In this document: in pieces, positions 1 to 64,000 of the stretch
Layout of the letters: each line of letters starts with the position of its first letter
Position numbering within the stretch: the first letter of the stretch is position 1
Virus record (IMG/VR): IMGVR_UViG_2529292922_000010
Source of the DNA: a virus
Lineage: Duplodnaviria; Heunggongvirae; Uroviricota; Caudoviricetes
Length of the DNA stretch: 64,000 bases
Direction: 5' to 3' (one strand)
Made by a program: the position numbers and the translations under genes
The notes under the pieces: generated by a model
Databases searched by the model: none
Told to the model about the DNA's origin: nothing
The model's input: only the letters and a program-made list of their open reading frames with translations

Positions 1-41
1 GGTCTGAAGAGGAGTTTACGTCCAGCTGCGCATAAAAATCA

Positions 42-58
42 AGAATTATTAGAGCAAT
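42..58 (-). promoter_or_regulatory. C1 repressor operator-like site (inverted orientation)
   Basis: TTATTAGAGCAAT core, reverse complement of the P1 operator consensus ATTGCTCTAATAAATTT recalled from memory. Confidence 0.5.
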
Positions 59-124
59 AAATTTTGAGAGAAAAATCCCACTCCACCAGCCAAAAACTGG
101 ATTGTTTTTCATAGTTGTTTGACA

Positions 125-141
125 ATTGCTCTAATAAATTA
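125..141 (+). promoter_or_regulatory. C1 repressor operator
   Basis: ATTGCTCTAATAAATTA, 16/17 match to recalled P1 operator consensus, upstream of coi/c1. Confidence 0.65.
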
Positions 142-379
142 TAGTTTTGCCGCCGTTTCGTAATACGACTTTGGATTCACTATTTAATGTGTCTTCAGCG
201 TTGTAGAGCGGCTCAGAAGGAAATGAGCAAACAGGGAAACCTTATACAACGGCATTACAGCTATGCATTGCTCATCTTACACACAGCGCAATGTTGTTAG
301 ATTACCCCAGCATGGATCATGGGTGAAACAGTAGGTCAGAGCTTCAGGCTCTGTGTTGTCAATACAGTGAGGCATAATT

Positions 380-589
380 ATGGCTTTCATTCCACCAACC
401 ATCGACGACGTTAGACATTGCTCTAACGCTTTATCTGTAGACCCCGCCGAAACCGACGCTGCCCGCGCCATTGCTGAACACTACTCAAAGATATCCAATC
501 AGGAGTACCGCATCACCCAAGACGACCTGGATGATCTCACTGACACAATCGAATATCTCATGGCCACTAACCAGCCAGACTCACAATAA
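380..589 (+). CDS. coi: C1 inactivator Coi
   Basis: 69-aa ORF immediately upstream of c1; size and position match P1 coi. Confidence 0.7.
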   Translation: MAFIPPTIDDVRHCSNALSVDPAETDAARAIAEHYSKISNQEYRITQDDLDDLTDTIEYLMATNQPDSQ

Positions 590-699
590 ATGCACTAATA
601 AATCTATTATTTTCGTTGGATCCTTCTATAATGGTGGCCAACAACTCCCAGTGTAATCCGCTGTGAGTTGTTGGCCATGTCAATTCTGGAGGAGGATCA

Positions 700-1551
700 A
701 TGATAAATTATGTCTACGGCGAACAACTGTACCAGGAGTTCGTCAGCTTCAGGGATCTCTTTCTAAAAAAAGCTGTTGCACGCGCCCAACACGTTGATGC
801 CGCCAGCGACGGTCGTCCTGTACGCCCGGTTGTCGTTCTGCCGTTCAAAGAAACTGACAGCATTCAGGCTGAAATTGATAAATGGACTTTAATGGCGCGG
901 GAACTGGAACAGTACCCAGACCTCAATATCCCAAAGACTATTTTATATCCAGTGCCTAACATCCTTCGCGGTGTGCGTAAGGTTACGACTTATCAGACAG
1001 AAGCTGTGAACAGCGTCAACATGACCGCTGGCCGCATTATTCATCTGATTGATAAGGACATTCGCATCCAGAAAAGCGCAGGGATCAATGAGCACAGTGC
1101 GAAATACATAGAGAACCTGGAAGCAACAAAAGAGCTAATGAAGCAGTACCCGGAGGATGAAAAATTCCGTATGCGCGTACACGGCTTTAGCGAAACAATG
1201 CTGCGCGTCCATTACATTTCTAGTAGCCCTAACTACAATGATGGTAAATCAGTTAGTTACCATGTGCCGCTATGTGGTGTGTTTATCTGCGATGAAACTC
1301 TCCGTGATGGAATTATCATCAACGGTGAATTCGAGAAAGCAAAATTTAGCCTTTATGACTCTATAGAACCGATCATCTGCGACCGCTGGCCGCAGGCAAA
1401 AATATATCGCCTGGCAGATATTGAAAATGTAAAAAAACAAATTGCCATCACTCGCGAAGAGAAAAAGGTCAAATCAGCCGCATCAGTTACGCGCAGCCGT
1501 AAAACTAAGAAAGGGCAGCCAGTAAACGACAACCCCGAAAGCGCGCAATAG
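700..1551 (+). CDS. c1: C1 repressor of lysis
   Basis: 283 aa, strong RBS GGAGGAGG; N-terminus MINYVYGEQLYQEF and length match recalled P1 C1; consensus operators dispersed through the window. Confidence 0.85.
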   Translation: MINYVYGEQLYQEFVSFRDLFLKKAVARAQHVDAASDGRPVRPVVVLPFKETDSIQAEIDKWTLMARELEQYPDLNIPKTILYPVPNILRGVRKVTTYQTEAVNSVNMTAGRIIHLIDKDIRIQKSAGINEHSAKYIENLEATKELMKQYPEDEKFRMRVHGFSETMLRVHYISSSPNYNDGKSVSYHVPLCGVFICDETLRDGIIINGEFEKAKFSLYDSIEPIICDRWPQAKIYRLADIENVKKQIAITREEKKVKSAASVTRSRKTKKGQPVNDNPESAQ

Positions 1552-1575
1552 TTTCCATCCGGCATGGTCAATGAG

Positions 1576-3060
1576 TTATTCATTAAGCCATGCCAGAGCT
1601 TCATCAACCTGCGCTTCGTCTTCGACGCTAAGCACTTCATCCTGGGGAACATAATCCGCCAGCATAGCGAAACAATATGTATCCCAATGGTCTGGTGAGT
1701 GCAGGTTGAGTTTTTTCTTCATATCCTCCTTACTCATCACCTTCCATTGACCTGCGGAGTTAATCCCTACAGGGATTTTCGACGCTTCCTCAATAGTTTC
1801 ATTACCCTTATCCAGTCTCATACGACCAGATTTTACGGCCTCTGCGGCTTGAACGTTGGCATAAGCACGTTTATCAAAGTACAGGCTCTTATCTTCACGA
1901 CTATGCATCTTTTTACCCCAGCGTATACGCTGTACGGTAATACCATAATACTCGTACATCAGATCCGCCGTTGCTTTACCCAGCCCATCGCCGTCTATCG
2001 CTATGGTGATATTTGGGAATCGCTCAGGATTACATTCTGCGAAAATTTTGGCGGCAAGCTGCGTTTCTGTAACGTCTGTGTATTCCAGCATTCGATAGTT
2101 GATTACACGGCGTTTATTTCTCTGGCCGGACACCATCATGATATTGATAACGGACTTATCCCGTCCCGTACCACCAGCAACGTCCACACATGCAAGCCAG
2201 CCCCATCCTTTGGCAATCTTGACTTTCCGCCGCGTCGCACGTTCAACCTCATCACGTCCAAGAAGGAAGCCATCCTGTGATTTAGGGAATAGTCCGCGTA
2301 CCTTAATCATGTACATAGGGTTATCACGCCCGCCGTACTCCGCCAGCTTCATTTTGATAAATGCTGGCGTTACCAGCGGTGATTCCTCACTGTTAAGCGT
2401 GATCGCCGTATAAACGCCATCAGGGTTACCAGGACGCTTGGCCAGTTTATGGTGAGTATCGTAGAAATAGCCGCTTGGGCGTGTAGGCTGTGACAGTAAT
2501 AAGATGCGGTTATCCTGTCCGGTAAGAGCACCGGTGATGATACCGAAAGCTCTATCACTGACACCGGAGGCTTCATCGATAATATACAGAAGATGATCTG
2601 CGTGTTCACCGGCGAGAGCTTCTTCACTTCCCAGACGAAAGCCCTTCGGTACTACAGTCCATACACCTTTACCAGTAACCTCATAGAAAGCGGTTTCTGT
2701 CAGAACAAAATAATCAGCAAGCCATGGAAAACGGCTGGTGGCAGTAGCCCAGTTTATCTTGATGTACTTGAATATACCGGTCATTACCTGCTGAATTTTG
2801 TTCGCAACGATAATGGCGCGGGCACCGGGATACATGATTATGAACAACATGATCATGATAGAAGTCATGTCTGATTTCCCGGTACCGTGACCAGACGAAA
2901 CAGATGTCTTGCTACCCTGTTCCTGCACAGACTCAATAATCAGATCCTGCTGCCAGGTAGGTGTTTTGCCGAACAAAACATCAGCGGCAGCAATCCAGTC
3001 ATAACGATATAGCGCCACCAGCTCGCGCCAACGTGGATCCGTTACGCAACTTCTGGCCAT
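1576..3060 (-). CDS. pacB: terminase large subunit PacB
   Basis: 494 aa, Walker [11 protein letters not shown]-terminal nuclease-type acidic residues; immediately downstream of pacA. Confidence 0.9.
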
Positions 3061-4253
3061 TAATCATCATCCCCGTATAGCTTGCGGGTAACTTCTTCGT
3101 CTTCCTCCTCGTCTTCGTCCAGGTCTTGTTCCAGCCATGGGTCGTTTGATACACCTTCAGTATCAACATCTCCATAACCGCCTGTATCAACGATATCGGC
3201 GATTTCTTCCCTACGCTGCTCAATCCACAATGCGGCATCGGCGCGGCGGTTGGCGGCCCGTTCTCGCGCAACTTTGTCCAGATCTTCAAGAGAAGGGCCA
3301 CCGACGGCTGTTTGCCTTTCCTCATCATCGGTATTGGTCTTAGGAGCACGCAGATCGGCTTTGATTTGCTCCAGCATCAGGGGCGGCACTTTTCCGCCAT
3401 GCGCCTCGATGAATTCAGCTGCTTCCAGCACTGACCAGTTATTTTCACGCTTTCGTTCGTATGCCAGCTTAACAATGCCAGCTTGCCCCATAGATAAAGC
3501 GTGCTTTTCCGCCTCCCGGCTTTCTTTTCGATAGTTATTCCGGATGCTGTAAATGGTGTTGATCAGGCTGCTTATCTGCGCGGAACAGCTGTTTAGCATG
3601 CTCGCGATACGATATTCAGGCGGAGTCCCTTCATCATCGTCTTTTTGCTGATCGCGCATTTCCTGCACCAGACGAATACACGTATCCCTGGCGTTCTCCA
3701 GCATAAGGAGATGAGAGAGAGACTTTTCCAGAAGAGTGGTTTCCAGAACATCAGCCCCGGACCGACGCAACATAGCGCGCGCGGCCTTCCGCGCTTCAAC
3801 GTTATCTATCAGGTAATCGCCAGCTTCGAATTCAAAGCGTTCACCATCATCATCCAGGGTGTCGCGTTCCAGGCGATCACGTAAGGTCCGGTGGGCGCGG
3901 GTGATCACGTCATGATCATCAGAACGATCATTTATGCGCTTATTCTGGCGCTTCGCGTTCTCGACTGCGGCACTGACAACAGCATTAACTCTTTGTTTTT
4001 CAGCCATTTCAGCCACAATGTGATCACCTGCACGTTGATCATTAGCGTGATCAATGATCATGCTTTTTAGTGGTTTTCTGACAGGCTTATTTGGCTTACG
4101 GCTGTCCGCTGTTCCGGTGTCTTCTTTGAATGCACGGAGATAACGACGTGCGGTGTTTGGGTTGAGATTAAACTCGGCGGCATATTGTGCGATGGTGTAA
4201 CCACCATCTCGCGCCAGGCGAGCAAAATTCTTCTTGTGATCGTCCCAGGTCAC
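3060..4253 (-). CDS. pacA: terminase small subunit PacA (contains pac site)
   Basis: 397 aa, N-terminal HTH, acidic C-terminal tail, contains the GATC-rich pac cleavage region; size matches P1 PacA. Confidence 0.85.
3901..4060. other. pac packaging site: two clusters of TGATCA/G hexamers (3 + 4 GATC) flanking a ~90-bp spacer
   Basis: GATC at 3903, 3914, 3926 and 4022, 4037, 4049, 4056; matches the 7-hexamer Dam-methylated P1 pac architecture. Confidence 0.8.
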
Positions 4254-4339
4254 TTATGCTTCCTTTCGTATAAAACTCTTTTTGACGCGAGGGTAACGAA
4301 AGTCACATGTCAAAAGGCCCGGAACGGGCAAGCAATCAA

Positions 4340-4792
4340 TCAGATACGTGCGGATGTGGCATTACCGTAATGACGGTGCTGACGGACCACCTTATTGAAA
4401 AGTTGACGCGCCATCACCCAAGGCTGGTGCTCCCGGCGTTCCTTTTCGTCCTGCGTCATATAGAGTTCGTTCTGGAGTTTTTCATCAAACCGGCGCGGAG
4501 CGCGGCTGCGGCGAAAGAATTCAGGATTCAGAGAGTGGATCTGAAATCTACGTGGGCGTGTACTGTCATCAATCAAAACAGACGAATACTTAGACACAGC
4601 GATAGCCTTTAAGCGCAGATAAACATCGCGCTTATCGACATCCAGATGCGGGTATTCCTTTTCAAGAATTGCTGCGAGTTCTTTCGCTGATAGAAGAGAT
4701 TTAGTGCGGATCATGTAATCCGCAATCTCGTACGATGTTATTCGTGAGTGATTTATTTCCATGAAGTGGCGTCCCTGCCAGTTAAGTAACAT
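4340..4792 (-). CDS. lpa: late promoter activator-like protein (start probably at internal Met near 4762)
   Basis: about 150 aa; position between pdcA and pacA as in P1; C1 operator just upstream. Confidence 0.5.
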   Translation of the reverse strand: MLLNWQGRHFMEINHSRITSYEIADYMIRTKSLLSAKELAAILEKEYPHLDVDKRDVYLRLKAIAVSKYSSVLIDDSTRPRRFQIHSLNPEFFRRSRAPRRFDEKLQNELYMTQDEKERREHQPWVMARQLFNKVVRQHRHYGNATSARI

Positions 4793-4867
4793 CCTGTCAC
4801 CTACTGATTAGCCCATGTCAACTAATCAACGTCGAATATAATACCCTCGATTAAAGAAATAGCAATA

Positions 4868-4880
4868 CATTAGAGCAATT
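4868..4880 (-). promoter_or_regulatory. C1 operator-like site upstream of lpa
   Basis: CATTAGAGCAAT, variant of reverse-complement operator consensus. Confidence 0.45.
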
Positions 4881-5924
4881 TTATCTAACACTCGACGAAT
4901 GACTTGTGATAGCGCCGACTCCAAGCGCGTAATCAAAGAACAATCGTTGATGCATCGCCAGCCTACCGTGCGTCTTCTCCCAATTATCGCGGTCACGCTC
5001 AATATCACGCTGGCATGACTGGCACAGAGGAATAGCATAAATGTCATGCGCGCATAATCGACTATGACGAACGATATAAGGCGTAATGTGAGCGCCAGCT
5101 CCCGCAGCTCCACAGCCACAGCATGGACGGGAAGCCACAAAGTCCATGTACTCGGGCAATTTTAGCGATTGAAGTTTTGGTATCTTGAAATGCGCCATAC
5201 CTGGGTCGGAGTCAACATCCACAGGGCATACTTTTGCACGCATCGGCGCGGCGCGTTCTTCCATCATCTGAACATATGCTGTAGCGCGATCGTCATACGG
5301 GCGAATATCCGCCTCTTTCAGAGGTCCGCTATCCTGCGTTGCGGCTTTCATCTTATTTATTGATATACGGCAAACTTCTTCCGGCATCAGGTGCATCATG
5401 TTGCGCATGAAAGCCCACCAGCACAGTTCCTGAATACTTAAATCATGGCCATCTGAAAGCCCCATTTCCTGACGGGCGACATCCAGTATCCAGTTAACGC
5501 GATTATTATGCAGCGTTTCTTTCAGCTCATTAAAACCACGCATCCGGTAATGGTTATCGTGATGCCAGCACAACAACACCGCGCTATTGTCTCGTTCTGC
5601 GTGGACAATATGGTTGTCACACCAGCTACGATCTGCGGCCTGGCATTGCCCCTCTTTCCTGCGCAACCACGCCACCAGCGCGTCAATTCCACCAATACGG
5701 CGAAACAGTTCATCGCTGTTAAAAAACGGCTGCAACGCCTCATTTGTTGCCATAGTTTGCTCGGAAACAACGAGGCCGTCGTCCATGTGCTCGATTAACT
5801 CACGCGGCACCGGCTCCATAATAAATTTACGGCCAGCCTCCACCAGCTTTCTGACTTCCTGATCCACTTTGAATGTGGCGACGCCAAGCTCTTTTTGTAC
5901 AAAGGGAGTAATTACGGCTTTCAC
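4881..5924 (-). CDS. pdcA: hypothetical protein with Cys-rich C-terminal region (post-doc gene A position)
   Basis: 347-aa ORF; CCGCG...CQSCQ cysteine cluster; synteny with P1 pdcA. Confidence 0.5.
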
Positions 5925-5951
5925 ATCACACCTTTCATCACTGATTGGGCT

Positions 5952-6152
5952 TTATCTGCTGCCCGGCATTCTCTGTTTAAGCACAACCATTTCCTGACGG
6001 CATAACACAGCAATAGCAGTCCTGGCTCCAATTTGCTTACCAACCAGGTATTGCTTTACCTCGCGGCGACTCACGCCATCAAGAAGCATCTTTAACGCTT
6101 CACGGGACAATTTGTTGTATTTGCGTGCCATTAATCTACTCCGCAGAACCAT
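5952..6152 (-). CDS. pdcB: small basic protein (post-doc gene B position), start likely at MARKYNK
   Basis: about 60-aa ORF directly downstream of doc. Confidence 0.4.
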
Positions 6153-6516
6153 ACAATCTACGTAACGTGTCGGCGACAGAAGATACAGATATCTCGCCAG
6201 TCGCAGCGCCTACAGTAAGGTCTGCCAGTTCAGGTGAATCAAATACCTGCACCCCGTTACGGCGTAGAAATAACAGCGCACTGTTTAGCGCGGTACGCTT
6301 ATTGGCATCATTGAATATATGCCCTCTCGCTGTAGCCACCAGGTAGGTGGCGGAGACTTCGAAAAGGTCGGTGATCTCTTCGTAGGCAACTCTGGCCTGA
6401 ACTCTCCCGATAATGGCCTCTGCCCTACCCGGATCTGACATTCCCGGCAGGCCGCCGTAGCGGTTTATATTCGCATCATGAAGCGCAATAAGTTCTTCCG
6501 GTGATATATGCCTCAT
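6136..6516 (-). CDS. doc: Doc toxin (Fic/Doc family kinase, death on curing)
   Basis: 126 aa; sequence [17 protein letters not shown]...[16 protein letters not shown] essentially matches recalled P1 Doc, including the Fic motif HxFx(D/N)ANKR. Confidence 0.95.
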
Positions 6517-6737
6517 TATCGGTTAACCAGTTCCTTATTGGTGGATTCCAGGGTGTCAAACAGGGATGCAAATTCAGCATCCAGCGCCGCTTTTTTGTAG
6601 GCTTCGAAAGTAGCCTTGCTGACAATTACTGCTGGCTCACGGCCTCTGCGGGTGATTTCAACCTCTTCCCCGGCTTCAACATTGTTGAGCACTTCAGAAA
6701 GGTTGCCACGCGCGGTTCGGAAGTTAATGGATTGCAT
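6516..6737 (-). CDS. phd: Phd antitoxin (prevents host death)
   Basis: 73 aa from [16 protein letters not shown]; overlaps doc start by 1 nt; matches recalled P1 Phd. Confidence 0.95.
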
Positions 6738-6809
6738 AAACACCTCGTGTACTCGTTATGTGTACACAATTATAAACTTCACAGGCATAAAGCACCAGCA
6801 CTTTGCAGC

Positions 6810-7199
6810 TTAAATGACCGGACAATCATCAAATTCCCCACTTCGGGCATCATTGATGACATGAGTGATCACACCAAAAACAGCATTACTACCCGTGTAA
6901 CCATCGTCATCTACTGGTAACGCCTCTTTCTTCCCGGTGCTTAAATCCTCCAGGTGCTGGCGCGGATACTTCCTGTATCTCTTTATGCGATATTCACCCT
7001 CCATAGCGCACACAAGCAGCGAACCATCAACTGGAGTAAGCGAAGAATCAACCACCAGCAAAGCACCCTGCAATATTCCCTCACGGTGATGGCTATCAGC
7101 TGCCCGCATGAAGTAGGTTGCTGATGGATGTCTAATTATCTGCTGATCAAGAGAAATTCGGCTTTCAACATAATCCGCCGCAGGAGAAGGGAAGCCCAT
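6810..7199 (-). CDS. humD: UmuD'-like SOS mutagenesis protein HumD
   Basis: 129 aa, LexA/UmuD C-terminal peptidase-fold pattern, LexA box directly upstream, synteny next to phd. Confidence 0.8.
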   Translation of the reverse strand: MGFPSPAADYVESRISLDQQIIRHPSATYFMRAADSHHREGILQGALLVVDSSLTPVDGSLLVCAMEGEYRIKRYRKYPRQHLEDLSTGKKEALPVDDDGYTGSNAVFGVITHVINDARSGEFDDCPVI

Positions 7200-7217
7200 A
7201 GCGTTTTACCTCAAAAA

Positions 7218-7237
7218 TACTGTTTATCCGTACAGTA
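7218..7237. promoter_or_regulatory. LexA (SOS) box
   Basis: TACTGTTTATCCGTACAGTA = CTGT-N8-ACAG perfect palindromic arms, between divergent humD and the 7373 ORF. Confidence 0.75.
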
Positions 7238-7372
7238 TACATTAAAGAAGCACCTTTGGTGCAAACGCGTTATGTACATCAACCACCGCAGATGATTTTG
7301 TGCGCTTTGCTACTATTCATCACCAACGGATCAGCGTAACCTCATTGCCAATCAGTTAATAAGGAATTAGCT

Positions 7373-7945
7373 ATGCCTAATCGCATTCCTCTCGATCCTG
7401 TATTGCCCAAAAATTTTGACTGCACTCCTAACGAGAAACGCTCTAAAGCTCAGCTGGACGCCTGGTGGGACCATCCCTATGGGGTTACAGAACATGACGG
7501 GAAAATTGTTGTTTATTGTCTGAATGGTGGCGCGTGGGACCGTCCATCCGTGCTGGGTTTGGCAAATAACTATGATGAAGCCTGTGAACTTGCCGAAAGA
7601 CAGCAGGCTAGATGGGTAAAAACGCGGTCACAGCCGATATTTATGTACTCACAGGAACCTCCATTTGTGCTGGCGAGAATGCCGCAGCGACCGGATCATC
7701 AACAAGAAATTGTTGCTGAATTTTCCTCAATGGATGAGATGAATCTCTTCTCATTAAAGCAGGAAGAAAGGGATCGCGTCGAAGTGTCTCCAACTCTCGA
7801 CCACAACCGGATGAACCTGGCCCAACTCGCCTGGTACAGCAAAGAATTGGAGATGTCTATTGCCCGGCTTGAAAACGAAAAAGCCGCTATCCAAGCCCAG
7901 CATGAAGCTGTCATTGCCAGGATACGAGAAGTTCAAAACGGTTAA
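7373..7945 (+). CDS. hypothetical protein, probably LexA-regulated
   Basis: 190-aa ORF with RBS AGGAAT; divergent from humD across the LexA box. Confidence 0.5.
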   Translation: MPNRIPLDPVLPKNFDCTPNEKRSKAQLDAWWDHPYGVTEHDGKIVVYCLNGGAWDRPSVLGLANNYDEACELAERQQARWVKTRSQPIFMYSQEPPFVLARMPQRPDHQQEIVAEFSSMDEMNLFSLKQEERDRVEVSPTLDHNRMNLAQLAWYSKELEMSIARLENEKAAIQAQHEAVIARIREVQNG

Positions 7946-7951
7946 CTACCG

Positions 7952-8203
7952 CTATTTCTTTACGGCATCATCTTTCTGATATGCCGGATCGCTCCCTTTT
8001 GGCAACTGGAGGCTTAACTGCCGGTAGTGTCGTAGCCGTTCCATGAAATAGGTGCGCAGATTCTCTGGTTGCTCGCGGGCTACCTGTTCAGCTATGACAG
8101 GTATGTTCAATCGCTCTTTGTACGCCACACCGCTGGCAGCCAGATCAACGTTAACCTTATCCCGTTCTTCCTGACTTTTAGCTGCAATATTCCAGTCGCT
8201 CAT
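7952..8203 (-). CDS. hot: DNA polymerase III theta-subunit homologue Hot
   Basis: 83 aa; [32 protein letters not shown] resembles E. coli HolE. Confidence 0.8.
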
Positions 8204-8205
8204 AT

Positions 8206-8478
8206 TTAAGGCTCACATTTCCAGATGGTATTCTGAACACCCGAACCGGGCGCTAGATGAGGGTTAGCGTTCGCGCTATGCTGATATACTGCTTTAGACT
8301 TCCCATATTGCTGACAGGCTTTATCTGCGGTTTTTTGCAGGCTATCCAGGCCATACCAACCATCTGACTGTATGCTTACCTTTTCACCGTCGTTGTATTG
8401 CACCATTGCACACCCAGATATAGCCAGTATCGCGCCGACAATAACGCTTTTCCATAAAACTCTATGCAACATAGACAA
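8206..8478 (-). CDS. small lipoprotein
   Basis: signal peptide with lipobox LAISGC. Confidence 0.5.
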
Positions 8479-8782
8479 AAATCCCCTCTGTGAATTGAGG
8501 GGATTTTAGCATGGTGATCAGAGATCAGCTTTATGCAGAATTTTATCCACCAGCGATGTGATTTTTTCTGCCAGGTCATCATTACTTACCCAATCCTGGC
8601 GGGCAGCCAGAACGGGCGACAAGGCTAATATTAACTCTCGTCGTAATGATACGTTCCTTGCTACAGGCGGAATACGTGGTGCTGGTGGTGGTTTAAGCCC
8701 CTCGCTCCCTTGTATTTCTGGAGTATTCGGCTGATAGCCATTAGTTATTTTCGGCGGTATTGGACGAGGACGAAACATCGCG

Positions 8783-9148
8783 CTACCTCCTACACTCAGG
8801 GCAGGTGTTCCCTTCCGCAAAGTAGGGGAAACTGCTATCAAGTTCATCACACCATCTGCGATGCTCGTAGCACCAAAAAGCCTCCCACGGTAAACCAAAA
8901 GACTTCATCCACCGGGACACTCGATCTGGTATATCTGCTGGTGGCAGTTCTTCTGGCAATAATTTGCCTGATAATTCCCTTTCCGCCCGCGCCAGCATTC
9001 CTTTTAGACTCGCATTCTCTTTTTCAAGAATCTCTATGCGCGCCTGTAACTCAGCTTTCGTTGGCATGGCCCGCCTCATGCTTATCAGCCACCAGCGGCA
9101 ATAAAGCCCTGGCCATCTTATGAACCAATAGTGCATCAATAATGCCAA
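8783..9148 (-). CDS. hypothetical coiled-coil protein with C-terminal CPEC zinc-ribbon-like motif (start probably MPTKAEL)
   Basis: ORF; leucine heptads; CxxC at C-terminus. Confidence 0.35.
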   Translation of the reverse strand: MALLMHYWFIRWPGLYCRWWLISMRRAMPTKAELQARIEILEKENASLKGMLARAERELSGKLLPEELPPADIPDRVSRWMKSFGLPWEAFWCYEHRRWCDELDSSFPYFAEGNTCPECRR

Positions 9149-9701
9149 GCGTATGCCCCGGCTTAATGTTTAATGCCGCCTCAAGGTGACACCTTTCCAG
9201 GCCACTTTTCTCGGCTTGTTTATGATGATCTGGCGTAATAACGTCGCCCAAAACACGGCTAATTTTTTCTCGTAATTGCTGGGTGCCAGCACACTTGATC
9301 GCTGTATCGTGGATGCGGTTAACCAGTTCGCGATAAACATGCGGCTTAATTCGGATACGTTCACCGGTGACGCCCTTTCCTGGCGCTGGCACCGAACTAT
9401 CCGGAATATCCGGATAGTTGCCAGCCTCGTAAGCTACCCGCAGCCAGTGCATGAATGTTTCAGTGGACACACAACCGCAGTCCACATCGATTTTCGCGCG
9501 TTGCTGTTCCAGCCACTGCTCAAAATTCAATCTACACGTATTACTTTCATGTTGCTCTTTTTGTCTCAAGGCCAGCATCTGCTGGGCTATTTCCAATACT
9601 TCATCTGCCGTATATCCAGCACCGTGACCATACATTTCGATACGGGAAATAATCTCTGATATACGCTCTTCAGTGATTCTGGTCATTTCTTTTTGCGCCA
9701 T
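9051..9701 (-). CDS. hypothetical protein
   Basis: 216-aa ORF in leftward operon. Confidence 0.45.
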   Translation of the reverse strand: MAQKEMTRITEERISEIISRIEMYGHGAGYTADEVLEIAQQMLALRQKEQHESNTCRLNFEQWLEQQRAKIDVDCGCVSTETFMHWLRVAYEAGNYPDIPDSSVPAPGKGVTGERIRIKPHVYRELVNRIHDTAIKCAGTQQLREKISRVLGDVITPDHHKQAEKSGLERCHLEAALNIKPGHTLGIIDALLVHKMARALLPLVADKHEAGHANES

Positions 9702-10057
9702 TTCTTTTCACATTCCTTAGTCCATTTTTCAATGTTCATTTTGGCAATATCAGTCATTCCATCACCTAAGAAATACTTTTTCCGGTATGTCTTGCACTTA
9801 AACCACACTACAACAGCCACCAGCCAGAAAATAAAAGGCCATACAGCAATACCAACGACAGCCGCGATAAAGCCCAATAGCCATAAATGAAGCTCTCCAA
9901 CTTCTGTTTCCGGCAATATTCTTAAAGAATTAAACAGCAGGCTGAACGAATGGTCGTATGCATTGGCAGTATAAGACATGCAATCCATATAATTAAAGTC
10001 ATAGCCTGCGGCTGCCGCCCATAATGGGCGGTCAAGAAAATGTTTTAGTGTCATCAT
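9683..10057 (-). CDS. small membrane protein (2 TM helices, lysine-rich C-terminus)
   Basis: hydrophobic segments LWLLGFIAAVVGIAVWPFIFWLVAVVVWF. Confidence 0.45.
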   Translation of the reverse strand: MMTLKHFLDRPLWAAAAGYDFNYMDCMSYTANAYDHSFSLLFNSLRILPETEVGELHLWLLGFIAAVVGIAVWPFIFWLVAVVVWFKCKTYRKKYFLGDGMTDIAKMNIEKWTKECEKKWRKKK

Positions 10058-10063
10058 ATAAAT

Positions 10064-10453
10064 TTAAGGTTCAGACCAGTTATCTTCAATAGCAATGCTT
10101 AATCTTTGTAGCCATTCTGCTAATTTCAGCATTGCTTCTCTTTCGCTTAAACCACGAGGAAAATCATCAAGTGAAATTGTTGGCTTGAATCCCCCGTAAT
10201 TATCCATTTCAACTGTCAGATTTTGTTCCAGCACGGTATTTCTTACGCGGCTATTGTGCCGGAGCAAATATACTGAACGTGATTTATTGGTTTTGTGGTC
10301 TAGCTTATATTCGGTAAGTATCATCTGGCTTTTGCCATGACTATTACCTCTCCACATACTTACCTCACTTAATAAAACAACTCCATGCGTAGTTGATGAT
10401 TTTTTCCCACGTAATATAAATCTGCACTCCGGCAGTAAAACCAAAGCCAACAA
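10064..10453 (-). CDS. hypothetical protein
   Basis: ORF, start uncertain. Confidence 0.35.
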   Translation of the reverse strand: MLALVLLPECRFILRGKKSSTTHGVVLLSEVSMWRGNSHGKSQMILTEYKLDHKTNKSRSVYLLRHNSRVRNTVLEQNLTVEMDNYGGFKPTISLDDFPRGLSEREAMLKLAEWLQRLSIAIEDNWSEP

Positions 10454-10535
10454 TTGCTGAAAAAATCAAAACATTTACTTTTGACATTATAAATTTTCTC
10501 TCGGTGTCGTAGGTGATAGCACCATAATTGATAAT

Positions 10536-10787
10536 TTAGTGAGTTAGCAGTTCCATTTTTTGGATGATTTCCGCATGAGCATCATCGTTATCAACACTTA
10601 ACTCGTTTAATGCCTCTCGCACTACATCAACTTCTTCTGGTTGGAAGAAGTCATCTCGGTAGTCACCAAATAGAACCGAAACAAGCCTGCCACCAGCAAC
10701 ATCAAGATTGGCGCTAACAGGTGGCTCTTTACCATCCTCAAATTCGACTACAAAAGTTATTTTTCCCATCGTTACCACCAGCGACAA
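10536..10787 (-). CDS. hypothetical acidic protein
   Basis: 83-aa ORF. Confidence 0.4.
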   Translation of the reverse strand: MSLVVTMGKITFVVEFEDGKEPPVSANLDVAGGRLVSVLFGDYRDDFFQPEEVDVVREALNELSVDNDDAHAEIIQKMELLTH

Positions 10788-10851
10788 ATTGAATACAAAC
10801 CCAGTGCTGCCGCCATCACAATTCCTACCGTGGTGAATGCTTCAGGCCAGC

Positions 10852-12060
10852 TCATTGATTCACCTCCTGCGGCGGTTCTGGTAGCGGCATCCAGTGTGAC
10901 GGTTTCCACGACGCACCAGGAATTATCCACCCATCATTAGCGTCAGGATGCCCCGGGATGTAAGTAGCCCATTTCATTCGCCAGTCACCTTTCCTGTCAA
11001 ACTCCACGGCAACAAGAACGGCTGTTTTGGTATTCGGCATTCGCTCACTACAGCTTATCCAACCATCCGGAGTTACCGGAGAATTGCCATTTACCAAGTC
11101 AGCTCGAACATATAGCGTGTCATCATGGTGCTGATTGTGGCTGCACCACGTTAATTCGCTTAACTCGCCATCTTCTGGCCATACTCCAGCTGTTTGCAGC
11201 CAGATATGGGCTGGCGCATCCTGGCAAGGTGTATTAACTGGAAACTTGTAAGTTTGGCTTACAGGTTGGCTACCCTGAAGCATGGCAGCGTGGCAGGCAT
11301 ACTCAACGCCCTTAACTGCATCTGCGCAGTAGTTATAGCGATTGCATTCCACTAATTTCCGTTTGAGTTTTTCAATTGCCTGCGCGACATCAGCCTGTAT
11401 TACAGGAACTGGCGGAACGGCTGTTTGCTCTCGAACGTCATTAGTCGCTATCGGTTCTGCTGCCAACTGACTGGCATATTTGTTAATGGTAACGATAAGC
11501 TCTTGCTCAGCCTCATCCAGACAATCACCGATACCTCGCCTGTCACCGTCAAAATCATCGAAATCAGCACGAATCTTGGCAACCTTCTGGATTGCGGACA
11601 ACACCTCACTAGGAATTACCGGATAGTTGGTTGACGTTTCCGCGATTTCCCGAAAATTATTGGTTGACGAATTCTTGTTTTCCCGAAAGTTTCCGGACTG
11701 AAGCATGGCGGCGCGGCAGGCGTTCCAGCCATCAACATAATCAAACGTATTGCTATCGTCTGGCTCGATTTCATCCGGCACTACCGGCTCTGGTTGGATA
11801 GTGACGTTGGCAAAGGCAGCACGCAAACCGGCCTTAATTTCCTCTACTTCATCAGCGCCTAGCGATGAATCTGACAATGCGTGATGGAATGCGTAAGCCA
11901 TGTCGTCGTTTACTGCAACCGGTTCTGCTTCCAGCGATGCCAGAGCAATTCGTGCCAGTTCTTCCGCTTCTTCTGCTGGCAGTACAACGTTGCTACCAGG
12001 TCCGTATGTTTCGCGCCACTGCTTGATTGTCAGCAGTCGCTCTTTGGTAATAGTGGTCAT
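10852..12060 (-). CDS. hypothetical phage protein with DUF551-like C-terminal domain
   Basis: 402 aa; C-terminal W/P-rich motif (WIIPGASWKPSHWMPLPEPP) typical of DUF551. Confidence 0.5.
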   Translation of the reverse strand: MTTITKERLLTIKQWRETYGPGSNVVLPAEEAEELARIALASLEAEPVAVNDDMAYAFHHALSDSSLGADEVEEIKAGLRAAFANVTIQPEPVVPDEIEPDDSNTFDYVDGWNACRAAMLQSGNFRENKNSSTNNFREIAETSTNYPVIPSEVLSAIQKVAKIRADFDDFDGDRRGIGDCLDEAEQELIVTINKYASQLAAEPIATNDVREQTAVPPVPVIQADVAQAIEKLKRKLVECNRYNYCADAVKGVEYACHAAMLQGSQPVSQTYKFPVNTPCQDAPAHIWLQTAGVWPEDGELSELTWCSHNQHHDDTLYVRADLVNGNSPVTPDGWISCSERMPNTKTAVLVAVEFDRKGDWRMKWATYIPGHPDANDGWIIPGASWKPSHWMPLPEPPQEVNQ

Positions 12061-12572
12061 GCCGCGTTTCCTTCTTTCTTATTAACAATTACACCGTCAT
12101 ATATTTCATTAAGGTGCCCTCTCAACTCCATGCGCCTTAATGCAGATAACATGTAATCGCATTCAACCTGCTTATTTCCAGTAAATGGCTTATCGTCAGG
12201 ATTACCCCAACAGCAATTACCCTTGGGCCACCCATGTACTTTCCGTACTCTTCCGTTAACAACGTGAAGTAATCCCCAGCCAGGTGGTAAATCCTCAATT
12301 GAAATAATTCCAGGCTCACTAATAAAGAATCGCCAGTCGCCCATGCCAAGTGAGGGATTTTTACGGAAACGCTTTTTTCTATCTGCCAACAAGTCAGCAC
12401 GAGAACACTTCGCCTCTATCAGGCATGATGCTGAATTTCTGAATCCCATAGCATCTGGCTGTTCTCCGGTACTGGTTACAGCTATAAAGCGGTCATGAAA
12501 ACAAACCTTGAACCCGTTGCGCTTAAGGAACTTGTACGCAATTTGACAGAGTTCGCGGTGTGTTAACGCCAT
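12057..12572 (-). CDS. PD-(D/E)xK nuclease-superfamily protein (MmcB-like)
   Basis: motif PDAMGF...CLIEAKCSRAD (PD...E-x-K); start taken at MALTHREL. Confidence 0.45.
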   Translation of the reverse strand: MALTHRELCQIAYKFLKRNGFKVCFHDRFIAVTSTGEQPDAMGFRNSASCLIEAKCSRADLLADRKKRFRKNPSLGMGDWRFFISEPGIISIEDLPPGWGLLHVVNGRVRKVHGWPKGNCCWGNPDDKPFTGNKQVECDYMLSALRRMELRGHLNEIYDGVIVNKKEGNAA

Positions 12573-12913
12573 ATCACTCTCCTTTAGTGCGCAAATGGTT
12601 TTTCCAGCGGTTTTGCGCCGCGCTGGGCTTTTTGCAAAAACCACAATCCATCATCCCGTAATATTTCATCAACCCCATCCGTCGGTTGCTGAGTCTCACC
12701 CACTGCCAGACGCCAGGAGCGTTTCTACGAACTAACAGAATCTTTGCTTTACGGTTTTTCATCGCTTTGCTCTCCTGCGTCTCTTTGCTGCTCGTCGTGC
12801 CGCTGCAATACCGGTATGGCGGCGCTTTGGTGCCGGGATGATGTTCTTTGCAATTAGCGCAGAAGCCCAAAAACGAGTCGGATACGGTAACAAGCCGATA
12901 CATGCCACACGCA

Positions 12914-13561
12914 TTACTTACCTCCTTTGATGCGAATGCCAGCGGCGCGCTCGGCTTCACTTTGTTCCCAAAACCACTTGTGAAGCGCCATAAGCTTTTC
13001 GTCAATCGGTGCATATTTGCGATTAAAGTAGGCCTGAGCATCTTTCTCAGATTCGTCCGGTAATTCGCCAGGGCCAAACAGTGTGTTATAAATCCATGCT
13101 AGTCCGCTCTTAGCGTCGCCAGTTGCCTGCCATTCGATAATGGCAGCCTGCATGACCAGAATGTTTTTCCCGATTAATAGGTCCAGTTCTTTGTACCGGT
13201 TGCGGATGTATGCATTCTCGCTTTGTAATTTTGCGTTGCGCTTTTCTGAGGCTTCAAGTAACGCCTGCTTATCGCGTAGAGCTTCTTCCAGTTCAGCAAC
13301 ATGGCATTCACTATCAATAAGGTTGTTCTCTGCTGCTTCAAGCTCAACACGCAGCTTCCCAACCGTAAGCGCAATCTCCTCGTTCTCCTGGTCGCGGCGT
13401 TTGATGTATTGCTGGTTTCTTTCCTGTTCATCCAGCAGTTCCAGCACAATCGATGGTGTTACCAGCTCATGGAAAAGGTCCGCGTCAAATCCCCAGTCGT
13501 CATGCATTGCCTGCTCTGCCGCCTCACGCAGTGCCTGATAGTCAATTGTCATTCTCGCCAT
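12914..13561 (-). CDS. hypothetical coiled-coil protein
   Basis: 215-aa ORF. Confidence 0.45.
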   Translation of the reverse strand: MARMTIDYQALREAAEQAMHDDWGFDADLFHELVTPSIVLELLDEQERNQQYIKRRDQENEEIALTVGKLRVELEAAENNLIDSECHVAELEEALRDKQALLEASEKRNAKLQSENAYIRNRYKELDLLIGKNILVMQAAIIEWQATGDAKSGLAWIYNTLFGPGELPDESEKDAQAYFNRKYAPIDEKLMALHKWFWEQSEAERAAGIRIKGGK

Positions 13562-14217
13562 CCTTCACAGTTGTAATCACTACAGCCTTCAAAATCATAT
13601 GGGCTGTACTGCCAGGTTATTTTTCCGCAATGCGGACAATTCCAACGCACCTTCCCGCTTCGCGACTTCTTTCTTCTGTTCTGCTCTTTCAACCAGTCAG
13701 GCATGACCAAACCTGCGCCCTGAACCATTGTTCTGCGGTTAAAGTTATTGATATTGAACGTCCGGCGCTTTGCTGCATCAGCAATGGAAAATGGCAACCA
13801 AACTATTCCTGGTTCGTTTTTGTTGACGACGCTAAAGATGGTCGCTTTACTGAAGTCATCTGTTGGCAATCCACCGTGTTGAAGCCAGTAAACATCGTTG
13901 CCGTTCCAGCTACCTTTTTTGTAGGCCACATACTCAGTGCAATCTGACTCAATCAGGCTTTCTGTAGGGATGTACTGGCAATCAACGTGCCACACAGCCA
14001 TTGCATCCACACTATCGGCACAAACAGGCTGATCGATATCTCGCCCACAATTCCAGGCTTTTTGGGCTTCTTCCAGCGTGTAAATATGAGCGCGATCGAT
14101 ATCAGAACTGTAACCATTGCCGTTATGGCAATGGAATGAGGCGTTATTACCCACAGTTTCACGCAAGCACATCATGTAAAAACGGTTACTCACTGGTTGC
14201 CCCCTGAATACGCTCAA
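13549..14217 (-). CDS. hypothetical Cys-rich protein (C-terminal CPHC zinc ribbon)
   Basis: 222-aa ORF, start uncertain. Confidence 0.4.
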   Translation of the reverse strand: MSVFRGQPVSNRFYMMCLRETVGNNASFHCHNGNGYSSDIDRAHIYTLEEAQKAWNCGRDIDQPVCADSVDAMAVWHVDCQYIPTESLIESDCTEYVAYKKGSWNGNDVYWLQHGGLPTDDFSKATIFSVVNKNEPGIVWLPFSIADAAKRRTFNINNFNRRTMVQGAGLVMPDWLKEQNRRKKSRSGKVRWNCPHCGKITWQYSPYDFEGCSDYNCEGWRE

Positions 14218-14887
14218 ACTCGATTACCCACACCCAGGGATTAGCGTTCCAACTATCTTCGCCATAAATTGATTTCCATAGGCTACGGAAACCTGGGTAA
14301 TGCTTATCGCCAATGAGGGTCGATTCTGTTGGTGCGCCCTCAGCCCTTGCATCGCATTCGCTGATATCGTTCAACCGCTCAACGCGCACGTTGGTAATTT
14401 CCACCAGGATGCGTGATGCCCATCGCGGCATGTGAATTGATGGACGCCACCCACCATCAAACTTTTCATTCACAGTGTGAGGTTTCCAGTCGGCATCATC
14501 GGGTATCGACCATAAGCCGTAATCACCAGGCTTTTGCTCACAACTGGCCCGATAAATCCTTGCTGCGCTCTTCTCATCGCCACGACAAAGGTTGTCGTTC
14601 CAGTCCACACTGCAACCATCCTCATTGCCTAATATCGCCCATGTTTCACGAACCCAAATTCGATCGCCGACGATACCAAAGGGGCAATTGAAAACACTGC
14701 TTACACCATCAGCCCCGTACCACTGAAAACCTGCATCAATTTTTCTAACCATCACTGGTGCTTCTGGACCAACTTCCGCAGGCTGATTTTTCATTATCCG
14801 CCGCGTCTGCGTTTTCCTTCCTTCGAGGATGGCCCGGACCATCTCATCGTTGAAAATCATGCCGCGCTCTTTCACTTCGCCTTTCAT
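14186..14887 (-). CDS. hypothetical phage protein (N-terminal GRKTQTRR motif)
   Basis: 233-aa ORF. Confidence 0.45.
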   Translation of the reverse strand: MKGEVKERGMIFNDEMVRAILEGRKTQTRRIMKNQPAEVGPEAPVMVRKIDAGFQWYGADGVSSVFNCPFGIVGDRIWVRETWAILGNEDGCSVDWNDNLCRGDEKSAARIYRASCEQKPGDYGLWSIPDDADWKPHTVNEKFDGGWRPSIHMPRWASRILVEITNVRVERLNDISECDARAEGAPTESTLIGDKHYPGFRSLWKSIYGEDSWNANPWVWVIEFERIQGATSE

Positions 14888-14896
14888 GCATCCCCC

Positions 14897-14983
14897 TTAC
14901 CCATGCGCGACGATGCCGCCAAAAGTGATAGAGAACAGCCAGAAATAGATCGCGGCCATAATGATTTTGAATGCCGAGTTCAT
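14897..14983 (-). CDS. 28-aa hydrophobic leader-like peptide
   Basis: ATG preceded by AGGAG RBS; MNSAFKIIMAAIYFWLFSITFGGIVAHG; lies between a C1 operator/hairpin and the downstream gene. Confidence 0.3.
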   Translation of the reverse strand: MNSAFKIIMAAIYFWLFSITFGGIVAHG

Positions 14984-15011
14984 ATTTTCAGCTCCTGTGA
15001 TTGATTGGAAA

Positions 15012-15040
15012 CATGCCGCGCCTTGCGGCATGTTTTTATT
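15012..15040. terminator. GC-rich palindromic hairpin (terminator or leader structure)
   Basis: AAACATGCCGCGCCTTGCGGCATGTTTTT, perfect stem flanked by A and T runs. Confidence 0.5.
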
Positions 15041-15065
15041 TTCACTTTCTCTGTCTTAAAAATCA

Positions 15066-15082
15066 ATATTTATTAGAGCAAT
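15066..15082 (-). promoter_or_regulatory. C1 operator
   Basis: AATATTTATTAGAGCAAT = reverse complement of ATTGCTCTAATAAATATT. Confidence 0.65.
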
Positions 15083-15588
15083 TATTGTTGATGAAAAAGC
15101 GCATTTTCATACTCCCTGACCATTAACGTAAGCACGCCGTGCCTCCTGAAAACACGCGCCACTTCAATCTTATCTTCCAGCGCGAACGCGATTTTACTTA
15201 GACCAATTTTCTTAAGGAGATCAATCTTTGCTGGGCCGTCATTTCTGTCATCGGTGGCAGGACGCATAGATAGCAAAGGCTCAGCCCCGTTTGTTACGTA
15301 CTTCCGCAGCCAGGCTCGTGTTTTATCCCTTGCGATCTCACAGCGCCCGGTTACAAACCAGACCGTGTAAACGTTAAATAACTGGCGCACCATATCAATA
15401 ACTGGAGTGATGGGAGTATCGGTGTCACAGGCGAGATTAAACTCGTTCCAGTCCTTTGTTAATGCACCTTTACCTGGTGGCGGAAGCAAATGCAGTCTGT
15501 CTTCAGTTGCCTCTGATATTGTTCCATCAATATCGACTATGACGATATACGGACGTTCCTGGTGTGCGTGTTTATTGAAAATACTCAA
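15082..15588 (-). CDS. HAD-superfamily phosphatase (Pap-like acid phosphatase)
   Basis: motif I IVIVDIDGTI (DxDGT); 168 aa. Confidence 0.6.
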   Translation of the reverse strand: MSIFNKHAHQERPYIVIVDIDGTISEATEDRLHLLPPPGKGALTKDWNEFNLACDTDTPITPVIDMVRQLFNVYTVWFVTGRCEIARDKTRAWLRKYVTNGAEPLLSMRPATDDRNDGPAKIDLLKKIGLSKIAFALEDKIEVARVFRRHGVLTLMVREYENALFHQQ

Positions 15589-15661
15589 ATGCCCTCCTCA
15601 TTGGACGAAAAAAAATGCTGGTGGGCGCACTCCACCAGCATTAAAAGTGACACTGTAACTA

Positions 15662-16924
15662 TCAGCGAACGTAAATAGTGCCGCCGTTCTCTTTTTCCCA
15701 TGCATCGCTACGTGCATAGCAAACATCGAGAAGTCTTCTTGCCGCTGTTTCCTCTAAACCCAATTCGACAACCAACTGCTCATGACGGCGGGTAACCACA
15801 TCAAACAGGGTATGCAACCCTTTAGTTGCCAGTTCATCAATGAATTCCGGTTCGAACGGTAGCTCTGCATCTGCCAACATAACCTCTTGCGCCCACTCGA
15901 CACGACGGACCAGTTCCGGGCGGCGGCTTTCCATCTCTTTACAGATCAATTCATGGAAGAACTCTACCCAACCTTCCGGCTGGAACTCGCGGAAAATGGC
16001 CAACGGCTGGAAGTTTGGCATCAACCATTCGTTGATCCGGATATCAATGGCATAGCCCATGTCGCAGCAGAACTGATAAGCAAAGTCCAGCTTAGAAACG
16101 ATATAAGGACGCTCGTTATTGAACTCTTTAGGCGATGAGATCCCATAAGCCAGGAGGCGCGGGAAGAAGGAGATTTGCCCTAACGTCGGATGAAGTTTGC
16201 TTGCAGGGAAACGGCGCTCAGTAATGCCATACATTTCCTTCTTGAGCGTCGCAAATTTGGCATTCTCATTAACCAGCGCGGTAACCTCTGCTTTTTTATT
16301 AGCAAATGCCACGCGCGCTTCGCTTGCATCTTTAATAGTTTTTTTGAGCTGTTGGTTAAGGTCGGCGACCTGCTTACGCAGTTCCTGTCGCTCGCTTTTA
16401 GCTTTGTTATAGCGTTTCTCAAGGTTAAAAGGATCAAGTTTCATGATCTCTTTATATTGAGATTTTAGCGTTGAAATCTGTGAGTTCCGCAGTTCAACCA
16501 TCGCGGTCATTTCATTGAGTTTTGTTTCCAGCTCAATGCTTATACGTTCGGCATTATCAGCACGCTGGTTGGCGTCATGCGTCGCATCGTCGATCGCGTC
16601 CTGTTGCTGGCGTTTCAAATGTTCAATTTGCAGCTGAAGCTCTTCAATTTCTTTACCCTTCAGACCGAGATCCAACTGCATATTTTCAGCTGCATCTACC
16701 AGGGAGTTATGGCTATCAGCTTCTGCGTTATAAACATCAATAAGCTGTGCGTGAAGCATCTCCGCTGACTGAACCGCATTATCAAAAAAACGTGCTGTGA
16801 GGTCATCACAACTAACGCGGCGTTGCGCGGCCCGGATGTTCTGGATAATGGCCGGGATACCGGCATTCAGGACGTCAGGGATAGATACATTTTCGATTGA
16901 TTGGTTTTGTGCTGAAGTGCTCAT
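15662..16924 (-). CDS. hypothetical protein, N-terminal coiled coil
   Basis: 420-aa ORF. Confidence 0.5.
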   Translation of the reverse strand: MSTSAQNQSIENVSIPDVLNAGIPAIIQNIRAAQRRVSCDDLTARFFDNAVQSAEMLHAQLIDVYNAEADSHNSLVDAAENMQLDLGLKGKEIEELQLQIEHLKRQQQDAIDDATHDANQRADNAERISIELETKLNEMTAMVELRNSQISTLKSQYKEIMKLDPFNLEKRYNKAKSERQELRKQVADLNQQLKKTIKDASEARVAFANKKAEVTALVNENAKFATLKKEMYGITERRFPASKLHPTLGQISFFPRLLAYGISSPKEFNNERPYIVSKLDFAYQFCCDMGYAIDIRINEWLMPNFQPLAIFREFQPEGWVEFFHELICKEMESRRPELVRRVEWAQEVMLADAELPFEPEFIDELATKGLHTLFDVVTRRHEQLVVELGLEETAARRLLDVCYARSDAWEKENGGTIYVR

Positions 16925-16925
16925 T

Positions 16926-17144
16926 TCAAAGTTCCGTATTAGCTTGTGCTTCGGTCATTTTTCCTAAGTATGAAGGTGGAAGGACTACGCAATTTGTATC
17001 CAGCCCCTCACCCAGGGCAGCCTGTAAAATTCTGGCTAAGGAGAGTCTCTTGTTGCGATACCGGGTGATGACATGCCTGATATCGCCGGACGGCGTAACA
17101 AAGGCGATCAGCCAGTAGTGATATTTCCGTCGGAATGGCCACAT
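16926..17144 (-). CDS. small hypothetical protein
   Basis: 72-aa ORF directly downstream of the 17226 gene. Confidence 0.3.
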   Translation of the reverse strand: MWPFRRKYHYWLIAFVTPSGDIRHVITRYRNKRLSLARILQAALGEGLDTNCVVLPPSYLGKMTEAQANTEL

Positions 17145-17157
17145 AGTGCACCTTATG

Positions 17158-17174
17158 GATTGCTCTAATAAAAA
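17158..17174 (+). promoter_or_regulatory. C1 operator
   Basis: ATTGCTCTAATAAAAAA. Confidence 0.6.
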
Positions 17175-17210
17175 ACGTGATGAGTGTACATCACGTTTTA
17201 AAAATATGGA

Positions 17211-17224
17211 ATTATTAGAGCAAT
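17211..17224 (-). promoter_or_regulatory. C1 operator (inverted partner of 17158); the pair flanks a perfect palindrome AAAACGTGATG...CATCACGTTTT
   Basis: ATTATTAGAGCAAT. Confidence 0.6.
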
Positions 17225-17225
17225 A

Positions 17226-17927
17226 TTATTCTGATTCTTGCTCAAAAAACGCGCTAATGAGAGGAAGCCAATCCTCTGACACTTCACGCGGTCGCGGTTT
17301 GCCATGGAAGAAGATTATTCGGCAGTCTTTTGGTAATGCCCCATTCCCCCTGGAGTAGCGCGCACTTGCATATTTCGAACCAGGTTCCACAACATCGGCC
17401 TTGTAACTTACAAACCATCCCGGATACAGATCCTGAAATGCTGGTGTATCATCGCCCATAACCTTCCGTAAGAACCCCTGATCACCCCAGCATTCAGTAG
17501 TAACACAACGAGCAATCCAACCTTCCGGATCTTGCCAGAATGCACTCCAGATATGCGCTTTTACACTATTTGGTATCCACAGGGCACCGCTGCCACGATA
17601 TTGTGGATGGTAAAAATCCCTAAGCATGGTGAAGCTGGTTGGTGGATGCTCTAGGATTGGGCGTATATCACCGGCAATAACCGTGTCCAAATCCAGATAG
17701 AACAGATCATCGGTTATATCCGGTCGGAACAACTCTATTTTCGCCCACCAGCCACGGCACTTTTGCCACTGGTTGATCAATGGGACAACTTTGACGCCAG
17801 GTACATGTAAACGCTTCAGGTCTGTCAGGCAAATAATTTCATAGCCTTTTGGCAGTTGATTAACCAGCCACTGCACATCGGAAGCGTTATAGTCACCACC
17901 AGAGCGAAAAACTAAAGCAATCTTCAT
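17226..17927 (-). CDS. glycosyltransferase-like protein (DxD motif)
   Basis: 233 aa; [12 protein letters not shown] resembles nucleotide-sugar transferase DxD motif. Confidence 0.4.
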
Positions 17928-18616
17928 GCTGCACCATCACCTTTCACTTTCATCAATGTCAGGTTTCCGCAAAATACGGCACCAGTGTCGATATACTGCT
18001 GATTCCAGAATGTCTTCGGGCTTTTCACCGGAGTGTGACCAAAGATAAAACGATCTGCGCCCGAAATTTCGCCACCAATATCATCCATCGAATCACTGAT
18101 ACGCTCGCGCGCCCAGACAACGTTGAAAAGCGGCACCTCCTTACCGAATTGGTATTCATTATCCGGATAGTCGGCATGGGCTATAACGATAGTTTCTTGC
18201 CCGGTGTTCAACTCAATGATATAGGGCAGACGCTTTACCAGCTCCACCAGCGCCCAGGCTAATATTTCCTGATCAGTGTCCAGCATGAAGAACCATTGTC
18301 CGCCATTCATTAGCCAGTTATTCACGTTGCCATCTGGACTTAACGCATCAATCATCAGCCGCTCATGGTTCCCCATCACTGCCCTGAACCAGGGCATCTG
18401 CAATAGTTCCAGACATTCGACATTTTCAGTACCGCGATCGATAAGGTCGCCGACCGATATCAGTAAATCCTGCGCCGGGTCAAAATCCACACGATGGAGT
18501 TCGGACATCAGTCTGGTGTAGCAACCATGCAGATCACCAACAACCCAGACATTCCTGTATTTGGTACCGTCGATACGGTGATAAATTGTGGGTGCCATCA
18601 TGTATTCTTCAGCCAT
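17924..18616 (-). CDS. ppp: Ser/Thr protein phosphatase (PPP/lambda-phosphatase family)
   Basis: GDLHG, GDLIDRG, GNHE metallophosphatase motifs. Confidence 0.85.
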
Positions 18617-19224
18617 TCTTTAAGAGTCATCTGCGGAATACCTCCCATTTTCCCGCATGAAACAACGTCAATCTGTTCACGCGCAGACTGGAATAACAAA
18701 GGCAGGTGACTTAGATTTTTTGGCGTGCCGCCGGAGTGAACGCGTGGTTCTTGTGTAGCGTCAACGCCCACCAGGGCGACATGTTTGAATCCGATATGGA
18801 AAGCCAGGTTCAGAGCACCATATGCACTATTGCCGCTGGCAATTTCATTCTCATCTTCGCAAAGGCCGAAATGTGCGGACCAGCGCCACGCCCACCACTC
18901 GGGAGAATTCGTATTTTTTGGCTCCATGCCGCGTTCAGCCACACGACGGAAGCACAGAACGCCATCTCTGACTTCACGTTCTTTAACATCGGGTAGTGCC
19001 ATGCAATAACAAACACCACGGCGACGGCGGCCACGACCAACGCGCCGCATATTGTCTGGGGATGGATCAAGGGTGAAAAAATAAGAAGCGCGGTTAAGCC
19101 AGTCGATGGCCCCATTGACCGCTATAATCGGCACTCCGCGCGGCGCAACAAAGTTTGCGGCGCTTGGGCCACTGCCGACGATAATAACGCGATCACTGCC
19201 TCTAAATTTATTCTTGGGAAACAT
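18598..19224 (-). CDS. DUF115/sialyltransferase-like putative glycosyltransferase (paralogue A)
   Basis: N-terminal [10 protein letters not shown]...IIAVNGA motif; paralogous to next gene. Confidence 0.4.
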
Positions 19225-19784
19225 TGAATTGCACTGCTCCTACTTGCATTCAAAATATGTAAATCTGCGTGTTTTTTGCGGGTATCCAGGAACTGCTGTT
19301 GCCATTTTGAAATAGACACCTGCGTTGGATTCCGTAGGGCTTGAGGGTGCGCGCCATGCCAATGAAGGCCGTTTTGCAGAGAACAGTCATAGCCGACTAA
19401 TACCACTACTTCAGCCCCTGATTCAGCAGCCAGACTGATAGCCTGCGCGCCGCTATTTACCCCTTCCGCCGGTCCACAATATCGCCTGTACTCCAACGAA
19501 AATGATTTCGCCGCCGCCAGGTTGGCTGTCACTTTGCGGAATCTCCCTCCCGGTATGGTGGATCCGTATTGCTTCCACCATGACAAATCACCGGCGTATA
19601 AGGCATAAATGTCATCGAACATCTGCCAGGAATTGTTAACCGCGATGATTGAACAGCCAGTTTTTTCTATAGCAGCACAGTCCTCACGAGTGAGTGACGG
19701 ACCGCTACCGACACAAAAAACAGTCCTAGTCGCCCTGGGTGGTATGTTCATTCTCAGCTGCAAATTCAGCCTCCAGGCGAGCAT
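19122..19784 (-). CDS. DUF115/sialyltransferase-like putative glycosyltransferase (paralogue B)
   Basis: VFCVGSGPSL...IIAVNNS; shared NSG...LVGxD motif with paralogue A. Confidence 0.4.
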   Translation of the reverse strand: MLAWRLNLQLRMNIPPRATRTVFCVGSGPSLTREDCAAIEKTGCSIIAVNNSWQMFDDIYALYAGDLSWWKQYGSTIPGGRFRKVTANLAAAKSFSLEYRRYCGPAEGVNSGAQAISLAAESGAEVVVLVGYDCSLQNGLHWHGAHPQALRNPTQVSISKWQQQFLDTRKKHADLHILNASRSSAIQCFPRINLEAVIALLSSAVAQAPQTLLRRAECRL

Positions 19785-19947
19785 TCATTTCAGCGATTAC
19801 AGGGTCCACTACAGCATCTGTTTCCTGTTCATTACGCGGCATGACCGATGCCAGCGACTCATAATTAACCTTGGATGACACGATTATTCTCCCGATGTTA
19901 AAGTGCACTACCACAAAGAGTGTACATGCACTAATTAATTTATTATT

Positions 19948-20526
19948 TTAAGCGACATACAACCACTTATCGCCGTTCAATACATGCTCAATAGCCTCAC
20001 CCTTTTTAAGGCTTATGTATTCCAGAATGGCGGTTATCGCTTGTTCTGCACCATACGCAAGAACGACGTAGTAACCTTCCTCTCTAAGCCTGCGCATCCA
20101 GGCGATCTGCTCTTTCGTCGGGGCTTTACCATTTGGTTCTTTAAGCTCAATTCGCATGCCGTGATAAATGCCGCATGCTTTATCGAGACTCATGTCCGGA
20201 TAACCTTTTTTCTGCCCTTCAGCCTTCATTTTCCCGGCGGTTGCTTTTGAACGTTTCCCTCCGTTAGGCGTTGCATGCAACAGCTCATAGATGTCAGGGT
20301 GCTTGCGTTCGAAGTAATCAAAAATGAAAACCTGCTCGAAGTGCTCGCAATTTCCGTCGCGCAGGTCTGGGTTCTTTGCCAGTGCTGCAAGTGCCTTCGC
20401 ATGTGGAGAAACTTCTTTTACCGGCGCAAGCGATAAGAATGGATCCTTTTTGGTTTTTGGCCTGGACCGCCCCTTATTTCGACGCTCACTAAAAGCCTGA
20501 AACTCTTCCTCAGTAAAGCGCAACAT
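19948..20526 (-). CDS. VRR-NUC domain nuclease
   Basis: GYPDMSL...GIYHGMRIELK...QIAWMRRLREEGYYVVLAYG typical VRR-NUC (PD-(D/E)xK) pattern. Confidence 0.6.
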   Translation of the reverse strand: MLRFTEEEFQAFSERRNKGRSRPKTKKDPFLSLAPVKEVSPHAKALAALAKNPDLRDGNCEHFEQVFIFDYFERKHPDIYELLHATPNGGKRSKATAGKMKAEGQKKGYPDMSLDKACGIYHGMRIELKEPNGKAPTKEQIAWMRRLREEGYYVVLAYGAEQAITAILEYISLKKGEAIEHVLNGDKWLYVA

Positions 20527-20528
20527 AA

Positions 20529-34708: not shown

Positions 34709-34943
34709 ATGGCTTCAAATCCGTACGGCGAAGCATAAAAACGCGATTTGTTCCGCTCTGATTCCCAATGAGGCAAAAGCCTTCTTTCACCTTGATAGCC
34801 TGCAAGTTGTCGAGTTCACCGCTGGTTACACGGCTATCGAACTCTTTGCGGCTTATTAGCTCCATCTGCATCTGACGACTCCAAACAAATGCCCATTGAA
34901 GGGCGATGGCTGAATGGTACCGAAAATACGACATAAAAAACAA
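34587..34943 (-). CDS. hypothetical protein upstream of hrdC
   Basis: 118-aa ORF following C1 operator; overlaps hrdC 5' region so start/extent uncertain. Confidence 0.35.
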
Positions 34944-34958
34944 TATTTATTAGAGCAA
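34941..34958 (-). promoter_or_regulatory. C1 operator
   Basis: AATATTTATTAGAGCAAT. Confidence 0.65.
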
Positions 34959-35040
34959 TTTTGCAATAGCTGAACCCCATGTAGACCACAAACAACCTGA
35001 GCTAAAATAACGAAAATCAGAGCAAATAATTGGTGATGAC

Positions 35041-35325
35041 GTGGCAAGTATTGCAACAAAAGACAGCATTTGTTCGGGGCACGGAGGATTCCCATCCAGG
35101 CCTCCTGTAGAGAGTGAACCACTACTTAAAGTCAACGGAGTCGAAGTGTTAGTTGATGGTAAGCAATATGCACAGCATACCGATGGAAACAGTACGCACG
35201 GTGGGCAAGCTATATCAACCAGGGCATGGTTTACCGTCAATGGTAAAGGGATCGTATGCGTTGGTGACCCTGTTTCATGCGGATCTACCGTAGCGTCCGG
35301 AGACGGCCTGGTTCAGGTAAGTTAG
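35041..35325 (+). CDS. PAAR-like domain protein
   Basis: 94 aa; SICSGHGG...STHGGQ...CVGDPVSCGS pattern reminiscent of PAAR spike-tip proteins. Confidence 0.4.
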   Translation: MASIATKDSICSGHGGFPSRPPVESEPLLKVNGVEVLVDGKQYAQHTDGNSTHGGQAISTRAWFTVNGKGIVCVGDPVSCGSTVASGDGLVQVS

Positions 35326-35333
35326 GAGATATC

Positions 35334-36122
35334 ATGCTGGAAAAAGACTACCAGTTATCCGCATATAAAAAATTGGCCGCCGCCGGTGGGATGAAAACAC
35401 CTGGTGCCATAACATCGGCACGAAACAGTGCTAACACAGCAAAACTGCTTGCAGAAGAATTGACCGGATTAATTCTGGATACAATTGTCTATCCCGACAC
35501 TATTACCAGCTATGTTTCAACGATCAGAACAACCACAACCGGCTTAACGAACATTGGAGAACTGGCAACTAAGCACGCGGACCTGTTGGCTGGTTATGCA
35601 GATCTGTCAATGCTGCTTCAACTCGATATTGGTTGGGATGTTTACTGCCGTGCTAATGAGCGAGAAGTATCAGAACTGCCGATCTCTATTGCCATTGGTG
35701 ATGTGACTATTACTAAATCGCTTGAGGACGCTGTAAACGCGCTTAATACATCAAGTTTAGTCGCTGCTATGGGGGAGATTAACCAGACCCTTAACACTGG
35801 CTCAGGAAGCTCGTCAGGCTCTGGTTCAGGCGGCGGCACTGCCACTCCCCCACCAGCACTAACAGAAGAGCAAATTGAATCTCTGAAAGTAGCAACTGAA
35901 CAGTTTGGGGTTGTATTCAACCAGACAACAGCGCCCACAACTGCGTTACAACAGCAGTATGAACGAGCGAATGAAAGCGCCAATGTAGCCATAACTGCTT
36001 ATAACCATGCTATCGGTACTGCGCTTGCGGAAGCATCAGCAAATAAGGCCAGCACAGCCAGCGCAGTTGCTGCTTTGGTTCCTGATTCTGTTCTTGATGA
36101 ATTAAACAAAGCGGCACAGTAA
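35334..36122 (+). CDS. hypothetical protein with Ser/Gly-rich linker
   Basis: ORF 35277..36122, start taken at MLEKDYQ with RBS GGAGAT. Confidence 0.45.
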   Translation: MLEKDYQLSAYKKLAAAGGMKTPGAITSARNSANTAKLLAEELTGLILDTIVYPDTITSYVSTIRTTTTGLTNIGELATKHADLLAGYADLSMLLQLDIGWDVYCRANEREVSELPISIAIGDVTITKSLEDAVNALNTSSLVAAMGEINQTLNTGSGSSSGSGSGGGTATPPPALTEEQIESLKVATEQFGVVFNQTTAPTTALQQQYERANESANVAITAYNHAIGTALAEASANKASTASAVAALVPDSVLDELNKAAQ

Positions 36123-36161
36123 CAAAGGACTTCATTGATAATTTTTCTTCAGGAGGAAGAC

Positions 36162-36584
36162 ATGTCATTCTTTTCTACGTTAAAAACAGCTTTGTCTTTG
36201 AAGGAGAAACTTGCTGCTACTGGTGTTCTTGTTCTGATTTGCGCACTTGTTGGTGCTGGGTTTGCATGGGAACGTCATCAGCTAAAGCAAGCCATCGAGA
36301 AAATTGGCAGTCTTGATCAGGCTGTTAAGGAACGTGATAAGTCAATAATGGATCTTAACCAGACCATTGAGACGATGAACAAAGCAGAGCAACATTTTCA
36401 CAGCCAGGAAGTGAAAAATGAATCAGAACAAGCCAAATATGCTGACAGGCAAATGGAACGAAAAGCTGAAGTTCAGAAACAACTGGTTGCGGCGGGTAAT
36501 GTTCGCCAGCGCATTCCTGCTGACACTCAGCGGTTGCTCCGGGAGTCGATCAGCGAATTTAACGCCGACGCCGACAAAGGTTAA
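36162..36584 (+). CDS. type-II membrane protein with periplasmic coiled coil (i-spanin-like)
   Basis: RBS GGAGGAAG before MSFFSTLK; single N-terminal TM helix; coiled-coil remainder. Confidence 0.45.
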   Translation: MSFFSTLKTALSLKEKLAATGVLVLICALVGAGFAWERHQLKQAIEKIGSLDQAVKERDKSIMDLNQTIETMNKAEQHFHSQEVKNESEQAKYADRQMERKAEVQKQLVAAGNVRQRIPADTQRLLRESISEFNADADKG

Positions 36585-36750
36585 CCACCCTGCCCCCAAA
36601 AGTGCATTTATGTGCAGAATGCCAGAGTTTAGCAGTGAATATTTCGATGATCTGCCAGCGTATATCCTCGATACAGAAACGATGCTGATGGGGATTAACA
36701 GGAAGAATCGCAACGTTAATGATTACAACCGCGCTATCAGCGGTAACTAA
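36499..36750 (+). CDS. small proline-rich lipoprotein overlapping the previous gene in another frame (o-spanin-like)
   Basis: MFASAFLLTLSGC lipobox; overlaps 3' end of the 36162 gene by about 85 nt. Confidence 0.35.
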   Translation: MFASAFLLTLSGCSGSRSANLTPTPTKVNHPAPKSAFMCRMPEFSSEYFDDLPAYILDTETMLMGINRKNRNVNDYNRAISGN

Positions 36751-36761
36751 AAGGGATTTTT

Positions 36762-37154
36762 ATGTCTGATAAAGTAACAGTAAAGCAAACTATCAACAAA
36801 GCGACTTCAATCTACAAAATTGAGCACATCACTGTTGGCAAGCCAGGATCTGAACAATACCGTCATGCTTTCGAGCTTGCCGCTCAGCTTGGTTTAAAAC
36901 ACCCGGATTGCATTGAGCATGTATTTCCGACCTATGCTGATGAGCAATGTACTCATGTTCTTACCGAAGAGGATTTTTTCAGCACTGAAGAACGAGAAGG
37001 CGTTGATCGCTGCATTGGTGTGATTTGCTCTTCAGTGAGTTATGAGTTATTCCCTAATGTCCATGAAAATGGTGGTATTGGATACCAATTCCTGTACGAA
37101 GGCGATGAGCTTAAATGTTATGAACATGGTCTTCTTATCGAAAGCGTAGAATAA
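36762..37154 (+). CDS. hypothetical protein
   Basis: 130-aa ORF followed by hairpin terminator. Confidence 0.5.
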   Translation: MSDKVTVKQTINKATSIYKIEHITVGKPGSEQYRHAFELAAQLGLKHPDCIEHVFPTYADEQCTHVLTEEDFFSTEEREGVDRCIGVICSSVSYELFPNVHENGGIGYQFLYEGDELKCYEHGLLIESVE

Positions 37155-37169
37155 TACCCTTCCTTCCAA

Positions 37170-37192
37170 CCGGCTATGTTGGCCGGTTTATT
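37170..37192 (+). terminator. rho-independent terminator
   Basis: AACCGGCTATGTTGGCCGGTTTATT. Confidence 0.6.
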
Positions 37193-37197
37193 CAACT

Positions 37198-37267
37198 TAT
37201 CCACAGCATAGATCCAATAAACAGATCCCAAAGAGAACCTAGGAAGATCCAAAGAAGATCCCGGATC
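37198..37267. other. oriR core: DnaA box plus five GATC (Dam) heptamer repeats
   Basis: TTATCCACA at 37198; AGATCC-type repeats with GATC at 37211, 37224, 37246, 37257, 37264. Confidence 0.75.
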
Positions 37268-37308
37268 GCTGTAAGCCGCGCCGTTCATGGCCTGAAACGG
37301 GATCAACA

Positions 37309-37412
37309 TTGACTATACGCGATTTTATGTTGACTGTGTGCGATTTTATGTTGACTGCACGCGATTTATTGTTGACTATACGCGACAGAAACGTTGACTG
37401 TACGCGATTTTA
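37309..37412 (+). repeat. incC iterons (five ~19-bp direct repeats, TTGACTNTNNGCGATTTTA)
   Basis: five tandem repeats at roughly 21-bp spacing upstream of repA. Confidence 0.8.
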
Positions 37413-37488
37413 GAGCCTGAATATTCACAGCTGTTGATAACAGTCATCTAAATTAACGCCAGGCCGCGCCACACATGGAGAAACCACG

Positions 37489-38373
37489 ATGCCGGAAGAA
37501 AGTAAAGGCTTCCTTAGCGTTGAAGAAGTTGCAGGAAATACAGGAGAAATCCACAGCCTGAAGCCCAATAACAACAGCACTATACAACCTATCGCTTTGT
37601 TGCGCTTAGGTGTGTTTGTGCCAACCTTAAAATCTACCAATGTGGCACTACGTCGCGGATCGTCAGTTACTACAAACACAACGAACGCAACCGAAGAACT
37701 ATCAAGCCTTAAAATTGTTGAGCAGGAAGGCTATGAGGGAATTGAAATTCATGGCCCACGCCTGGATATGGATACTGATTTTAAGGTGTGGGTGGGCATA
37801 ACCTCCGCGTTGTTTGACTACGCACCTGATGATGACGGCATAATCACCCTGCCATTCTCCGAGTTTGCCGATCGATGCGGCTATCCACGTAAGCGCCTTT
37901 CAAAGGCGTTCCGTAAAAGTATTGATGACTCTCTGACACGCATTCAGCAGACAGTTGTCAAATTCCGCTTCCCGGCGGCAAAAGGTCATCTCAATAACAT
38001 TAACGTCAACTTGTTGGCATATAGCAGCCTGAATACCGAGCTTGATGTTATCGAGATCCAGCCGCAGAAACAGCTATCTGAACTTTACTATGTTGACTAT
38101 AAGCGAATCCTGAAGCTGAAGATGCTGGATAAGCTCGGGCGCAAAGAGACGGCCAAGGTACTGTATACATTCTTTGAGGCTCTACCCGCCAACCCGGCAC
38201 CTGTCAGCATTGAGCGCCTTAGAGCAAGGCTTAATCTCAAATCATCCGTTAGCGTGCAAAATAGCGTTATCAGAAAAGCCATGAAAGATTTGGAAGCTAT
38301 TGAATATCTTAAATTTTCAGAGATAAAAAACGGCAGGAAAATCGGCTTCCAGATCCATAAGCGCAATCCATAA
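37489..38373 (+). CDS. repA: plasmid replication initiator RepA
   Basis: 294 aa; conserved segments TIQPIALLRLGVFVP and GPRLDMDTDFK resemble P1 RepA; flanked by iterons. Confidence 0.85.
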   Translation: MPEESKGFLSVEEVAGNTGEIHSLKPNNNSTIQPIALLRLGVFVPTLKSTNVALRRGSSVTTNTTNATEELSSLKIVEQEGYEGIEIHGPRLDMDTDFKVWVGITSALFDYAPDDDGIITLPFSEFADRCGYPRKRLSKAFRKSIDDSLTRIQQTVVKFRFPAAKGHLNNINVNLLAYSSLNTELDVIEIQPQKQLSELYYVDYKRILKLKMLDKLGRKETAKVLYTFFEALPANPAPVSIERLRARLNLKSSVSVQNSVIRKAMKDLEAIEYLKFSEIKNGRKIGFQIHKRNP

Positions 38374-38375
38374 TA

Positions 38376-38630
38376 TTGACTATATGCGATAGCGAGAAGT
38401 TGACTATAGGCGACATTCGTTGACGCTGGTGGATTTTTGCTGGCGTCAATATTCTGCAAGTCGCTATTGAGATGGCTTTTAGGGTCATTTCATCGCGTAT
38501 AGTCAACGTTTCTCCCGACAATATCTTACATAGTCGATCTTTGGTGGAGTTAAATCGACTACAGTCAACTTTTGACTGTAGTCACATCGCGCATAGTCAA
38601 CTATTCACATTAACTTTCGCGTATAGTCAA
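38376..38630. repeat. incA iterons (about nine copies in both orientations)
   Basis: TTGACTATATGCGAT, TTGACTATAGGCGAC, CGCGTATAGTCAA, CGCGCATAGTCAA, TTGACTGTAGTCACA and others. Confidence 0.8.
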
Positions 38631-38665
38631 CATTTGCGCGGTTCTCATCAAGCAGTGGTATTGAT

Positions 38666-39475
38666 ATGCAAGAAGAGAAACAACACTACCTCTACGTTCT
38701 GGTGCCGGAGAATGGAGATACTTTTAAAATCGGCATTTCATGTGGTCCATTGGCACGGTTTAAAGGGCTACAAGTGAGTCCCGATTTTGCGCTTTCACGG
38801 GTCTATCGTGGTACGCGTTTGGCAATAGTTAATCTTGAGCGGGCTTTACACGCAACCTTTTTCCCCTGGAATGCGCCGTGGGAGAAAAGCGCTGGTGGCG
38901 GGCATACTGAATGGTTTACACGAGAGTGTCTTGATAAGGTTTTGGCTCATATCGAATATCTAAATGATATGTGGGGAGGGATTCTCGAGCGCATTAAGTC
39001 GAATGATTTACTTCAGCGTCCAGTAGATGCTGCCCGCTCTTTCGAAAAAGAGCTGGATGTTACTTCTATCGTGACTTTCAAAGATGACGCAGGAATGAGG
39101 GACGTGGCTTATGTCTCCATATCTGGCTATGAACCGGACGCGATCCGCGCTCAATGTGAATTGCTGAAAGCAATGTTTATGCTTCGGACTAAATATTCCT
39201 GGGAGACAAGGCGGGTGTGCTTCCCTATGGAAGAGTTAACCGCCACCATTGATTCCCAGCTTTACCACGATAATCCAGAGAAGTTTTTTAGCCTTTTAGC
39301 CGGTAATGGGCTTAACTGTGTGTCCGGGCTGGGGCGAAGTAGAATCCAACATGCCTCGCTCTTCGGTCCCTTCTTTTACGATCGACACGGGTACTTTGAG
39401 GCTGAACTTCCGGCGCTTACGCGTGCCATAGATACTATCGATTTCGAACGATTATTCGCTGCTCTTAGCAAATAA
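38666..39475 (+). CDS. T5orf172 (GIY-YIG-like) domain protein with unknown C-terminal domain
   Basis: N-terminal YLYVLV...FKIGIS...RFKGLQ...ERALHATF...GGHTEWF pattern typical of T5orf172/MUG113 domain; own terminator downstream. Confidence 0.55.
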   Translation: MQEEKQHYLYVLVPENGDTFKIGISCGPLARFKGLQVSPDFALSRVYRGTRLAIVNLERALHATFFPWNAPWEKSAGGGHTEWFTRECLDKVLAHIEYLNDMWGGILERIKSNDLLQRPVDAARSFEKELDVTSIVTFKDDAGMRDVAYVSISGYEPDAIRAQCELLKAMFMLRTKYSWETRRVCFPMEELTATIDSQLYHDNPEKFFSLLAGNGLNCVSGLGRSRIQHASLFGPFFYDRHGYFEAELPALTRAIDTIDFERLFAALSK

Positions 39476-39482
39476 CACTGAT

Positions 39483-39504
39483 GCCCCTGAACGGGGCTTT
39501 TTTG
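39483..39504 (+). terminator. rho-independent terminator
   Basis: GCCCCTGAACGGGGCTTTTTTGT. Confidence 0.75.
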
Positions 39505-39643
39505 TGCCCTCCTTGTAACTCTCAATCGTGCAAAATGAACCAAACATGCAGAGAATGCTATGTACAAGCATCTGTGCATACATTATTATTTTATGCAGCA
39601 TTTTTAATTAAATTCAAAAATACAGCATAAAGGATGGCTTTCG

Positions 39644-40840
39644 ATGAGTGATTCCAGCCAGCTTCACAAGGTTGCTCAAAGAGCAAACAGAATGCTCAAT
39701 GTTCTGACTGAACAAGTACAGTTGCAAAAGGATGAGCTACACGCGAACGAGTTTTACCAGGTCTATGCGAAAGCGGCACTGGCAAAATTGCCTCTACTGA
39801 CTCGAGCGAACGTTGACTATGCCGTGAGTGAAATGGAAGAAAAGGGTTATGTTTTCGATAAACGCCCTGCTGGCTCTTCAATGAAATATGCGATGTCAAT
39901 TCAGAACATCATTGACATATATGAACATCGCGGAGTGCCAAAATACCGGGATCGCTACAGCGAAGCGTATGTGATTTTCATCTCCAATCTTAAAGGCGGT
40001 GTGTCAAAAACTGTATCGACGGTTTCTCTGGCGCATGCAATGCGTGCTCACCCTCATCTTCTGATGGAAGATTTAAGGATTCTGGTTATTGACCTTGATC
40101 CGCAATCTTCAGCAACGATGTTTTTAAGCCATAAACACTCTATTGGTATCGTAAACGCAACATCTGCACAGGCTATGTTGCAGAATGTAAGCCGTGAAGA
40201 GCTGTTAGAGGAGTTTATTGTTCCTTCTGTTGTACCTGGGGTTGACGTTATGCCTGCGTCGATTGACGATGCCTTTATTGCATCCGATTGGAGAGAGCTG
40301 TGCAATGAGCATCTACCGGGTCAAAACATCCATGCAGTCCTGAAAGAAAATGTGATTGATAAGCTGAAGAGCGATTATGACTTTATCCTCGTTGATAGTG
40401 GTCCTCACCTTGACGCCTTCCTGAAAAATGCTTTGGCCTCGGCCAATATACTGTTTACACCTCTGCCGCCTGCAACGGTTGATTTCCACTCATCGCTTAA
40501 ATACGTTGCCCGCCTTCCTGAGTTGGTAAAACTCATTTCGGATGAAGGCTGCGAGTGCCAGCTTGCGACTAACATTGGTTTTATGTCCAAGTTGAGTAAC
40601 AAGGCAGACCATAAGTATTGCCATAGCCTGGCTAAAGAAGTGTTCGGTGGGGATATGCTTGATGTCGTCCTCCCTCGCCTTGACGGTTTTGAACGCTGCG
40701 GCGAGTCTTTTGACACTGTTATTTCAGCTAACCCGGCAACGTATGTTGGTAGTGCTGATGCATTGAAGAACGCGCGAATTGCCGCGGAAGATTTTGCTAA
40801 AGCAGTTTTTGACCGTATTGAATTTATCAGATCTAACTGA
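39644..40840 (+). CDS. parA: partition ATPase ParA
   Basis: 398 aa; deviant Walker A KGGVSKT; N-terminal HTH extension; matches recalled P1 ParA. Confidence 0.9.
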   Translation: MSDSSQLHKVAQRANRMLNVLTEQVQLQKDELHANEFYQVYAKAALAKLPLLTRANVDYAVSEMEEKGYVFDKRPAGSSMKYAMSIQNIIDIYEHRGVPKYRDRYSEAYVIFISNLKGGVSKTVSTVSLAHAMRAHPHLLMEDLRILVIDLDPQSSATMFLSHKHSIGIVNATSAQAMLQNVSREELLEEFIVPSVVPGVDVMPASIDDAFIASDWRELCNEHLPGQNIHAVLKENVIDKLKSDYDFILVDSGPHLDAFLKNALASANILFTPLPPATVDFHSSLKYVARLPELVKLISDEGCECQLATNIGFMSKLSNKADHKYCHSLAKEVFGGDMLDVVLPRLDGFERCGESFDTVISANPATYVGSADALKNARIAAEDFAKAVFDRIEFIRSN

Positions 40841-40856
40841 GGAGTAAGAAACCCCC

Positions 40857-41858
40857 ATGTCAAAGAAAAACAGACCAACAATTGGGCGAACCCTTAATCC
40901 TTCAATATTAAGCGGATTTGATAGTTCTTCAGCCTCTGGCGATCGAGTCGAGCAGGTATTCAAGTTATCAACTGGTCGCCAGGCCACATTTATTGAAGAG
41001 GTAATACCTCCGAACCAGGTAGAAAGCGATACCTTTGTTGATCAGCATAACAACGGGCGTGACCAGGCATCTCTTACGCCAAAATCATTAAAAAGTATCC
41101 GAAGCACTATTAAGCATCAGCAATTTTACCCTGCAATAGGTGTTAGACGGGCTACAGGGAAAATTGAAATTTTGGATGGTTCCCGGCGTCGAGCTTCTGC
41201 CATCTTAGAGAACGTAGGGTTGCGGGTTTTAGTCACGGACCAGGAGATCAGCGTTCAGGAAGCGCAAAATTTAGCGAAAGACGTTCAGACAGCATTGCAG
41301 CACAGCATTCGAGAAATAGGTCTGCGTTTGATGCGAATGAAAAATGATGGGATGAGTCAGAAGGATATTGCAGCCAAAGAAGGGCTGTCTCAGGCGAAGG
41401 TCACGCGTGCTCTCCAGGCAGCGAGTGCTCCGGAAGAATTAGTTGCCCTTTTCCCTGTGCAGTCGGAATTAACCTTTTCGGACTACAAAACGCTTTGTGC
41501 TGTTGGCGACGAAATGGGGAACAAGAATTTAGAGTTTGATCAGCTTATTCAAAACATATCCCCGGAAATAAACGACATCTTATCCATTGAAGAAATGGCC
41601 GAAGATGAAGTTAAAAATAAAATCCTGCGCTTGATAACAAAGGAAGCCTCACTACTCACGGATAAAGGTTCTAAAGATAAGTCCGTAGTTACTGAATTAT
41701 GGAAATTTGAGGACAAGGATCGCTTTGCAAGGAAGCGCGTGAAAGGCCGTGCATTTTCTTATGAGTTTAATCGACTTTCAAAAGAGCTACAGGAAGAACT
41801 CGACAGGATGATTGGGCATATCCTTAGAAAGAGCCTCGATAAAAAGCCGAAGCCTTAA
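40857..41858 (+). CDS. parB: partition protein ParB
   Basis: 333 aa; ParB/Spo0J-type box (GSRRRAS) and HTH; directly followed by parS. Confidence 0.85.
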   Translation: MSKKNRPTIGRTLNPSILSGFDSSSASGDRVEQVFKLSTGRQATFIEEVIPPNQVESDTFVDQHNNGRDQASLTPKSLKSIRSTIKHQQFYPAIGVRRATGKIEILDGSRRRASAILENVGLRVLVTDQEISVQEAQNLAKDVQTALQHSIREIGLRLMRMKNDGMSQKDIAAKEGLSQAKVTRALQAASAPEELVALFPVQSELTFSDYKTLCAVGDEMGNKNLEFDQLIQNISPEINDILSIEEMAEDEVKNKILRLITKEASLLTDKGSKDKSVVTELWKFEDKDRFARKRVKGRAFSYEFNRLSKELQEELDRMIGHILRKSLDKKPKP

Positions 41859-41862
41859 ACTT

Positions 41863-41949
41863 TCGCCATTCAAATTTCACTATTAACCTACTGTTTTTAA
41901 AGTAAATCCATCTAAAATTTCAAGGTGAAATCGCCACGATTTCACCTTG
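41863..41949. other. parS centromere (box A heptamers ATTTCAC, box B hexamers TCGCCA, AT-rich IHF region)
   Basis: TCGCCATTCAAATTTCAC ... AAATTTCAAGGTGAAATCGCCACGATTTCAC matches recalled P1 parS. Confidence 0.85.
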
Positions 41950-42062
41950 GATTTTACCTTCCTCCCCTACTCACGAAAAAAATAAAAAAATTGCTTGTCA
42001 CGAGAAAGTCAACAAGTGACTTTCAATAAAATCTCTTCCGAAAAGGGATTCACACAAGTGCC

Positions 42063-43790
42063 TTGTGTTTAAGGAAGAGTAAATTGAGTAACTTACGCGA
42101 ATACCAGAATCGTATTGCAGATATCGCAAAACGCTCTAAAGCTGTGCTTGGCTGGGCAAGCACTGCGCAGTTCGGTACTGATAACCAATTCATTAAAGAT
42201 GATGCCGCGCGTGCCGCATCTATCCTTGAAGCTGCACGTAAAGACCCGGTTTTTGCGGGTATCTCTGATAATGCCACCGCTCAAATCGCTACAGCGTGGG
42301 CAAGTGCACTGGCTGACTACGCCGCAGCACATAAATCTATGCCGCGTCCGGAAATTCTGGCCTCCTGCCACCAGACGCTGGAAAACTGCCTGATTGAGTC
42401 CACCCGCAATAGCATGGATGCCACTAATAAAGCGATGCTGGAGTCCGTCGCAGCAGAGATGATGAGCGTTTCTGACGGTGTTATGCGTCTGCCTTTATTC
42501 CTCGCGATGATCCTGCCTGTTCAGTTGGGGGCAGCTACCGCTGATGCGTGTACCTTCATTCCGGTTACGCGTGACCAGTCCGACATCTATGAAGTCTTTA
42601 ACGTGGCAGGTTCCTCTTTTGGTTCTTATGCTGCTGGTGATGTTCTGGACATGCAATCCGTCGGTGTGTACAGCCAGTTACGTCGCCGCTATGTGCTGGT
42701 GGCAAGCTCCGATGGCACTAGCAAAACCGCAACCTTCAAGATGGAAGACTTCGAAGGCCAGAATGTACCAATCCGAAAAGGTCGCACTAACATCTACGTT
42801 AACCGTATTAAGTCTGTTGTTGATAACGGTTCCGGCAGCCTACTTCACTCGTTTACTAATGCTGCTGGTGAGCAAATCACTGTTACCTGCTCTCTGAACT
42901 ACAACATTGGTCAGATTGCCCTGTCGTTCTCCAAAGCGCCGGATAAAGGCACTGAGATCGCAATTGAGACGGAAATCAATATTGAAGCCGCTCCTGAGCT
43001 GATCCCGCTGATCAACCACGAAATGAAGAAATACACCCTGTTCCCAAGTCAGTTCGTTATCGCGGCTGAGCACACGGTACAGGCGGCGTATGAAGCACAG
43101 CGTGAATTTGGTCTGGACCTGGGTTCCCTACAGTTCCGCACCCTGAAGGAATACCTGTCTCATGAACAGGATATGCTACGTCTTCGCATCATGATCTGGC
43201 GCACTCTTGCGACCGACACCTTTGACATCGCTCTGCCGGTTAACCAGTCCTTTGATGTATGGGCAACCATCATTCGTGGCAAATTCCAGACTGTATATCG
43301 CGACATTATTGAGCGCGTTAAATCTTCTGGTGCGATGGGGATGTTTGCTGGTGCTGATGCAGCATCTTTCTTCAAACAGTTGCCGAAGGATTTCTTCCAG
43401 CCAGCCGAAGACTATATCCAGACTCCGTATGTTCACTACATCGGTACCCTGTTCGGTAACGTGAAAGTGTACGAAGTACCTGCTGGTATTTGTAAGAACT
43501 TAACGACAGAGAACATTCAGTTCAGCTCGATGGATGTGCTGTGCTACGTCCGTGATGAAAATCCGGGTAAAGCAGGCTTCGTGACTGGTGATGCTGTCCC
43601 GGCCATCCCGTTCCAGCATCCGACCACTCCGGCGCTGGTCAACCGTACCACGCTGTGGGGTTCGGCTATCAATGATATGCACCCACGCAACGGCGCTGAT
43701 TACTTCACTCGTGTAACGCTGACAATGGCCAAAAAAGGCGGGCTTAACTTCATAAGCGGCGACACGATTGATGCCGGTGACTCTGAGTAA
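42063..43790 (+). CDS. major virion structural protein (probable major head protein; TTG or downstream start)
   Basis: 575-aa ORF at head of structural block, strong RBS AAGGAAGAG; position corresponds to P1 gene 23. Confidence 0.5.
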   Translation: MCLRKSKLSNLREYQNRIADIAKRSKAVLGWASTAQFGTDNQFIKDDAARAASILEAARKDPVFAGISDNATAQIATAWASALADYAAAHKSMPRPEILASCHQTLENCLIESTRNSMDATNKAMLESVAAEMMSVSDGVMRLPLFLAMILPVQLGAATADACTFIPVTRDQSDIYEVFNVAGSSFGSYAAGDVLDMQSVGVYSQLRRRYVLVASSDGTSKTATFKMEDFEGQNVPIRKGRTNIYVNRIKSVVDNGSGSLLHSFTNAAGEQITVTCSLNYNIGQIALSFSKAPDKGTEIAIETEINIEAAPELIPLINHEMKKYTLFPSQFVIAAEHTVQAAYEAQREFGLDLGSLQFRTLKEYLSHEQDMLRLRIMIWRTLATDTFDIALPVNQSFDVWATIIRGKFQTVYRDIIERVKSSGAMGMFAGADAASFFKQLPKDFFQPAEDYIQTPYVHYIGTLFGNVKVYEVPAGICKNLTTENIQFSSMDVLCYVRDENPGKAGFVTGDAVPAIPFQHPTTPALVNRTTLWGSAINDMHPRNGADYFTRVTLTMAKKGGLNFISGDTIDAGDSE

Positions 43791-43850
43791 TCAGGGGAAG
43801 TTCTCCGTTTAACATAGCGCCCCCGTGCGGGGCGCATAACAGGGAAAGTT

Positions 43851-45440
43851 ATGTCTCAATATTCAATTCAACAGTCATTAGGTAATGCATCCGGCGTCGC
43901 TGTTAGCCCGATCAATGCCGATGCGACGTTATCTACCGGTGTTGCATTAAATAGCAGCTTGTGGGCTGGTATTGGCGTATTTGCGCGTGGCAAGCCGTTT
44001 ACTGTTCTTGCGGTTACTGAGTCCAATTACGAAGATGTTCTCGGCGAACCGCTGAAGCCGTCTTCCGGCTCACAGTTCGAACCAATTCGCCATGTGTACG
44101 AAGCTATTCAGCAAACGTCTGGTTATGTTGTCCGTGCTGTTCCGGATGATGCGAAGTTCCCGATTATTATGTTCGATGAATCAGGCGAACCGGCTTACAG
44201 TGCGTTGCCATACGGTTCTGAAATTGAACTTGATAGCGGCGAAGCCTTTGCTATCTACGTTGATGATGGTGATCCGTGTATTTCACCTACCCGTGAGTTA
44301 GCCATCGAAACGGCAACAGCGGACAGCGCGGGTAATGAACGCTTCCTCTTAAAACTGACCCAGACGACTTCGCTCGGCGTGGTAACGACCCTGGAGACAC
44401 ACACTGTGTCTTTGGCGGAAGAAGCGAAAGATGACATGGGCCGCTTGTGTTATCTGCCTACGGCTCTGGAAGCCCGTTCTAAATATCTGCGCGCGGTTGT
44501 TAATGAAGAGCTGATTTCGACGGCGAAAGTAACAAATAAAAAATCGTTGGCGTTCACTGGTGGTACCAACGGTGATCAGTCGAAAATATCAACAGCTGCG
44601 TACCTGCGTGCGGTGAAAGTGCTGAACAATGCGCCGTACATGTACACCGCTGTTCTTGGCCTGGGCTGCTATGACAATGCGGCTATCACCGCATTAGGTA
44701 AAATCTGTGCAGATCGCCTTATTGATGGCTTCTTTGATGTCAAACCGACATTAACGTACGCAGAAGCACTACCAGCTGTTGAGGATACCGGTTTACTTGG
44801 TACCGATTATGTAAGCTGTTCTGTCTATCACTACCCGTTCTCCTGCAAAGACAAATGGACCCAATCCCGTGTGGTCTTTGGTCTGTCTGGCGTGGCGTAT
44901 GCGGCGAAAGCTCGTGGCGTCAAGAAAAACTCTGATGTCGGCGGTTGGCATTACTCACCGGCTGGTGAAGAACGTGCCGTCATTGCTCGTGCGTCAATTC
45001 AACCGCTGTATCCGGAAGATACCCCGGACGAAGAAGCAATGGTCAAGGGCCGTCTCAATAAAGTATCTGTTGGCACCTCTGGCCAGATGATCATCGACGA
45101 TGCTTTAACTTGCTGCACGCAGGATAACTATCTGCACTTCCAGCACGTCCCATCCCTGATGAATGCAATCAGCCGTTTCTTTGTCCAGTTAGCCCGACAG
45201 ATGAAGCATAGCCCGGACGGTATTACTGCGGCTGGCCTGACTAAAGGGATGACCAAACTTTTAGATCGCTTTGTCGCCTCCGGCGCTCTGGTGGCTCCTC
45301 GTGATCCTGATGCTGACGGTACAGAACCGTATGTGCTGAAAGTTACGCAGGCGGAATTCGATAAATGGGAAGTAGTCTGGGCCTGCTGCCCGACTGGCGT
45401 AGCCCGTCGTATCCAGGGCGTACCGCTGCTTATTAAGTAA
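43851..45440 (+). CDS. contractile tail sheath protein
   Basis: 529 aa, composition and size typical of myovirus sheath; position corresponds to P1 gene 22. Confidence 0.55.
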   Translation: MSQYSIQQSLGNASGVAVSPINADATLSTGVALNSSLWAGIGVFARGKPFTVLAVTESNYEDVLGEPLKPSSGSQFEPIRHVYEAIQQTSGYVVRAVPDDAKFPIIMFDESGEPAYSALPYGSEIELDSGEAFAIYVDDGDPCISPTRELAIETATADSAGNERFLLKLTQTTSLGVVTTLETHTVSLAEEAKDDMGRLCYLPTALEARSKYLRAVVNEELISTAKVTNKKSLAFTGGTNGDQSKISTAAYLRAVKVLNNAPYMYTAVLGLGCYDNAAITALGKICADRLIDGFFDVKPTLTYAEALPAVEDTGLLGTDYVSCSVYHYPFSCKDKWTQSRVVFGLSGVAYAAKARGVKKNSDVGGWHYSPAGEERAVIARASIQPLYPEDTPDEEAMVKGRLNKVSVGTSGQMIIDDALTCCTQDNYLHFQHVPSLMNAISRFFVQLARQMKHSPDGITAAGLTKGMTKLLDRFVASGALVAPRDPDADGTEPYVLKVTQAEFDKWEVVWACCPTGVARRIQGVPLLIK

Positions 45441-45449
45441 GGGAATACA

Positions 45450-46265
45450 ATGAGCAAAAACTTTTTTCAATCCGGGGCATTTTTGGGGAATGGACTGTCT
45501 CGTTTCGCTTTGAACTCTGATCCTGTGCAGCTGATGGAGTCTGCCCGAGCAAGCGCCGAACCGCCAACAGATCCGGTTATTAATAATAATCCGGAACCGG
45601 CGGCACAGACTAACGATAACGTTCCATCTGCCCCGGCTCCTGAGCAAATCCTGGAAGGGAAAGACGGTAAAGAATGGACCGTCGAACAGGCGCACCAGAT
45701 GATTCTGGAAGCTGCAAATCGAAGTGCTATGCAGAATGCGTTGAGTGATGCGGCCGACGCCGTTTTCGCCTGGGCTGATAGCGGTGATCTGACTTTCGAC
45801 TCCCTTGATGGTTTCGTTCAGGCTATCGCTGGTATCTCTGATGACGACGACTCCGAAGTTACAGAAGAACAGGACGATGCCTATAACGAAGCATGGGCAA
45901 ATGTTGCTGACTTCCTCGCAGCATGCGGTGTAGATGATGACCTGATCGAAGCACTGGCTGACGATGAAGACGACGACGCAGCTGCTGATGTTGGTGCCTC
46001 TATCGCTGGTTTAGATAGCGACGACCGCGACGAACTGGAAGCGGCGTTTGTTGTTGCTGGCACTTCTGATGAAATGCTGACTGAAGCATTTAAGAAGGTT
46101 GTTCGTAACGGTGAGATCAAACTCATCCGTAAACGCCTGCGTAAAAAACGTCTGACTGCGGCTCAAAAATCGGCGCTGAAAAAAGCGCGTCGAAAAGCCC
46201 AGACCGGCGCGGCAAAACTTGCCCGCAAAAAGTCAATGAAACTGCGCCGTAAGCGCCTTGGCTAA
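45450..46265 (+). CDS. acidic virion protein with strongly basic C-terminal tail
   Basis: 271 aa; Asp/Glu-rich body, C-terminal KRLRKKRL...KKARRKAQ...RRKRLG. Confidence 0.45.
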   Translation: MSKNFFQSGAFLGNGLSRFALNSDPVQLMESARASAEPPTDPVINNNPEPAAQTNDNVPSAPAPEQILEGKDGKEWTVEQAHQMILEAANRSAMQNALSDAADAVFAWADSGDLTFDSLDGFVQAIAGISDDDDSEVTEEQDDAYNEAWANVADFLAACGVDDDLIEALADDEDDDAAADVGASIAGLDSDDRDELEAAFVVAGTSDEMLTEAFKKVVRNGEIKLIRKRLRKKRLTAAQKSALKKARRKAQTGAAKLARKKSMKLRRKRLG

Positions 46266-46300
46266 AGGAGGAGGCCGGAGAACTCCGGCCTTTAACTTGA

Positions 46301-46882
46301 ATGGCACCTATTCCTTATGGGGTTTACAGCCAGGCTGACGGTGTATCGCCATATCTGAAAGTTACTTTAACGAACTCTCAGTACCAGGTTACCGGATATA
46401 TCAGCCAGGGAGCGGCAATGAACATGGCCCAGAATTGGGAAGCGCCGTTTACCGGTATGTCCATGGGATCTGTTGCTGGTGCCTTCAGTGGTTTTGCGCA
46501 GGTTGGTACTGAAACAACGTCGGTTGCCCGTTGGAACAGCTTAATGGTTTGGGAAGGGGGAACACCGCCGACTTTCACGCTGCCAGTAACTTTCATCGCT
46601 TTGTTTGACCCATTCACGGAGGTTTCAGGAGCTATCGCCGCATTGTCAGCGATGATTAGCCCGGAACTTAAAGATGCCAGTATTGGTGGTCGAATCCCGG
46701 AGCGTGTGACGCTAAACATTGGTCGCCGGATCAACATCATTGATGTCGCTATCCAGGACATAAGTTTCGATCTCGATGCGCCCAGGGACAGCAATGGGCA
46801 TTTCCTGAAAAACACCGTCAACCTCCAGTTGACCGGTTCTTCGATATATAACAGCTCCGATATTGTTCGGGCGTTCCAGTAA
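46301..46882 (+). CDS. tail structural protein (possible tube)
   Basis: 193-aa ORF in structural operon. Confidence 0.4.
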   Translation: MAPIPYGVYSQADGVSPYLKVTLTNSQYQVTGYISQGAAMNMAQNWEAPFTGMSMGSVAGAFSGFAQVGTETTSVARWNSLMVWEGGTPPTFTLPVTFIALFDPFTEVSGAIAALSAMISPELKDASIGGRIPERVTLNIGRRINIIDVAIQDISFDLDAPRDSNGHFLKNTVNLQLTGSSIYNSSDIVRAFQ

Positions 46883-46893
46883 AAGGATTTTAT

Positions 46894-47403
46894 ATGGGGC
46901 ACAATAACACTAAGGGAAACCGTAAATTTATTAAGGGCCGCTATACTGCCAACGCGGCCAAAGGCGAACGACTGGTATCTTCTGAATTCCAGCTCACTTT
47001 TGCAGGCCATGAAGATATCAGCGTACTGGTTCGCACGTCGCAAATTCCTGAAATGACCCGCGAGGATGTGGAGGACTATGGTCCGAATGGTGTGAAGTTC
47101 AACCAGCACGGTCCAATTCGAAACTCTGGGGAAATCCAGGTCCAGTGCGTGGAGACTATCGAAGGCGATATTCTTCAGTTCATTAAAGATCGCATTGCGG
47201 CGAAGGACTATGTTGATATCACGATGGCTGCTACCCCTGAATCCAAATCTTCCGGGGTTAACGCTGTGACAAAAGCTGCTACAACAATTGAAATGTTGGA
47301 CTGCAAAATCTACAGTGATGCAATCGACTTTAGTACCGAAGATGTGACTGCCGCTGTGCGCCCGTCACTTCGTATCGTCTACAACTGGATTGAGTGGGAT
47401 TAA
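46894..47403 (+). CDS. tail structural protein
   Basis: 169-aa ORF followed by terminator. Confidence 0.4.
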   Translation: MGHNNTKGNRKFIKGRYTANAAKGERLVSSEFQLTFAGHEDISVLVRTSQIPEMTREDVEDYGPNGVKFNQHGPIRNSGEIQVQCVETIEGDILQFIKDRIAAKDYVDITMAATPESKSSGVNAVTKAATTIEMLDCKIYSDAIDFSTEDVTAAVRPSLRIVYNWIEWD

Positions 47404-47422
47404 GAGTCATCCCTTGTATTTT

Positions 47423-47446
47423 AAAGCTCCTTCGGGAGCTTTTTTA
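47423..47446 (+). terminator. rho-independent terminator
   Basis: AAAGCTCCTTCGGGAGCTTTTTTATTT. Confidence 0.8.
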
Positions 47447-47519
47447 TTTGGAGAGGAAAGGGTGCATTGAGGATACCTGACACACGAAGAGTGGCGAGGA
47501 TCTCTCCCCGCCAGGTCTC

Positions 47520-47675
47520 TTACCTTTCAGATTCGTAGGCTGTGAAGACAGTGACCTCCGTCTGGCCGGTTCGGATTCGTACCTCGCAGAGGTCTTTCCT
47601 CGTTACCAGTGCCGTCACAATGACGGTTAAACAGATGACGATCAGAGCGATTAACATCGCTTTTTGCTGCTTCAT
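47520..47675 (-). CDS. hok: Hok/Gef-family type I toxin
   Basis: 51 aa MKQQKAMLIALIVICLTVIVTALVTRKDLCEVRIRTGQTEVTVFTAYESER, near-identical pattern to Gef/HokC. Confidence 0.9.
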   Translation of the reverse strand: MKQQKAMLIALIVICLTVIVTALVTRKDLCEVRIRTGQTEVTVFTAYESER

Positions 47676-47733
47676 AGCCTGCTTCTCCTTGACCTTTTGG
47701 TCGGTAAGAGGCTAATCTACGTATGCTAAGCAT
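47527..47733 (-). CDS. mok: Mok-like overlapping reading frame (translational coupler for hok)
   Basis: 68-aa ORF overlapping hok in another frame, as in hok/mok/sok loci. Confidence 0.5.
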   Translation of the reverse strand: MLSIRRLASYRPKGQGEAGYEAAKSDVNRSDRHLFNRHCDGTGNEERPLRGTNPNRPDGGHCLHSLRI

Positions 47734-47770
47734 AGATGTGGCCTCAGATTAATGTTAAGCGTCTTGCAGG
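47690..47770 (+). ncRNA. putative Sok-like antisense RNA region (approximate)
   Basis: inferred from locus architecture opposite the mok start; boundaries not determined. Confidence 0.25.
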
Positions 47771-47856
47771 ACGCGTAATGTTATCTGGGGCTTTCTTCTA
47801 TCTGCTTTTCGGGTAATGCCTGAAGCAGATAGCCTCAAGCACCCGCAACGATTGTA

Positions 47857-48156
47857 TCAATGTCTGGCTTTTTTTCTATAGAAATCACCTGGAAGGGTGA
47901 ATATCCACATCAGAAGAAATGTTGCAGCAAACATGATCCCTAATGGCCAGACCGCGCCAAAGAAAATCCATACTAAGATCTCCTCTGCTTGTTCTTTGCG
48001 GTCGATATCGACAAGCATTTTTCGGCTGATCATGTATACACAGAAGCCAATACAAACATATCCTGCAAAAGCGATCGCTAACTGTAAAAAATCAGATTGC
48101 ATCTCCGACCTCAAACTGAAAACGCCAGGTGACTCCAGATTAGAGCAATCTATCAC
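47857..48156 (-). CDS. small membrane protein (two TM helices)
   Basis: 99-aa ORF, hydrophobic segments; start may be internal Met. Confidence 0.35.
   Translation of the reverse strand: MIDCSNLESPGVFSLRSEMQSDFLQLAIAFAGYVCIGFCVYMISRKMLVDIDRKEQAEEILVWIFFGAVWPLGIMFAATFLLMWIFTLPGDFYRKKARH
48137..48149 (-). promoter_or_regulatory. C1 operator-like half site
   Basis: AGATTAGAGCAAT. Confidence 0.35.
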
Positions 48157-48998
48157 CCTCTAAATCCTGCCGGTATACCCCATTGTTCGTTATCTTTATT
48201 TTTGGCTAAAACCGCATTAAGAGCTTCGTTTACCGTCATGCAATGCGGCAAATTATCGAAGTTTGATACCCCGCCAATATCAGGAGAACGCTTGTTCTTC
48301 AGGTAAGCATATTTCCGCGCTGCCGCCTCTACTTTCTGCTTGAACTCATGTTTTTGAGCGCGTTTTTTGGATAACCGCAGATTGTCAGCCTTTGCTTTTG
48401 CCTCGGCGATCCATGAAGTCAGTTTTTTGAGGCTGGTCGTTTCGGCACCGCCGGAAACTGATCTTTTTGTTTTTTTAATTTGTGACTTCTTATTCTTTAT
48501 TGCCACGTCATCCTGACAGGGGGAGGGGGTATCATTTTGACATGGGGGTGTGGATAAAAAATTAAATAAAGCCAATGTCTTAGCGAGAACAGCTTTAACC
48601 TTGGTTGCCGCTGAAGAGATCTTTAATTTGCTTTCAATCAGCGCATTTTTGGCTTGTTGTGCGAAGGCCAAAAAGGATGGTGTAAACCGGTACAGGTTAG
48701 CGCGACGTTCACGGTGATCGCCGATAACAATCTCTACAGACAGGATTCCTTTGTTTACAGCTTCACGGAATGCACGAACGACGGTTGATTGGCTATAACC
48801 AGTTTCTGCCGCGATCAGGCGGTGAGGCTTGTGAATGAAGTATTCACTGGTTGTTGCCGCGAGATTTGCACATTGCGACAGGATATGCCCGGCGCTACGG
48901 GATAGACCGGAGTGTGTTACAAAGCAGGCCAATTCATAGCCAGAAAAAGTAAAATCGCTCATCGTTATACAGCTCAGGAAAGTGACTTTAGCCAGCAT
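48153..48998 (-). CDS. repL: lytic replication protein RepL
   Basis: 281 aa, basic C-terminal half; downstream of kilA under a C1 operator as in P1. Confidence 0.65.
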   Translation of the reverse strand: MLAKVTFLSCITMSDFTFSGYELACFVTHSGLSRSAGHILSQCANLAATTSEYFIHKPHRLIAAETGYSQSTVVRAFREAVNKGILSVEIVIGDHRERRANLYRFTPSFLAFAQQAKNALIESKLKISSAATKVKAVLAKTLALFNFLSTPPCQNDTPSPCQDDVAIKNKKSQIKKTKRSVSGGAETTSLKKLTSWIAEAKAKADNLRLSKKRAQKHEFKQKVEAAARKYAYLKNKRSPDIGGVSNFDNLPHCMTVNEALNAVLAKNKDNEQWGIPAGFRG

Positions 48999-49027
48999 TA
49001 CAATGCTGGTGGTTCTTACTACGTCTG

Positions 49028-49828
49028 TTAGCGCGTTGCCGCGACAGGTACCAGCACACCAGCATCAAGCAATCGCTTCATCAGCCACTGCTGACCTTTG
49101 CCGGTTATACGAGTCGTGAAAGAAATCCTGCTTCCATTGCTTGTATCGATCACGGTTTCTTTAAGGGTGAAATACCCACGGGATATGTATTCTTGTTTGG
49201 GGACGTTCCTGCGTTCACCGGTTGCGATCAGAATTCCGTTATCACGCAACCAGGTGAAGAGATAGTTTTGGCCCAGGCCGAGCACTTTGGCATAGTTGCC
49301 GATTAGAACCCCGCTGGCGGTAGCAACGCGTTCGGCGAATTCGACTTTAGGTGCATCCATAAGCATTTTTTGCTCCAGCCGTTGCTTTTGCTCTGCCAGG
49401 TCGGCAGCCAAACGGAGAGCTTCAGGGAGACTCTGCGGAATAGCAGGTTGTAATCTTCCGGCTCGATAGTCGATAAATGTCTGGTTTACCTTCAGCCGAA
49501 ACGCGGGAGAAATCCAGCCTGCGTACTCCACAGCGAGCAATTCATGGGCAAAAGTGCCGCCGCCACGGCCTTCGAACGAAACTATGCAATTCTGCATAGT
49601 TTCTTTTTCAAGCTCTTCGATGAGCTGTTTTGCTGACAGCGTTCTTAGCCATTGAGCTGGCGCTTTATGGGCACCGAGTCCGCTCGCTCTGTGTAGAGCA
49701 TTAAGGTTGTAACGGCCAGCGCGGTCGGTCGTAATTTCAACACCACAAATAACGGGCAGAGTGGTTGAAGGATCGACATTTTGATGAAGGTTTGATATAT
49801 TCATATCCGCATTGAATGTTTGTTGCAT
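49028..49828 (-). CDS. kilA: KilA (KilA-N domain plus antirepressor-like C-terminal domain)
   Basis: 266 aa; KilA-N-type N-terminus; C-terminal domain shared with Ant. Confidence 0.75.
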   Translation of the reverse strand: MQQTFNADMNISNLHQNVDPSTTLPVICGVEITTDRAGRYNLNALHRASGLGAHKAPAQWLRTLSAKQLIEELEKETMQNCIVSFEGRGGGTFAHELLAVEYAGWISPAFRLKVNQTFIDYRAGRLQPAIPQSLPEALRLAADLAEQKQRLEQKMLMDAPKVEFAERVATASGVLIGNYAKVLGLGQNYLFTWLRDNGILIATGERRNVPKQEYISRGYFTLKETVIDTSNGSRISFTTRITGKGQQWLMKRLLDAGVLVPVAATR

Positions 49829-49897
49829 TTTTTCTCCAAATTTGCATCAACCTTCAATCACCAGCTCGAAATGGTGATTCTTTGCACTTAGAAAACG

Positions 49898-49915
49898 AAA
49901 TTTATTAGAGCAAAT
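49898..49915 (-). promoter_or_regulatory. C1 operator controlling kilA-repL
   Basis: AAATTTATTAGAGCAAAT. Confidence 0.65.
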
Positions 49916-49992
49916 TTTTCTGACTCGATCCAGATCGGGTTGGACGATCTGCTCAGAAACCTGCCAGTTTGCTGGCAGGTTTTTTTCTTTTG

Positions 49993-51030
49993 TTAACCTA
50001 TTGCTACTGGTTTTAACAAACCAGCATCAAGTAGCTTGCGAGTTAACCACTGCTGGCCTTTACCCGTTAATTGGGGCGTCAGCCGTATCTGGTAGCCATT
50101 TTCATCATCCAGCACCACTTCTTTCACCGTGAAATACCCGGCGTTGATGTACTGTTGGCGCGGTACGTTTTTGCGCGCACCAAAAGCCATGAGAATGCCG
50201 TTCTGGCGCAACCATGAGAAAAGGGCGTTTTGCTTAAGTCCAACGACCTTTGCAAAGTTCCCGATCAGGATTCCATTAGCCACTGATACCCGGTCGGCAA
50301 AATCGACTTTAGGGGCTGCGGCCACCAGCTGTTGTTCCAGCTGCATTTTCTGTTCTGCCAACTCGGCAGCCAGGCGTAGAGCTTCTGGTAATGTTTGGGG
50401 GATCGATGGGGCAGGGGAGTTTGTCTGCTGCAATTCTTCCAGTTTGTCGATCAGCGAACGGCGGACCGCTTTTGACTCGCGCGCGGCGACTCGCAGGGCT
50501 TGTTTGAAAGTCATGGTTATGACAAGCATTGATGTTTTGTTCATTTTTTCCACTACACTTTTTGTGTAGTGCTCACCATCAAGCTCATCGAGTATTTTTT
50601 CGATGAATTTGTTGTTCCGAACCTCTGGTTCCCCACATAACTTACGCGCTTCATTGACCATCTTTAACAGTGTCAGGCTGTCGATTGTGTCTCCGGTGTT
50701 GGAGATAACATTCACTGCTGGTGATGGCGTAGCTGAAGCAACAGGTGCTGGTTTTTCAACATTCAAATTATTACCGGTCATTCTGCGCGCCTCCTTTCTC
50801 ATTTCTGCTGCCACTGTTGCGTAACGTAGACGTCCTTGTTCAATCAAATAATCCCTGATCTCGGCTATCAGTAGCCTGTTGATCACAGCCTTATCTGTTC
50901 GGGTATAAAAACGTCTGGTTATCATGAAATAGTTGGCAATTGCGCCGGGGATCTCCCGTGTCGGCATACAGGTTGTATGCAAAGCGATCGCTTCGGCTAT
51001 TTCATTACGGGTGACGAGAGGTGTTTTCAT
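49993..51030 (-). CDS. ant1: antirepressor Ant (Ant1, with probable internal start for Ant2)
   Basis: 345 aa; C-terminal domain paralogous to KilA C-terminus; preceded by icd. Confidence 0.75.
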   Translation of the reverse strand: MKTPLVTRNEIAEAIALHTTCMPTREIPGAIANYFMITRRFYTRTDKAVINRLLIAEIRDYLIEQGRLRYATVAAEMRKEARRMTGNNLNVEKPAPVASATPSPAVNVISNTGDTIDSLTLLKMVNEARKLCGEPEVRNNKFIEKILDELDGEHYTKSVVEKMNKTSMLVITMTFKQALRVAARESKAVRRSLIDKLEELQQTNSPAPSIPQTLPEALRLAAELAEQKMQLEQQLVAAAPKVDFADRVSVANGILIGNFAKVVGLKQNALFSWLRQNGILMAFGARKNVPRQQYINAGYFTVKEVVLDDENGYQIRLTPQLTGKGQQWLTRKLLDAGLLKPVAIG

Positions 51031-51248
51031 AAACCCCCCTGAACGTTGGCAGAGAAGGGGAGGCTCCAGTAACTAAGTGAATTGCGCGAGTCAGTTGAAA
51101 AACGGGCAGTAAAAATGCAGGGGCCATCAGGCAATTGAGAGCGTGCTTCGTCTTCAGTTGCTGCGATAACGAAGTGATAGTGGTGTTTTTTACAGGAATA
51201 GAAACGCCAGATGAATTCTGGGCGTGCGCAAGGATTGGCATTAACCAT
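51027..51248 (-). CDS. icd: Icd (interference with cell division), overlaps ant start
   Basis: 73-aa ORF ending in a 4-nt overlap with ant ATG. Confidence 0.55.
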   Translation of the reverse strand: MVNANPCARPEFIWRFYSCKKHHYHFVIAATEDEARSQLPDGPCIFTARFSTDSRNSLSYWSLPFSANVQGGL

Positions 51249-51249
51249 A

Positions 51250-51340
51250 GTTACGGCCTCACAATCAGGTTTAACAACCTGCTACCCGCTGCTAAACAGG
51301 TGGCAGGACGTGACGGGGTTAGCAGACTGGCGATTGTGAA
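51250..51340 (-). ncRNA. putative C4 antisense repressor RNA region (approximate)
   Basis: position between operator at 51566 and icd, as in P1 immI; boundaries not verified. Confidence 0.3.
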
Positions 51341-51565
51341 ACCAGCAGGCCGAAGCCTCCCCATCACGCCCCACCATAATTTGGGCGTAACGCGGTTTTA
51401 CGGACACAAAAATACCGCAATATCGGATATCTGCGGCTGTCCGCACAATCATTCAGGCTGCTAAACCCGGTCGCAGAATTTGCTACGACGGCGGAACTAT
51501 AAGCCTGAACGATTAAAAGGTCAATATGATGCGAAAAGATAGCATTCGCGACTTAAAAATACAAA

Positions 51566-51579
51566 TCTATTAGAGCATT
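51566..51579 (-). promoter_or_regulatory. C1 operator upstream of immI operon
   Basis: ATCTATTAGAGCAT variant. Confidence 0.5.
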
Positions 51580-51648
51580 ATCTGATTAGTAAATACACAA
51601 CTGGATCTAATAACCTCTTTTTTTTAAAGGCGAAAATATGTACCCTAA

Positions 51649-52323
51649 ATGAGTTATAAGGCAGGTGAGGTTATAATGAGAAAACTATTACTACCGTTAT
51701 TATTTATGGCTGGGACTGTTAATGCAGCATCAAGCGTAAAGGAGATTTGTACCGATTATACGAAATACCTTGGGCACGTTTACGGCTTTGCTGTCAGTCA
51801 AGACGAATCCATGCGCAAGAAGTTACTGTCAGATATGAAACGCCTTAAACTTTCTGAAGCGATGGTGCAGCAAGAACTGTATAAAGTCGCAACCAACGAA
51901 AATGCTAAATATCAATATTCTCGCCTGTTAAATCCCGACGCAAACGAGATCAATCGAAGCTCTTTCGATTATATGGTAAAGGCATGCGAAACCGCTCCTG
52001 ATTTTGCTATTCCTAGCTGGGGTGTGCTGGTGGCGAGCAATGCCGTTAATAAAGAAGACGTTGGAAGAAATGGCATTGATTCAATCAGAAACTCACCGGG
52101 AATGCGCCATCAAAACGTTCAGGGTACGCTTGAAGAACGGGCCAGGGGGCCGGGTACAAACTCCCCAATGGGAAACCTCTCCCCGGAGGAATTGCAAGAG
52201 TATAACCAACGGATGGAGCAGTATGAGAAAGCTGCACGCGAAAAAATGGAACAACAAAAAAACGGATCTCTTAATACTTTCCAGCAAGGTTTAAAAGCGC
52301 TTAATTTACCCTATGAATGGTGA
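51649..52323 (+). CDS. secreted protein (signal peptide) sharing a motif with Sit; possible superinfection-exclusion protein
   Basis: N-terminal signal peptide LLLPLLFMAGTVNAAS; internal RNSPGMR...VQGTLEERARG segment also found in Sit. Confidence 0.5.
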   Translation: MSYKAGEVIMRKLLLPLLFMAGTVNAASSVKEICTDYTKYLGHVYGFAVSQDESMRKKLLSDMKRLKLSEAMVQQELYKVATNENAKYQYSRLLNPDANEINRSSFDYMVKACETAPDFAIPSWGVLVASNAVNKEDVGRNGIDSIRNSPGMRHQNVQGTLEERARGPGTNSPMGNLSPEELQEYNQRMEQYEKAAREKMEQQKNGSLNTFQQGLKALNLPYEW

Positions 52324-52374
52324 ATATATGGTGGTTAACTAATTAAAATATTAATATCCAAAGGAGATAAATTA

Positions 52375-52851
52375 ATGCGCATCAAACGATTTTTACTAGT
52401 TATTGCTTTGCTTACTCCGTTTTCATCAATGGCAAATGTAAGCAAATGGTCAACCGGCGAGACTCATGGTGTTCGTTCTTATGCTGTTTCCAGCAAAGAT
52501 AATTATACGCTTACATTTGAGTGCGATGTTGGATTTAATAATACGGATCCCAATCAAGTAGGAACACGACTACTCACTCTCATGAAAACAGAACCTGGCG
52601 GTGAGTCATTTGATGCTAAAAAAGAACAAATAACGCTGAAAGTTGGTGATGATGAATATCCTATCAGTTCTATCGGTTCCTCTGTGGGTGATAGTTACTG
52701 GTATGGTTTTTGGTCAGATACCCCTGATATGGAAGTTAAAACATTCGATGCATACGTAGACGGAAAAAAAATCGCAACATTTACGCTACGTAAGGCCGCA
52801 GAGCTTTTCAACGCGGCACCTGAAGATGGCTGCCTGAAGCGCGCAAAATGA
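52375..52851 (+). CDS. secreted protein (signal peptide)
   Basis: MRIKRFLLVIALLTPFSSMA signal peptide. Confidence 0.5.
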   Translation: MRIKRFLLVIALLTPFSSMANVSKWSTGETHGVRSYAVSSKDNYTLTFECDVGFNNTDPNQVGTRLLTLMKTEPGGESFDAKKEQITLKVGDDEYPISSIGSSVGDSYWYGFWSDTPDMEVKTFDAYVDGKKIATFTLRKAAELFNAAPEDGCLKRAK

Positions 52852-52885
52852 CCTGTCACAAATGACTACTCGTAGAATCGGTTAA

Positions 52886-53476
<591 letters not shown>

Positions 53477-53486
53477 GGGGGCTGAT

Positions 53487-54098
53487 ATGGGGCTTAATGT
53501 TGCTTCAGTAAAGTCTTATGTATCTTCGGCATTAACGACGACATTATTTGGCTCCGGCGTTGGTGAGCGGGAAGTTGGTAAGCTGACGTCAATCATCATG
53601 AACAAAATGCTGTTCGCGCAAGGATGGCAGTTCTCTGTCGAAGTTGATGGTCTGGAGGGGGCAGACTTCTTTGCTAAAGACATTACCTACCACGATTACA
53701 GCATCGAATATGAAACGATTAAAATCGGCGGAGGGAATATCCTTCAGCCAACGGAGCGTTCGCCTGGGCAGATAACAATGATGGTCAGGGATACCGTTGA
53801 TGGCCTCGTTTTGGACTGGTTTAAGACGGCAAAAGGTCGGGTGATCAATCCGGACGGTACCGGGAATATACCGTCTAAATATTTGCTCAATGTGCGTATT
53901 TATCGGTTGCTGTCCTCCGGTTTAACCAAACTGGAAAATGAGATGACGGTATTCCCGGTCACTACCGGCGATGTCACCTATGCGCGGGATCAGGTTACGG
54001 AATTTAAGTCATTCCCAATGACCTTCGCATTGCACAGCACGTTTAACCAATCCTCAAGTTCTTTAGCTTCCCTTCTGGGCTTTAGTTTTTCTCTTTGA
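53487..54098 (+). CDS. tail structural protein (possible tube)
   Basis: 203-aa ORF with RBS, upstream of the tape-measure-like sit. Confidence 0.4.
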   Translation: MGLNVASVKSYVSSALTTTLFGSGVGEREVGKLTSIIMNKMLFAQGWQFSVEVDGLEGADFFAKDITYHDYSIEYETIKIGGGNILQPTERSPGQITMMVRDTVDGLVLDWFKTAKGRVINPDGTGNIPSKYLLNVRIYRLLSSGLTKLENEMTVFPVTTGDVTYARDQVTEFKSFPMTFALHSTFNQSSSSLASLLGFSFSL

Positions 54099-54112
54099 AT
54101 TAAGGAGCAAGG

Positions 54113-54994
54113 ATGCTTTTACCTCTTTTCCCGCTACCATCGCGGCCAACTGAATTGATCCAGTTCCGTCAGCCAAATATTGCTGATGCGATGCGTTTCA
54201 ACTCGATAACACCGGAGGAACAAGAACAACAGACAACGGCGTATTTAAAAGCCTTGCTGGCTGAACCCGCGAAATATGATCCCCTGACATGGACGGCGCA
54301 GGACCGGATTACCGCGTTATGGTGGATATTTACTGGCTCCCGTGAAACACCGGTCGAGACATTCACCTACACCTGTAAACATTGCGGTAAAGAGCATTAT
54401 TACGATTGCGATATGAATGCTCTGGCTGAAGATATCCAGGTCCTGGAAGTGGAACCGTTCATTGACGATATTGAGGTGTCTGTAGAGGGCGTGCCTTATC
54501 AATGGCGTATCGTGCCGCTTGATGGTTGGGCAATGGAAATGCTGGAGATGCGCCGTGCAGCATTGCCACCTGAAGACGACGCGGAATTCAAAGAAGCGAT
54601 CGTTGATTTGCGTTTTTGGGAATTCGCTTATCAGTGTGAACTTTATAACGATGTTAGCGGTACTCGTGAAGAGCAGGCTGAGCGTCGTTATGAAACGATC
54701 AAACGGATGGCCATTGATACTGAATTTATGAAGCTGGCGGCACACATCCGGCTGGCTCATGAAAAGCTCGAACATGGTTTACCGTGCTACATCGATAAAG
54801 GCGAAATGCGTCTTCGTCTCCCGCCGCACAAATGCCCAAACCAGGATACAAAGGAGTCCACAGAGGGTGCGTATACCCGTCTGTGGGTGCCCTTTCGGGC
54901 TACCGACTTCATTCCACAGGTGGGGATTGAAAAGCTATCAGACCTTAGTGTCCAACCTGGTTTTGTATGGGGGTATACCGATTCAGGACGCTGA
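54113..54994 (+). CDS. tail assembly protein
   Basis: 293-aa ORF. Confidence 0.4.
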   Translation: MLLPLFPLPSRPTELIQFRQPNIADAMRFNSITPEEQEQQTTAYLKALLAEPAKYDPLTWTAQDRITALWWIFTGSRETPVETFTYTCKHCGKEHYYDCDMNALAEDIQVLEVEPFIDDIEVSVEGVPYQWRIVPLDGWAMEMLEMRRAALPPEDDAEFKEAIVDLRFWEFAYQCELYNDVSGTREEQAERRYETIKRMAIDTEFMKLAAHIRLAHEKLEHGLPCYIDKGEMRLRLPPHKCPNQDTKESTEGAYTRLWVPFRATDFIPQVGIEKLSDLSVQPGFVWGYTDSGR

Positions 54995-55075
54995 AAGGCT
55001 CACTGAATCCTATGCGTTTTTCCTGTTGGAGAAACTGGAAGAAAAACTTAAACCGAAGCGGTAGGCGATAAGATC

Positions 55076-58000
55076 ATGGAAAGAAAAAACGCCAACATTG
55101 ACGATGTGATAAGGACGGTTGAAACCGCCAGCGCAAAAGAGCTGGAAGAGCTTGCAGGTATTCGGGAAGCCGTTGAAGATTTGAAAGGTGGGCGAGTTGC
55201 TACAGTTGATCCTGTCTCTCGCAGTGTGTCGGCATTAAATCGCACAATCGAAAATTCCCGGCCAGACTTTGTGGCCAATGCGCCATCAGTGGACCCTATT
55301 GTTGAGGCAATGAAACGGCTTAATTTAGGGGACGTTTCTCGTGTAGTTCAGGAGGATGTTGCTCTACAGGAACCGCAGGCCAAATCAACTACGCGAAAGG
55401 GTAAAAAACGACGCAAGAAGGCTATAACAGAAGATGTAAAGGCGCAACGGACCGAAGCAGCCGAACACGCTCGCGAAATGTTCGGTCAAAAAGGCGGTGC
55501 GCAAAAAAGCCAAAACCAACGCGATGCGCGTGGTCGTTTTATTGGAAAGTCAGGGAGTAAGGCCGCAGCGGAAGATGCCCGTGCTGAACGTGCTGAAAAG
55601 GCCAGGCGCAAAGAGGATGATGAGCGTCTAAATGCTGAATCAGGTTTATTAAAAAAACTGTCAAAAGTAGCTGAAGGCATAGGTAACCCTTCAGAGACTC
55701 GTGCCGTCGATGCGTTAGGTTATGCCGTTGCTGGTCCATTGTGGGCAGCAGGGAAGGAGCTTGGCGGGATATCAAAAGAAGTTGGTGGATCGCTTAATGG
55801 TGCCAGAAAGTCTATTGCCGATGTGATTCGTGGCAATGACGATAACAGCCGTAGAAAAGGTTTTTTTAGGCGTAAATCGCAAAATAGTGCCGATGTCGTT
55901 CAGGTTAACACCCAAAAACGGACGGTTCAGGAACTTCAGGAGCAGACCAGCGAAATTAAAGAGGGCAATGACAAGATTCTCCGCGCCCTTGATCAGATAG
56001 CCAAAAACACCGGGAAAAAGAAGGGCGGCTTGCTGTCCAAACTATTTAGCCTGTTAGGGAAGGGGGCCGGTGGCGTCGCGTCGTTGTTAATGGGGCGTGG
56101 CATGCTGAAAAAAGCTGGAGCACTCGCTTTTGGCGCTCTGGGGGCAAAGAAACTTGTAGGAATGCTACGCGGTGGTGGCAAGAAGACTCTCGCCCATGAA
56201 GGCGGAGATTTGGCTGCCCGGGCAGCAGGTAAACTTGGATTAAAGGCAGTTGGTAAAGGGGCGTTACGCGCAATTCCCCTAGTCGGCACAGTGGCTGGAG
56301 GTATTTATGATGCGGTAACCGGTTGGAATGATACAGAAGCGCAACGTCGAGCGTTTGGGCTTAAATCAGGACAAGATCCATCATTCCAGCAAAAAGCCGC
56401 TTATACGTTAGCTAATGTTCTTGATATGGGGGGACTGGTATCTGGTATTAGCAGCGCCATTGGTGAGGTTCTCAAATCACTTGGATTTGAGGATATCGGC
56501 AATATGTTGCAATCATTTTCGACGGAAAGTATTGCCCAGGCCATTGATAGTGGGATTACCAACTTAGAAACATATATTTCTAACCTTGGCGACACCATTT
56601 CTACCAAGTTCGATGATTACACAGCAAAGATTGGTGATGCTGTTTCAGCATGGTTTAGCGATACATCTAATAAGCTGCTTGAAAAGCTGGATGCCATCAA
56701 AGACTTCTTTACTGTCGATAACCTGAAACAGGTTTTCAGTGATGCAATTGATAGTGCAATTGATTTCATTAAGAACCCAGGGAAACATATTAAAGAGGCG
56801 GCTGGTAATATTTGGGATGGGGTTAAAAATTTCCCCGGTAAAGCATTAGATGCAGCGGTTGATGCCGTTAAAAATACCCCTGCGGCAATGATTGTATCAA
56901 AAATACCCAATCCGATCGGCGAGGCTAATGCGAAAGAAATCACTCCAGAGTTAAAAGCTCCGGTTAATAGCCACCAGGAGACATCTGATTCTAAAACTGA
57001 ATCCGATGCCAAACAGACTAATATTGTTACCCGCGTGATAAATGCGGCACTGGACACGGCGAAAGATAGCAATAAAACAGTTAAAGAAACTGCTAATCAG
57101 ATTATCAATGCAAATGCCGTAGAAACGGGCAATAGCGCGTTGCAGAAAATTGATAAAGCTATTGGTCAAAATAGCTCGTCATCATCGTCGCTTAATACCA
57201 CTGGCACCAGGAATGACATTCAGAAAGCTGCGGATACCTACAACAATGGCAACTTGGATGTAAAAGTCGGAAGTCTTGGCGCTGAAGGTAAGGCAAATCT
57301 CGATAAGTTGGCTCCGTATTTTGCCGAACTAGAGAATAAATACGGTCTTCCAGAAGGCACTCTTTACGCGATTGCTGCAACTGAATCTGGTGGTAATCCG
57401 TATGCAAAATCCCAAACCGGTGCTCTGGGGATGTTTCAGTTCACGGGGATTGCTCGTGAAGAGACTGGCTTAGCTGAAGGTGAATCGTTTGATCCTGTGA
57501 AATCGGCAGAAGCTGCGGCTCTTCTCATGAGCAAATATCTGAAGCAAGCCAATGGAGACTTAAACGAGGCCATCACTGCATATAATGCTGGGTTTGGCAC
57601 TATCAATAAGTGGAAAAAAGGCACAGGTGACTTATCGAAAGAAAACCGTGAGTACGCGATCAAGGTCAATACTCATCGTGCTCGCTATTTAGGTGGTGAA
57701 ATCTATACACCTGGAGCAGGAGCACAGGGTGGGGCGCAATATGGAGTGAGGGGACCACTGCCTGATAACGCTGTTATCGATCAGTCTACTGGCCTGGCGT
57801 TTACCCCTGGTGATAGCCCGTTTGAGAAAGGCGGTCTGGTAGACAAAATTGGCAATGCTGTTGGCGTTAACGATCTGGTCAACAAATTCATGAATGGCCG
57901 GGGTATGCGTCGGGAAGTCGTTCAGGGAACGCTCGAAGAACGTGCACGAGGGAAGGGGACCGCAACAGCAGCTGGCAATGTGTATGTTGATACTCCGATG

Positions 58001-58468
58001 CCAGTTGAAGAGGCGCGTCCGGTGGCCAGCAACTCAAGTTACTTTGACCAACTCGGCGCACAAATGGGGATTGATGGACTATTTGATAAACTCCGCAACT
58101 CGCCGGGGATGCGGAAAAATAATGCGCCTGAACCAGCCTCCACGTCCCAGGTGACGACTGCCGCCAACGATTTGCAGCAACCAACCGGTCGTATGCAGAT
58201 AGACGGACAGGTTATTAGTGACCTTGGCGGCTCCGGTGCCAAGCCGACAATGCAGTTGGCTGATAATACCGTTTCACTTGATGGTGAAACGAAGCGGCTG
58301 TTTGCGCAGATGACCTCATTGCTTGCCAGGATTGAAGAGCACACTAAAGACTCGGCGAAAGGCCAGGGAACTGTCGTAAAGGTCAGCACGCCTCAACCGG
58401 GCGTTATGCGCACGGTGCCACTGTCAATTGATGATCCGTTGATGAATGACTACGCGAGAGTTGATTGA
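55076..58468 (+). CDS. sit: tape-measure-like injection protein with lytic transglycosylase domain (Sit)
   Basis: 1130 aa; Gly/Ala/Lys-rich repeats; SLT motif LPEGTLYAIAATESGGNPYAKSQTGALGMFQF. Confidence 0.85.
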   Translation: MERKNANIDDVIRTVETASAKELEELAGIREAVEDLKGGRVATVDPVSRSVSALNRTIENSRPDFVANAPSVDPIVEAMKRLNLGDVSRVVQEDVALQEPQAKSTTRKGKKRRKKAITEDVKAQRTEAAEHAREMFGQKGGAQKSQNQRDARGRFIGKSGSKAAAEDARAERAEKARRKEDDERLNAESGLLKKLSKVAEGIGNPSETRAVDALGYAVAGPLWAAGKELGGISKEVGGSLNGARKSIADVIRGNDDNSRRKGFFRRKSQNSADVVQVNTQKRTVQELQEQTSEIKEGNDKILRALDQIAKNTGKKKGGLLSKLFSLLGKGAGGVASLLMGRGMLKKAGALAFGALGAKKLVGMLRGGGKKTLAHEGGDLAARAAGKLGLKAVGKGALRAIPLVGTVAGGIYDAVTGWNDTEAQRRAFGLKSGQDPSFQQKAAYTLANVLDMGGLVSGISSAIGEVLKSLGFEDIGNMLQSFSTESIAQAIDSGITNLETYISNLGDTISTKFDDYTAKIGDAVSAWFSDTSNKLLEKLDAIKDFFTVDNLKQVFSDAIDSAIDFIKNPGKHIKEAAGNIWDGVKNFPGKALDAAVDAVKNTPAAMIVSKIPNPIGEANAKEITPELKAPVNSHQETSDSKTESDAKQTNIVTRVINAALDTAKDSNKTVKETANQIINANAVETGNSALQKIDKAIGQNSSSSSSLNTTGTRNDIQKAADTYNNGNLDVKVGSLGAEGKANLDKLAPYFAELENKYGLPEGTLYAIAATESGGNPYAKSQTGALGMFQFTGIAREETGLAEGESFDPVKSAEAAALLMSKYLKQANGDLNEAITAYNAGFGTINKWKKGTGDLSKENREYAIKVNTHRARYLGGEIYTPGAGAQGGAQYGVRGPLPDNAVIDQSTGLAFTPGDSPFEKGGLVDKIGNAVGVNDLVNKFMNGRGMRREVVQGTLEERARGKGTATAAGNVYVDTPMPVEEARPVASNSSYFDQLGAQMGIDGLFDKLRNSPGMRKNNAPEPASTSQVTTAANDLQQPTGRMQIDGQVISDLGGSGAKPTMQLADNTVSLDGETKRLFAQMTSLLARIEEHTKDSAKGQGTVVKVSTPQPGVMRTVPLSIDDPLMNDYARVD

Positions 58469-58824
58469 TGGCCAACAATAACGAAATTGATCCTTTGCTG
58501 ACGCTGGAGTTATCCGGCGTAAAAACGTATGAGTCCCAGGAGGAGGCCTGGGGCGCTCGTTTATATGAGTGGCTAAACACTTATCAGGGTGAGGTATACG
58601 GAGATCCGTCATGGGGCAATGTTTTACCGCAGTTTAAACACGAACCGACCAACTTGTCGCATGTTCAAATTGCGGTTGAGGCAATGCTTTTGCAAAAACT
58701 GACGGTAGATTTACCCGACATACCGATTTCTGGCTTGTCAGTAGCCGAGGGAGATGCTTTTGATAAGTTGAAAATATCCATTCGTATCAGGGATATAACT
58801 ATCACACAGGACGTGGTGCTATGA
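58465..58824 (+). CDS. baseplate wedge protein (gp25/GPW-like)
   Basis: 119 aa, size/position typical; overlapping start with sit stop. Confidence 0.45.
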   Translation: MMANNNEIDPLLTLELSGVKTYESQEEAWGARLYEWLNTYQGEVYGDPSWGNVLPQFKHEPTNLSHVQIAVEAMLLQKLTVDLPDIPISGLSVAEGDAFDKLKISIRIRDITITQDVVL

Positions 58825-60254
58825 GTAAAACAACACCTACTAAAGACAGTATTCGTGCAGAGTTTGAAGAGCTTGTCGAGAAAGATTCATTCTGGTCGAA
58901 GTTTGTCGGCTCTCAATTTGTCTCGATGCTGACATTGTTTATTACCCAGATTGTCTACAGGTGCTTTCAGTATGCCGATGCGGCGCTGGCTGAAGGCTTT
59001 ATATCGACCGCGACGCGGCGTTCTTCTATCCTGGCAGCGGCAGAAACGAATAGTTACGTTGGTACCAAGCCAACACCGTCATCGGGGATGATTGAGATCA
59101 CCGCCACAAGTGAAGATGCCCCAGCGGTAATCCCCAAAAATATGCCTTTAATATCTGACGACCAGTATCCTTACATGACTATGGATGTATGCAGGTTGGT
59201 TGACGGCACCGGTACGGTAGAAGTGGCACAGTTGGAAATCCAGGAGGTGACATATACCGTTACGGCAGCCAAAGAATTTCTGGAAGTCGTGTTATCAAAG
59301 GCTCTCACTGCTGTCTGCTATAAGCTGGAAGTATTCGTGACGACCGATGGTAAGACCACGCAGTGGTCTTCCAGCACTATGTTCCGGTTAGCCGGTAGTA
59401 AAAGCCAGGTCTACGTTGAGTTTTATAAACCATCCGAGCAGTTGGGGGTTCGATTCGGTGATGGGCTAATTGGGCAAATACCGCCAGAAGGCTCGACCAT
59501 TACGCTTAAGGTATGGTGCACCAACGGCGATATAACCCTGGTTGCTGGCCAAAACCTGACGCCTGTCGATTCTGCGGCTAATTTAGCTAATTTGATTTCA
59601 GTTAAGACAACGACACCTATAACCGCAGGTACCGATGCCGAAACAACGGAGATCACACGTAACCGTGCACAATATTACCTTGCCTATGATGATCAGGTCG
59701 TATGGGGCGGGGACTATACGTATTTTCTGGTGCGTAACATCCCGGGACTGTCCTGGGTAAAGGCATGGGGCGAAGGCCAGCAAGAGAAATTAGATGGTGC
59801 TTATAATGTTCGGAATATCAATAAGATATTTATTTCAGGATGGCATCCAAACAAAAGCCAGTCAGAGCTTGAAGAAATGATCCTGGCTGCCTTTAAGAAG
59901 GTGCCGAATGAGTTGAACAAGAAATTCTCGTATAAAGAGGTCAGAAAACTCCCCTTTAAGATCACCATCACTGGGCGGATATCGGCAAGCCTGACCATTG
60001 AGAACGTGACTGATGAGCTGAAGTCGGCACTGGAAACAAAATTTGGGCGTGACTCAACTTTCTTTGATCCGAACCGTGTCGGCAAGTACATCCTAATCAA
60101 GAAAAAAGACGTTTGGGCATTTATCGAAACGCTGGGTTATTTCCGCGACTTTTATCTGGAATTTGTCGAGTGGAATGAGTCCAACGGCTTTTACGATTTC
60201 GTTTATCTGGATACAGAAAACTCCACCTTTAATATTTCGTATGAGGAGGAGTGA
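58821..60254 (+). CDS. baseplate J-like protein
   Basis: 477 aa following gp25-like gene. Confidence 0.45.
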   Translation: MSKTTPTKDSIRAEFEELVEKDSFWSKFVGSQFVSMLTLFITQIVYRCFQYADAALAEGFISTATRRSSILAAAETNSYVGTKPTPSSGMIEITATSEDAPAVIPKNMPLISDDQYPYMTMDVCRLVDGTGTVEVAQLEIQEVTYTVTAAKEFLEVVLSKALTAVCYKLEVFVTTDGKTTQWSSSTMFRLAGSKSQVYVEFYKPSEQLGVRFGDGLIGQIPPEGSTITLKVWCTNGDITLVAGQNLTPVDSAANLANLISVKTTTPITAGTDAETTEITRNRAQYYLAYDDQVVWGGDYTYFLVRNIPGLSWVKAWGEGQQEKLDGAYNVRNINKIFISGWHPNKSQSELEEMILAAFKKVPNELNKKFSYKEVRKLPFKITITGRISASLTIENVTDELKSALETKFGRDSTFFDPNRVGKYILIKKKDVWAFIETLGYFRDFYLEFVEWNESNGFYDFVYLDTENSTFNISYEEE

Positions 60255-61090
60255 TGCAGCGTTCCTGGTTTAATAACCGGCTTACATCAGCTAAGCAAAA
60301 GTCATTACTTTATAAATCATTGGCTGATTTGGTTCAGTCAATGATGGACACCTTTGTTGACCCATGGTTGGAGCGAATTACCAACCGGAAGTCTATTTTC
60401 TCCATGAGCAAGGAGGATCTGGAGACTAGGACAAATGAACTTGGCCAGTTTTTTACTATCAGAACGTCGAATTCATCTTCCGTTCCGATGTTGTTACAAC
60501 AGCGGTTTGATGAGATCCATTTTAAGGGTACTGAACGCCCTATAAACCAGACAATTTATCGCGAATTTAACGGTATATCGGTTTTATGGGATCCCATATA
60601 TGCTCCGGTGGACTTTGAACGTCATCCCTATGGCACGGTCCTGATTCCAGAAAGCACACTGGAAACCACCGGCGGCACATTCGGCGAGATGTTTCTGACT
60701 TCCAGAGGAATGATCAGTATTCCCATAAACGACCTGGCCCGGACAATGGGTATTACTGGAACGATAGATCAGTCCGCAATTACAGAAGAAATTCTCAGAA
60801 AGTTTAATCAGTTCGTAAAGCCTCTACTGCCACTGCATATAGTGTTTGATGGGCTTACGCTCTATTTGTCGGTTGTTGTAAATGAACAGGCCGACATGAT
60901 CACTTTGAATGAGATTTCTGATACCGAAAAAGCATTCTGCTGGTTTGAAACTTCGGATACAACTTCGCTTACTGAAGTTACGTCGATTAACGCCCCGATC
61001 ACTGCAACGCCGGGCGGCACTATTGTGAAAGCAACGCCTACGTTTGATCGCACCCGCGCAGATGATTTGCTGTTGGATAGCGATGCGTGA
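60251..61090 (+). CDS. baseplate protein
   Basis: 279 aa, translationally coupled. Confidence 0.4.
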   Translation: MMQRSWFNNRLTSAKQKSLLYKSLADLVQSMMDTFVDPWLERITNRKSIFSMSKEDLETRTNELGQFFTIRTSNSSSVPMLLQQRFDEIHFKGTERPINQTIYREFNGISVLWDPIYAPVDFERHPYGTVLIPESTLETTGGTFGEMFLTSRGMISIPINDLARTMGITGTIDQSAITEEILRKFNQFVKPLLPLHIVFDGLTLYLSVVVNEQADMITLNEISDTEKAFCWFETSDTTSLTEVTSINAPITATPGGTIVKATPTFDRTRADDLLLDSDA

Positions 61091-61168
61091 CAATCACCCC
61101 GTCCGCAGGGCGGGGTGACAAGTTACTTATCTTACAATGAGGCTTCACAACATTGATTAGGGAAAATC

Positions 61169-61603
61169 ATGTCTGACGTCTCAACAAACCTCTATAAGAG
61201 TCAGTTGTTGGACTATTACTATCAGCGGCGCGCTGAATCGTCCATTAACAAAGGCTCTCGATTTTTAATCAGCAAGGCCGTTTTCGGTACCAGTTCACTG
61301 GTTACTAAGAAAGGAGATGGCACTTATGAGATTGGAGAACTGCCAAAGGCTTTCGATCTGGCAGAACTGACCAGTCAATTTTGCACCATCAACCTCGTCC
61401 CAACCTACTCAGGCGGGATAATTACTGTCCGAATGGACCTTGATCAAAGTCAGTTGCAGGAAGGGAAAAACTACCCATTCAACACTCTGGTTGTTCTGGA
61501 TAACGAGAATAAGCCAATCGCCATTATTTGTGTCCAGGAAGACTCGCTGTATGTGGGCAAAACATATACCGCAGTTATGGCCATAAACTCGACTACAGCA
61601 TAA
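61169..61603 (+). CDS. tail-fibre-associated protein (P1 R position)
   Basis: 144 aa immediately upstream of tail fibre gene. Confidence 0.45.
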   Translation: MSDVSTNLYKSQLLDYYYQRRAESSINKGSRFLISKAVFGTSSLVTKKGDGTYEIGELPKAFDLAELTSQFCTINLVPTYSGGIITVRMDLDQSQLQEGKNYPFNTLVVLDNENKPIAIICVQEDSLYVGKTYTAVMAINSTTA

Positions 61604-61614
61604 GGATATGCTTG

Positions 61615-63471
61615 ATGAATGACGTTACAGTTGTTACATCGGTTACTTACCCATCACCCGAGTCGTTGGCTCTGGTGGCTGATGTGCAATACCACGAACC
61701 ATATCTGTCAGCCGCTCTAAACCGAAAATTCAGGGGAATTGTTGACCCGGGATTTTATGCTGGTTTCTTGCCTAAGCCTGGCGGTGGGATGAACCTGTTA
61801 ATCACCTCAGTGGATGGAGATAAAACCGCTGGCGCGGCGTCAGTGGATATTGGTGAATTCTACCAGGTAACTATTCAGCATCGTAAGGATATCTCTCTTG
61901 CACTTAACGCAGGCAAGAAATATGCAATTGTGCTGAAGGGAAGATACCTTCTTGGAGAAGATACCTATCAGGTTAATACCGCGTCACATATTCATGCAGC
62001 TGAATTTGTTGCCAGAACCTATACCGATTCATATCAGTTAGGTGATGGGGAACTGCTGGTTTGTACGGTGAATATCCCTGCTGGCGTATCTACCATTACT
62101 CAAGAGATGATTGATACATCCGAGCGTATCAACCGCACGATCGGCATTGATATTTCAGACTCTGTAACCAGTACCAGAAGTGATGTTGCTGCGAGTTCGC
62201 TGGCAGTTAAAAAAGCCTACGATCTGGCGAAAAGCAAGTATACGGCGCAGGATGCAACCACGACACAAAAAGGGATAGTTCAGCTCAGTAGCGACACCAA
62301 CAGCACTTCTGAAACATTAGCTGCAACTCCAAAAGCGGTTAAAGCTGCATACGATCTAGCAGCCGGAAAGGCACCATCCAGTCATACACATCCCTGGAAT
62401 CAGATCACTGGTGTGCCAACAGCTTCATTGACAGCGAAAGGCATCACTCAGCTCAGTAGTGCCACTAACAGTACGTCCGAAGTGCTGGCCGCCACACCGA
62501 AAGCTGTCAAGGCTGCATATGATTTGGCTAACGGGAAGTATACAGCCCAGGATGCAACCACGACACAAAAAGGGATAGTTCAGCTCAGTAGCGACACCAA
62601 CAGCACTTCTGAAACATTAGCTGCAACTCCAAAAGCGGTTAAAGCTGCATACGATCTAGCAGCCGGAAAGGCACCATCCAGTCATACACATCCCTGGAAT
62701 CAGATCACTGGTGTGCCAACAGCTTCATTGACAGCGAAAGGCATCACTCAGCTCAGTAGTGCCACTAACAGCACGTCTGAAGTGCTGGCCGCCACACCGA
62801 AAGCTGTCAAGGCTGCATATGATTTGGCTAATGGAAAGCAAGCGGCAGACGCTACGCTCACTGCTCTAGCGGCACTAGCTACAGCAGCAGATAAACTCCC
62901 TTATTTCACAGGTGTTGATCGTGCCGCGTTAACTGCATTGACAAGTGTTGGACGCGCCATTCTTGGTAAGACCAGTATTCAGAGCGTTCTTGATTACCTT
63001 GGTTTAGGGGAAGGCTCGGCGCTGCCCGTTGGTGTACCTGTTCCATGGCCCTCAGCCACACCGCCAACGGGGTGGCTGAAATGCAATGGTGCAGCATTTT
63101 CTTCTGAAAAGTACCCAAATCTGGCAAAGGTTTACCCTACTAATAAATTGCCGGATCTACGGGGCGAATTTATTCGCGGCTGGGATGACGGGCGGGGGAT
63201 TGACTCTGGCCGTAATTTATTATCTGCACAGAATGATGCAATTCAGAATATTGTTGGTTCTTTCGGGCGTACTCAGCTTTTTAGAGATGTACTTAGTTCA
63301 GGGCCATTTAGTCAACATGGTCAAGTATTATCTACAGGCCTAAAGGAAACGGAAATTATTGAGGGTTATGGCTCTTATAACTGGACATTCGACGCCTCTC
63401 GCTCAGTTCGTACAGCATCTGAAACCCGCCCCCGTAATATTGCATTTAATTACATCGTAAGGGCGGCATAA
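61615..63471 (+). CDS. tail fibre protein (S-like) with collar-type receptor-binding C-terminus
   Basis: ATG at 61615 in frame of ORF 61528..63471; repeated T-x-x-KGIVQLSS fibre motifs; C-terminal PWP...GWLKCNGAAFS...LPDLRGEFIRGWDDGRG...NIAFNYIVRAA. Confidence 0.85.
   Translation: MNDVTVVTSVTYPSPESLALVADVQYHEPYLSAALNRKFRGIVDPGFYAGFLPKPGGGMNLLITSVDGDKTAGAASVDIGEFYQVTIQHRKDISLALNAGKKYAIVLKGRYLLGEDTYQVNTASHIHAAEFVARTYTDSYQLGDGELLVCTVNIPAGVSTITQEMIDTSERINRTIGIDISDSVTSTRSDVAASSLAVKKAYDLAKSKYTAQDATTTQKGIVQLSSDTNSTSETLAATPKAVKAAYDLAAGKAPSSHTHPWNQITGVPTASLTAKGITQLSSATNSTSEVLAATPKAVKAAYDLANGKYTAQDATTTQKGIVQLSSDTNSTSETLAATPKAVKAAYDLAAGKAPSSHTHPWNQITGVPTASLTAKGITQLSSATNSTSEVLAATPKAVKAAYDLANGKQAADATLTALAALATAADKLPYFTGVDRAALTALTSVGRAILGKTSIQSVLDYLGLGEGSALPVGVPVPWPSATPPTGWLKCNGAAFSSEKYPNLAKVYPTNKLPDLRGEFIRGWDDGRGIDSGRNLLSAQNDAIQNIVGSFGRTQLFRDVLSSGPFSQHGQVLSTGLKETEIIEGYGSYNWTFDASRSVRTASETRPRNIAFNYIVRAA
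62236..62835 (+). repeat. 2 x 300-bp near-perfect tandem duplication inside the tail fibre gene
   Basis: 62236-62535 and 62536-62835 differ at only about 5 positions. Confidence 0.9.
62987..63012 (+). other. hix/cix-like 26-bp crossover site 1 (within tail fibre gene)
   Basis: TTCTTGATTACC-TT-GGTTTAGGGGAA versus recalled hixL TTCTTGAAAACC-AA-GGTTTTTGATAA. Confidence 0.55.
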
Positions 63472-63490
63472 AAACGTTGGTTTGGGGGAA
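63465..63490 (+). other. hix/cix-like crossover site 2
   Basis: GGCATAAAAACG-TT-GGTTTGGGGGAA spanning the stop codon of the tail fibre gene. Confidence 0.5.
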
Positions 63491-63958
63491 GGCTCAGCAT
63501 TGCCCGTTGGCGTGCCCGTTCCGTGGCCCTTAGAAACACCGCCAACGGGGTGGCTGAAATGTAACGGAGCAGCATTTTCTTCTGAAATGTATCCCAAACT
63601 GGCAAAGGCCTACCCCACCAATAAATTACCGGATTTACGGGGAGAATTTATTCGCGGCTGGGATGATGGGCGCGGGGTGGATGCGGGACGTGCTTTATTG
63701 AGCATTCAGACAGGAATGCTGGAAAAGCACCGACATATTGTTGTAGCCAATGATGGTTACGACACAAAAGATGAATGGGAGCTGGCGACAATTTTCAAAA
63801 AAACATACACACAAGGACGGGGGCTTGATGCCTCAAATACAGGAGGGAATTTGATTCCATCACCGACACTTCATTCTCGAGGGAGTATTGGTAATACTGG
63901 CGGGAGTGAAACCCGTCCACGAAATATCGCATTTAATTACATCGTAAGGGCGGCATAA
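63479..63958 (+). other. silent alternative tail-fibre receptor-binding cassette 2 (promoterless, +1 frame relative to S)
   Basis: encodes GLGEGSALPVGVPVPWP...GWLKCNGAAFS...RGEFIRGWDDGRG...RPRNIAFNYIVRAA; conserved ends, divergent middle versus S C-terminus. Confidence 0.7.
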
Positions 63959-63977
63959 AAACGTTGGTTTAGGGGAA
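63952..63977 (+). other. hix/cix-like crossover site 3
   Basis: GGCATAAAAACG-TT-GGTTTAGGGGAA. Confidence 0.5.
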
Positions 63978-64000
63978 GGCTCGGCGCTGCCCGTTGGTGT
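63966..64000 (+). other. start of alternative tail-fibre cassette 3 (truncated by window end)
   Basis: GGTTTAGGGGAAGGCTCGGCGCTGCCCGTTGGTGT identical to cassette start in S. Confidence 0.6.

Follow-up and report, generated by a model that had tools for sequence, protein, structure and literature searches.

What do the genes surrounding the Ser/Thr phosphatase gene ppp contribute to a P1-like phage? We addressed this question in a 64,000-nucleotide stretch of phage DNA (the window) that is ~98% identical to P1, P7 and SJ46. P1 is a workhorse model phage whose pmg genes have so far remained functionally blank. CRISPRi and deletion data indicate that they are non-essential (PMC10695390), and a literature search on pmgO, pmgP, pmgQ and dbn returned nothing experimental except essentiality screens and transcriptomics. 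The same search found no paper connecting DUF115, the family to which two of the products are related, with phages. An initial annotation of the window, made from its sequence alone, singled out three ORFs around ppp. These correspond to pmgO, pmgP and pmgQ, and we confirm them as ORFs, all on the minus strand. The genes relevant to this analysis are as follows.

17226-17927, minus strand: pmgQ (hdmD in P7), 233 aa
17924-18616, minus strand: ppp (ppp in P7), 230 aa
18598-19224, minus strand: pmgP (hdmC in P7), 208 aa
19122-19784, minus strand: pmgO (hdmB in P7), 220 aa
19726-19914, minus strand: pmgN (hdmA in P7), small ORF heading the block, from the ORF list and P1/P7 annotation
25719-26717, minus strand: dbn (glt in P7), 332-aa ORF adjoining ban

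From pmgN through pmgQ, the genes read leftward (19914 to 17226) with tight overlaps; spacing is -4 nt for pmgQ/ppp, -19 nt for ppp/pmgP and -103 nt for pmgP/pmgO.

The initial annotation had described two of the flanking proteins as mutual paralogs sharing an (I/F)xVGSGPS...IIAVN motif, and had guessed that they were DUF115/sialyltransferase-like. We located VGSGPS...IIAVN in PmgP and PmgO. The similarity between the two is weak by BLASTP (E 0.004 across 36 aa) but solid when their families are compared profile to profile (hhalign probability 98%, E 1.4e-13, calculated without P0092, a natural PmgO-PmgP fusion), and by this measure PmgO is a remote paralog of PmgP. Both are assigned to the Maf/MptE/Cst fold; the best structural match is a Maf glycosyltransferase. 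The Pfam MptE-like model (PF01973) scores 23.4 bits against PmgO and 20.9 bits against PmgP, under its gathering threshold of 34.6; relatives that pass this threshold include the fusion P0092 (44.6 bits) and P0258 (44.1 bits), and PF01973 is precomputed on many other homologs of the two proteins. PmgO also matches PHROG 4603, annotated as alpha-2,3-sialyltransferase (4.4e-74), and conserves the motifs GPS, N50, D66, NSG and GYDCS..HWHG.H. Its homologs are ~180-200 aa long, so its true start may lie at Met12. PmgP carries a family-specific insert (SPEWWLWRWSA). Other searches were less productive: the PmgP family profile matched nothing in the PDB, single-sequence searches of PmgO, PmgP, PmgQ and Dbn against PDB sequences gave noise or marginal matches only, and the viral fold library BFVD returned only uncharacterized DUF115 proteins.

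The DUF115/MptE fold is also home to pyrophosphokinases. PmgO and PmgP could thus be ATP-dependent enzymes of the MptE or thiamine pyrophosphokinase type, or other nucleotide-dependent small-molecule enzymes, within a block devoted to producing or altering some metabolite or nucleotide that PmgQ then glycosylates. The only Pfam model matched bears the MptE name, and an invariant Asp follows the third strand (PmgP D53, PmgO D66) in what we take to be a resemblance to the metal-binding Asp motif of thiamine pyrophosphokinases. A joint profile of PmgO, PmgP and the Escherichia coli protein WaaZ points elsewhere. Its alignment to the GT42 sialyltransferase Cst-II spans the full domain (residues 3-183) with E 1.5e-6, compared with E 0.35 for the MptE kinase, and thiamine pyrophosphokinases are absent from its matches; separate PmgO and PmgP profiles give weaker GT42 matches. 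All four CMP-sugar motifs (the N-terminal GxGPS, an Asn after strand 2, (T/N)SG and G-x-D) are in register with Cst-II. Conserved histidines follow G-x-D in PmgP (H173) and PmgO (H141, H143 and H146), none of which the joint-profile alignment pairs with the catalytic His188 of Cst-II. Because Cst-II matches the joint profile far above the MptE kinase, the earlier sialyltransferase-like guess was accurate, and we regard PmgO and PmgP as putative glycosyltransferases of the DUF115/MptE fold. The pyrophosphokinase reading, to which the genomic context described below is also relevant, we consider improbable.

PmgQ contains the DxD-type motif that the initial annotation had noticed in one ORF. Both aspartates (D79 and D81) are invariant in 24 homologs, as are K63, H208, G209, P211 and P213, and these residues align with the matching motifs of AgtA and glycogenin. 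Together they provide the GT8 set of a DxD, an upstream Lys and a C-terminal His motif of the H-x-x-G-x-x-K-P-W type. The predicted fold is GT-A Rossmann-like with GT8 structures nearest, and the PmgQ family profile reaches GT8 structures at E 1.1e-5. Searches of Pfam and NCBIfam at E <= 0.1 returned nothing for PmgQ, Glyco_transf_8 included. PmgQ differs from characterized GT8 enzymes (AgtA, glycogenin, GlyE, LgtC and WaaO/R/J) in sharing just 13-17% identity with them and in being a minimal single domain of 233 aa without that Pfam match. We therefore describe it as a putative GT8-like GT-A glycosyltransferase; analogy to these enzymes points to metal-dependent, retaining transfer from a UDP-hexose.

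A GT-B-like enzyme had also been proposed near ban. Its signature, ESLGLTVLEAAMCGALVL, falls in the 332-aa ORF at 25719-26717, which is dbn. Dbn scores 25.1 bits (E 1.5e-5) against Pfam Glycos_transf_1, just under the 26.4 cutoff; all three of its homologs match this model, and the EX7E motif keeps both its glutamates, E248 and E256, without exception. A three-sequence Dbn profile was uninformative against PDB sequences. Dbn is a putative GT4-type GT-B glycosyltransferase. With it, all four proteins show glycosyltransferase-type folds or signatures, and the profile and structure searches that the initial annotation had called for placed none of them in a non-glycosyltransferase fold.

The relationship among these genes became apparent from their occurrence elsewhere. 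A first scan of viral contigs yielded P1-like duplicates only, and the diversity considered here comes from scans of genomes and metagenomes. In dereplicated non-P1 loci with enough flanking sequence, PmgQ is encoded no more than 5 kb from PmgP in 24 of 25 and PmgO in 17 of 25, and the order O-P-Q is repeated in unrelated phage backbones. The proteins are also naturally fused: in addition to the O-P fusion, we found P-Q (P0223, P0292), Q-P (P0305), Q-P-methyltransferase (P0270) and methyltransferase-P (P0304) arrangements. Some copies are accompanied by extra GT-A and GT-B enzymes and methyltransferases. PmgO, PmgP and PmgQ thus constitute a conserved mobile cassette, which is a new finding. 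PmgP is its best-conserved member, with 47-60% identity across bacterial classes. The constant linkage and occasional fusion of PmgP to a GT8 enzyme, with further GT-A and GT-B enzymes and methyltransferases in some cassettes, is the usual make-up of a glycan pathway and argues further against a pyrophosphokinase role.

Dbn is an accessory member of this cassette that is detached in P1, where dbn lies ~6 kb away. We link the two because in phages EP_H11 and IME392 the gene for a Dbn homolog (48% identity) separates those for PmgP and PmgQ; in EP_H11, PmgO-PmgP-Dbn-PmgQ are contiguous. At a further locus (L103), a 38% identical homolog lies 3 kb from the cassette.

The opposite holds for ppp, which the initial annotation had treated as an interleaved member of the unit. 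Its product is a lambda-type Ser/Thr protein phosphatase that resembles PrpA/PrpB and lambda NinI (Pfam Metallophos, 59.3 bits against a cutoff of 21.5; PHROG 246, NinI-like, 5e-113; NCBIfam PRK11439, 272 bits, under the equivalog cutoff of 326). It adjoins the cassette solely in P1-like loci (L089-L091). We considered whether Ppp works together with the glycosyltransferases and rejected this, since ppp is missing from every non-P1 cassette; the gene is a P1-lineage insertion, a passenger rather than a part of the cassette. The product of pmgN has no family matches, and pmgN is likewise confined to P1-like loci and not kept with the cassette elsewhere.

The surroundings of the cassette provide information regarding its target. 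In 14 of 42 dereplicated loci, ~30 of which have usable flanks, it occupies the head-neck slot of HK97-like structural operons. A major capsid gene lies one to three genes upstream in 10 loci, with the position directly after it being the commonest site, and a head-tail adaptor adjoins the cassette in nine. The neighboring capsid proteins vary by family (HK97-type, lambda E-type, P22-type and P1 gp23). In bacterial chromosomes, inverse-autotransporter adhesin genes are interspersed with those of the cassette. Other cassettes are near lysis genes, away from structural genes, and two are in nucleotide-metabolism regions with ribonucleotide reductase, exonuclease, ThyX-like and dNMP-kinase-like genes. 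All carriers that we could identify are Gram-negative bacteria or phages infecting them. No sugar-nucleotide synthesis genes are brought by the cassette. The initial annotation had offered either host surface glycans or phage components as the target; of these, the clustering at capsid and neck genes favors the latter over surface conversion.

The two nucleotide-metabolism loci, which also lend some support to the pyrophosphokinase reading, raise the possibility that the enzymes attach sugars to nucleic acid, at DNA bases or at the level of a nucleotide precursor, to counter restriction. DNA would be a universal acceptor, and P1 devotes many genes to anti-restriction. The contexts of the cassette are nevertheless mostly structural, and no hydroxymethylase or base-activating gene lies near it in P1 or the lambdoid carriers. 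Moreover, we know of no glycosylated bases in P1 or lambdoid phage DNA and of no DNA glycosyltransferase with a DUF115 or GT8 fold. We judge this explanation highly improbable.

When the enzymes are made also bears on what they modify. A scan for C1-operator-like sites found 13 in the window, compared with 0.28 expected. The following four sites concern the block.

17159-17175, plus strand: Op86b, from the C1 site scan; P1 annotation has OpmgRa/b and PpmgR here
17208-17224, minus strand: Op86a, from the C1 site scan; P1 annotation has OpmgRa/b and PpmgR here
19925-19941, plus strand: Op83/Oppp-like C1 operator upstream of the block, CATGCACTAATTAATTT, four mismatches to the consensus
20832-20848, plus strand: Op82 (O26), C1 operator annotated in P1, two mismatches to the consensus

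The whole block had been placed under a double C1 operator at 17158 and 17211. Sites do exist there, but since the genes run from 19914 to 17226, both are 3' to the pmgQ stop codon (17226) in the direction of transcription, downstream of the genes they were thought to govern rather than upstream at a promoter. According to the P1 annotation, they overlap PpmgR, the promoter driving pmgR-pmgS, and we correct the regulatory assignment of the double operator to these genes. Upstream of the block, the Op83-like site sits in the 33-nt gap between pmgM and pmgN, in a position that matches the P1-annotated Oppp and PpmgN. Op82 lies in the divergent pmgL/gene 26 promoter region, where P1 annotation adds the late promoter LPpmgL. 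The annotated promoters upstream of the block are thus PpmgN, PpmgL and LPpmgL. Because these are C1-repressed or late, we expect pmgN-pmgO-pmgP-ppp-pmgQ to be expressed during lytic growth and silent in the lysogen.

This expectation leaves a lysogen phenotype such as seroconversion or exclusion, as had been suggested for the block, unsupported. In its full form, that proposal would have the 17158/17211 operator control a block, ppp included, that converts the O-antigen or LPS of the lysogen. In its favor, O-antigen conversion by phage genes is well known, the evidence supports glycosyltransferase identity, and C1 operators are present at these places. However, both operators belong to pmgR/pmgS, a C1 operator implies that the genes are shut off in the lysogen, contrary to what lysogenic conversion requires, and ppp is not shared by cassettes outside P1-like elements. 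The cassette also contains no flippase, bactoprenol-linked glycosyltransferase of the Gtr type or membrane protein. The lysogenic conversion scheme therefore appears very unlikely.

Folds, motifs, paralogy, cassette linkage and fusions, gene order and operator positions are established. The explanation that we prefer, with a probability of roughly 50%, is that the cassette builds a glycan on a protein acceptor during the lytic phase. PmgO, PmgP, PmgQ and the detached Dbn would act as small soluble glycosyltransferases that jointly assemble a short glycan. PmgO and PmgP, as paralogs with the nucleotide-sugar motifs of CMP-sialic-acid transferases (GT42 Cst-I/II and Maf), would use a CMP-linked donor. 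Unlike CMP-Neu5Ac, CMP-Kdo is produced by E. coli K-12, and this host compound is the most likely donor because the cassette supplies no sugar-nucleotide synthesis genes and all identified carriers are Gram-negative bacteria or their phages. PmgQ, with the DxD and His metal ligands of a GT8-like GT-A enzyme, and Dbn, with the EX7E motif of a GT4-like one, would most likely draw on UDP-hexoses. In P1, PmgO, PmgP and PmgQ would be made from one leftward operon, pmgN-pmgO-pmgP-ppp-pmgQ, fed by the upstream C1-repressed and late promoters. The acceptor would be a co-synthesized protein, most probably one from the head or neck of the virion, a proposition to which we give odds at or slightly short of even; its glycosylation would take place in the cytoplasm, either ahead of assembly or while assembly proceeds, with a possible benefit such as virion stability, shielding or altered adsorption behavior. 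This proposal gathers four scattered "hypothetical" and "putative morphogenetic" labels into a single testable glycan-cassette hypothesis. A virion target, if confirmed, would bear on phage immunogenicity, clearance during therapy, particle stability and P1-based delivery.

Several observations sit less easily with a virion acceptor. These include the cassettes near lysis or ribonucleotide reductase genes, the sub-threshold Pfam scores of the window proteins and the sharing of their fold with pyrophosphokinases. A highly conserved PmgP beside varied capsid families fits a conserved acceptor of the Kdo-lipid A kind better, unless the substrate of PmgP is the glycan and not the protein. Text searches of two recent cryo-EM studies of P1, one on capsid, tail and baseplate and the other on the tail-baseplate complex, returned no mention of glycan density, and a text search of a P1 virion LC-MS/MS paper returned none of glycosylation.

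Such a conserved acceptor is central to the main competing explanation, in which the enzymes form a small waa-like cluster, working on the inner side of the cytoplasmic membrane, that remodels the LPS core. In the manner of WaaZ, which attaches Kdo III, PmgO and PmgP would extend the Kdo-lipid A inner core with additional Kdo, and PmgQ (GT8, compare WaaO/WaaR/WaaJ) and Dbn (GT4, compare WaaG/WaaB) would add hexoses. The LPS core is the receptor of P1, and an altered or truncated core could lead to superinfection exclusion or to fewer progeny lost on debris. WaaZ is in the same superfamily (E 6.9e-7 to Pfam MptE-like) and has invariant G, N, D and G-x-D positions in common with PmgO and PmgP; the fusion P0092 has a faint precomputed match to WaaZ_KDO_III (PF27901). 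LgtC (GT8) and Cst-I/II act on lipooligosaccharide, and a Kdo-lipid A acceptor would explain both the conservation of PmgP and the restriction to Gram-negative carriers. Overexpression of WaaZ truncates the outer core, as relayed by a source citing the original work (Frirdich 2003; review PMC6358824), and the cassette carrier phiNP uses the LPS core GlcII as its receptor (PMC6456863).

We nonetheless find core remodeling doubtful. Direct comparison with WaaZ by hhalign is weak (probability 16% for PmgP and 8% for PmgO), head-neck clusters and chromosomal adhesin neighbors are atypical places for conversion genes, and methyltransferase partners and fusions are foreign to enterobacterial core synthesis. 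With the block repressed in the lysogen, replacing surface LPS within one lytic cycle would also seem inefficient. Should the LPS core prove to be the target, it would represent a new receptor-masking mechanism of the lytic phase. As a separate matter of classification, we do not place PmgO and PmgP with WaaZ in GT73, the direct hhalign probabilities being too low to claim a specific relationship.

Returning to protein glycosylation, we speculate, with the odds against so specific a version, that P1 and hundreds of other tailed phages with Gram-negative hosts draw on host CMP-Kdo and UDP-sugars to attach a short, sometimes methylated, Kdo glycan to their own capsid or neck proteins, and that the chromosomal cassettes do the same to adhesins. 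If correct, two things would be described for the first time: a virion glycosylation system in phages with Gram-negative hosts and a protein-linked Kdo glycan produced by DUF115-type enzymes. The idea can be tested directly in P1. Virion glycosylation reportedly occurs in mycobacteriophages, for instance Che8 and Myrna; to our knowledge, DUF115-type enzymes have no part in those systems. Both these and the chlorovirus PBCV-1 (A064R) employ enzyme families other than those of the putative system considered here, whose hosts are Gram-negative.

Among enzymes with a related fold, Maf, GT42 Cst-I/II and WaaZ are the closest comparisons, with the window proteins scoring under the Pfam threshold and resembling WaaZ at the superfamily level only. 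Cst-II has a C-terminal membrane-association segment; PmgO and PmgP are without such a segment and without the extra domains of Maf. The gtrABC and O-antigen modules of P22, SfV and D3 resemble the cassette in being phage-borne, non-essential sugar-modifying genes. Gtr systems, however, combine a bactoprenol-linked sugar, a flippase and a membrane glycosyltransferase with expression in the lysogen, while the cassette encodes soluble enzymes under repressor-controlled or late promoters.

The window is a P1-like phage-plasmid; across positions 15000-21000, sequence comparison gives 98-99% identity to Salmonella phage SJ46, P1 and P7. The genes pmgO, pmgP, pmgQ, ppp and dbn are known from P1 and P7, and all of these P1 genes are dispensable for plaque formation (PMC10695390). 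Our literature search found no experimental study of the function of pmgO, pmgP, pmgQ or dbn. The coordinates of pmgQ, ppp, pmgP and pmgO below derive from the ORF list and P1/P7 annotation.

Genes of the pmgN-pmgQ block and dbn
17226-17927, minus strand: pmgQ (P7 hdmD)
17924-18616, minus strand: ppp (P7 ppp), phosphatase gene
18598-19224, minus strand: pmgP (P7 hdmC)
19122-19784, minus strand: pmgO (P7 hdmB)
19726-19914, minus strand: pmgN, a small ORF packed with the preceding four
25719-26717: dbn (P7 glt), adjoining ban

Every motif quoted in the initial annotation was found in these proteins, and the further enzyme it placed beside ban is Dbn. The five genes from pmgN to pmgQ form a tight block with successive overlaps of 59, 103, 19 and 4 nt. 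The 103-nt pmgO/pmgP overlap (19122-19224) is read in different frames and encodes the C-terminal tail of PmgO and the N-terminal leader of PmgP, neither of which is conserved; one natural fusion, P0092, links the two domains directly where the P1 genes overlap. Nearby minus-strand genes encode a VRR-NUC nuclease-like protein (pmgM, 19948-20526; Pfam 21.2 bits, just under the cutoff; PHROG 5702 "Holliday junction resolvase", 4.8e-27), a DksA/TraR-type zinc finger-like protein (pmgL, 20529-20774; PHROG 54), and a protein that matches the polynucleotide kinase-phosphatase phosphatase domain rather than a generic "acid phosphatase" (pap, 15082-15588; Pfam HAD_PNKP, 46.6 bits).

PmgO and PmgP each fall under the Pfam MptE-like/DUF115 threshold, which their homologues and one natural fusion exceed; profile comparison makes their families distant paralogues (hhalign 98%, E 1.4e-13). 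Glycosyltransferases and pyrophosphokinases cannot be told apart by this fold alone, but they can by sequence. When PmgP, PmgO and WaaZ were combined in a joint profile, it aligned with the GT42 sialyltransferase Cst-II along the full domain (E 1.5e-6) and kept the GxGPS, VN, (N/T)S and G-x-D motifs in register, whereas it reached only E 0.35 against the kinase MptE. We accordingly regard a pyrophosphokinase role as improbable. E. coli WaaZ, the LPS inner-core Kdo III transferase, falls within the MptE-like/DUF115 superfamily too (Pfam E 6.9e-7) and shares the invariant positions of PmgO and PmgP; direct similarity is weak in pairwise profile comparison. Dbn matches Glycos_transf_1 slightly under threshold and bears an invariant EX7E motif, and Ppp is a standard lambda-type phosphatase (Pfam, PHROG and NCBIfam matches). 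Automated annotation already labels PmgQ "glycosyltransferase," PmgO "alpha-2,3-sialyltransferase," and Dbn "glycosyltransferase family 4" or "Glt." A typo in the pmgM note of the P1 record, "putative norphogenetic function," has also propagated, such that PmgO and PmgP homologues in many genera now carry the NCBI/UniRef product name "Norphogenetic protein."

Our main new result is that these genes form a conserved mobile cassette, PmgO-PmgP-PmgQ(-Dbn), which, together with its fusions and preferred site after the capsid gene, appears to be undescribed; phage-encoded glycosylation modules, among which it belongs, are already known as a kind. The PmgP family comprises 548 cluster representatives. 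Dereplication of 47 non-P1 loci, drawn from genome and metagenome data, left 42 clusters, and we counted linkage in the 25 whose PmgP is flanked by 2.5 kb or more on each side. PmgQ lay within 5 kb of PmgP in 24 of these and PmgO in 17, with Dbn and GTx, a fourth, Nucleotid_trans-like GT-A enzyme, in three clusters each. The O-P-Q order recurs across unrelated backbones, namely phiNP (a Citrobacter rodentium lambdoid prophage), a contig resembling a podovirus, and HK97-like prophages in Pseudomonas, Ochrobactrum and Zhongshania. Natural fusions are of the types O-P, P-Q, Q-P, Q-P-methyltransferase and methyltransferase-P. PmgO, PmgP, Dbn and PmgQ are contiguous in coliphages EP_H11 and IME392, where Dbn fills the position of P1 ppp, and a Buttiauxella prophage carries a Dbn homologue 3 kb from the cassette. 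The clear PmgP homologue of EP_H11 (OP688485.1, about 42813-43448; locus L110, 6400-7035; HMM E 2.4e-78) has no deposited CDS, unlike its annotated PmgO-, Dbn- and PmgQ-like neighbors.

Among the loci examined, ppp accompanies the cassette only in P1-like elements; we therefore reject it as a cassette partner and consider it a lineage-specific insertion.

Head-neck genes are the most frequent neighbors of the cassette. In 10 clusters an HK97-type major capsid gene is found one to three genes upstream, and in nine a head-tail adaptor is adjacent; one or the other is beside the cassette in 14 of 42 clusters, about 30 of which have usable flanks. Other sites are a tail gene cluster, positions beside ribonucleotide reductase genes and, in lambdoid phages, positions following the lysis genes or the Q antiterminator; an orphan P-Q pair is chromosomal. 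In several Pseudescherichia-like chromosomes (L093-L097, Pseudescherichia and Enterobacteriaceae; e.g., L093 3357-12873), pmgO, pmgP and pmgQ are interleaved with large genes for adhesins bearing Big_1 repeats, one an IAT_beta-domain inverse autotransporter with seven such repeats, the second a Big_1/RCC1-repeat protein. This arrangement hints at adhesin glycosylation. The most frequent additional genes within or beside the cassette encode SAM-dependent methyltransferases (L099 8570-9139; L105 8646-9272; L106 4467-5159 and 6349-7956), which together with those fused to PmgP (P0270, P0304) are of the Methyltransf_21, _23 and _24 types. Their recurrence points to a methylated glycan in some lineages; the P1 pmgN-pmgQ block has no methyltransferase.

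Building on the observed folds, motifs, paralogy, linkage and gene order, we infer the remainder of the mechanism. The cassette lacks sugar-nucleotide synthesis genes, and all carriers identified are Gram-negative bacteria or phages of such hosts, spanning Alpha-, Beta- and Gammaproteobacteria, Bacteroidota and Gemmatimonadota. CMP-Kdo is available in E. coli K-12, which is not known to produce CMP-sialic acid. For these reasons, PmgO and PmgP would use CMP-Kdo as donor, and PmgQ and Dbn UDP-hexoses. As acceptor we favor, at a probability of roughly 0.45-0.5, a protein synthesized in the lytic phase, most likely one from the virion head or neck. A protein is favored by the capsid-adjacent site, the adhesin-adjacent chromosomal copies, and the closest structural relatives of the cassette enzymes, which include the protein glycosylators Maf, AgtA, GlyE and glycogenin. 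Counting against a virion target, a text search of recent P1 cryo-EM papers and the virion proteome paper found no mention of a glycan. A nucleic-acid target seems very remote. The leading alternative is remodeling of the LPS core, which we consider unlikely. In its favor, the WaaZ, GT8 and GT4 families are precisely those of the waa core pathway, and the LPS core is the P1 receptor. It is also the receptor of phiNP, itself a cassette carrier (PMC6456863), and overproducing WaaZ truncates the core (PMC6358824). Kdo-lipid A, as a conserved acceptor, would moreover explain the strong conservation of PmgP; however, the cassette sits in a structural-operon context, and one lytic cycle leaves little time to replace surface LPS. 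Glycosylation of a virion protein is directly testable in a model phage.

Scanning the whole window with a 17-bp consensus, allowing up to three mismatches, yielded 13 C1-operator matches versus 0.28 expected by chance (among them 42-58, 125-141, 15066-15082, 34943-34959, 49898-49914, and an overlapping, divergent pair at 31251-31278).

Control sites around the block
17159-17175, plus strand: C1-operator-like site, Op86b in P1
17208-17224, minus strand: C1-operator-like site, Op86a in P1
19925-19941: Op83-like operator with four mismatches, in the pmgM-pmgN gap upstream of the block
20832-20848: Op82, upstream of the block (consensus scan)
Upstream of the block, by P1 annotation: PpmgN and PpmgL (sigma-70) and LPpmgL (late)

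The initial annotation placed the block under a double C1 operator formed by the first two sites. Because the block genes read leftwards, these lie 3' of the pmgQ stop codon, and in the P1 annotation both overlap PpmgR, the promoter of pmgR and pmgS. The upstream operators and sigma-70 and late promoters instead lead us to expect the block to be silent in the lysogen and active in lytic growth, which speaks against the lysogen phenotype proposed earlier. P1 pmgN came out essential under CRISPRi but proved dispensable when deleted (PMC10695390); at this site the dCas12a block may have acted through polarity or by hitting the overlapping promoter/operator region.

Follow-up and report, generated by a model that had tools for sequence, protein, structure and literature searches.

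The ppfA/mlp gene pair of a P1-like phage-plasmid as a probable overlapped spanin of the P2 LysB/LysC type

Background

Two small genes, one coding for a predicted inner-membrane protein and the other for a predicted lipoprotein, overlap in different frames beside the replication origin oriR of the DNA studied here (the window, a stretch of 64,000 nucleotides from IMG/VR virus record IMGVR_UViG_2529292922_000010), and the question that they raise is what such a pair does at that place. The first-pass annotation, made from the letters of the sequence, likened them to an i-spanin/o-spanin module of Rz/Rz1 architecture that sits in the replication region rather than in a lysis cassette. We consider it very probable (about 85%) that these genes are ppfA/mlp of a P1-like phage-plasmid and make up a two-component spanin, overlapped in the manner of P2 LysB/LysC. 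The identity of the two products with P1 PpfA/Mlp, the anatomy of the two genes, selection on both reading frames and the homology of Mlp to P2 LysC are demonstrated in the sections that follow. The earlier spanin reading of the gene pair is thereby borne out, in agreement with the published assignment (PMC6139136, PMC9025707), with the Rz-like spanin PHROGs that match the two products, and with the homology of Mlp to P2 LysC.

The pair has been described and annotated previously as the overlapped candidate spanin pair of P1. In SpaninDataBase (Kongari et al. 2018; PMC6139136, Table S1), gp064 and gp063 are entered as i-spanin and as o-spanin of P1, with the architecture 'ovl' and the family 'P1', and with a periplasmic Cys count of 0 for the i-spanin and 1 for the o-spanin. 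The notes to that table record a 'too long signal sequence', a LipoP cleavage at position 39 and no match in PROSITE. Bednarek et al. 2022 (PMC9025707) describe the P1 spanin genes ppfA and mlp as partially overlapping and as located in an operon that is not linked to the remaining lysis genes; the part of that paper concerned with the pair presents the assignment as a prediction from features of the products, and credits it to Summer et al. 2007. GenBank records of relatives name these genes ppfA, mlp, 'Rz-like spanin', 'outer membrane lytic protein Rz' or 'outer membrane lipoprotein Rz1'. Because PMC6139136, PMC9025707 and the GenBank records already assign both genes, the finding as such is already known; the pair is a published candidate spanin of P1, and the result has little import beyond annotation hygiene.

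Results

The window carries the ppfA/mlp locus of P1

The window is a P1-like phage-plasmid. Its region 35200-38500 shows 94-98% DNA identity with P1, P7, RCS47, SJ46 and others. PpfA encoded in the window is 100% identical to P1 PpfA (gp064), and also to the sequence deposited in SpaninDataBase. Mature Mlp is likewise 100% identical to that of P1 (gp063), and the two Mlp proteins differ by just two substitutions, S7N and V32A, both of which fall in the signal-peptide region. In the P1 reference, upfC-upfB stand upstream of ppfA/mlp and upfA-oriR-repA downstream. The flanking genes of P1, together with the overlap and the frame of ppfA/mlp, match those of the window, and the difference between the two is confined to the neighbouring replicon.

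PpfA has the features of an i-spanin

The first gene and its membrane segment are as follows.

36162-36584, plus strand: ppfA, the i-spanin candidate, 140 aa; match to phrog_89 with E=5e-25
36210-36269, plus strand: predicted transmembrane helix of PpfA, residues ~17-36; Kyte-Doolittle maximum of 2.35 at residue 17

A Shine-Dalgarno sequence, AGGAGG, lies 5' of ppfA at 36151-36156. The earlier description of a 140-aa protein with one N-terminal transmembrane helix is confirmed, in that the ORF at 36162-36584 encodes a single hydrophobic stretch (residues ~17-36), in which the 19-residue Kyte-Doolittle average reaches its maximum of 2.35. The N-terminal flank of this stretch is basic, which implies a predicted type II topology, with the N-terminus inside and the C-terminus outside. 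An AlphaFold2 model based on an 18-sequence alignment (mean pLDDT 69) depicts a continuous helix from residue 13 to 110, of which the transmembrane segment forms a part, then a break, and then a second helix from 120 to 138; the periplasmic coiled coil named in the first-pass annotation is a prediction. Outside the membrane helix PpfA has no cysteines. An i-spanin, as delineated by Summer 2007 and Kongari 2018, is small, has one transmembrane domain, which is N-terminal, and is mostly helical in its periplasmic part, and PpfA answers to this description. Its C-terminal ~30 residues are extremely conserved; this conservation may reflect an interaction surface or the constraint of dual coding, and is compatible with either alike.

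Mlp has the features of an o-spanin and overlaps ppfA in the +1 frame

The second gene lies partly within the first and partly beyond it.

36418-36750, plus strand: mlp, from the longest ATG start as in the P1 annotation; o-spanin candidate in the +1 frame, 110-aa precursor; match to phrog_30284 with E=2e-77
36526-36537, plus strand: lipobox L-S-G-C; acylated Cys (predicted) at codon 36535-36537, then Ser
36535-36747, plus strand: mature Mlp, 71 aa, identical to mature P1 Mlp; second Cys at codon 36613-36615 (FMCRMP)
36487-36584, plus strand: dual-coding core, encoding the C-terminus of PpfA together with the signal peptide and N-terminus of Mlp; DNA near-invariant among the relatives of ~60% identity

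The +1 frame stays open between 36415 and a stop codon that ends at 36750. An o-spanin is expected to be a small lipoprotein with a lipobox Cys and no Asp at position +2; Mlp presents LTLSG, then the Cys, then Ser, so that the lipoprotein with the lipobox LTLSGC seen earlier stands. Since residue +2 after the lipobox Cys is Ser and not Asp, sorting of Mlp to the outer membrane is predicted. The remaining cysteine, Cys66 (mature position 27, codon 36613-36615), does not vary in any lineage examined and provides the periplasmic Cys through which a homotypic disulfide, itself a prediction, could form. Mature Mlp contains six prolines, five of them within its first 21 residues, so that 'proline-rich', the term first applied to this 71-aa protein, is moderately true.

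The extent of the overlap depends on where mlp starts. Counted from ATG 36499 it measures 86 nt; a start at TTG 36487 makes it 98 nt, and one at ATG 36418 makes it 167 nt. The first of these values agrees with the overlap of about 85 nt in a different frame that had been reported at the outset, the frame being +1. At its other end, mlp reaches 166 nt past the end of ppfA. The genes of a spanin pair can be embedded, overlapping or immediately downstream of one another, and ppfA/mlp represent the 'overlapped' class.

Both frames are conserved and under selection

Seven diverged lineages were compared. Five of them (L086-L090), in which PpfA is ~60% identical, are contigs of phage-plasmids whose sources include Cronobacter, Klebsiella aerogenes and Salmonella; the other two (L097/L098 and L099) are far more distant relatives from a profile search, with E=4e-22 and 3e-8. 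The diverged relatives were gathered individually by exact protein look-up; a scan of genome contigs returned 3 near-identical loci alone, and a scan of viral contigs likewise near-identical loci alone. In each of the seven lineages the +1 frame spans the 3' end of the ppfA homologue and stays open for 111-127 codons. A lipobox (LTL[SN][GA]C or LSLSSC) is present in all relatives, and the second Mlp Cys (in FMC[RT]MP or SMCTLP) and a C-terminal Mlp motif, NRKN.NVN.YN, are kept in all seven lineages.

Codon-position counts were taken from the aligned DNA of the window, P1 and L086-L090. The variable third positions of ppfA are distributed as follows.

36165-36417, plus strand: 73 of 84 ppfA third positions variable
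36418-36486, plus strand: 20 of 23 variable
36487-36581, plus strand: 11 of 32 variable

The drop from 73/84 in the first segment to 11/32 in the last is highly significant (Fisher p=7e-8). The collapse of synonymous variation in ppfA within the overlap bears the signature of a further coding constraint. In the part that belongs to mlp only (36585-36747), 41 of 55 third positions vary, as compared with 26 of 108 at positions 1 and 2 (p=1e-9), which amounts to purifying selection of the ordinary kind on the mlp frame. Thus, both the ppfA and the mlp frames are under selection. Closer to the window, 80 of 83 relatives are colinear, and in 80/80 of these both genes are intact, including the lipobox Cys. 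Conservation of both frames in related phages, which the first-pass annotation had named as a check on its reading, is therefore observed in the seven diverged lineages as well as in the 80 colinear close relatives. A survey of 77 P1-like phage-plasmids also counts both mlp and ppfA in a set of 21 genes that are extremely conserved (PMC9603915).

The PpfA family proper is small and narrow, because a profile search across 1.84 billion protein representatives recovered only 33 PpfA-family clusters; the search did not reach the P2 LysB-like proteins.

Three candidate start codons for mlp

ATG 36418, TTG 36487 and ATG 36499 are candidate starts of mlp, and the mature lipoprotein is unchanged by the choice among them. 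ATG 36418 is the start annotated in P1, and is preceded, six bases upstream, by AGGAAG (36406-36411). In four diverged lineages, too, an ATG preceded by an SD-like motif stands 38-40 codons ahead of the lipobox Cys. The 23 residues that this start adds are 29% conserved, exert no constraint on the synonymous sites of ppfA, and lengthen the signal peptide to 39 aa. From the codon-position analysis it had been read that ATG 36418 cannot initiate; this reading is softened, as an ATG with an SD at that distance recurs in four lineages.

TTG 36487 aligns with an ATG in the relatives of ~60% identity, with a TTG in L097 and with Met1 of P2 LysC. It would give a canonical 16-aa signal that fully satisfies the PROSITE-type lipobox rule, and it lacks an SD. 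ATG 36499, the start originally chosen for mlp, is the least supported of the three. Its codon specifies Leu in the ~60% relatives and is GTG in two close relatives, and the resulting 12-aa signal peptide would contain no basic residue.

One might suppose that the P1-type o-spanin is translated from two starts, an upstream ATG with an SD and a start-capable codon 16 codons before the Cys. We regard this as unlikely. If true, export kinetics could differ between the long and the short precursor, and the supply of spanin could be tuned in this way, rather as with dual-start holin/antiholin genes.

Relationship to the spanins of P2, lambda and T4

The PHROGs that match PpfA and Mlp are annotated as Rz-like spanin. 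PpfA matches phrog_89 over its full length (E=5e-25), a family on which P2 LysB scores 6e-61; phrog_456 is matched by P2 LysC with 2e-31 and by Mlp with about 2e-5 to 4e-5. By these matches, phrog_89 is the P2 LysB family and phrog_456 the P2 LysC family. Conversely, P2 LysC matches phrog_30284, the family of Mlp, with E=5e-4. In a direct comparison by BLASTP, Mlp and P2 LysC are 37% identical over 68 aa (E=5e-8), in an alignment that spans the signal peptide, the lipobox region, a PTP motif and the C-x-MP cysteine, and hhalign gives a probability of 85% (E=6e-6). Judged by these alignments, Mlp is homologous to P2 LysC. The scores on the NCBIfam models stay well below their cut-offs, Mlp reaching 14.3 bits on NF038368 (LysC; cut-off 27) and PpfA 18.2 bits on TIGR03495 (LysB; cut-off 92.75).

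The link between PpfA and LysB is weaker than that between Mlp and LysC. Pairwise comparison of PpfA with the single P2 LysB is non-significant (BLASTP E=58, hhalign probability 1.2%), and the apparent kinship rests on the broad PHROG profile. An hhalign comparison of PpfA with the single lambda Rz is also non-significant (probability 1.6%). Neither PpfA nor Mlp matched a Pfam family (E<=1), and neither had a useful match in a sequence search of the PDB.

In layout, too, the P2 pair resembles that of P1. LysB/LysC are overlapped, with the lipoprotein gene in the +1 frame and extending past the end of the i-spanin gene; the lysC/lysB overlap is 146 nt, and both pairs are non-essential. They differ in location, as lysBC of P2 follow the genes for holin and endolysin inside the lysis cassette, whereas ppfA/mlp of P1 are unlinked to lyz and lydAB.

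Lambda Rz/Rz1 are like PpfA/Mlp in their predicted class, that is, a type II helical protein of the inner membrane and a lipoprotein of the outer membrane, encoded in the +1 frame and with a periplasmic Cys. However, Rz1 is wholly embedded in Rz, whereas mlp runs 166 nt past ppfA, and Rz has two periplasmic Cys where PpfA has none. The best PHROGs of lambda Rz/Rz1, phrog_13 and phrog_3198, are families other than those of PpfA and Mlp, and homology between the two pairs is undetectable at the sequence level (hhalign 1.6%, no Pfam match, different PHROGs). The 'Rz/Rz1' labels on P1-type genes are therefore functional analogies.

The T4 spanin genes PseT.3/PseT.2 provide a likeness of layout. 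As in P1, they are located away from the genes for holin and endolysin (PMC6139136, Fig. 8 legend), and the i-spanin has no periplasmic Cys, the cysteines being solely in the o-spanin. On the other hand, the T4 genes are separated while those of P1 overlap, and the T4 o-spanin has two Cys. On these comparisons the pair is filed as a predicted member of the two-component spanin class with a layout like that of P2 LysB/LysC, and not as a sequence relative of lambda Rz/Rz1.

The position beside oriR reflects a genome mosaic

The genes around the pair are as follows.

35041-35325, plus strand: upfC (PAAR-like), upstream of ppfA; conserved context, not a part of the spanin
35277 or 35334 to 36122, plus strand: upfB, upstream of ppfA; conserved context, not a part of the spanin
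36762-37154, plus strand: upfA, between mlp and oriR; variable or replaced in relatives

Iterons (TTGACTNTNNGCGA) occupy 37309-37410 and repA 37489-38373, so that the pair was correctly placed next to oriR, with upfA intervening. In all P1-like lineages examined the order is kept as upfC-upfB-ppfA-mlp, then a variable gene, then replication genes; in L086-L090 the position of upfA is taken by a Phage_gp49_66 gene. Similarity of the window to P1/P7 ends at ~37282. Beyond it, the window has a RepFIB-like variant of repA and a downstream T5orf172/GIY-YIG gene, as do RCS47 and SJ46, and 'repA and upfA' is one of eight hypervariable regions described in PMC9603915. The pair lies beside oriR because the conserved P1 gene order abuts an exchangeable replicon; the adjacency is a matter of genome mosaic, not of a functional link to replication.

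A place in a lysis cassette is typical of spanin genes rather than defining, and ppfA/mlp lie between upfB and upfA/oriR. Because the window corresponds to coordinates 94839-31481 of the relative MH422554, lyz (13806-14405) and the lydB region (~23302-24071) of that relative fall outside it. The first-pass annotation was thus right to place the pair outside a lysis cassette; that this should be unusual did not hold, since it is known for P1 and is likewise the case for T4 pseT.3/pseT.2.

Upstream of ppfA, the P1 record contains predicted sigma-70 promoters alone (P1ppfA and P2ppfA). A motif for the P1 late promoter (Lpa-type) was built from LP23 as AAGTNACTT-N4-TAAAAT, and had no match upstream of upfC, upfB or ppfA within the window. 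Between 34600 and 37500, a generic sigma-70 scan found promoter-like sites to be rarer than in shuffled sequence; the number of terminator-like sites lay within about one SD of the shuffle mean. A C1 operator is located at 34943-34959, between uhr and upfC.

Discussion

A model for PpfA/Mlp in lysis

The topology, complex formation, disulfide and membrane fusion of the P1 pair are inferred by analogy with lambda Rz/Rz1, following the summaries of that model in PMC6139136 and PMC9025707. PpfA would be inserted into the inner membrane through its N-terminal helix, with the long helical domain projecting into the periplasm. Mlp would be exported, lipidated at the Cys encoded at 36535 and sorted to the outer membrane, and would probably be dimerised through its single conserved periplasmic Cys by a homotypic disulfide. 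The C-terminal parts of the two proteins may then associate across the periplasm. After removal of the peptidoglycan by the SAR-endolysin Lyz, the PpfA/Mlp complexes would collapse and fuse the inner and outer membranes, and the phage would be released. Knockdown of mlp or ppfA by CRISPRi leaves P1 viable and does not prevent plaque formation (PMC10695390). Spanins are dispensable for lysis in shaken laboratory cultures (PMC9025707), and the viable knockdowns are consistent with that dispensability.

Other readings of the pair

The same viability can be turned against a role in lysis. The two genes might instead form an envelope module expressed by the prophage, driven by sigma-70 promoters in the lysogen and serving superinfection exclusion, receptor masking or serum resistance in the manner of lambda Bor or T5 Llp. 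Such a module would account for the sigma-70 promoters that the P1 record predicts, to the exclusion of other types, ahead of ppfA, for the missing match to an Lpa-type late promoter upstream within the window, for the adjoining plasmid maintenance region, and for a knockdown that has no effect on plaque formation (PMC10695390). Those promoters, however, are predictions, and the generic scan yielded nothing above chance. Moreover, Mlp is, by its alignments, homologous to the P2 o-spanin LysC, ppfA/mlp share the +1 overlapped arrangement of lysB/lysC, and the lone conserved periplasmic Cys and the paired C-terminal conservation fit the spanin model. A role in the envelope of the lysogen therefore seems to us quite unlikely. 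We think it very unlikely that the two genes are left over from a spanin, degenerate or redundant and now without function, with some other product disrupting the outer membrane during P1 lysis. The absence of a CRISPRi phenotype (PMC10695390) would fit this too, as would the fact that PpfA/Mlp activity is a prediction from features of the products (PMC9025707). Yet a remnant would hardly be expected to show purifying selection on both proteins across lineages, intact ORFs in 80/80 close relatives, and a place among the most conserved P1-like genes (PMC9603915), and SpaninDataBase reports no other spanin candidate in P1.

It might finally be argued that ppfA is the sole real gene and that the +1 frame called mlp is open by chance or amounts to a short gene lying downstream, given that gene callers and several GenBank records show here an ORF of 43-46 aa (~36610-36750 in the window) or none. 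This is already contradicted by frame conservation, synonymous suppression and LysC homology, and we give it almost no credence. The full frame with its lipobox Cys is kept in seven diverged lineages, synonymous variation in ppfA is suppressed exactly over the signal peptide and the mature N-terminus of Mlp (p=7e-8), and the homology with P2 LysC takes in the signal peptide and the lipobox region. A spanin encoded by both genes is accordingly the reading that we prefer.

Annotation of P1-type spanin genes

In many database records, and in the output of gene callers, mlp is cut to a stub of 43-46 aa that starts after the lipobox and has no signal peptide, or ppfA is left unnamed. Because of such truncated or unnamed entries, automated surveys would miss the P1-type spanin. 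Names call for similar care, as the detectable kinship of the P1-type pair is with P2 LysB/LysC, and 'Rz/Rz1' marks a function rather than a sequence family. In the text of PMC9025707, ppfA and mlp carry their i-spanin and o-spanin labels interchanged.

Annotation of the candidate spanin pair

Mis-annotation of mlp, the candidate o-spanin gene at 36418-36750, is widespread. In the GenBank records of MH422554 and RCS47, two close relatives, the gene is called only as a stub of 43-46 aa that starts downstream of the lipobox, at the internal Met of FMCRMP (the motif around the second Cys of Mlp) or later. Similar stubs of 46 or 52 aa are given by the gene calls in the diverged phage-plasmid contigs L086-L090, except L087, in which mlp lacks any gene call.

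Stub calls of mlp in gene calls or records
2908-3048, L002
21417-21548, L093
5431/5449-5589, L086-L090

In RefSeq P1, mlp is labelled "Rz-like spanin" and PpfA, the candidate i-spanin, is given no name; the text of Bednarek 2022 (PMC9025707) interchanges the labels of i- and o-spanin for the P1 pair. In one PpfA variant, P0012 (84% identity overall), the initial ~22 residues are swapped for unrelated sequence, a replacement that may represent a recombinant or an assembly artefact.

Upstream genes and regulatory motifs

The string of genes that holds the spanin pair (upstream part, 35041-36122) begins with upfC, which encodes a PAAR-like (T4 gp5.4-like) protein. If read from the ATG at 35277, the ORF of upfB overlaps upfC by 49 nt. 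Because the PHROG match begins at residue 20 of this ORF, and because the start is placed later in other records, the true start of upfB is probably the ATG at 35334.

The P1 C1 operator consensus ATTGCTCTAATAAATTT has 13 matches in the window at up to 3 mismatches, versus 0.28 expected, and one of these lies between uhr and upfC. A P1 late-promoter motif, AAGTNACTT-N(3-6)-TANNNT, has only two matches in the window.

Regulatory motif matches
34943-34959 (-), C1 operator, between uhr and upfC; P1 equivalent Op68/Odmt
42014-42032 (+), late promoter, equivalent of LP23, which precedes the major head gene
61120-61138 (+), late promoter, within the tail-fibre region

Replicon side of the pair

Between mlp and the replicon, P1-like lineages that have diverged carry a Phage_gp49_66 (PF13876) gene that replaces or accompanies upfA, at times beside additional small genes (slot at about 5597-5966 in L086 and L088-L090; 4608-5226 in the more distant L097). 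No gene is called in this slot in L087. In the window, similarity to P1/P7 stops at ~37282, within oriR.

Replicon features
37309-37410, 38371-38416 and, inverted, 38491-38636, TTGACTNTNNGCGA iterons
37489-38373, repA, RepFIB-like
38666-39475, T5orf172/GIY-YIG-type gene between repA and parA

As in the window, RCS47 and SJ46 carry a T5orf172/GIY-YIG-type gene between repA and parA.

Segments without a long alignment to MH422554

Five window segments gave no BLASTN alignment of at least 300 nt to MH422554: 7908-9088, 10364-11916, 12764-13491, 32382-32951 and 51578-52852.

Genes among these segments
10852-12060, DUF551 protein
12914-13561, Ead/Ea22-like protein
51649-52323 and 52375-52851, two ORFs with N-termini signal-peptide-like by eye

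At the place of the 7.9-13.5 kb segments, MH422554 carries short hypothetical and Ea-type genes.

Follow-up and report, generated by a model that had tools for sequence, protein, structure and literature searches.

A T5orf172-type nuclease gene (+ strand, 38666..39475, 269 aa) is the last element, at the right edge, of an alternative replicon cassette in the window, the 64,000-nt stretch of viral DNA analysed here. The gene has intact nuclease motifs, is strictly linked to one type of replicon, is dispensable for maintenance and evolves fast. With confidence just short of even, we tentatively interpret its product as an accessory T5orf172-branch endonuclease (GIY-YIG superfamily) that is free-standing and site-specific and that would act in homing or in competition.

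The existence of the gene was already known, and its function is uncharacterised: RefSeq names the product 'GIY-YIG nuclease family protein', and the JL22 paper lists it as unknown protein 'gp57' (PMC9603915). In the literature searched, no publication was found that discusses the role of the gene or that joins T5orf172 with a phage-plasmid. New here are its right-hand border position in the cassettes of two P1-like lineages, its fast evolution, its knockout alleles and the winged-helix-like models of its C-terminal half.

The p0111-type cassette and its last gene

In a blastn comparison, the window matched P1 at 96% identity up to position 37282 and at 99.3% from 39542, with no match in between. 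The intervening 2259 bp (37283..39541) replace the 1500-bp incC-repA-incA-spacer block of P1 and are the known 'p0111' replicon type of P1-like phage-plasmids. The left edge of this cassette lies within oriR, just past the DnaA-box/GATC part, and the right edge lies 19 nt 5' of the Ppar -35; the same edges are found in hundreds of plasmids.

Pfam domains Rep3_N and Rep3_C identify repA' (37489..38373, + strand) as the gene for a Rep_3-family initiator of 294 aa, which is 42% identical to P1 RepA and 84-85% identical to the RepA proteins of a divergent P1-like element, L003, and of a different phage-plasmid, L002. A repeat search placed iterons on both sides of this gene. Five direct iterons of the TGTTGACTATACGCGA type, with a spacing of 21-22 bp (37307..37407, + strand), occupy the origin and promoter region upstream of repA', a layout shared with L002 and L003. 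Two forward iterons (38374..38413, + strand) directly follow the repA' stop codon, and four inverted iterons (38493..38635, - strand) form a control array analogous to incA, the last of them ending 30 nt before the start of the ORF. The ORF itself stops 66 nt short of the right edge of this non-P1 block. About 85 nt after the ORF, and starting 19 nt inside the resumed P1 homology, a promoter-like site (39561..39589, + strand) corresponds to the annotated Ppar of P1 (5017-5045 in the P1 sequence, L001); beyond it, and outside the cassette, lies P1-type parA-parB (39644..41858, + strand; 99% identical to P1; Pfam HTH_54 and AAA_31).

The cassette thus follows the plan of the P1 replicon, with a DnaA-box/GATC region, five direct iterons, repA, forward and inverted control iterons, and Ppar-parA-parB. 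It differs in having six downstream iterons where P1 has nine, and a nuclease gene where P1 has a spacer. According to the P1 annotation (NC_005856), 190 bp of gene-free spacer separate the last incA iteron (position 4826 in L001) from Ppar; no CDS is annotated between incA and parA, and alignment of the interval revealed no orthologue of the ORF at this position. The first-pass annotation had therefore given the P1 layout correctly, as incA iterons followed by the par promoter with no gene between them, but it had taken the ORF to be inserted into that gap, and this did not hold, since the iterons upstream of the ORF are not those of P1 incA. Simple insertion was rejected because the whole block 37283-39541 differs, the two RepA proteins are 42% identical and the iterons are different, with no cross-match between those of the p0111 cassette and those of P1 in either direction. 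IncY-type elements with P7-type par also have incA running directly into parA, with no gene between.

The 269-aa ORF claimed for this interval is real. Its ATG is the earliest start codon downstream of an in-frame stop, PHROG 2876 ('unknown function') matches it over its full length (E=8e-193), and phrog_681 'endonuclease' matches its first 100 residues. The full-length PHROG 2876 match, the occurrence of the ORF in about 400 plasmids and purifying selection (piN/piS 0.33) make a chance ORF unlikely. The claim that it has its own ribosome-binding site stands only in part: a Shine-Dalgarno-like GTGGT (38655..38659, + strand), 6 nt 5' of the ATG, is a candidate and is also found in L003, 5 nt 5' of the ATG, but it is weak. 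The terminator reported after the ORF was recovered in a promoter/terminator scan as an intrinsic terminator at 39483..39503 (+ strand), in which GCCCCTGAACGGGGC, with a stem of five G-C pairs and a 5-nt loop, is followed by TTTTTT. It ends the ORF and possibly also a joint repA-ORF transcript. The same scan showed no terminator-like site between repA' and the ORF and no convincing consensus promoter between the iterons and the ORF ATG. Because no terminator separates them, the ORF may be co-transcribed with repA' and hence regulated by RepA; judging from the sequence, read-through from repA' is a possible source of its transcription.

An intact nuclease domain and an orphan C-terminal half

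Residues 1-105 (38666..38980, + strand) make up a T5orf172 / GIY-YIG-type nuclease domain. Residues 8-85 score 26.8 bits (E=7.6e-6) against Pfam T5orf172 (PF10544), whose curated gathering score is 20 bits, and the L003 orthologue scores 28.0 bits, while the match to the MUG113 profile falls under the MUG113 cutoff. All the motif strings quoted in the first-pass annotation (YLYVLV, FKIGIS, RFKGLQ, ERALHATF and HTEWF) are found in the ORF, and its assignment of the N-terminus to T5orf172 within the GIY-YIG superfamily is confirmed. Beyond its own family, this domain is most closely related to T5orf172 endonucleases from Vibrio phages, with which it shares 28-32% identity. In an alignment with these proteins, Y8, Y10, K21, G23, R31, E58, H62, G79, E82 and D90 are invariant, and Y10, K21-I-G23, R31, E58, H62 and E82 are also invariant when Cupriavidus T5orf172 proteins are compared. 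For Odn, a T5orf172 nuclease of phage ICP1, a catalytic Arg/Glu pair has been discussed and the substitution E180A abolishes cleavage (PMC8263062). The Arg and Glu of the ORF correspond to this pair, and its residues of the catalytic type are intact. When profiles of this domain were used to search more widely, they returned only truncated alleles and one 85-aa fragment.

The remainder of the protein (residues 106-269 and stop, 38981..39475, + strand) is a fast-evolving orphan domain, in which the first-pass annotation had recognised no motif. Our searches agree with this. The C-terminal half had no sequence relatives in a word-indexed database of 5.8e9 proteins, matched nothing but members of its own family and their fragments in an exhaustive HMMER search of 1.84e9 representatives, and gave no match to PDB sequences, Pfam, NCBIfam or PADLOC. 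Zinc fingers of the CapR, DUF723 and DUF4379 types gave no Pfam match in the ORF at E<=1, and the ORF has no CxxC motif; in the same search the positive controls, the Vibrio-phage relatives, matched either CapR (E ~4e-24) or DUF723 plus DUF4379.

Winged-helix domains dominate the C-terminal matches in three mutually agreeing fold searches, which used low-confidence models and returned sub-threshold matches throughout. The AlphaFold pLDDT was 60 for the full-length protein, and confidence dropped to 49.7 when the C-terminal half was modelled alone. With the full-length model, the top Foldseek match was a Rep WH1 domain (E=0.1, probability 0.77); WH1 domains of iteron initiators took ranks 1, 3, 10 and 13, and the remaining matches with a probability of at least 0.3 were all SLX1 or iteron initiators, with no match to a DNA-binding domain being individually significant. 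With the C-terminal-only model, initiator WH1 domains appeared at ranks 6, 15 and 24, again sub-threshold. From these models, the C-terminal half is likely a winged-helix DNA-binding domain, and its resemblance to initiators is only suggestive. At the level of sequence, copying of the domain from the adjoining RepA or from P1 RepA was rejected (BLASTP E>2 against both). The C-terminal profile aligned to a RepA profile with an hhalign probability of 0.13%, and no Rep-family Pfam model matched the ORF.

The initiator-like matches bear on an alternative that we consider unlikely, although it is the best placed of those weighed here. The ORF could be an origin-directed nuclease resembling Odn, in which a diverged Rep WH1-like winged helix would find the IncY iterons and the nuclease would destroy the origin of the rival; it would then be an incompatibility weapon linked to its replicon, and not a homing device. 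The initiator WH1 folds in both searches are consistent with this, as are the location of the ORF next to a Rep_3 initiator gene and its iterons and the fully distinct iterons of the two replicon types. Odn provides the precedent of a T5orf172 nuclease fused to the DNA-binding domain of an initiator (PMC8263062), and such T5orf172 fusions arose repeatedly (PMC10448857). We nevertheless hold the probability low, because the C-terminal half resembles neither RepA' nor P1 RepA in sequence, whereas Odn shares 42% identity with its model RepA, and because the fold scores are weak: when the C-terminal model was searched alone, a CRP-like factor, TcpK and ORC/Cdc6, all generic winged-helix proteins, scored as well as the initiators or better.

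Distribution, divergence and decay of the gene

The cassette is 98-99.9% identical in phages RCS47, SJ46, phi456 and JL22 and occurs in about 400 PLSDB plasmids, all of which carry the ORF. Among GTDB species representatives, a search for the ORF gave one locus, in Escherichia. The sole truly divergent full-length relative of the ORF product among 5.8 billion proteins is P0004, with 44% identity, which occupies the same slot (repA, ORF, parA, parB) in L003. A plasmid that shares the backbone of L003 (L056; ParA 97%, ParB 92%) has an IncY-type cassette without the ORF, and the block that is not homologous between the two has the edges seen in the window: it starts past the DnaA-box/GATC segment, and its right end lies 84 nt beyond the stop codon of the ORF. 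The comparison of L003 with L056, together with that of the window with P1, shows that 'IncY without the ORF' and 'p0111 with the ORF' are alternative cassettes in two lineages. Presence and absence are thus polymorphic at one locus in two backbone lineages, with the whole cassette varying and not the ORF alone; among p0111-type P1-like elements, none was seen to have a clean allele lacking the ORF. The L002 phage-plasmid, whose RepA is 85% identical to that of the window, has the same 5+2+4 iteron layout and lacks the ORF, which indicates that the ORF is not part of the minimal replicon. The flanks of L002 had no phage match in the collection, so they provide no right-hand junction.

Between the window and L003, identity is 84% for RepA, 89% for ParA, 80% for the capsid protein and 67% for ParB, and 44% for the ORF product, where it falls from about 70% in the nuclease domain to 32% in the C-terminal half. 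We also collected alleles from 45 loci in IMG/VR and GTDB, 44 of which could be evaluated because one ORF was lost to a contig end. The ORF was intact at 36 of the 45 loci and disrupted at 8 of the 44 (about 18%), through nonsense mutations that arose three times independently and through one inserted IS element. A nonsense mutation at codon 112 is common to five loci, including the p0111 reference plasmid pO111_3; SJ46 has one at codon 228 and a further locus one at codon 68; and an IS200/IS605 insertion interrupts the ORF at the last. Throughout the sample, repA, parA and parB were intact except at one locus with likely assembly errors (repA, 44 of 45). Since disrupted ORFs stand beside intact repA, parA and parB, and since L002 lacks the ORF altogether, we conclude that the gene is dispensable for maintenance.

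Among intact alleles, piN/piS was 0.33 for the ORF, against 0.02 for repA, 0.00 for parA and 0.05 for parB. The ORF value is 6 to more than 30 times those of its neighbours and is well under 1 in both domains; the ORF is weakly constrained yet under purifying selection, and intact across a long divergence. In a check for the signature of a selective sweep or of co-conversion, synonymous diversity looked lowest in the ORF, but the sliding-window profile had no valley centred on it.

These data allow us to weigh a second alternative, namely that the ORF is a functionless passenger, a relic that stems from an old homing endonuclease or from an insertion and that hitch-hikes with the p0111 replicon and slowly decays. 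The independent disruptions, the raised piN/piS and the tiny size of the family would all be expected of such a relic. It would be harder to reconcile with a piN/piS well below 1 in both domains, with a reading frame and a complete set of motif residues kept between lineages that are 44% identical, and with the fact that most alleles are intact. We judge this explanation improbable, and place it just after origin-directed cleavage.

A possible homing or competition role and its rivals

Several properties together fit a free-standing, site-specific endonuclease that acts in homing or competition: the intact nuclease motifs, the fast-evolving domain that probably binds DNA, the position of this stand-alone gene, beside essential genes, at the edge of a module that is often exchanged, the narrow distribution and the sporadic decay. 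Boundaries of genetic exchange are a known location of T5orf172 nucleases, and an N-terminal nuclease followed by a C-terminal DNA-binding domain is the layout of I-TevI (PMC10448857). In the mechanism that we propose, the C-terminal domain would bind at a specific sequence in the genome of a P1-like relative without the gene, one with an IncY-type cassette instead, and the nuclease domain would cut close to the bound site. With the ORF-carrying element as the template for repair of the break, the rep'-ORF cassette would then be copied over as a whole; otherwise, the rival element would simply be lost. Either outcome would favour inheritance of the cassette. Homology with IncY relatives is found only outside 37283-39541, so that repair would transfer the cassette in its entirety, and the absence of matches between the iterons of the two replicon types would make discrimination between self and rival possible. 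Some observations weigh against this interpretation. A knockout rate of about 18% is also expected of a decaying passenger, the models are of low confidence (pLDDT 60 and 50), the profile of diversity shows no valley centred on the ORF, no convincing promoter precedes it, and the p0111-type P1-like elements gave no clean ORF-less allele that would document homing into an empty site of this replicon. No target site for the nuclease was identified.

Among the roles suggested in the first-pass annotation (defence or anti-defence, homing, plasmid competition), the evidence favours homing or competition over defence. As a single-gene anti-phage or anti-plasmid effector, the ORF would encode a nuclease that is activated by infection and degrades the DNA of the invader or of the host. 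A nuclease domain joined to a fast-evolving second domain would suit this function, as would an accessory gene that is sporadically lost, and phage-plasmids carry defence cargo. Against this, no family in PADLOC-DB v2 matched the ORF at E<=1 and no NCBIfam model matched it; the gene always occupies one fixed position in the replicon cassette, and not the variable regions that hold cargo; it was found in two lineages only among 5.8e9 and 1.84e9 proteins; and it has no partner genes. We accordingly give defence a low probability, below that of a decaying passenger.

Least probable in our estimation is a domesticated DNA-binding regulator that would bind close to its own iterons or to Ppar and tune replication control or par expression with little or no cleavage, in the manner of PLE CapR or of I-TevI in its repressor mode: the gene does lie close to both, 30 nt past the control iterons and some 85 nt ahead of Ppar, possible co-transcription with repA' would fit, and repressors are known among the relatives of T5orf172 homing endonucleases (10.1101/2020.11.28.402263; PMC10448857), but all nuclease motif residues are kept over a long divergence, which is unexpected if catalysis is dispensable, knockouts are common and carriers of them such as SJ46 and pO111_3 are still maintained, the L002 and IncY replicons work without the ORF, and the ORF is far less constrained than repA and parA.

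A homing or competition endonuclease would matter beyond this locus. In E. coli and Salmonella, resistance and virulence genes are commonly borne by P1-like phage-plasmids, whose two replicon types switch often; the p0111 type always brings the nuclease gene and the IncY type is without it. A survey of P1-like elements in Salmonella counted 17 changes of replicon type on a tree of 193 tips, described as 'frequent switching' (PMC11165635). In the surveys consulted, IncY and p0111 elements were not reported together in one genome. If the ORF nuclease cuts IncY relatives, this would supply a mechanism for replicon switching, for exclusion among P1-like elements and for the spread of p0111, and nucleases at exchange boundaries and nucleases directed at origins would be extended from lytic vibriophages to plasmid replicons. 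If it does not, the ORF is an annotated accessory gene and an ordinary finding. Its architecture and position vary the theme of T5orf172 homing and origin-directed nucleases. The strongest version, in which a plasmid-borne, origin-directed nuclease eliminates or converts IncY rivals and so drives IncY/p0111 switching in Escherichia and Salmonella, is in our view unlikely. Were it true, this would be the first such system in competition of plasmid against plasmid instead of conflict between phage and satellite.

Among described systems, the nearest analogues are the free-standing genes for T5orf172 homing endonucleases in Vibrio phages, including ICP1 (Barth, Dunham and Seed 2023, PMC10448857), which belong to the same nuclease family and include the N-terminal relatives with 28-32% identity. 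These too are stand-alone genes at the boundary of a recombining module, beside essential genes, with a fast-evolving DNA-binding part. Their products have N-terminal CapR/DUF723/DUF4379 zinc-finger repeats and a C-terminal nuclease, whereas the ORF product has the reverse order, no zinc finger and an orphan C-terminus; the vibriophage genes reside in lytic phages, and the ORF in the plasmid replicon module of a temperate phage-plasmid. ICP1 Odn (Gp88, PMC8263062) likewise couples T5orf172 to a second domain, possibly related to initiators in the ORF product, has a conserved catalytic Glu, and acts where elements whose replicons are modular and swappable come into conflict. It differs in its N-terminal RepA_N domain, which is 42% identical to the RepA of its target; the order of domains is reversed in the ORF product, whose resemblance to initiators is structural and weak (Rep_3-type WH1) and without sequence similarity to RepA.

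In T4-like phages, I-TevI and further free-standing homing endonucleases of the GIY-YIG kind also have an N-terminal catalytic domain, a linker and a C-terminal domain of helix-turn-helix type, and I-TevI can act as a repressor as well (PMC10448857). They belong to another branch of the superfamily, as T5orf172 has K-I-G in place of Y-I-G, and the ORF product has no detected zinc-finger linker. PLE CapR is a relative of T5orf172 homing endonucleases that is used in conflict between elements; it is essentially the zinc-finger DNA-binding part, whereas the ORF product lacks the zinc finger and keeps the nuclease motifs. Finally, two tandem GIY-YIG proteins from a megaplasmid of Cupriavidus sp. 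USMAA2-4 (WP_071040652 and WP_084085758) are uncharacterised, are not encoded beside rep or par and have C-terminal halves unrelated in sequence to that of the ORF product, but they resemble it in size (276-320 aa), in being plasmid-borne and in their N-terminal nuclease, which is 33-34% identical over T5orf172, including the helix that follows.

Iteron-like elements inside and downstream of repA

The coding sequence of repA itself contains an iteron-like 16-mer (window 38091-38106), which agrees with the reference iteron at 15 of 16 positions. The same element lies at the same place in L002, a related plasmid replicon that lacks the nuclease gene, and in L003, a divergent P1-like element that carries an orthologue of it. 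This conservation in place suggests that the 16-mer may be an intragenic RepA-binding site. Downstream of repA, between the forward and the inverted iterons, we found a second conserved element, TTGACGCTGGTGGATTT (window 38421-38437), which is likewise common to the window, L002 and L003. It opens in the manner of a p0111 iteron. There is also a faint similarity between its GCTGG-GG core and the core of the P1/IncY iterons, with fewer than 14 of 19 positions matching.

The inverted iterons also affect gene calling. A spurious 101-aa ORF on the forward strand (window 38472-38777) has a reading frame that runs through these repeats and yields a repeated 'AYSQH'. In L003, the called start of the orthologue P0004 lies 41 residues too far upstream, an artefact of iteron read-through (L003 8001-8123).

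Disrupted alleles of the nuclease gene

In plasmid pO111_3 (NC_013370; L017), after which the p0111 replicon type was named, the nuclease gene has a nonsense mutation at codon 112, and in phage-plasmid SJ46 (L045) it has one at codon 228. Both are thus natural knockouts of this gene, suited as controls. In locus L051 (4300-6000), the ORF is interrupted at approximately codon 98 by an IS200/IS605-family element encoding TnpA and TnpB.

Related elements and variation upstream of the replicon

L002 (NZ_CP085065.1 73521-82668) is part of an E. coli plasmid, 94 kb in size, that carries genes for tail proteins and transglycosylase and whose replicon has a RepA 85% identical to that of the p0111 type. 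Since its flanks had no matches in the phage collection, this plasmid may represent an undescribed phage-plasmid group. In phage phi456, the gene labelled 'terminase small subunit' in the record (OR339795 40474-40788) received no support for that label from any search in this analysis.

Among p0111-type elements, diversity was by far the highest across upfC/upfB (window 34800-36100), where pi lay at 0.05-0.09 and several small indels were present, whereas pi was about 0.01 across rep and par. Relative to the window, at least one of the related IMG/VR loci carries 1313 bp of inserted DNA at the mlp/upfA junction (window 36741).

Follow-up and report, generated by a model that had tools for sequence, protein, structure and literature searches.

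The locus around the toxin gene at positions 47520-47675 on the minus strand of the window, the whole stretch of 64,000 nucleotides of viral DNA that was analysed, is, judged from its sequence, a complete member of the hok/mok/sok type I toxin-antitoxin family, and the cassette is probably functional. The toxin open reading frame encodes 51 amino acids from an ATG start and is uninterrupted in the ORF list. Its translation is letter-for-letter identical to the Hok/Gef peptide that a preceding sequence-only reading, made without database searches, had quoted from this strand. The 51-aa product matches the entire 42-position profile of Pfam HOK_GEF (PF01848; E=2.4e-22, 78.7 bits with a cutoff of 22) and also PHROG 251, 'MokW-like host killing' (4.9e-32). 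The NCBIfam Hok models matched as well, with scores below their curated cutoffs (49.5 vs 73), and for this reason these matches were left out of the decision on family membership.

We also scanned the entire window with Rfam at the gathering threshold, which gave a single match at the hok locus. The family RF01794 'sok' aligned from end to end (model positions 1-157 of 157) with 47670-47844 on the minus strand (114.8 bits, E=2.2e-25, gathering score 59). Matches of this strength are well outside what chance would give. This one is on the strand that encodes hok and stops at the hok AUG, so what the model covers is the leader of the hok mRNA, the complement of Sok; as direct proof of an antisense gene it was dropped. 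The sequence-only reading had suggested a search for Sok and hok mRNA elements, and beyond the end-to-end Rfam match the tac/fbi and ucb/dcb pairs were found. The toxin ORF is intact, and both a Sok promoter-like site and the fold-back elements of the hok mRNA are present. The span of 47520-47780 first proposed for the locus was correct in location but too narrow in extent, since the complete locus reaches from the hok promoter (47878) to fbi (47460). Its parts are as follows.

47851-47878, minus strand: hok/mok promoter, TAGAAA, 16 nt, TACAAT with TG (extended −10); 9 of 12 positions match in the promoter scan
47460-47844, minus strand: full-length hok/mok mRNA, about 385 nt, with inferred ends; the conserved unit among hok loci
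47833-47844, minus strand: tac (translational activator element), GGGUGCUUGAGG; 5′ end of the mRNA
47783-47793, minus strand: ucb, or anti-SD box, AAGCCCCAGAU; predicted to hide the mok Shine-Dalgarno (SD) in the closed form and to be the tac partner in the open form
47725-47795, plus strand: Sok antisense RNA gene, 71 nt; falls base for base onto the annotated sokW of phage 933W
47527-47733, minus strand: mok leader ORF, 68 codons, ATG at 47733; +1 frame relative to hok
47708-47714, minus strand: dcb (downstream complementary box), UAGCCUC; predicted mok SD partner in the open, processed mRNA
47689-47718, plus strand: Sok promoter candidate, TTGACC (47689-47694), 18 nt, TAATCT (47713-47718)
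47520-47675, minus strand: hok toxin ORF, 51 aa; SD AAGGAG at 47685-47690, AUG at 47675
47493-47512, minus strand: 3′ stem-loop, GGCGGGGAG-AGAU-CCUCGCC; G+C-rich, predicted protective end of the processed mRNA
47460-47472, minus strand: fbi (fold-back inhibitory element), CCUCAAUGCACCC; complements tac with one bulged U

Each of these elements is intact in sequence and evolutionarily conserved. The −10 hexamer of the hok promoter overlaps the TGA stop of an upstream 81-aa ORF and aligns with TAGAAT at the hokW locus of 933W, and the mRNA would begin with the G at 47844. An internal promoter-like site on the minus strand (47758-47729) was treated as chance, because a start from this site would fall downstream of the mok AUG and about 1.2 chance matches are expected in the region. 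Folding of a 390-nt hok RNA gave a minimum free energy (MFE) of −154.7 kcal/mol, against a mean of −109 for dinucleotide shuffles (z=−8.4). In this full-length fold the 5′ and 3′ ends are paired as the tac/fbi closing stem; the tac:fbi duplex amounts to −21.0 kcal/mol and fbi lies 60 nt beyond the hok stop. The mok SD is paired with the CCCC of ucb, in that C55, C56 and C58 of ucb face G103, G102 and G100 of the SD, respectively. When the last 40 nt of the RNA were removed, the 5′ end was predicted to refold locally. In the Rfam consensus structure of the open leader, the partner of tac is ucb instead of fbi, and the GAGGC of the SD is paired with the GCCUC of dcb. The 3′ stem-loop, at which the processed mRNA is predicted to end, has been found to be functionally important in R1 (PMC9841398).

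The same architecture was followed across other hok loci. A Hok-peptide scan of species-representative genomes returned 47 loci. In 40 or more hok loci from other genera the homology starts within 3 nt of 47844, and most of them end at 47459-47460; these limits at the +1 and at fbi indicate that the conserved unit extends exactly from tac to fbi. When each locus was folded as a duplex on its own, tac and fbi paired in 29 of the 32 related loci, with coupled changes on the two sides, such as Escherichia-type GGGUGC...GCACCC to Photorhabdus-type GGGCGC...GCGCCC, or GAGG/CCUC to GAGA/UCUC. In seven loci a U to C change at tac position 4 covaries with A to G in its fbi partner. The three exceptions are a locus with a replaced 5′ end (L012), one in which IS186 replaces the 3′ end (L017) and one in which the contig end removes the 3′ region (L044).

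For a column-wise comparison, the full-length fold of the window was projected onto an alignment of 29 loci (from Escherichia, Kluyvera, Citrobacter, Photorhabdus, Erwinia and others), with controls in which the 3′ partners were slid by 1-3 columns. In the projected fold 85.6% of cells form a standard pair, compared to 38-44% in the slid controls, and 40 pairs are changed on both sides, compared to 11-21. The observed covariation score was reached by none of 500 shuffles. Among the individual helices, helix 1 (tac/fbi) is paired in 90.5% of cells and shows a compensatory U-A to C-G change, helix 5 (the closed ucb/mok SD pairing) is paired in 91.4% with six covarying pairs, and helix 17 (the 3′ stem-loop) is paired in 87% with four pairs that changed in a compensatory manner. 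The outer half of the tac/fbi helix is under-counted in these figures, because MAFFT split the columns of the fbi bulge in Photorhabdus-type loci; each locus was therefore rechecked by the separate duplex folding given above. Helices 6 and 7 of the projected fold, which join the mok start with the 3′ region, are paired in just 57-59% across loci and are not claimed here. The open leader taken from the Rfam consensus (tac/ucb, Sok-target hairpin and SDmok/dcb) is paired in 73.6% of cells compared to 35-47% when slid. Its tac/ucb pairs form in 28-29 of the 29 loci and its SD/dcb pairs in 27-29; since these pairs never vary, they are conserved but carry no covariation support.

The overlapping mok-like frame at 47527-47733 had likewise been proposed from the sequence, and a 68-codon ATG ORF is indeed present there. 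Its SD, GAGG at 47742-47745, lies 8 nt upstream of the start, and the frame spans the SD and AUG of hok and continues past the hok start. The mok of R1 also lies in the +1 frame and overlaps hok out of frame. In the 29 loci the GAGG is invariant and the aligned ATG is conserved, while the downstream frame differs between loci: 933W, Photorhabdus and most chromosomal copies have mok in the hok frame, the window and two Kluyvera/Enterobacteriaceae loci have a long +1 frame, and several Escherichia and Erwinia loci have an ORF of 19 codons. This variable frame downstream of the mok AUG fits the report that translation matters in hok/sok only as far as the hok start (PMC9841398). No weight should be placed on a 'Mok protein' as such.

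The antisense RNA would be expressed from 47725-47795. In its predicted fold (−29.1 kcal/mol, z=−4.8), 15 unpaired nt at the 5′ end are followed by a long hairpin and then a U-rich tail; the unpaired 5′ tail is complementary to the mok start region, and the hairpin carries compensatory changes (helix 5 of the 29-locus alignment). No part of the leader varies more among loci than the stretch to which the Sok 5′ tail would bind. A strict scan for the sigma-70 consensus called no plus-strand promoter for Sok, because the −10 TAATCT of the candidate matches at just three of six positions. In the candidate, as in R1, the Sok −35 sits within the complement of the hok SD. We placed the promoter by this R1 layout and by its position, which is conserved in 29 of 29 loci; it is a sequence-level call. 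For the relative hokW-sokW, sokW RNA has been detected and shown to be antitoxic (Takada 2021, PMC8621323).

As the sequence-only reading had stated, the locus lies between tail genes and repL, in the following surroundings.

49028-49828, minus strand: kilA
48153-48998, minus strand: repL
47446-48138, no strand assigned: replacement segment of 693 bp, in the place of 1826 bp of P1; contains the 81-aa ORF and hok/sok
47857-48102, minus strand: 81-aa ORF with two hydrophobic stretches; a hypothetical protein in RefSeq
46894-47403, plus strand: bplB/tail-tube gene; pmgG and gene 21 are also on the plus strand

The window is marked as P1-like by a C4 RNA, C4 targets and three tRNAs. When compared by blastn to NC_005856 (P1), positions 50000-48139 and 47445-46001 of the window are 96-99% identical and the interior is unrelated; no part of 47446-48138 aligns with the repL-bplB interval of NC_005856. 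At this site P1 harbours rlfA (DUF3800), rlfB and pmgF on 1826 bp, and hok is absent, so that the expectation of a canonical P1 without a hok locus proved right when the two were compared. The left breakpoint falls inside the C1 operator Orlf/Op55, past the first 11 of its 17 bp (ATTGCTCTAAT at 48149-48139), and the right breakpoint adjoins the bplB terminator hairpin. The rlf-type allele is common to P7, P1 MG1655 Z1 and JL22. The repL-bplB site has been described as variable region 5 of P1-like phage-plasmids (PMC9603915).

The 81-aa ORF aligns with positions 1-81 of the PHROG 3772 profile through residues 19-99 of a longer GTG ORF (6e-54). In the phage collection it occurs in P1-like records only, and it is co-inherited with hok in P1-like elements. 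We rejected it as a part of the toxin-antitoxin system, because the conserved hok cassette elsewhere begins at the −10 hexamer or at the +1 and in no case takes in this ORF. The phd-doc module that had been placed at 6.1-6.7 kb was recovered via Pfam PhdYeFM and Fic/DOC (phd 6516-6743, doc 6136-6516), and together with hok/sok it would provide the replicon with two independent addiction modules.

The presence of a hok/sok cassette in P1-like elements is already known, as it is annotated in hundreds of public records and mentioned in the literature. The substitution of the P1 allele was noted in a 2019 paper, and a 2026 preprint mentions type I and type II toxin-antitoxin modules on one P1-like plasmid. 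When we searched the literature for hok together with P1-like or phage-plasmid terms, we found passing mentions, and a functional study of the hok allele was not found. A 501-bp segment of the window recurs with 99-100% identity in six phage records and in no fewer than 416 plasmids of PLSDB. In total, repL is found in 507 PLSDB plasmids, the hok allele in at least 416 and rlfA-rlfB-pmgF in 99. The earlier suggestion that hok is cargo is thus true relative to laboratory P1, but not among the repL plasmids of PLSDB. RefSeq labels the toxin hokD/HokD. Outside P1-like elements, the cassette is closest to the hok loci that Rac-type and Stx/lambdoid prophages carry (87-91% identity), and a homologous hok/sok cassette was found in 4745 of 5426 complete E. 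coli genomes (87%), with a median of two copies and a maximum of nine. Sok RNAs from these chromosomal loci might cross-neutralise the hok of the window. Most chromosomal hok loci of K-12 are reportedly inactive, a finding ascribed to Pedersen and Gerdes in 1999.

In about half of the matching plasmids (227 of 452) the hok 3′ region is split at 47498/47508. In p1540-3, an IS4-family element (IS421/IS186) lies within the 3′ stem-loop and comes with an 11-bp duplication of 47498-47508. Venturini et al. described IS186B with the direct repeats GGATCTCTCC, the complement of the loop of the 3′ stem-loop, and in the K-12-type hokC locus (L017) the end of IS186 is located at the homologous base. To judge from these insertions, the 3′ stem-loop is a hot spot for IS186-family elements in relatives of the window. 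As an insertion at this point removes fbi and breaks the protective stem-loop, the toxin mRNA should be inactivated, as mutagenesis of R1 would suggest (PMC9841398). With about half of the plasmid alleles disrupted in this way, the cassette appears to be often dispensable. In the window, the stem-loop carries no such insertion.

Its homologues R1 hok/sok and hokW-sokW of prophage Sp5 are the basis on which we infer that the cassette is transcribed, that its mRNA is processed at the 3′ end, that Sok turns over and the duplex is cut by RNase III, and that Hok is toxic; the cassette would then work as follows. A weak constitutive promoter would give rise to a stable hok mRNA of about 385 nt, in which tac at the 5′ end pairs with fbi at the 3′ end and ucb masks the mok SD. 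Because of this pairing and masking, the full-length RNA would neither be translated nor be bound by Sok. Slow trimming of the 3′ end as far as the 3′ stem-loop would remove fbi; tac would then pair with ucb and the mok SD would be released to the dcb hairpin, so that the refolded RNA becomes translatable and at the same time a target of Sok. In plasmid-bearing cells, the abundant but unstable 71-nt Sok would pair with the mok start region and RNase III would cut the duplex. In plasmid-free cells, Sok would decay first, after which mok would be translated and hok with it through translational coupling, and the 51-aa Hok peptide would then damage the inner membrane.

We put the probability at roughly 0.6 that the cassette serves, by this canonical hok/sok mechanism, in post-segregational killing that stabilises a low-copy plasmid prophage alongside phd-doc. 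Addiction modules are expected in an element of this kind, and this was counted in favour of post-segregational killing. Against it stand the weak −10 of Sok (TAATCT, three of six positions) and its 18-nt spacer, as do the frequent IS186-family disruption of plasmid alleles, the homologous E. coli loci whose Sok RNAs might neutralise this hok, and the reported inactivity of most K-12 hok loci. The closest tested relative, hokW-sokW, aids phage release instead of replicon stability, an observation that speaks against a stabilising role.

With the same RNA mechanism, Hok could alternatively help in lysis, if Sok is lost upon induction and Hok damages the membrane early enough to improve phage release. 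The Sp5 cassette, which is 87% identical to that of the window, has been demonstrated to act in phage release (PMC8621323). In addition, hok lies directly downstream of the C1-repressed lytic operon kilA-repL and of the 81-aa ORF in the same orientation, with just a weak terminator-like hairpin between the lytic operon and hok. However, lysis by canonical P1 is efficient in the absence of hok, an IS element disrupts half of the natural alleles, and the cassette retains every element of the slow-processing design needed for post-segregational killing; we consider a role in lysis, although the main alternative, doubtful. The position of a co-oriented hok behind the lytic operon and a weak hairpin suggests that lytic read-through could run against the Sok promoter. 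One might go further and suppose that Hok is wired to prophage induction, with read-through hitting the convergent Sok promoter and yielding 5′-extended hok RNAs without the tac/fbi lock, which would aid lysis early; we regard this as a long shot. If it were true, a single cassette would act as an addiction module during lysogeny and time lysis during lytic growth.

It is also conceivable that the cassette is a selfish or decaying passenger, acquired by recombination from a lambdoid or Rac-type prophage and kept by linkage without meaningful benefit, or silenced by chromosomal Sok. Its close relatives in Rac, Stx and other lambdoid prophages (87-91% identity) and its many homologues in E. coli (4745 of 5426 genomes) would suit such an origin, as would the IS186-family insertions in the 3′ hairpin of about 50% of plasmid copies, at the same site as IS186 of the K-12-type hokC. 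We nevertheless find a passenger distinctly unlikely, for the window copy is intact in every element and the hok allele is the majority form among P1-like plasmids; moreover, the variable target of the Sok tail would fit specificity of Sok better than general cross-talk. Finally, the cassette could act in phage exclusion: a virulent infection would stop host transcription, Sok would decay, and Hok would kill the cell and thereby protect sibling lysogens. Pecota and Wood are said to have seen R1 hok/sok reduce the propagation of T4 in 1996, but the reported effect was modest. Defence cargo is common in variable regions of prophages and phage-plasmids, of which the repL-bplB site is a recognised one (PMC9603915). 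On the other hand, there is no specific sequence support for exclusion and no defence-system genes were seen among the annotated neighbours, which leaves it very improbable.

The practical consequences are modest. Laboratory P1 is an unrepresentative reference at the hok site, as most natural P1-like plasmids carry hok/sok besides phd-doc. Such plasmids often carry resistance genes, and hok/sok may contribute to their persistence. The recurrent insertion of IS186-family elements offers a natural comparison of intact and disrupted alleles for the weight of the cassette in plasmid stability. The window copy is further a clean and complete example for annotation pipelines, which at present label the toxin alone (hokD, or wrongly MokW) and leave mok, Sok and the mRNA elements unannotated. 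The current view of hok/sok biology is unchanged by this locus.

Among known systems, the closest counterparts are p12579_1 (NC_017653, from E. coli O55:H7 RM12579), phi456 (OR339795) and 'Punavirus P1' MH422554, which share 99-99.8% nucleotide identity with the window over repL, the 81-aa ORF, hok/sok and bplB and have an identical gene order. MH422554 labels the toxin MokW, whereas RefSeq names it HokD. Between the natural P1-like allele and the window there is essentially no difference, save for IS186/IS421 in about half of the plasmids. Canonical P1 (NC_005856) has the same flanking genes, kilA-repL to one side of the site and bplB-pmgG-21 to the other.

The hokW-mokW-sokW locus of 933W/Sp5 (AF125520) is 87% identical over the full transcript (47856-47460), with identical positions of tac, ucb, dcb, fbi, the Sok hairpin and the promoters, and HokW and the Hok of the window are identical at 47 of 51 residues. 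The 933W locus is one base shorter between mok and hok, which brings mokW in frame with hokW, whereas the window has mok in the +1 frame. Of 19 positions in the Sok 5′ tail and its target, about 5 are different between the two loci, and the Sok −35 is TTGACC with an 18-nt spacer in the window but TTGCCT with a 17-nt spacer in 933W. The host replicon also differs, being a lambdoid integrated prophage for 933W and a plasmid prophage for the window. For hokW-sokW, toxin and antitoxin activity of a working pair have been experimentally proven (Takada et al. 2021, PMC8621323). Toxicity as well as the dependence on Sok, RNase III and Hfq was shown; after mitomycin C treatment of Sp5, sokW RNA vanishes and HokW appears about 1 h ahead of the endolysin, and deletion of hokW-sokW halves the amount of released phage (PMC8621323).

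The family prototype, hok/mok/sok (parB) of R1, has the same parts and the same alternative pairings (tac/fbi, ucb/SD, tac/ucb and SD/dcb; PMC9841398), and the Rfam family built around it matches the window at 114.8 bits. At the protein level, the Hok of the window shares about 42% identity with the Hok type that conjugative plasmids carry, and the nucleotide sequences are too diverged for blastn against R1. It is 96% identical to chromosomal copies of the HokD (relF) type in E. coli and Shigella and 80-82% identical to the HokC (gef) type. Loci of the hokC type share the full leader and the 3′ elements with the window, whereas in the K-12-type hokD (L013) the homology begins at the hok SD and just the ORF and the 3′ part are retained. 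The K-12-type hokC (L017) has IS186 in its 3′ hairpin and is without fbi, while the window copy is complete. By these identities, the window copy belongs to the HokD/HokC/HokW subfamily of chromosomes and prophages.

IS186/IS421 recurs as an insertion in the hok 3′ stem-loop, where it occurs both in plasmids with the window's hok allele and in a K-12-type hokC. The window copy and one interrupted relative are as follows.

47493-47512, minus strand: hok 3′ stem-loop, uninterrupted in the window copy
3863-5202 of the related locus L052: IS421/IS186 insertion in the hok 3′ stem-loop

Among 452 plasmids carrying the window's hok allele, 227 (about half) are split at the positions corresponding to 47498/47508, and the split is accompanied by an 11-bp duplication. 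In a K-12-type chromosomal hokC copy (L017), an IS186 end lies at the base homologous to the window's split site.

Close to this end of the cassette lies the terminator of the convergent bplB gene.

47423-47442, plus strand: bplB terminator hairpin, AAAGCTCC-TTCG-GGAGCTTT, followed by a T-run

The hairpin is located only ~17 nt past fbi and, when read on the minus strand in the direction of hok, it is without a proper U-tract. Several relatives of the cassette have a T-run immediately after fbi.

At the other end, the Rfam model RF01794 matches 47670-47844 on the minus strand. Despite its name, 'sok antitoxin', the match has the sense of hok and ends at the hok AUG. Effectively, RF01794 models the leader of the processed hok mRNA, comprising the tac/ucb stem, the Sok-target hairpin and the SD/dcb stem, and strand assignments based on it need care. 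In the HokD/HokC/HokW subfamily (loci L004-L050 of our 29-locus alignment, window included), three types of mok frame were found: one shares the reading frame of hok, one overlaps hok extensively in +1, and one is a 19-codon leader. The window mok, starting at 47733, is of the long +1 overlap type. The mok Shine-Dalgarno sequence and start codon are constant across all three types and, as judged from the aligned sequences, what is conserved in mok seems to be translation of the leader only, and not a Mok protein.

When 5426 complete E. coli genomes were searched with window 47400-47900, 4745 contained at least one homologue of the cassette, with a median of 2 and a maximum of 9; most of these are chromosomal and 80-95% identical. 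Within the leader, variability is greatest where it pairs with the Sok 5′ tail, which may limit cross-talk between copies. The hok genes found on very short contigs of two non-enterobacterial assemblies, Acinetobacter idrijaensis (L014, 275 bp, 100% identical to the window) and Xanthomonas pisi (L026, 431 bp, 88% nucleotide identity), most likely represent contamination by E. coli or a P1 vector.

Between hok and repL we found one further ORF.

47857-48102, minus strand: 81-aa ORF (PHROG 3772) containing two hydrophobic segments

Within the phage collection this ORF is confined to P1-like records; Salmonella phage SJ46 carries a version with 44% identity. Since no separate promoter could be detected for it in the window, the ORF may be co-transcribed with repL. 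Compared with canonical P1, the left recombination breakpoint falls within the C1 operator Orlf/Op55, of which the first 11 of 17 bp (ATTGCTCTAAT, 48139-48149), 4 nt past the repL stop, are retained and the remainder is replaced. Elsewhere, the window carries standard P1 tRNA and immunity features.

28363-30592 and 51296-51502: three tRNA genes (Met-type with CAT anticodon, Thr-TGT and Asn-GTT), and the C4 antisense RNA with its targets a1/b1

Follow-up and report, generated by a model that had tools for sequence, protein, structure and literature searches.

The product of a simA-like gene located in the superimmunity (sim) locus of a P1-like phage-plasmid carries a motif of about 30 residues, N-x-x-GMR-x-x-x-VQGTLEERARG-x-GT, that is also found at residues 930-969 of the tape measure protein Sit encoded by the same element. 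On this basis we propose, tentatively, that the SimA-like protein may well be a periplasmic exclusion factor whose Sit-like motif would compete for a partner in Sit-dependent DNA entry. The passage of DNA across the periplasm and the inner membrane is poorly known for contractile-tailed phages, P1 among them, as is the role of the tape measure C-terminus, and a motif common to Sit and to a sim-locus protein predicted to be secreted gives these questions a precise point of attack, about 10-30 residues long. Our search of the full-text literature found no description of motif sharing between SimA and Sit or of a tape-measure decoy; an earlier remark in the P1 genome paper is possible.

The window, that is the whole stretch of 64,000 nucleotides that was analysed, is a P1-like phage-plasmid. 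Its positions 51400-52900 are 99.9% identical to Escherichia phage vB_EcoM-Ro157c2YLVW (NC_050153; Punavirus, P1-like), whereas phage P1 matches the first 416 bases only of this segment, at 94.5% identity and without gaps (51400-51815). The minus strand carries kilA, ant and icd in the P1 order, and the plus-strand order is likewise that of P1, with two small genes followed by pmgC, tub, pmgB, sit, pmgA, bplA and gene 16. In the P1 annotation the positions of the two small genes correspond to simA, simB and simC, which form the superimmunity locus. Synteny with P1 and NC_050153 places the simA-like gene (Table 1) between the c4/icd/ant genes of immI and pmgC-tub-pmgB-sit, in the same orientation as in P1; it lies between c4 and pmgC, as expected for the sim locus, and sit begins only about 3 kb downstream. 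In P1, the superimmunity phenotype is assigned to SimC and not to SimA, and BLASTP at E<0.01 returned no match to P1 SimB or SimC among the six-frame ORFs of the window. Earlier comparisons described the sim region as hypervariable and non-essential (PMC9603915, PMC6906374, PMC10695390), and P1 Sim reportedly keeps superinfecting DNA from the cytoplasm at a step after adsorption (Devlin 1982; Kliem and Dreiseikelmann 1989, as cited in PMC8546580). On the minus strand at 49028-51030, we observed a pair of paralogous antirepressors of the KilAC/Ant type (266 and 345 aa) that have their C-terminal halves in common, like P1 kilA and ant1/2.

Table 1. Features of the simA-like gene, its surroundings and sit, in window coordinates.
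Feature	Position	Strand	Basis and remarks
c4 (immI) promoter, equivalent to P1 P1c4/P51b	51496..51524	-	Consensus scan; divergent from the simA-like gene
C1 repressor operator (P1 Oc4/Op51 equivalent)	51563..51579		Coordinates transferred from the P1 annotation
Equivalent of the predicted P1 promoter PsimA	51585..51611	+	Homology to the P1 annotation, itself a prediction
simA-like gene, intact form	51676..52323	+	215 aa from the likely start; longest ORF, from 51649, 224 aa
Sec-type signal peptide, MRKLLLPLLFMAGTVNA	51676..51726	+	Sequence inspection; predicted cleavage before ASS
Conserved all-helical N-terminal domain, two invariant cysteines	51727..52050	+	AlphaFold2; homologue alignment
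Sit-like linear motif	52072..52179	+	BLASTP, DNA-string match, motif HMM; low-confidence linker
Variable C-terminal module, here a long charged helix ending LNLPYEW	52180..52320	+	AlphaFold2 helix 170-208
158-aa secreted protein (YfjT-like), with signal peptide	52375..52851	+	phrog_3429, E=2e-80; Pfam PF27224 in precomputed tables
sit, tail tape measure/injection transglycosylase, 1130 aa	55076..58468	+	ORF, synteny, SLT domain
SLT lytic transglycosylase domain, Sit aa 748-857	57317..57646	+	Pfam PF01464, E=9e-27
Sit motif copy 1, aa 930-969, GVNDLVNKFMNGRGMRREVVQGTLEERARGKGTATAAGNV	57863..57982	+	BLASTP, DNA-string match, motif HMM
Sit motif copy 2, aa 998-1016, GIDGLFDKLRNSPGMRKNN	58067..58123	+	BLASTP; repeats the motif core

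The initial annotation had described a 224-aa signal-peptide protein encoded at 51649-52323, and a plus-strand ORF of this extent and coding capacity is indeed present. A GGTGAGG sequence, spaced as a Shine-Dalgarno site should be, stands before the ATG at 51676, and the annotation of NC_050153 likewise starts its simA-like gene at the equivalent ATG; the product is thus probably 215 rather than 224 aa long. The divergent c4 promoter has the sequence TTGACC-17-TATAGT, with 10/12 matches to the consensus, and its position maps to the P1 annotation via the ungapped match mentioned above. In the neighbourhood of the simA-like gene no other promoter fits the consensus strongly, and this one, running from 51524 to 51496, is directed away from the gene. 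Between the divergent c4 and simA-like genes lies a putative C1 operator, AAATCTATTAGAGCATT. No convincing promoter for the simA-like gene was found upstream by the consensus scan. Since the scan did not detect the PsimA equivalent either, and this element is known by homology to a prediction, the expression signals of the simA-like gene are uncertain.

By inspection, the N-terminus of the SimA-like protein displays the n-, h- and c-regions of a Sec signal peptide without a lipobox cysteine, in agreement with the signal peptide first attributed to the 224-aa form, and residues N16, A17 and S19 of this region are invariant in 23 homologues. The sequence and the AlphaFold2 secondary structure contain no transmembrane helix beyond the cleavable signal peptide, and the protein is predicted to be soluble and periplasmic. 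Residues 20-125, which form the N-domain, were modelled with a pLDDT of about 90 (AlphaFold2, 23 homologues), and we found no relatives of this domain by fold or by sequence. A match to the PTP-like phytase family (Pfam PF14566), also present in precomputed annotations of SimA-like homologues, covered residues 34-118 (window 51750-52000) with 26.4 bits for a cut-off of 27; given this score below the gathering threshold, the all-helical model and the lack of a CX5R loop, we consider it spurious. No homology to known defence families was detected in PADLOC, Pfam or NCBIfam.

The Sit-like motif follows the N-domain. Residues 142-177 (224-aa numbering) read GIDSIRNSPGMRHQNVQGTLEERARGPGTNSPMGNL, and the linker that carries the motif (residues 130-166) was modelled with a pLDDT of 47-51, which suggests that it is probably flexible. 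In other lineages of the family alignment, the C-terminal helix of the window protein is replaced by Cys-containing modules or by none, the chain then stopping right after the motif. The LNLPYEW ending (window 52300-52320) is kept in a Salmonella homologue (P0009) that is only 59% identical. Speculatively, this aromatic Y-x-W end resembles the C-termini of outer-membrane proteins that are recognised by periplasmic PDZ proteases.

The core of the motif can be written [FI]-x-N-x-x-G-M-R-[HQ]-Q and is extended in the window protein by V-Q-G-T-L-E-E-R-A-R-G-x-G-T. The peptide strings quoted in the initial annotation are present in both proteins (SimA-like 142-177; Sit 941-962, GRGMRREVVQGTLEERARGKGT; Sit 998-1016); only the spacing had to be corrected, the second Sit copy being located 57 residues from the first instead of 60. 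Pairwise alignment by BLASTP of SimA-like residues 131-177 with Sit residues 927-969 gave 23/47 identities (E=7e-9), and a second alignment matched RNSPGMR with Sit 1003-1013, within copy 2 (E=0.006). The similarity reported at the nucleotide level was also recovered: the quoted strings were located at 52117 and at 57920, and shuffling of the sequence gave an expectation of 0 matches.

We then considered the specificity of this similarity. The PHROG profiles of the SimA-like and Sit families match each other both ways (E values of 1e-7 and 7e-6). Of 749 six-frame ORFs in the window, Sit was the only one hit (E=4.5e-15) by an HMM built from the motifs of six divergent SimA-like homologues alone, with no Sit sequence included. 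When a profile made from nine SimA-like family members was run with HMMER against 1.84 billion representative proteins, 14 hits were obtained; 13 were members or fragments of the SimA-like family, and the remaining one was a 1081-aa Sit homologue matched at 936-979. The shared segment therefore did not prove, in this search, to be a low-complexity motif common in unrelated proteins, the outcome that the initial annotation had named as speaking against its claim, and this exhaustive HMMER search revealed no remote relatives outside P1-like elements. BLASTP of the SimA-like protein within its own genome matched the cognate Sit, at about 927-979, and nothing else in 8/9 representatives of lineages. 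Beyond the motif, BLASTP found no similarity to Sit in the SimA-like protein. Its membership in the Sit/tape measure family (phrog_2533) was rejected, the profile match being confined to residues 138-180 against Sit 929-972. P1 SimB and SimC have no similarity to Sit, nor has the 158-aa protein of the window, and no segments mimicking virion proteins were found in SimB, SimC or the YfjT-like, SH3-domain and small hydrophobic cassette proteins. The earlier interpretation is thus upheld as regards the similarity, which is real, specific and under selection (see below), the signal peptide, as judged by inspection, and the sim locus, and its exclusion role is retained here as a tentative proposal.

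Sit is the tape measure protein of P1 (PMC12810830, PMC10695390); it is unresolved in the P1 cryo-EM structure, where it was placed in the centre of the baseplate (PMC12810830). The SLT domain is followed, after about 75 residues, by motif copy 1. The GMR, G, RA, G and G residues of this copy are invariant in ten Sit C-termini, one of which (P0040) is only 41% identical. Copy 2 lies within an insert of about 60 aa that characterises the E. coli-type Sit and that the Salmonella, Cronobacter and Klebsiella types lack. When 47 distinct Sit proteins with both copies were compared, hardly any variation was seen over the C-terminal 230 residues, with a single entropy peak at 1001-1020 that corresponds to copy 2, for which the alleles are RNSPGMRKNN, RNAPGMRKSN and INARGMRSNN; P1vir has the AR form of copy 2 and the Ro157c2YLVW-type Sit the SP form. 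In the middle of Sit (aa ~580-900, window 56800-57780, SLT domain included), by contrast, E. coli P1-like elements form a mosaic of two allelic forms that differ clearly, while the N-terminal flank and the last 230 aa hardly vary. In an AlphaFold2 model of Sit 711-1130, the SLT domain alone was modelled confidently and residues 875-1130 remained below a pLDDT of 50. The motif was not docked on any folded domain in this model, a weak negative since the alignment held 10 sequences, and it made no confident contacts in the model of the SimA-like protein; the two models thus favoured neither a Spackle-like action nor an intramolecular binding of the motif.

We next looked at how the motif is conserved. 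Nine divergent SimA-like members, 46-63% identical overall, share nine invariant positions in this low-confidence region (N139, M143, R144, Q146, G150, L152, R155, A156 and G158). In the family alignment, nearly all intact members have N-[AS]-[PR]-G-M-R-[HQ]-Q, a few having S-M-R or G-V-R, and the most divergent one (P0045) retains ENAPGMRHQAVKGSMAERARGDGT; the contigs of P0045 and of the likewise divergent P0028 do not extend far enough to include their Sit. The core is followed by V-x-G-[TS]-L-x-x-R-A-x-G-x-G in about half of the family; as the VQGTLEERARG half is missing from the other half, only the core of about 10 residues is universal. In the window pair, 19/35 aligned motif residues are identical, and the same codon is used in only 7 of these 19. 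Extending the comparison to six cognate SimA-like/Sit motif pairs from six lineages, we found the same codon at 25/76 identical residues with degenerate codons, which is about what saturated synonymous sites give. So few shared codons despite identical residues indicate that the similarity is old and has been maintained at the protein level, and this codon evidence rules out recent gene conversion or DNA copying as its source. In both proteins, the shared segment has the behaviour expected of a short linear motif on which purifying selection acts.

The variable residues of the motif were also compared with those of the cognate Sit. In 5/7 lineages the dipeptide before GMR is the same in both proteins (SP/SP, AR/AR, AP/AP twice and SR/SR), for which exact permutation at the lineage level gave p=0.012; for the BLOSUM score of the 14-residue core, p was 0.005. 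This test is weak with n=7, with lineages that are partly related and with the simA-like gene linked to sit on the same element. There are exceptions to this co-variation: in L019, L028 and L033 the motif is of the AP form and Sit copy 2 of the AR form, and JK004 is mismatched. A permutation over 23 pairs (p<5e-5 for the N-part) was discounted, being inflated by near-identical E. coli elements. The co-variation of the motif with the cognate Sit is thus suggestive.

A motif selected in two proteins that are able to meet, or to meet a common partner, only in the periplasm of the infected cell leads to the reading of the SimA-like protein as an exclusion factor. The SimA-like protein would be exported by Sec to the periplasm of the resident host. 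By analogy with other tailed phages, and by inference from T4 (bioRxiv 10.64898/2026.03.06.709160), the C-terminal part of the tape measure would be released into the envelope on contraction, and when a related phage contracts its tail the C-terminal region of Sit would enter the periplasm. There, the resident SimA-like protein would display the same motif and occupy what the Sit motif must engage, most likely a putative host periplasmic or inner-membrane factor, and the DNA entry of the related phage would be aborted after adsorption. Competition for a host partner is a plausible first choice, with direct binding to Sit as the main rival; in the more precise form in which the decoy motif titrates a host factor needed by the tape measure C-terminus to open the DNA conduit, it is possible and yet doubtful. 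If the decoy reading were true, it would amount to superinfection exclusion by molecular mimicry, a mode absent from the literature searched, and the motif would reveal where the P1 tape measure protein docks on the host; copy 2 of the E. coli-type Sit, being variable, would then bear the mark of an arms race in which decoy and target are opposed. Several points count against this reading. SimC, to which the phenotype is credited in P1, is absent from the window and unrelated in sequence; the co-variation has exceptions, the consensus scan gave no convincing promoter, and half of the family has the core of the motif only; nor does the decoy model account for the conserved N-domain and the ever-present 158-aa partner.

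The main rival holds that the secreted copy would bind the incoming Sit itself and block its refolding or the formation of a channel, the motif being a Sit-Sit or Sit-baseplate contact. The two core copies of the E. coli P1-like Sit could pair mutually or with a common site, T4 Imm is a precedent for direct binding to a tape measure protein (bioRxiv 10.64898/2026.03.06.709160), and the co-variation with the cognate Sit fits this explanation as well as it fits the decoy. However, Sit types with a single motif copy exist, and we saw no sign of self-association of the motif, for which AlphaFold2 gave no confident contacts in either protein; we regard direct poisoning of Sit as rather unlikely. 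Somewhat less probable still is a handling signal without any exclusion role, in which the motif would be a site for a periplasmic chaperone or protease on both proteins, and the SimA-like protein would have a job of its own, for example envelope modification or the sensing of superinfection in the manner of T4 RI. The position of the motif at the junction of a conserved domain and interchangeable C-terminal modules, where a processing site might be expected, and the assignment of the P1 Sim phenotype to SimC are in its favour, but it leaves unexplained why the variable residues track the cognate Sit, and a host site would be expected in host substrates too, whereas, of 1.84e9 proteins, only the members of these two families have the motif.

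The closeness of motif copy 1 to the SLT domain, about 75 residues, raised a further explanation, in which the motif would be an autoinhibitory or docking segment whose periplasmic copy blocks the digestion of peptidoglycan by the incoming tail. T4 Sp, a periplasmic inhibitor of the tail lysozyme, would be the model for such an activity. This explanation seems improbable, because AlphaFold2 left the motif undocked on the SLT domain in Sit 711-1130 (alignment of 10 sequences), and the mosaic SLT region, with its two allelic forms, next to an invariant copy 1 argues against tight co-adaptation. Finally, a sit fragment captured into the sim locus by illegitimate recombination and merely persisting as a functionless relic would suit a recombination hot spot with many cassette types (PMC9603915, PMC6906374) that has sit only about 3 kb downstream, but is very hard to reconcile with a peptide conserved while its synonymous sites are saturated, with nine invariant positions in a low-confidence linker of members that are 46-63% identical, and with a motif kept where the downstream modules were all replaced.

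Returning to the proposed exclusion factor, we compared it with known systems. It shares with simABC of P1 its genomic position and orientation, its first 45 residues, which are those of P1 SimA, and a predicted signal peptide, like those of all the P1 products. It differs in that P1 SimA is a 52-aa remnant devoid of the motif, whereas the window has an intact SimA-like protein and a YfjT-like partner and no homologue of SimB or SimC. T4 Spackle (Sp) is a small secreted periplasmic protein, as the SimA-like protein is predicted to be, and interferes with the cell-wall-degrading enzyme of the tail; the SimA-like protein has no sequence or fold relationship with it and no predicted docking of its motif on the SLT domain of Sit. 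There are precedents for exclusion proteins directed at tape measure or ejection proteins: T4 Imm binds gp29, the T4 tape measure protein (bioRxiv 10.64898/2026.03.06.709160), TP-J34 Ltp targets the tape measure protein according to Bebeacua 2013 as cited in PMC3952083, and P22 SieA targets the C-terminal regions of ejection proteins (PMC10883804). By analogy, the SimA-like protein may work like these three. Nevertheless, Imm is integral to the inner membrane and is not reported to copy any sequence of its target, and Ltp, a lipoprotein, and SieA, an inner-membrane protein, are membrane-anchored and not described as target mimics, whereas the SimA-like protein is predicted to be soluble and periplasmic, has no anchor and is alone in carrying a copy of the sequence of its presumed target, a tape measure peptide. 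Membership in the tape-measure-targeting exclusion proteins of the T4 Imm, Ltp or HK97 gp15 type was rejected, the protein having no transmembrane helix, no lipobox and no family match.

The SimA-like protein belongs to the SimA family, since it matches phrog_3933 ('simA domain protein') over its full length with E=1.1e-136. The first 45 aa of the 224-aa form are identical to those of P1 SimA (52 aa), which then diverges and stops, and the DNA homology to P1 ends at window position 51815. The simA of the P1 reference (P1 9250-9408) thus appears, from this comparison, to be a 5' remnant of the 215/224-aa gene, with simB and simC replacing the rest in P1; the initial annotation had not recognised the window gene as the full-length form of P1 simA. 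The P1 reference is then to be read differently, its simA being apparently what is left of a larger gene common in P1-like phage-plasmids. By tblastn, we found the simA-like gene in 267 PLSDB plasmids, 84 of them with copies covering at least 80% of the query; with few exceptions, the 267 plasmids are P1-like phage-plasmids, non-mobilizable, from Escherichia, Salmonella and Klebsiella, and the remaining matches are variant forms or the P1-type remnant only. Cronobacter phage JK004 also has a simA-like gene. P1-like phage-plasmids spread antibiotic-resistance genes, and the rules of their mutual exclusion therefore matter for epidemiology.

The content of the sim locus varies from one element to another. 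The cassette consists of the SimA-like protein and the 158-aa protein in the window, of the remnant, SimB and SimC in P1, and elsewhere of the SimA-like protein with a 168-aa protein and an SH3-domain protein; other combinations also occur, and sim gives the impression of a site where envelope-directed proteins are exchanged. The cassettes at L003 9204-11162, L006 9081-10758 and L080 10768-11650 add a very hydrophobic protein of 116-117 aa and a 344-394-aa protein annotated as SH3-domain-containing. In every lineage examined (L003, L005, L006, L080 and L082), a secreted protein of 158 to 168 aa is encoded directly downstream of the SimA-like gene, the homologues of the 158-aa protein being 29-57% identical across these lineages, which suggests that the two genes form a module. 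Further along the window, a unit of about 95 aa (TTQKGIVQLSSDTNSTSETLAATPKAVKAAYDLA...) is repeated in tandem within the tail-fibre ORF at 61528-63471, and the ORF at 63482-63958 repeats the C-terminal receptor-binding end of this fibre ORF; the arrangement at 61528-63958 fits the alternative fibre ends of the invertible C-segment of P1.

What the first reader, a model, noticed from the sequence alone, without database searches (positions are those of the whole stretch)
62987..64000. Min/Cin-type multi-cassette tail-fibre variation system with directly repeated cassettes
The tail fibre gene ends in a collar-type receptor-binding domain. Immediately after its stop codon there is a second, promoterless cassette encoding a divergent domain with the same conserved start (GLGEGSALPVGVPVPWP) and end (RPRNIAFNYIVRAA), then the start of a third. 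Each junction carries a 26-bp element resembling Hin/Gin/Cin crossover sites: TTCTTGATTACC-TT-GGTTTAGGGGAA and GGCATAAAAACG-TT-GGTTTRGGGGAA, against recalled hixL TTCTTGAAAACC-AA-GGTTTTTGATAA. All three sites visible here share the same core orientation, so the partner sites in inverted orientation and the serine invertase should lie just beyond the window. This differs from the simple two-state C-segment of P1 and resembles the multiple-inversion Min region of plasmid p15B. The cassettes contain no chaperone gene between them.
Basis: partly seen in the sequence, partly recalled or inferred. Interest (0 to 1): 0.8.

Follow-up and report, generated by a model that had tools for sequence, protein, structure and literature searches.

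The report
Min-type shuffling tail-fibre tip cassettes
The end of this window is the start of a known kind of DNA-shuffling switch, first described in plasmid p15B, in which a P1-like phage-plasmid swaps the receptor-binding tip of its tail fibre among many stored cassettes; it is real but ordinary.

Summary
Three 26-bp sites (12-TT-12) lie at 62987, 63465 and 63952. All are on the + strand, and none is expected by chance. Each sits at the start of a promoterless Collar-domain cassette that follows the constant part of P1 gene S.

The window is bases 1-64000 of a 68,145-bp draft contig. Its own continuation carries five more direct sites, then a central segment with a tail-fibre assembly gene, then an inverted site at 67962 and inverted cassettes, and then it ends. 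A twin contig with the identical S protein, and nine related plasmid records (eight distinct arrays), finish the array with a fixed outer half-site and a 190-aa serine invertase. That invertase is 74% identical to P1 Cin.

The same cassettes occupy different positions and orientations in different plasmids, always between the same two fixed half-sites. A polar-cassette inversion model gives 240 configurations for six sites, the published number for p15B Min. The invertase side of the relatives matches the p15B coordinates noted in the P1 record, with identical spacings.

This is a further, larger member of the p15B Min type. The region is not shown to be active in this strain. The invertase is not on this contig, and four cassettes there carry frameshifts.

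The parts
61120..61138 (+). P1 late promoter LPs of the R-S tail-fibre operon
   Evidence: Window 61100-61169 is 100% identical over 70 nt to the P1 stretch that holds the annotated LPs promoter.
61169..61603 (+). Gene R (tail-fibre structure or assembly protein, 144 aa)
   Evidence: ORF. DNA 94% identical to P1/P7 R-S. Pfam Phage_P1_tail_fiber_R on the same gene in L012/L013.
61615..63471 (+). Gene S as currently assembled: constant part Sc fused in frame to cassette A (618 aa)
   Evidence: Five Phage_fiber_2 repeats plus a Collar domain. The 5' part is 94% identical to P1 Sc. The exact protein is encoded on two public contigs.
62236..62838 (+). 300-bp tandem repeat (2.0 copies, 98% match) inside Sc
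   Evidence: Tandem Repeats Finder. It corresponds to the annotated repeated elements in P1 Sc.
62987..63012 (+). Crossover site 1 (TTCTTGATTACC-TT-GGTTTAGGGGAA), the fixed Sc-side boundary of the invertible region
   Evidence: The left half is constant in 9 of 10 related arrays with S on + (TTCTTAATTACC in L005) and in the twin L012. It is positionally homologous to the P1 cix site at the Sc/Sv junction.
63001..63471 (+). Cassette A (156 aa Collar-type tip), currently expressed as the C-terminus of S
   Evidence: Translation. The same cassette is found inverted and next to the invertase in L004 and L005, and at internal positions in L003 and L006.
63465..63490 (+). Crossover site 2 (GGCATAAAAACG-TT-GGTTTGGGGGAA). 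Its left half contains the stop codon of cassette A.
63479..63958 (+). Cassette B (159 aa Collar-type tip), silent: it has no promoter and no N-terminal fibre shaft
   Evidence: Collar domain E=6e-15. Its 90% cluster has 462 members, all named phage tail / tail fiber protein. It is found inverted in L004 and L005 and also in a P2-like chromosomal prophage, L007.
63952..63977 (+). Crossover site 3 (GGCATAAAAACG-TT-GGTTTAGGGGAA)
63966..64000 (+). Start of the third cassette. On the parent contig it is a second copy of A (A'), 98.5% identical with a 1-nt deletion, which frameshifts it.
   Evidence: Parent contig L013.

Best explanation
The region is the Sc-proximal part of a p15B-Min-type multiple DNA inversion system in a P1-like phage-plasmid.

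The late promoter LPs drives R and S. The constant shaft of S ends at a 26-bp crossover site. Whichever cassette lies to the right of that site supplies the Collar-type receptor-binding tip.

Each cassette is a polar module. It consists of a right half-site (GGTTTRGGGGAA, which encodes GLGE), a conserved collar, a variable tip, a conserved C-terminal strand, the stop codon and a left half-site (…TAAAAACG).

Cassettes left of a central segment all point rightwards, which is why they appear as direct repeats. Cassettes right of it point leftwards. The central segment holds two convergent cassettes and one U-like assembly gene.

A Din-family serine invertase (a Min orthologue) is encoded just outside the far boundary. 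Its 5' coding region contains a Fis-type enhancer. The invertase exchanges strands at the TT core only between inverted sites. Successive overlapping inversions can therefore bring any cassette to Sc while the direct repeats are not deleted. The outcome is a phage population with mixed host specificities.

Shown here: the sites, the cassette structure, the inverted sites on the parent contig, the invertase in relatives, and cassette permutation between plasmids.

Inferred: catalysis, Fis dependence, the effect on host range, and activity in this particular strain.
For: - Three direct sites against none expected by chance.
- The TT core and the position in S match the annotated P1 crossover sites.
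- The parent contig continues with five more + sites, the central segment D / U(-) / I(-), a - site at 67962 and the inverted 3' end of J.
- The twin L012, with the identical S protein, reads >A >J >B >K >L >E >D <I <G followed by a 190-aa Resolvase+HTH_7 protein.
- Eight distinct related plasmid arrays (nine records; L008 and L009 have the same layout) have 6-10 sites in the same layout.
- Cassettes A, B, E, G, J, K and L change position and orientation between plasmids. The outer half-sites TTCTTGATTACC and AAGACTAAAACG stay fixed, and left-half variants travel with the preceding cassette.
- The invertase is 74% identical to P1 Cin. Its best solved-structure matches are two chains deposited as DNA-invertase (4m6f, 3uj3; Gin of Mu from my own knowledge), E about 1e-92.
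- The stretch equivalent to the annotated P1 enhancer is 58/72 identical, against 67% for the whole gene.
- In the relatives, the spacings enhancer to cin remnant (684 bp) and cin remnant to lydC (336 bp), and the identities (83%, 89.7%, 84.4%), equal those the P1 record gives for p15B X62121.
- Simulation of the model gives 240 configurations and 6 alternative tips for 6 sites. A held paper quotes 240 forms for p15B Min.
- Inversion at very similar sites with Collar-domain fibres was seen directly in PacBio reads of E. coli EC958 prophages.
Against: - The invertase gene and the far boundary site are not on the parent contig, so they are not shown for this element itself.
- Four of the eight direct cassettes on that contig carry indels that break the frame (1 nt in A', K' and G'; four gap positions in J'). 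A and J each occur twice there. This may be decay, or a draft assembly threaded through mixed isomers.
- No read-level data were available, so inversion within this strain is not demonstrated.
- The two records of strain C21 have the same layout.
- One relative (L004) has a truncated recombinase gene.
Confidence: 0.9

Rival explanations
1. The array is real but inert in this element. It would be a decaying store of cassette remnants whose invertase is lost or broken, leaving the fibre locked on cassette A.
For: - On the parent contig, cassettes A', J', K' and G' are frameshifted.
- The invertase is not on the contig.
- L004 has a truncated recombinase.
- A published survey describes P1-like plasmids with a truncated or rearranged cin and an altered C segment.
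Against: - The expressed cassette A and cassettes B, E, D and I are intact.
- The twin L012, with the identical S protein, has nine intact cassettes and an intact invertase.
- The contig ends inside the repeated array, as expected of a draft assembly, so the absence of the gene says nothing.
- The EC958 authors inferred that another enzyme acted in trans at a prophage whose own invertase is truncated.
Confidence: 0.08
2. Part of the long direct array on this draft contig is an assembly artefact. Reads from several coexisting isomers would have been threaded into one path, so the third cassette (A') and some later ones are not at those places in any single molecule.
For: - A occurs twice. J occurs in both orientations. 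The extra copies carry indels of one to a few nt.
- In L012 and six of the eight complete related arrays each cassette type occurs once. L004 has a frameshifted second copy of I, and L010 is too degraded to label.
- In 5 of 9 related records the cassette joined to Sc is garbled and of abnormal length.
- The EC958 paper warns that alternative-isomer contigs can create artefactual duplications.
Against: - A' differs from A by several substitutions as well as the deletion (98.5% against 99.6% to the L012 copy). It is therefore not simply the same reads used twice.
- The A-B adjacency inside the window is also found in L001, L004 and L005.
- This rival affects only the order of cassettes. If true, it would be evidence for active inversion.
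Confidence: 0.3
3. Cassette exchange occurs by RecA-dependent homologous recombination or gene conversion between the ~200-bp conserved cassette heads, not by site-specific inversion.
For: Cassette heads are 88-96% identical over about 200 bp. Cassette number varies between plasmids, from 6 to 10 sites, which unequal homologous exchange could produce.
Against: - Whole cassettes move as units bounded exactly by the half-sites.
- Orientation is strictly tied to the side of the central segment.
- The outer half-sites never move.
- A dedicated serine invertase with a conserved enhancer stretch is always adjacent.
Confidence: 0.02

Closest known systems
Min multiple inversion system of E. coli 15T- plasmid p15B (Sandmeier, Iida, Arber 1990, 1992; Iida et al. 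1990)
   Same: - A P1-related IncY-type phage-plasmid backbone.
- Sc of gene S ending at a 26-bp site, with several overlapping invertible segments carrying alternative 3' ends of S.
- A Din-family serine invertase at the far end, transcribed away from the segment, followed by a remnant of the cin 5' end.
- The relatives of this window match the p15B coordinates quoted in the P1 record, with identical spacing and identity.
- The architecture reproduces the 240 isomers.
   Different: p15B is reported with 240 isomers, which the model gives for six sites. From memory, six mix sites and a 3.5-kb region were reported. Here the parent contig shows at least ten sites (nine located, plus the site that must precede the inverted J), and relatives show 6-10. 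That means more alternative tips and, by the same model, 1,440 to about 7x10^5 configurations. I could not read the p15B sequence itself, so cassette-by-cassette identity is untested.
Cin / C-segment of phage P1 (and P7)
   Same: The same operon (LPs, R, S), the same position of the crossover site in S, the same TT core and nearly the same right half-site. The invertase is 74% identical, and the enhancer lies in the 5' part of the invertase gene.
   Different: P1 has two sites and two long Sv-U alternatives. Its cin gene faces the segment. Here there are many short Collar-type cassettes, only one U-like gene, and the invertase is in the opposite orientation.
Gin/G segment of Mu, Pin/P segment of e14, Hin/H segment of Salmonella (Din family)
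   Same: Serine invertases of about 190 aa with Resolvase and HTH_7 domains. The best solved-structure matches are two chains deposited as DNA-invertase (4m6f, 3uj3; Gin of Mu from my own knowledge). They use 26-bp 12-2-12 sites and carry out inversion only.
   Different: Those are single two-state switches. Hin switches a promoter rather than a coding 3' end.
Invertible Collar-domain tail-fibre regions of E. coli EC958 prophages (Phi2 in particular)
   Same: Phi2 sites TCCTCAATTACC-TT-GGTTTAGGAGAA and GAGAGATAAACG-TT-GGTTTGGGGGAA are close to the sites here. The fibres have the same Phage_fiber_2 plus Collar organisation. Inversion was observed in PacBio reads.
   Different: Those are two-site switches in chromosomal prophages. 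A four-site version with cassettes B, I and L occurs in a P2-like prophage of strain EC9 (L007).
R64 shufflon (Rci)
   Same: It works in the same way: several overlapping inversions choose among alternative C-termini of one surface protein.
   Different: It uses a tyrosine recombinase and different, asymmetric sfx sites, and its target is the pilus adhesin PilV. The system here is not a member of that family.

Membership tests
Din-family serine-invertase tail-fibre switch (Cin/Gin/Pin/Min) | 26-bp crossover sites: two imperfectly symmetric 12-bp halves around a 2-bp core that is identical in all sites | tested here: met
   Three sites in the window and nine located on the parent contig all have core TT. 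The annotated P1 sites have the same core and a near-identical right half.
Din-family serine-invertase tail-fibre switch (Cin/Gin/Pin/Min) | The site lies in frame at the junction of the constant and variable parts of the fibre gene | tested here: met
   S reads ...SVLDYLGLGEGS... through site 1. P1 S reads ...VIQYLGLRELG... through its annotated crossover site.
Din-family serine-invertase tail-fibre switch (Cin/Gin/Pin/Min) | Partner sites in inverted orientation on the same molecule | tested here: met
   There are none inside the window. The parent contig has one at 67962 (- strand), followed by the inverted J cassette.
Din-family serine-invertase tail-fibre switch (Cin/Gin/Pin/Min) | Adjacent gene for a ~190-aa serine recombinase (Resolvase catalytic domain plus C-terminal HTH) | tested here: inconclusive
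   It is absent from the window (tblastn, best E 0.83) and from the parent contig, which ends at 68145. It is present directly after the last site in the twin L012 and in nine related plasmid records (truncated in L004).
Din-family serine-invertase tail-fibre switch (Cin/Gin/Pin/Min) | Fis-dependent recombinational enhancer within the 5' part of the invertase gene | not testable with these tools
   Only sequence conservation could be tested, and only in relatives: 58/72 identity to the annotated P1 enhancer, against 67% for the whole gene. Fis binding needs an experiment.
p15B Min type (multiple inversion) as opposed to the two-state Cin type | More than two sites, giving overlapping invertible segments and more than two alternative 3' ends | tested here: met
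   Three sites in the window, at least ten on the parent contig (nine located plus one implied) and 6-10 in relatives.
p15B Min type (multiple inversion) as opposed to the two-state Cin type | Collinearity with the p15B min region (GenBank X62121) | tested here: met
   This test is indirect. The P1 record gives p15B positions 6463-6533 (83%), 7147-7408 (89%) and 7483-7638 (84%). The same P1 stretches hit L003 and L001 at 83.1%, 89.7% and 84.4%, with identical offsets of 684 and 336 bp. It was tested on relatives, not on the window's own far end, and p15B itself could not be read.
p15B Min type (multiple inversion) as opposed to the two-state Cin type | The segments actually invert, giving a mixed population of isomers | tested here: inconclusive
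   Between plasmids, the same cassettes occupy different positions and orientations between fixed ends. Within one strain there are no reads to examine. The two C21 records have the same layout. Duplicated A and J on the draft contig are suggestive only.
Shufflon (R64 type) | Tyrosine recombinase Rci acting on sfx sites | tested here: not met
   The associated recombinase is of the serine type (Resolvase PF00239 plus HTH_7).

The most novel reading that the evidence does not exclude
Present-day P1-like phage-plasmids carry Min-type arrays much larger than the six-site p15B prototype: at least ten sites here, and about ten cassette types across the ten arrays mapped. They draw on a cassette pool shared with P2-like chromosomal prophages, since cassettes B, I and L recur there at 90% or more protein identity. 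Arrays would then grow, shrink and exchange tips across unrelated phage types within one host. Only one chaperone gene is present, and its expression depends on the orientation of the central segment. That would imply that most Collar-type tips fold without it.
Probability: 0.35. Interest if true: 0.35.

Novelty: new member of a known kind. Interest (0 to 1): 0.17.

Why it matters
It matters little for discovery, because the mechanism and the prototype (p15B Min) have been known since 1990. It has three practical uses.

- These arrays are very common. 1,018 of 5,426 complete E. coli genomes hold a match to this 1.2-kb stretch.
- They are poorly annotated, as strings of "phage tail protein" genes, often marked frameshifted.
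- They can break or scramble assemblies. This contig ends inside the array.

Recognising the module structure allows correct annotation. It also allows the number of host-range states of P1-like phage-plasmids to be predicted; many of these plasmids carry resistance genes such as mcr-1.

Tried and rejected
- I looked for a complete record identical to the window in the phage, plasmid and complete E. coli collections. None exists; the best backbone match is 99.0%. The exact-protein look-up then found the parent contig.
- I compared two records of strain C21, hoping for different isomers of one strain. They have the same layout and are probably the same sequence.
- I tried to read the original p15B papers (PMC206102, PMC53420) and the Johnson 2015 review (PMC4384473). 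None is held. The p15B facts therefore rest on the P1 record's notes, one secondary citation and memory.
- Several literature searches for a modern description of large cassette arrays in P1-like phage-plasmids found nothing relevant. Surveys only call this region 'highly variable'.
- I searched the window for an invertase or a U-like gene and found none.
- I rejected the Rci-type shufflon reading because the recombinase is of the serine type. I rejected a two-state Cin switch because there are too many sites.
Full report
**What is in the sequence**

S (61615-63471, + strand) reads in frame through a 26-bp element at 62987-63012, TTCTTGATTACC-TT-GGTTTAGGGGAA. It ends in ...RPRNIAFNYIVRAA, stop.

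The stop codon lies inside a second element at 63465-63490, GGCATAAAAACG-TT-GGTTTGGGGGAA. This opens a second reading frame of 159 codons with the same first ~70 and last ~16 residues and a different middle; the two cassettes are 55% identical overall. A third element at 63952-63977 opens a third frame, of which 37 nt are visible.

The 19-mer common to the three elements occurs three times in 64 kb, always on the + strand. It occurs zero times in 100 shuffles.

Pfam finds five Phage_fiber_2 repeats and a Collar domain in S, and a Collar domain in the second cassette. No sigma-70-like promoter is found anywhere in 61000-64000.

**What the window is**

The R gene and the first 843 nt of the query are 94% identical to phages P1 and P7. 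Hundreds of E. coli plasmids of about 95 kb match 20 kb of the window at 98-99%. The 70 nt upstream of R are 100% identical to the P1 stretch that contains the annotated late promoter LPs. The window therefore comes from a P1-like phage-plasmid, and the finding lies at the 3' end of its R-S tail-fibre operon.

**Comparison with the reference switch**

In the P1 record the crossover points of the Cin system are annotated to the nucleotide. Read from that record, the two sites are TTATCCAATACC-TT-GGTTTAAGAGAA at the Sc/Sv junction and CAATCCTAAACC-TT-GGTTTAAGAGAA on the cin side. Site 1 of the window has the same TT core, a right half that differs at two positions, and the same place in the protein (...YLGL...). 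This is a tested homology, not a recalled resemblance.

**The window's own continuation**

An exact-sequence look-up of the 618-aa S protein found two public contigs. One is AIEX01000036.1 (assembly GCA_000249095.2, 68,145 bp). It carries S at contig position 61615 and is identical to the window over the whole 12,386-nt overlap. The window is therefore bases 1-64000 of that contig, and 4,145 further bases can be read.

These bases contain five more sites in the + orientation, with cores at 64441, 64914, 65428, 65941 and 66381. Next comes a 1,581-bp central segment, and then a site in the - orientation at 67962.

By DNA comparison the order is:

>A >B >A' >J' >E >K' >G' >D, then a Caudo_TAP (U-like) gene on the - strand (66889-67500), then <I (67500-67958), then the last 183 nt of an inverted J. 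There the contig stops.

The predicted inverted partner sites thus exist on the same molecule, about 4 kb past the window. The invertase gene is not on this contig.

**Relatives that show the whole array**

The second contig (L012, 94.5 kb) encodes the identical S protein. It reads >A >J >B >K >L >E >D <I <G. This is followed by the half-site AAGACTAAAACG and, 68 bp later, a 190-aa protein with Resolvase and HTH_7 domains.

Eight distinct complete related plasmid arrays show the same plan (nine records were fetched; L008 and L009, both from strain C21, have the same layout). They have 6-10 sites:
- a block of rightward cassettes;
- a central segment with two convergent cassettes and one Caudo_TAP gene directly after cassette I;
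- a block of leftward cassettes;
- the fixed half-site and the recombinase.

That recombinase is 74% identical to P1 Cin. Its best matches among solved structures are two chains deposited as DNA-invertase, E about 1e-92; from my own knowledge these are the Gin invertase of Mu. The stretch that corresponds to the annotated P1 enhancer (cin nt 19-90) is 58/72 identical, against 67% for the whole gene.

**Evidence that the cassettes move by site-specific inversion**

The cassette orders are:

| Locus | Order |
|---|---|
| L001 | >A >B >C <D <E <F <G |
| L003 | >H >B >G >E >I <D <A <J <K <L |
| L004 | >M >J >E >L >D <I <N <B <A |
| L005 | >J >E >G >D <I <B <A |
| L006 | >E >B >G >A >I <D <J <K |

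Four points follow from these orders.
- The pair A-B, which is joined to Sc in the window, lies at the opposite end and inverted in L004 (99.2% DNA identity) and in L005. One inversion across the whole region would produce this.
- The outer half-sites never move: TTCTTGATTACC in nine of the ten arrays mapped (TTCTTAATTACC in L005) and in the twin L012, and AAGACTAAAACG in all nine plasmid arrays (AAGACGAAAACG in the prophage L007).
- Rare left-half variants (CACATAAAAACG after K, GGCATGAAAACG after L) travel with the preceding cassette.
- Orientation is strictly determined by the side of the central segment.

Cassettes therefore behave as polar modules exchanged at or next to the TT core.

**Relation to p15B Min**

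I could not read the p15B sequence or the original papers. Two indirect tests agree.

First, the P1 record notes which P1 stretches match p15B (X62121) and where: the enhancer stretch at nt 6463-6533 (83%), the cin 5' end and promoter at 7147-7408 (89%), and part of lydC at 7483-7638 (84%). The same P1 stretches hit L003 and L001 at 83.1%, 89.7% and 84.4%. The offsets of 684 and 336 bp are exactly the p15B spacings. The invertase side of these plasmids is therefore collinear with p15B, including the relic of a cin 5' end behind the active gene.

Second, I simulated the polar-cassette model, allowing inversion only between oppositely oriented sites. Six sites give 240 reachable configurations and six alternative tips. 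A held paper quotes 240 isomeric forms for p15B Min, citing Sandmeier et al. 1990. The same model gives 1,440 configurations for seven sites and 10,080 for eight.

From memory, p15B has six mix sites in a 3.5-kb region. Four cassettes of about 480 bp plus a 1,581-bp central segment would be 3.5 kb.

**How it most likely works**

Late in infection, LPs drives R, S and whatever follows. The fibre shaft (Sc) is completed by the cassette currently to the right of site 1, which is cassette A here. The remaining cassettes are silent because they lack a start and a shaft.

The Min-like invertase, with the host factor Fis bound at the enhancer in its own gene, pairs two inverted sites and exchanges strands at the TT core. 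Sites in direct repeat are not recombined. This is established for the Din family but was not tested here.

Successive overlapping inversions can move any cassette to Sc. For example, B must first be carried to the right-hand block and then brought back by an inversion that uses site 1. The result is a lysate in which individual particles carry different receptor-binding tips.

Read-level inversion at very similar sites, in fibres with the same domain layout, has been documented for E. coli EC958 prophages.

**Caveats**

- The invertase and the far boundary are not shown for this element.
- Four cassettes on the parent contig carry indels that break the frame: 1 nt in A', K' and G', and four gap positions in J'.
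- A and J occur twice on that contig, J in both orientations. In the twin L012 and in six of the eight complete related arrays each cassette type occurs once. L004 carries a frameshifted second copy of I, and L010 is too degraded to label. The draft contig may therefore be a path threaded through a mixture of isomers, which would itself indicate activity, or the array may be partly decayed. I cannot tell which without reads.
- In five of the nine related plasmid records the cassette joined to Sc is garbled and of abnormal length, which raises the same question.

**Verdict**

The system is a further and larger member of a type described in 1990-92. Its cassettes are common: 1,018 of 5,426 complete E. 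coli genomes match the 1.2-kb stretch, on plasmids and in chromosomal prophages. A four-site version occurs in a P2-like prophage. Interest is low. The value is mainly for annotation and for interpreting assemblies.

Noticed in passing
window 62236-62838: A 300-bp tandem repeat (2.0 copies, 98% match) lies inside the constant part of S. The S coding sequences of related plasmids range from about 1.5 to 3.2 kb, so repeat copy number, and presumably fibre length, varies between elements.
   Followed up: partly
parent contig L013, contig coordinates 63965-66381 and 67963-68145: Cassettes A and J each occur twice, J in both orientations. The extra copies, and also K' and G', carry frame-breaking indels of one to a few nt. 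This is either real duplication and decay or a draft assembly threaded through coexisting isomers.
   Followed up: partly
L003 8200-8864, L008, L010, L011, L004 (first cassette after Sc): In five of the nine related plasmid records the cassette fused to Sc is frameshifted. Its segment length is abnormal (664, 579, 540, 513 or 505 bp, against the regular 439-514). This is possibly a consensus artefact at the most heterogeneous junction.
   Followed up: no
L003 10767-11378; parent contig 66889-67500 (- strand): There is only one tail-fibre assembly gene (Caudo_TAP) per array, always directly after cassette I in the central segment. In about half of the observed states, including the window's own, it is antisense to the S operon. 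This raises the question of whether the Collar-type tips need it.
   Followed up: no
L007 (E. coli EC9 chromosome, P2-like prophage), locus 4990-9267: This is a four-site version of the same switch (>W >B <I <L plus a 199-aa recombinase). Its cassettes B, I and L are 90% or more identical in protein to those of the P1-like plasmids. The module is shared between unrelated phage types.
   Followed up: partly
L001 14121-14382; L003 14564-14825: A 262-bp relic of a cin-like 5' end with its promoter (89.7% identical to P1) lies behind the active invertase gene. It contains a second copy of the enhancer stretch (89.6% over 67 nt).
   Followed up: partly
window 58821-60254 and the homologous genes in L001, L003, L005, L006: RefSeq names the homologue of the P1 baseplate protein BplA 'bleomycin hydrolase' in many records and 'baseplate J/gp47 family protein' in others. 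The first name looks like an annotation error.
   Followed up: no
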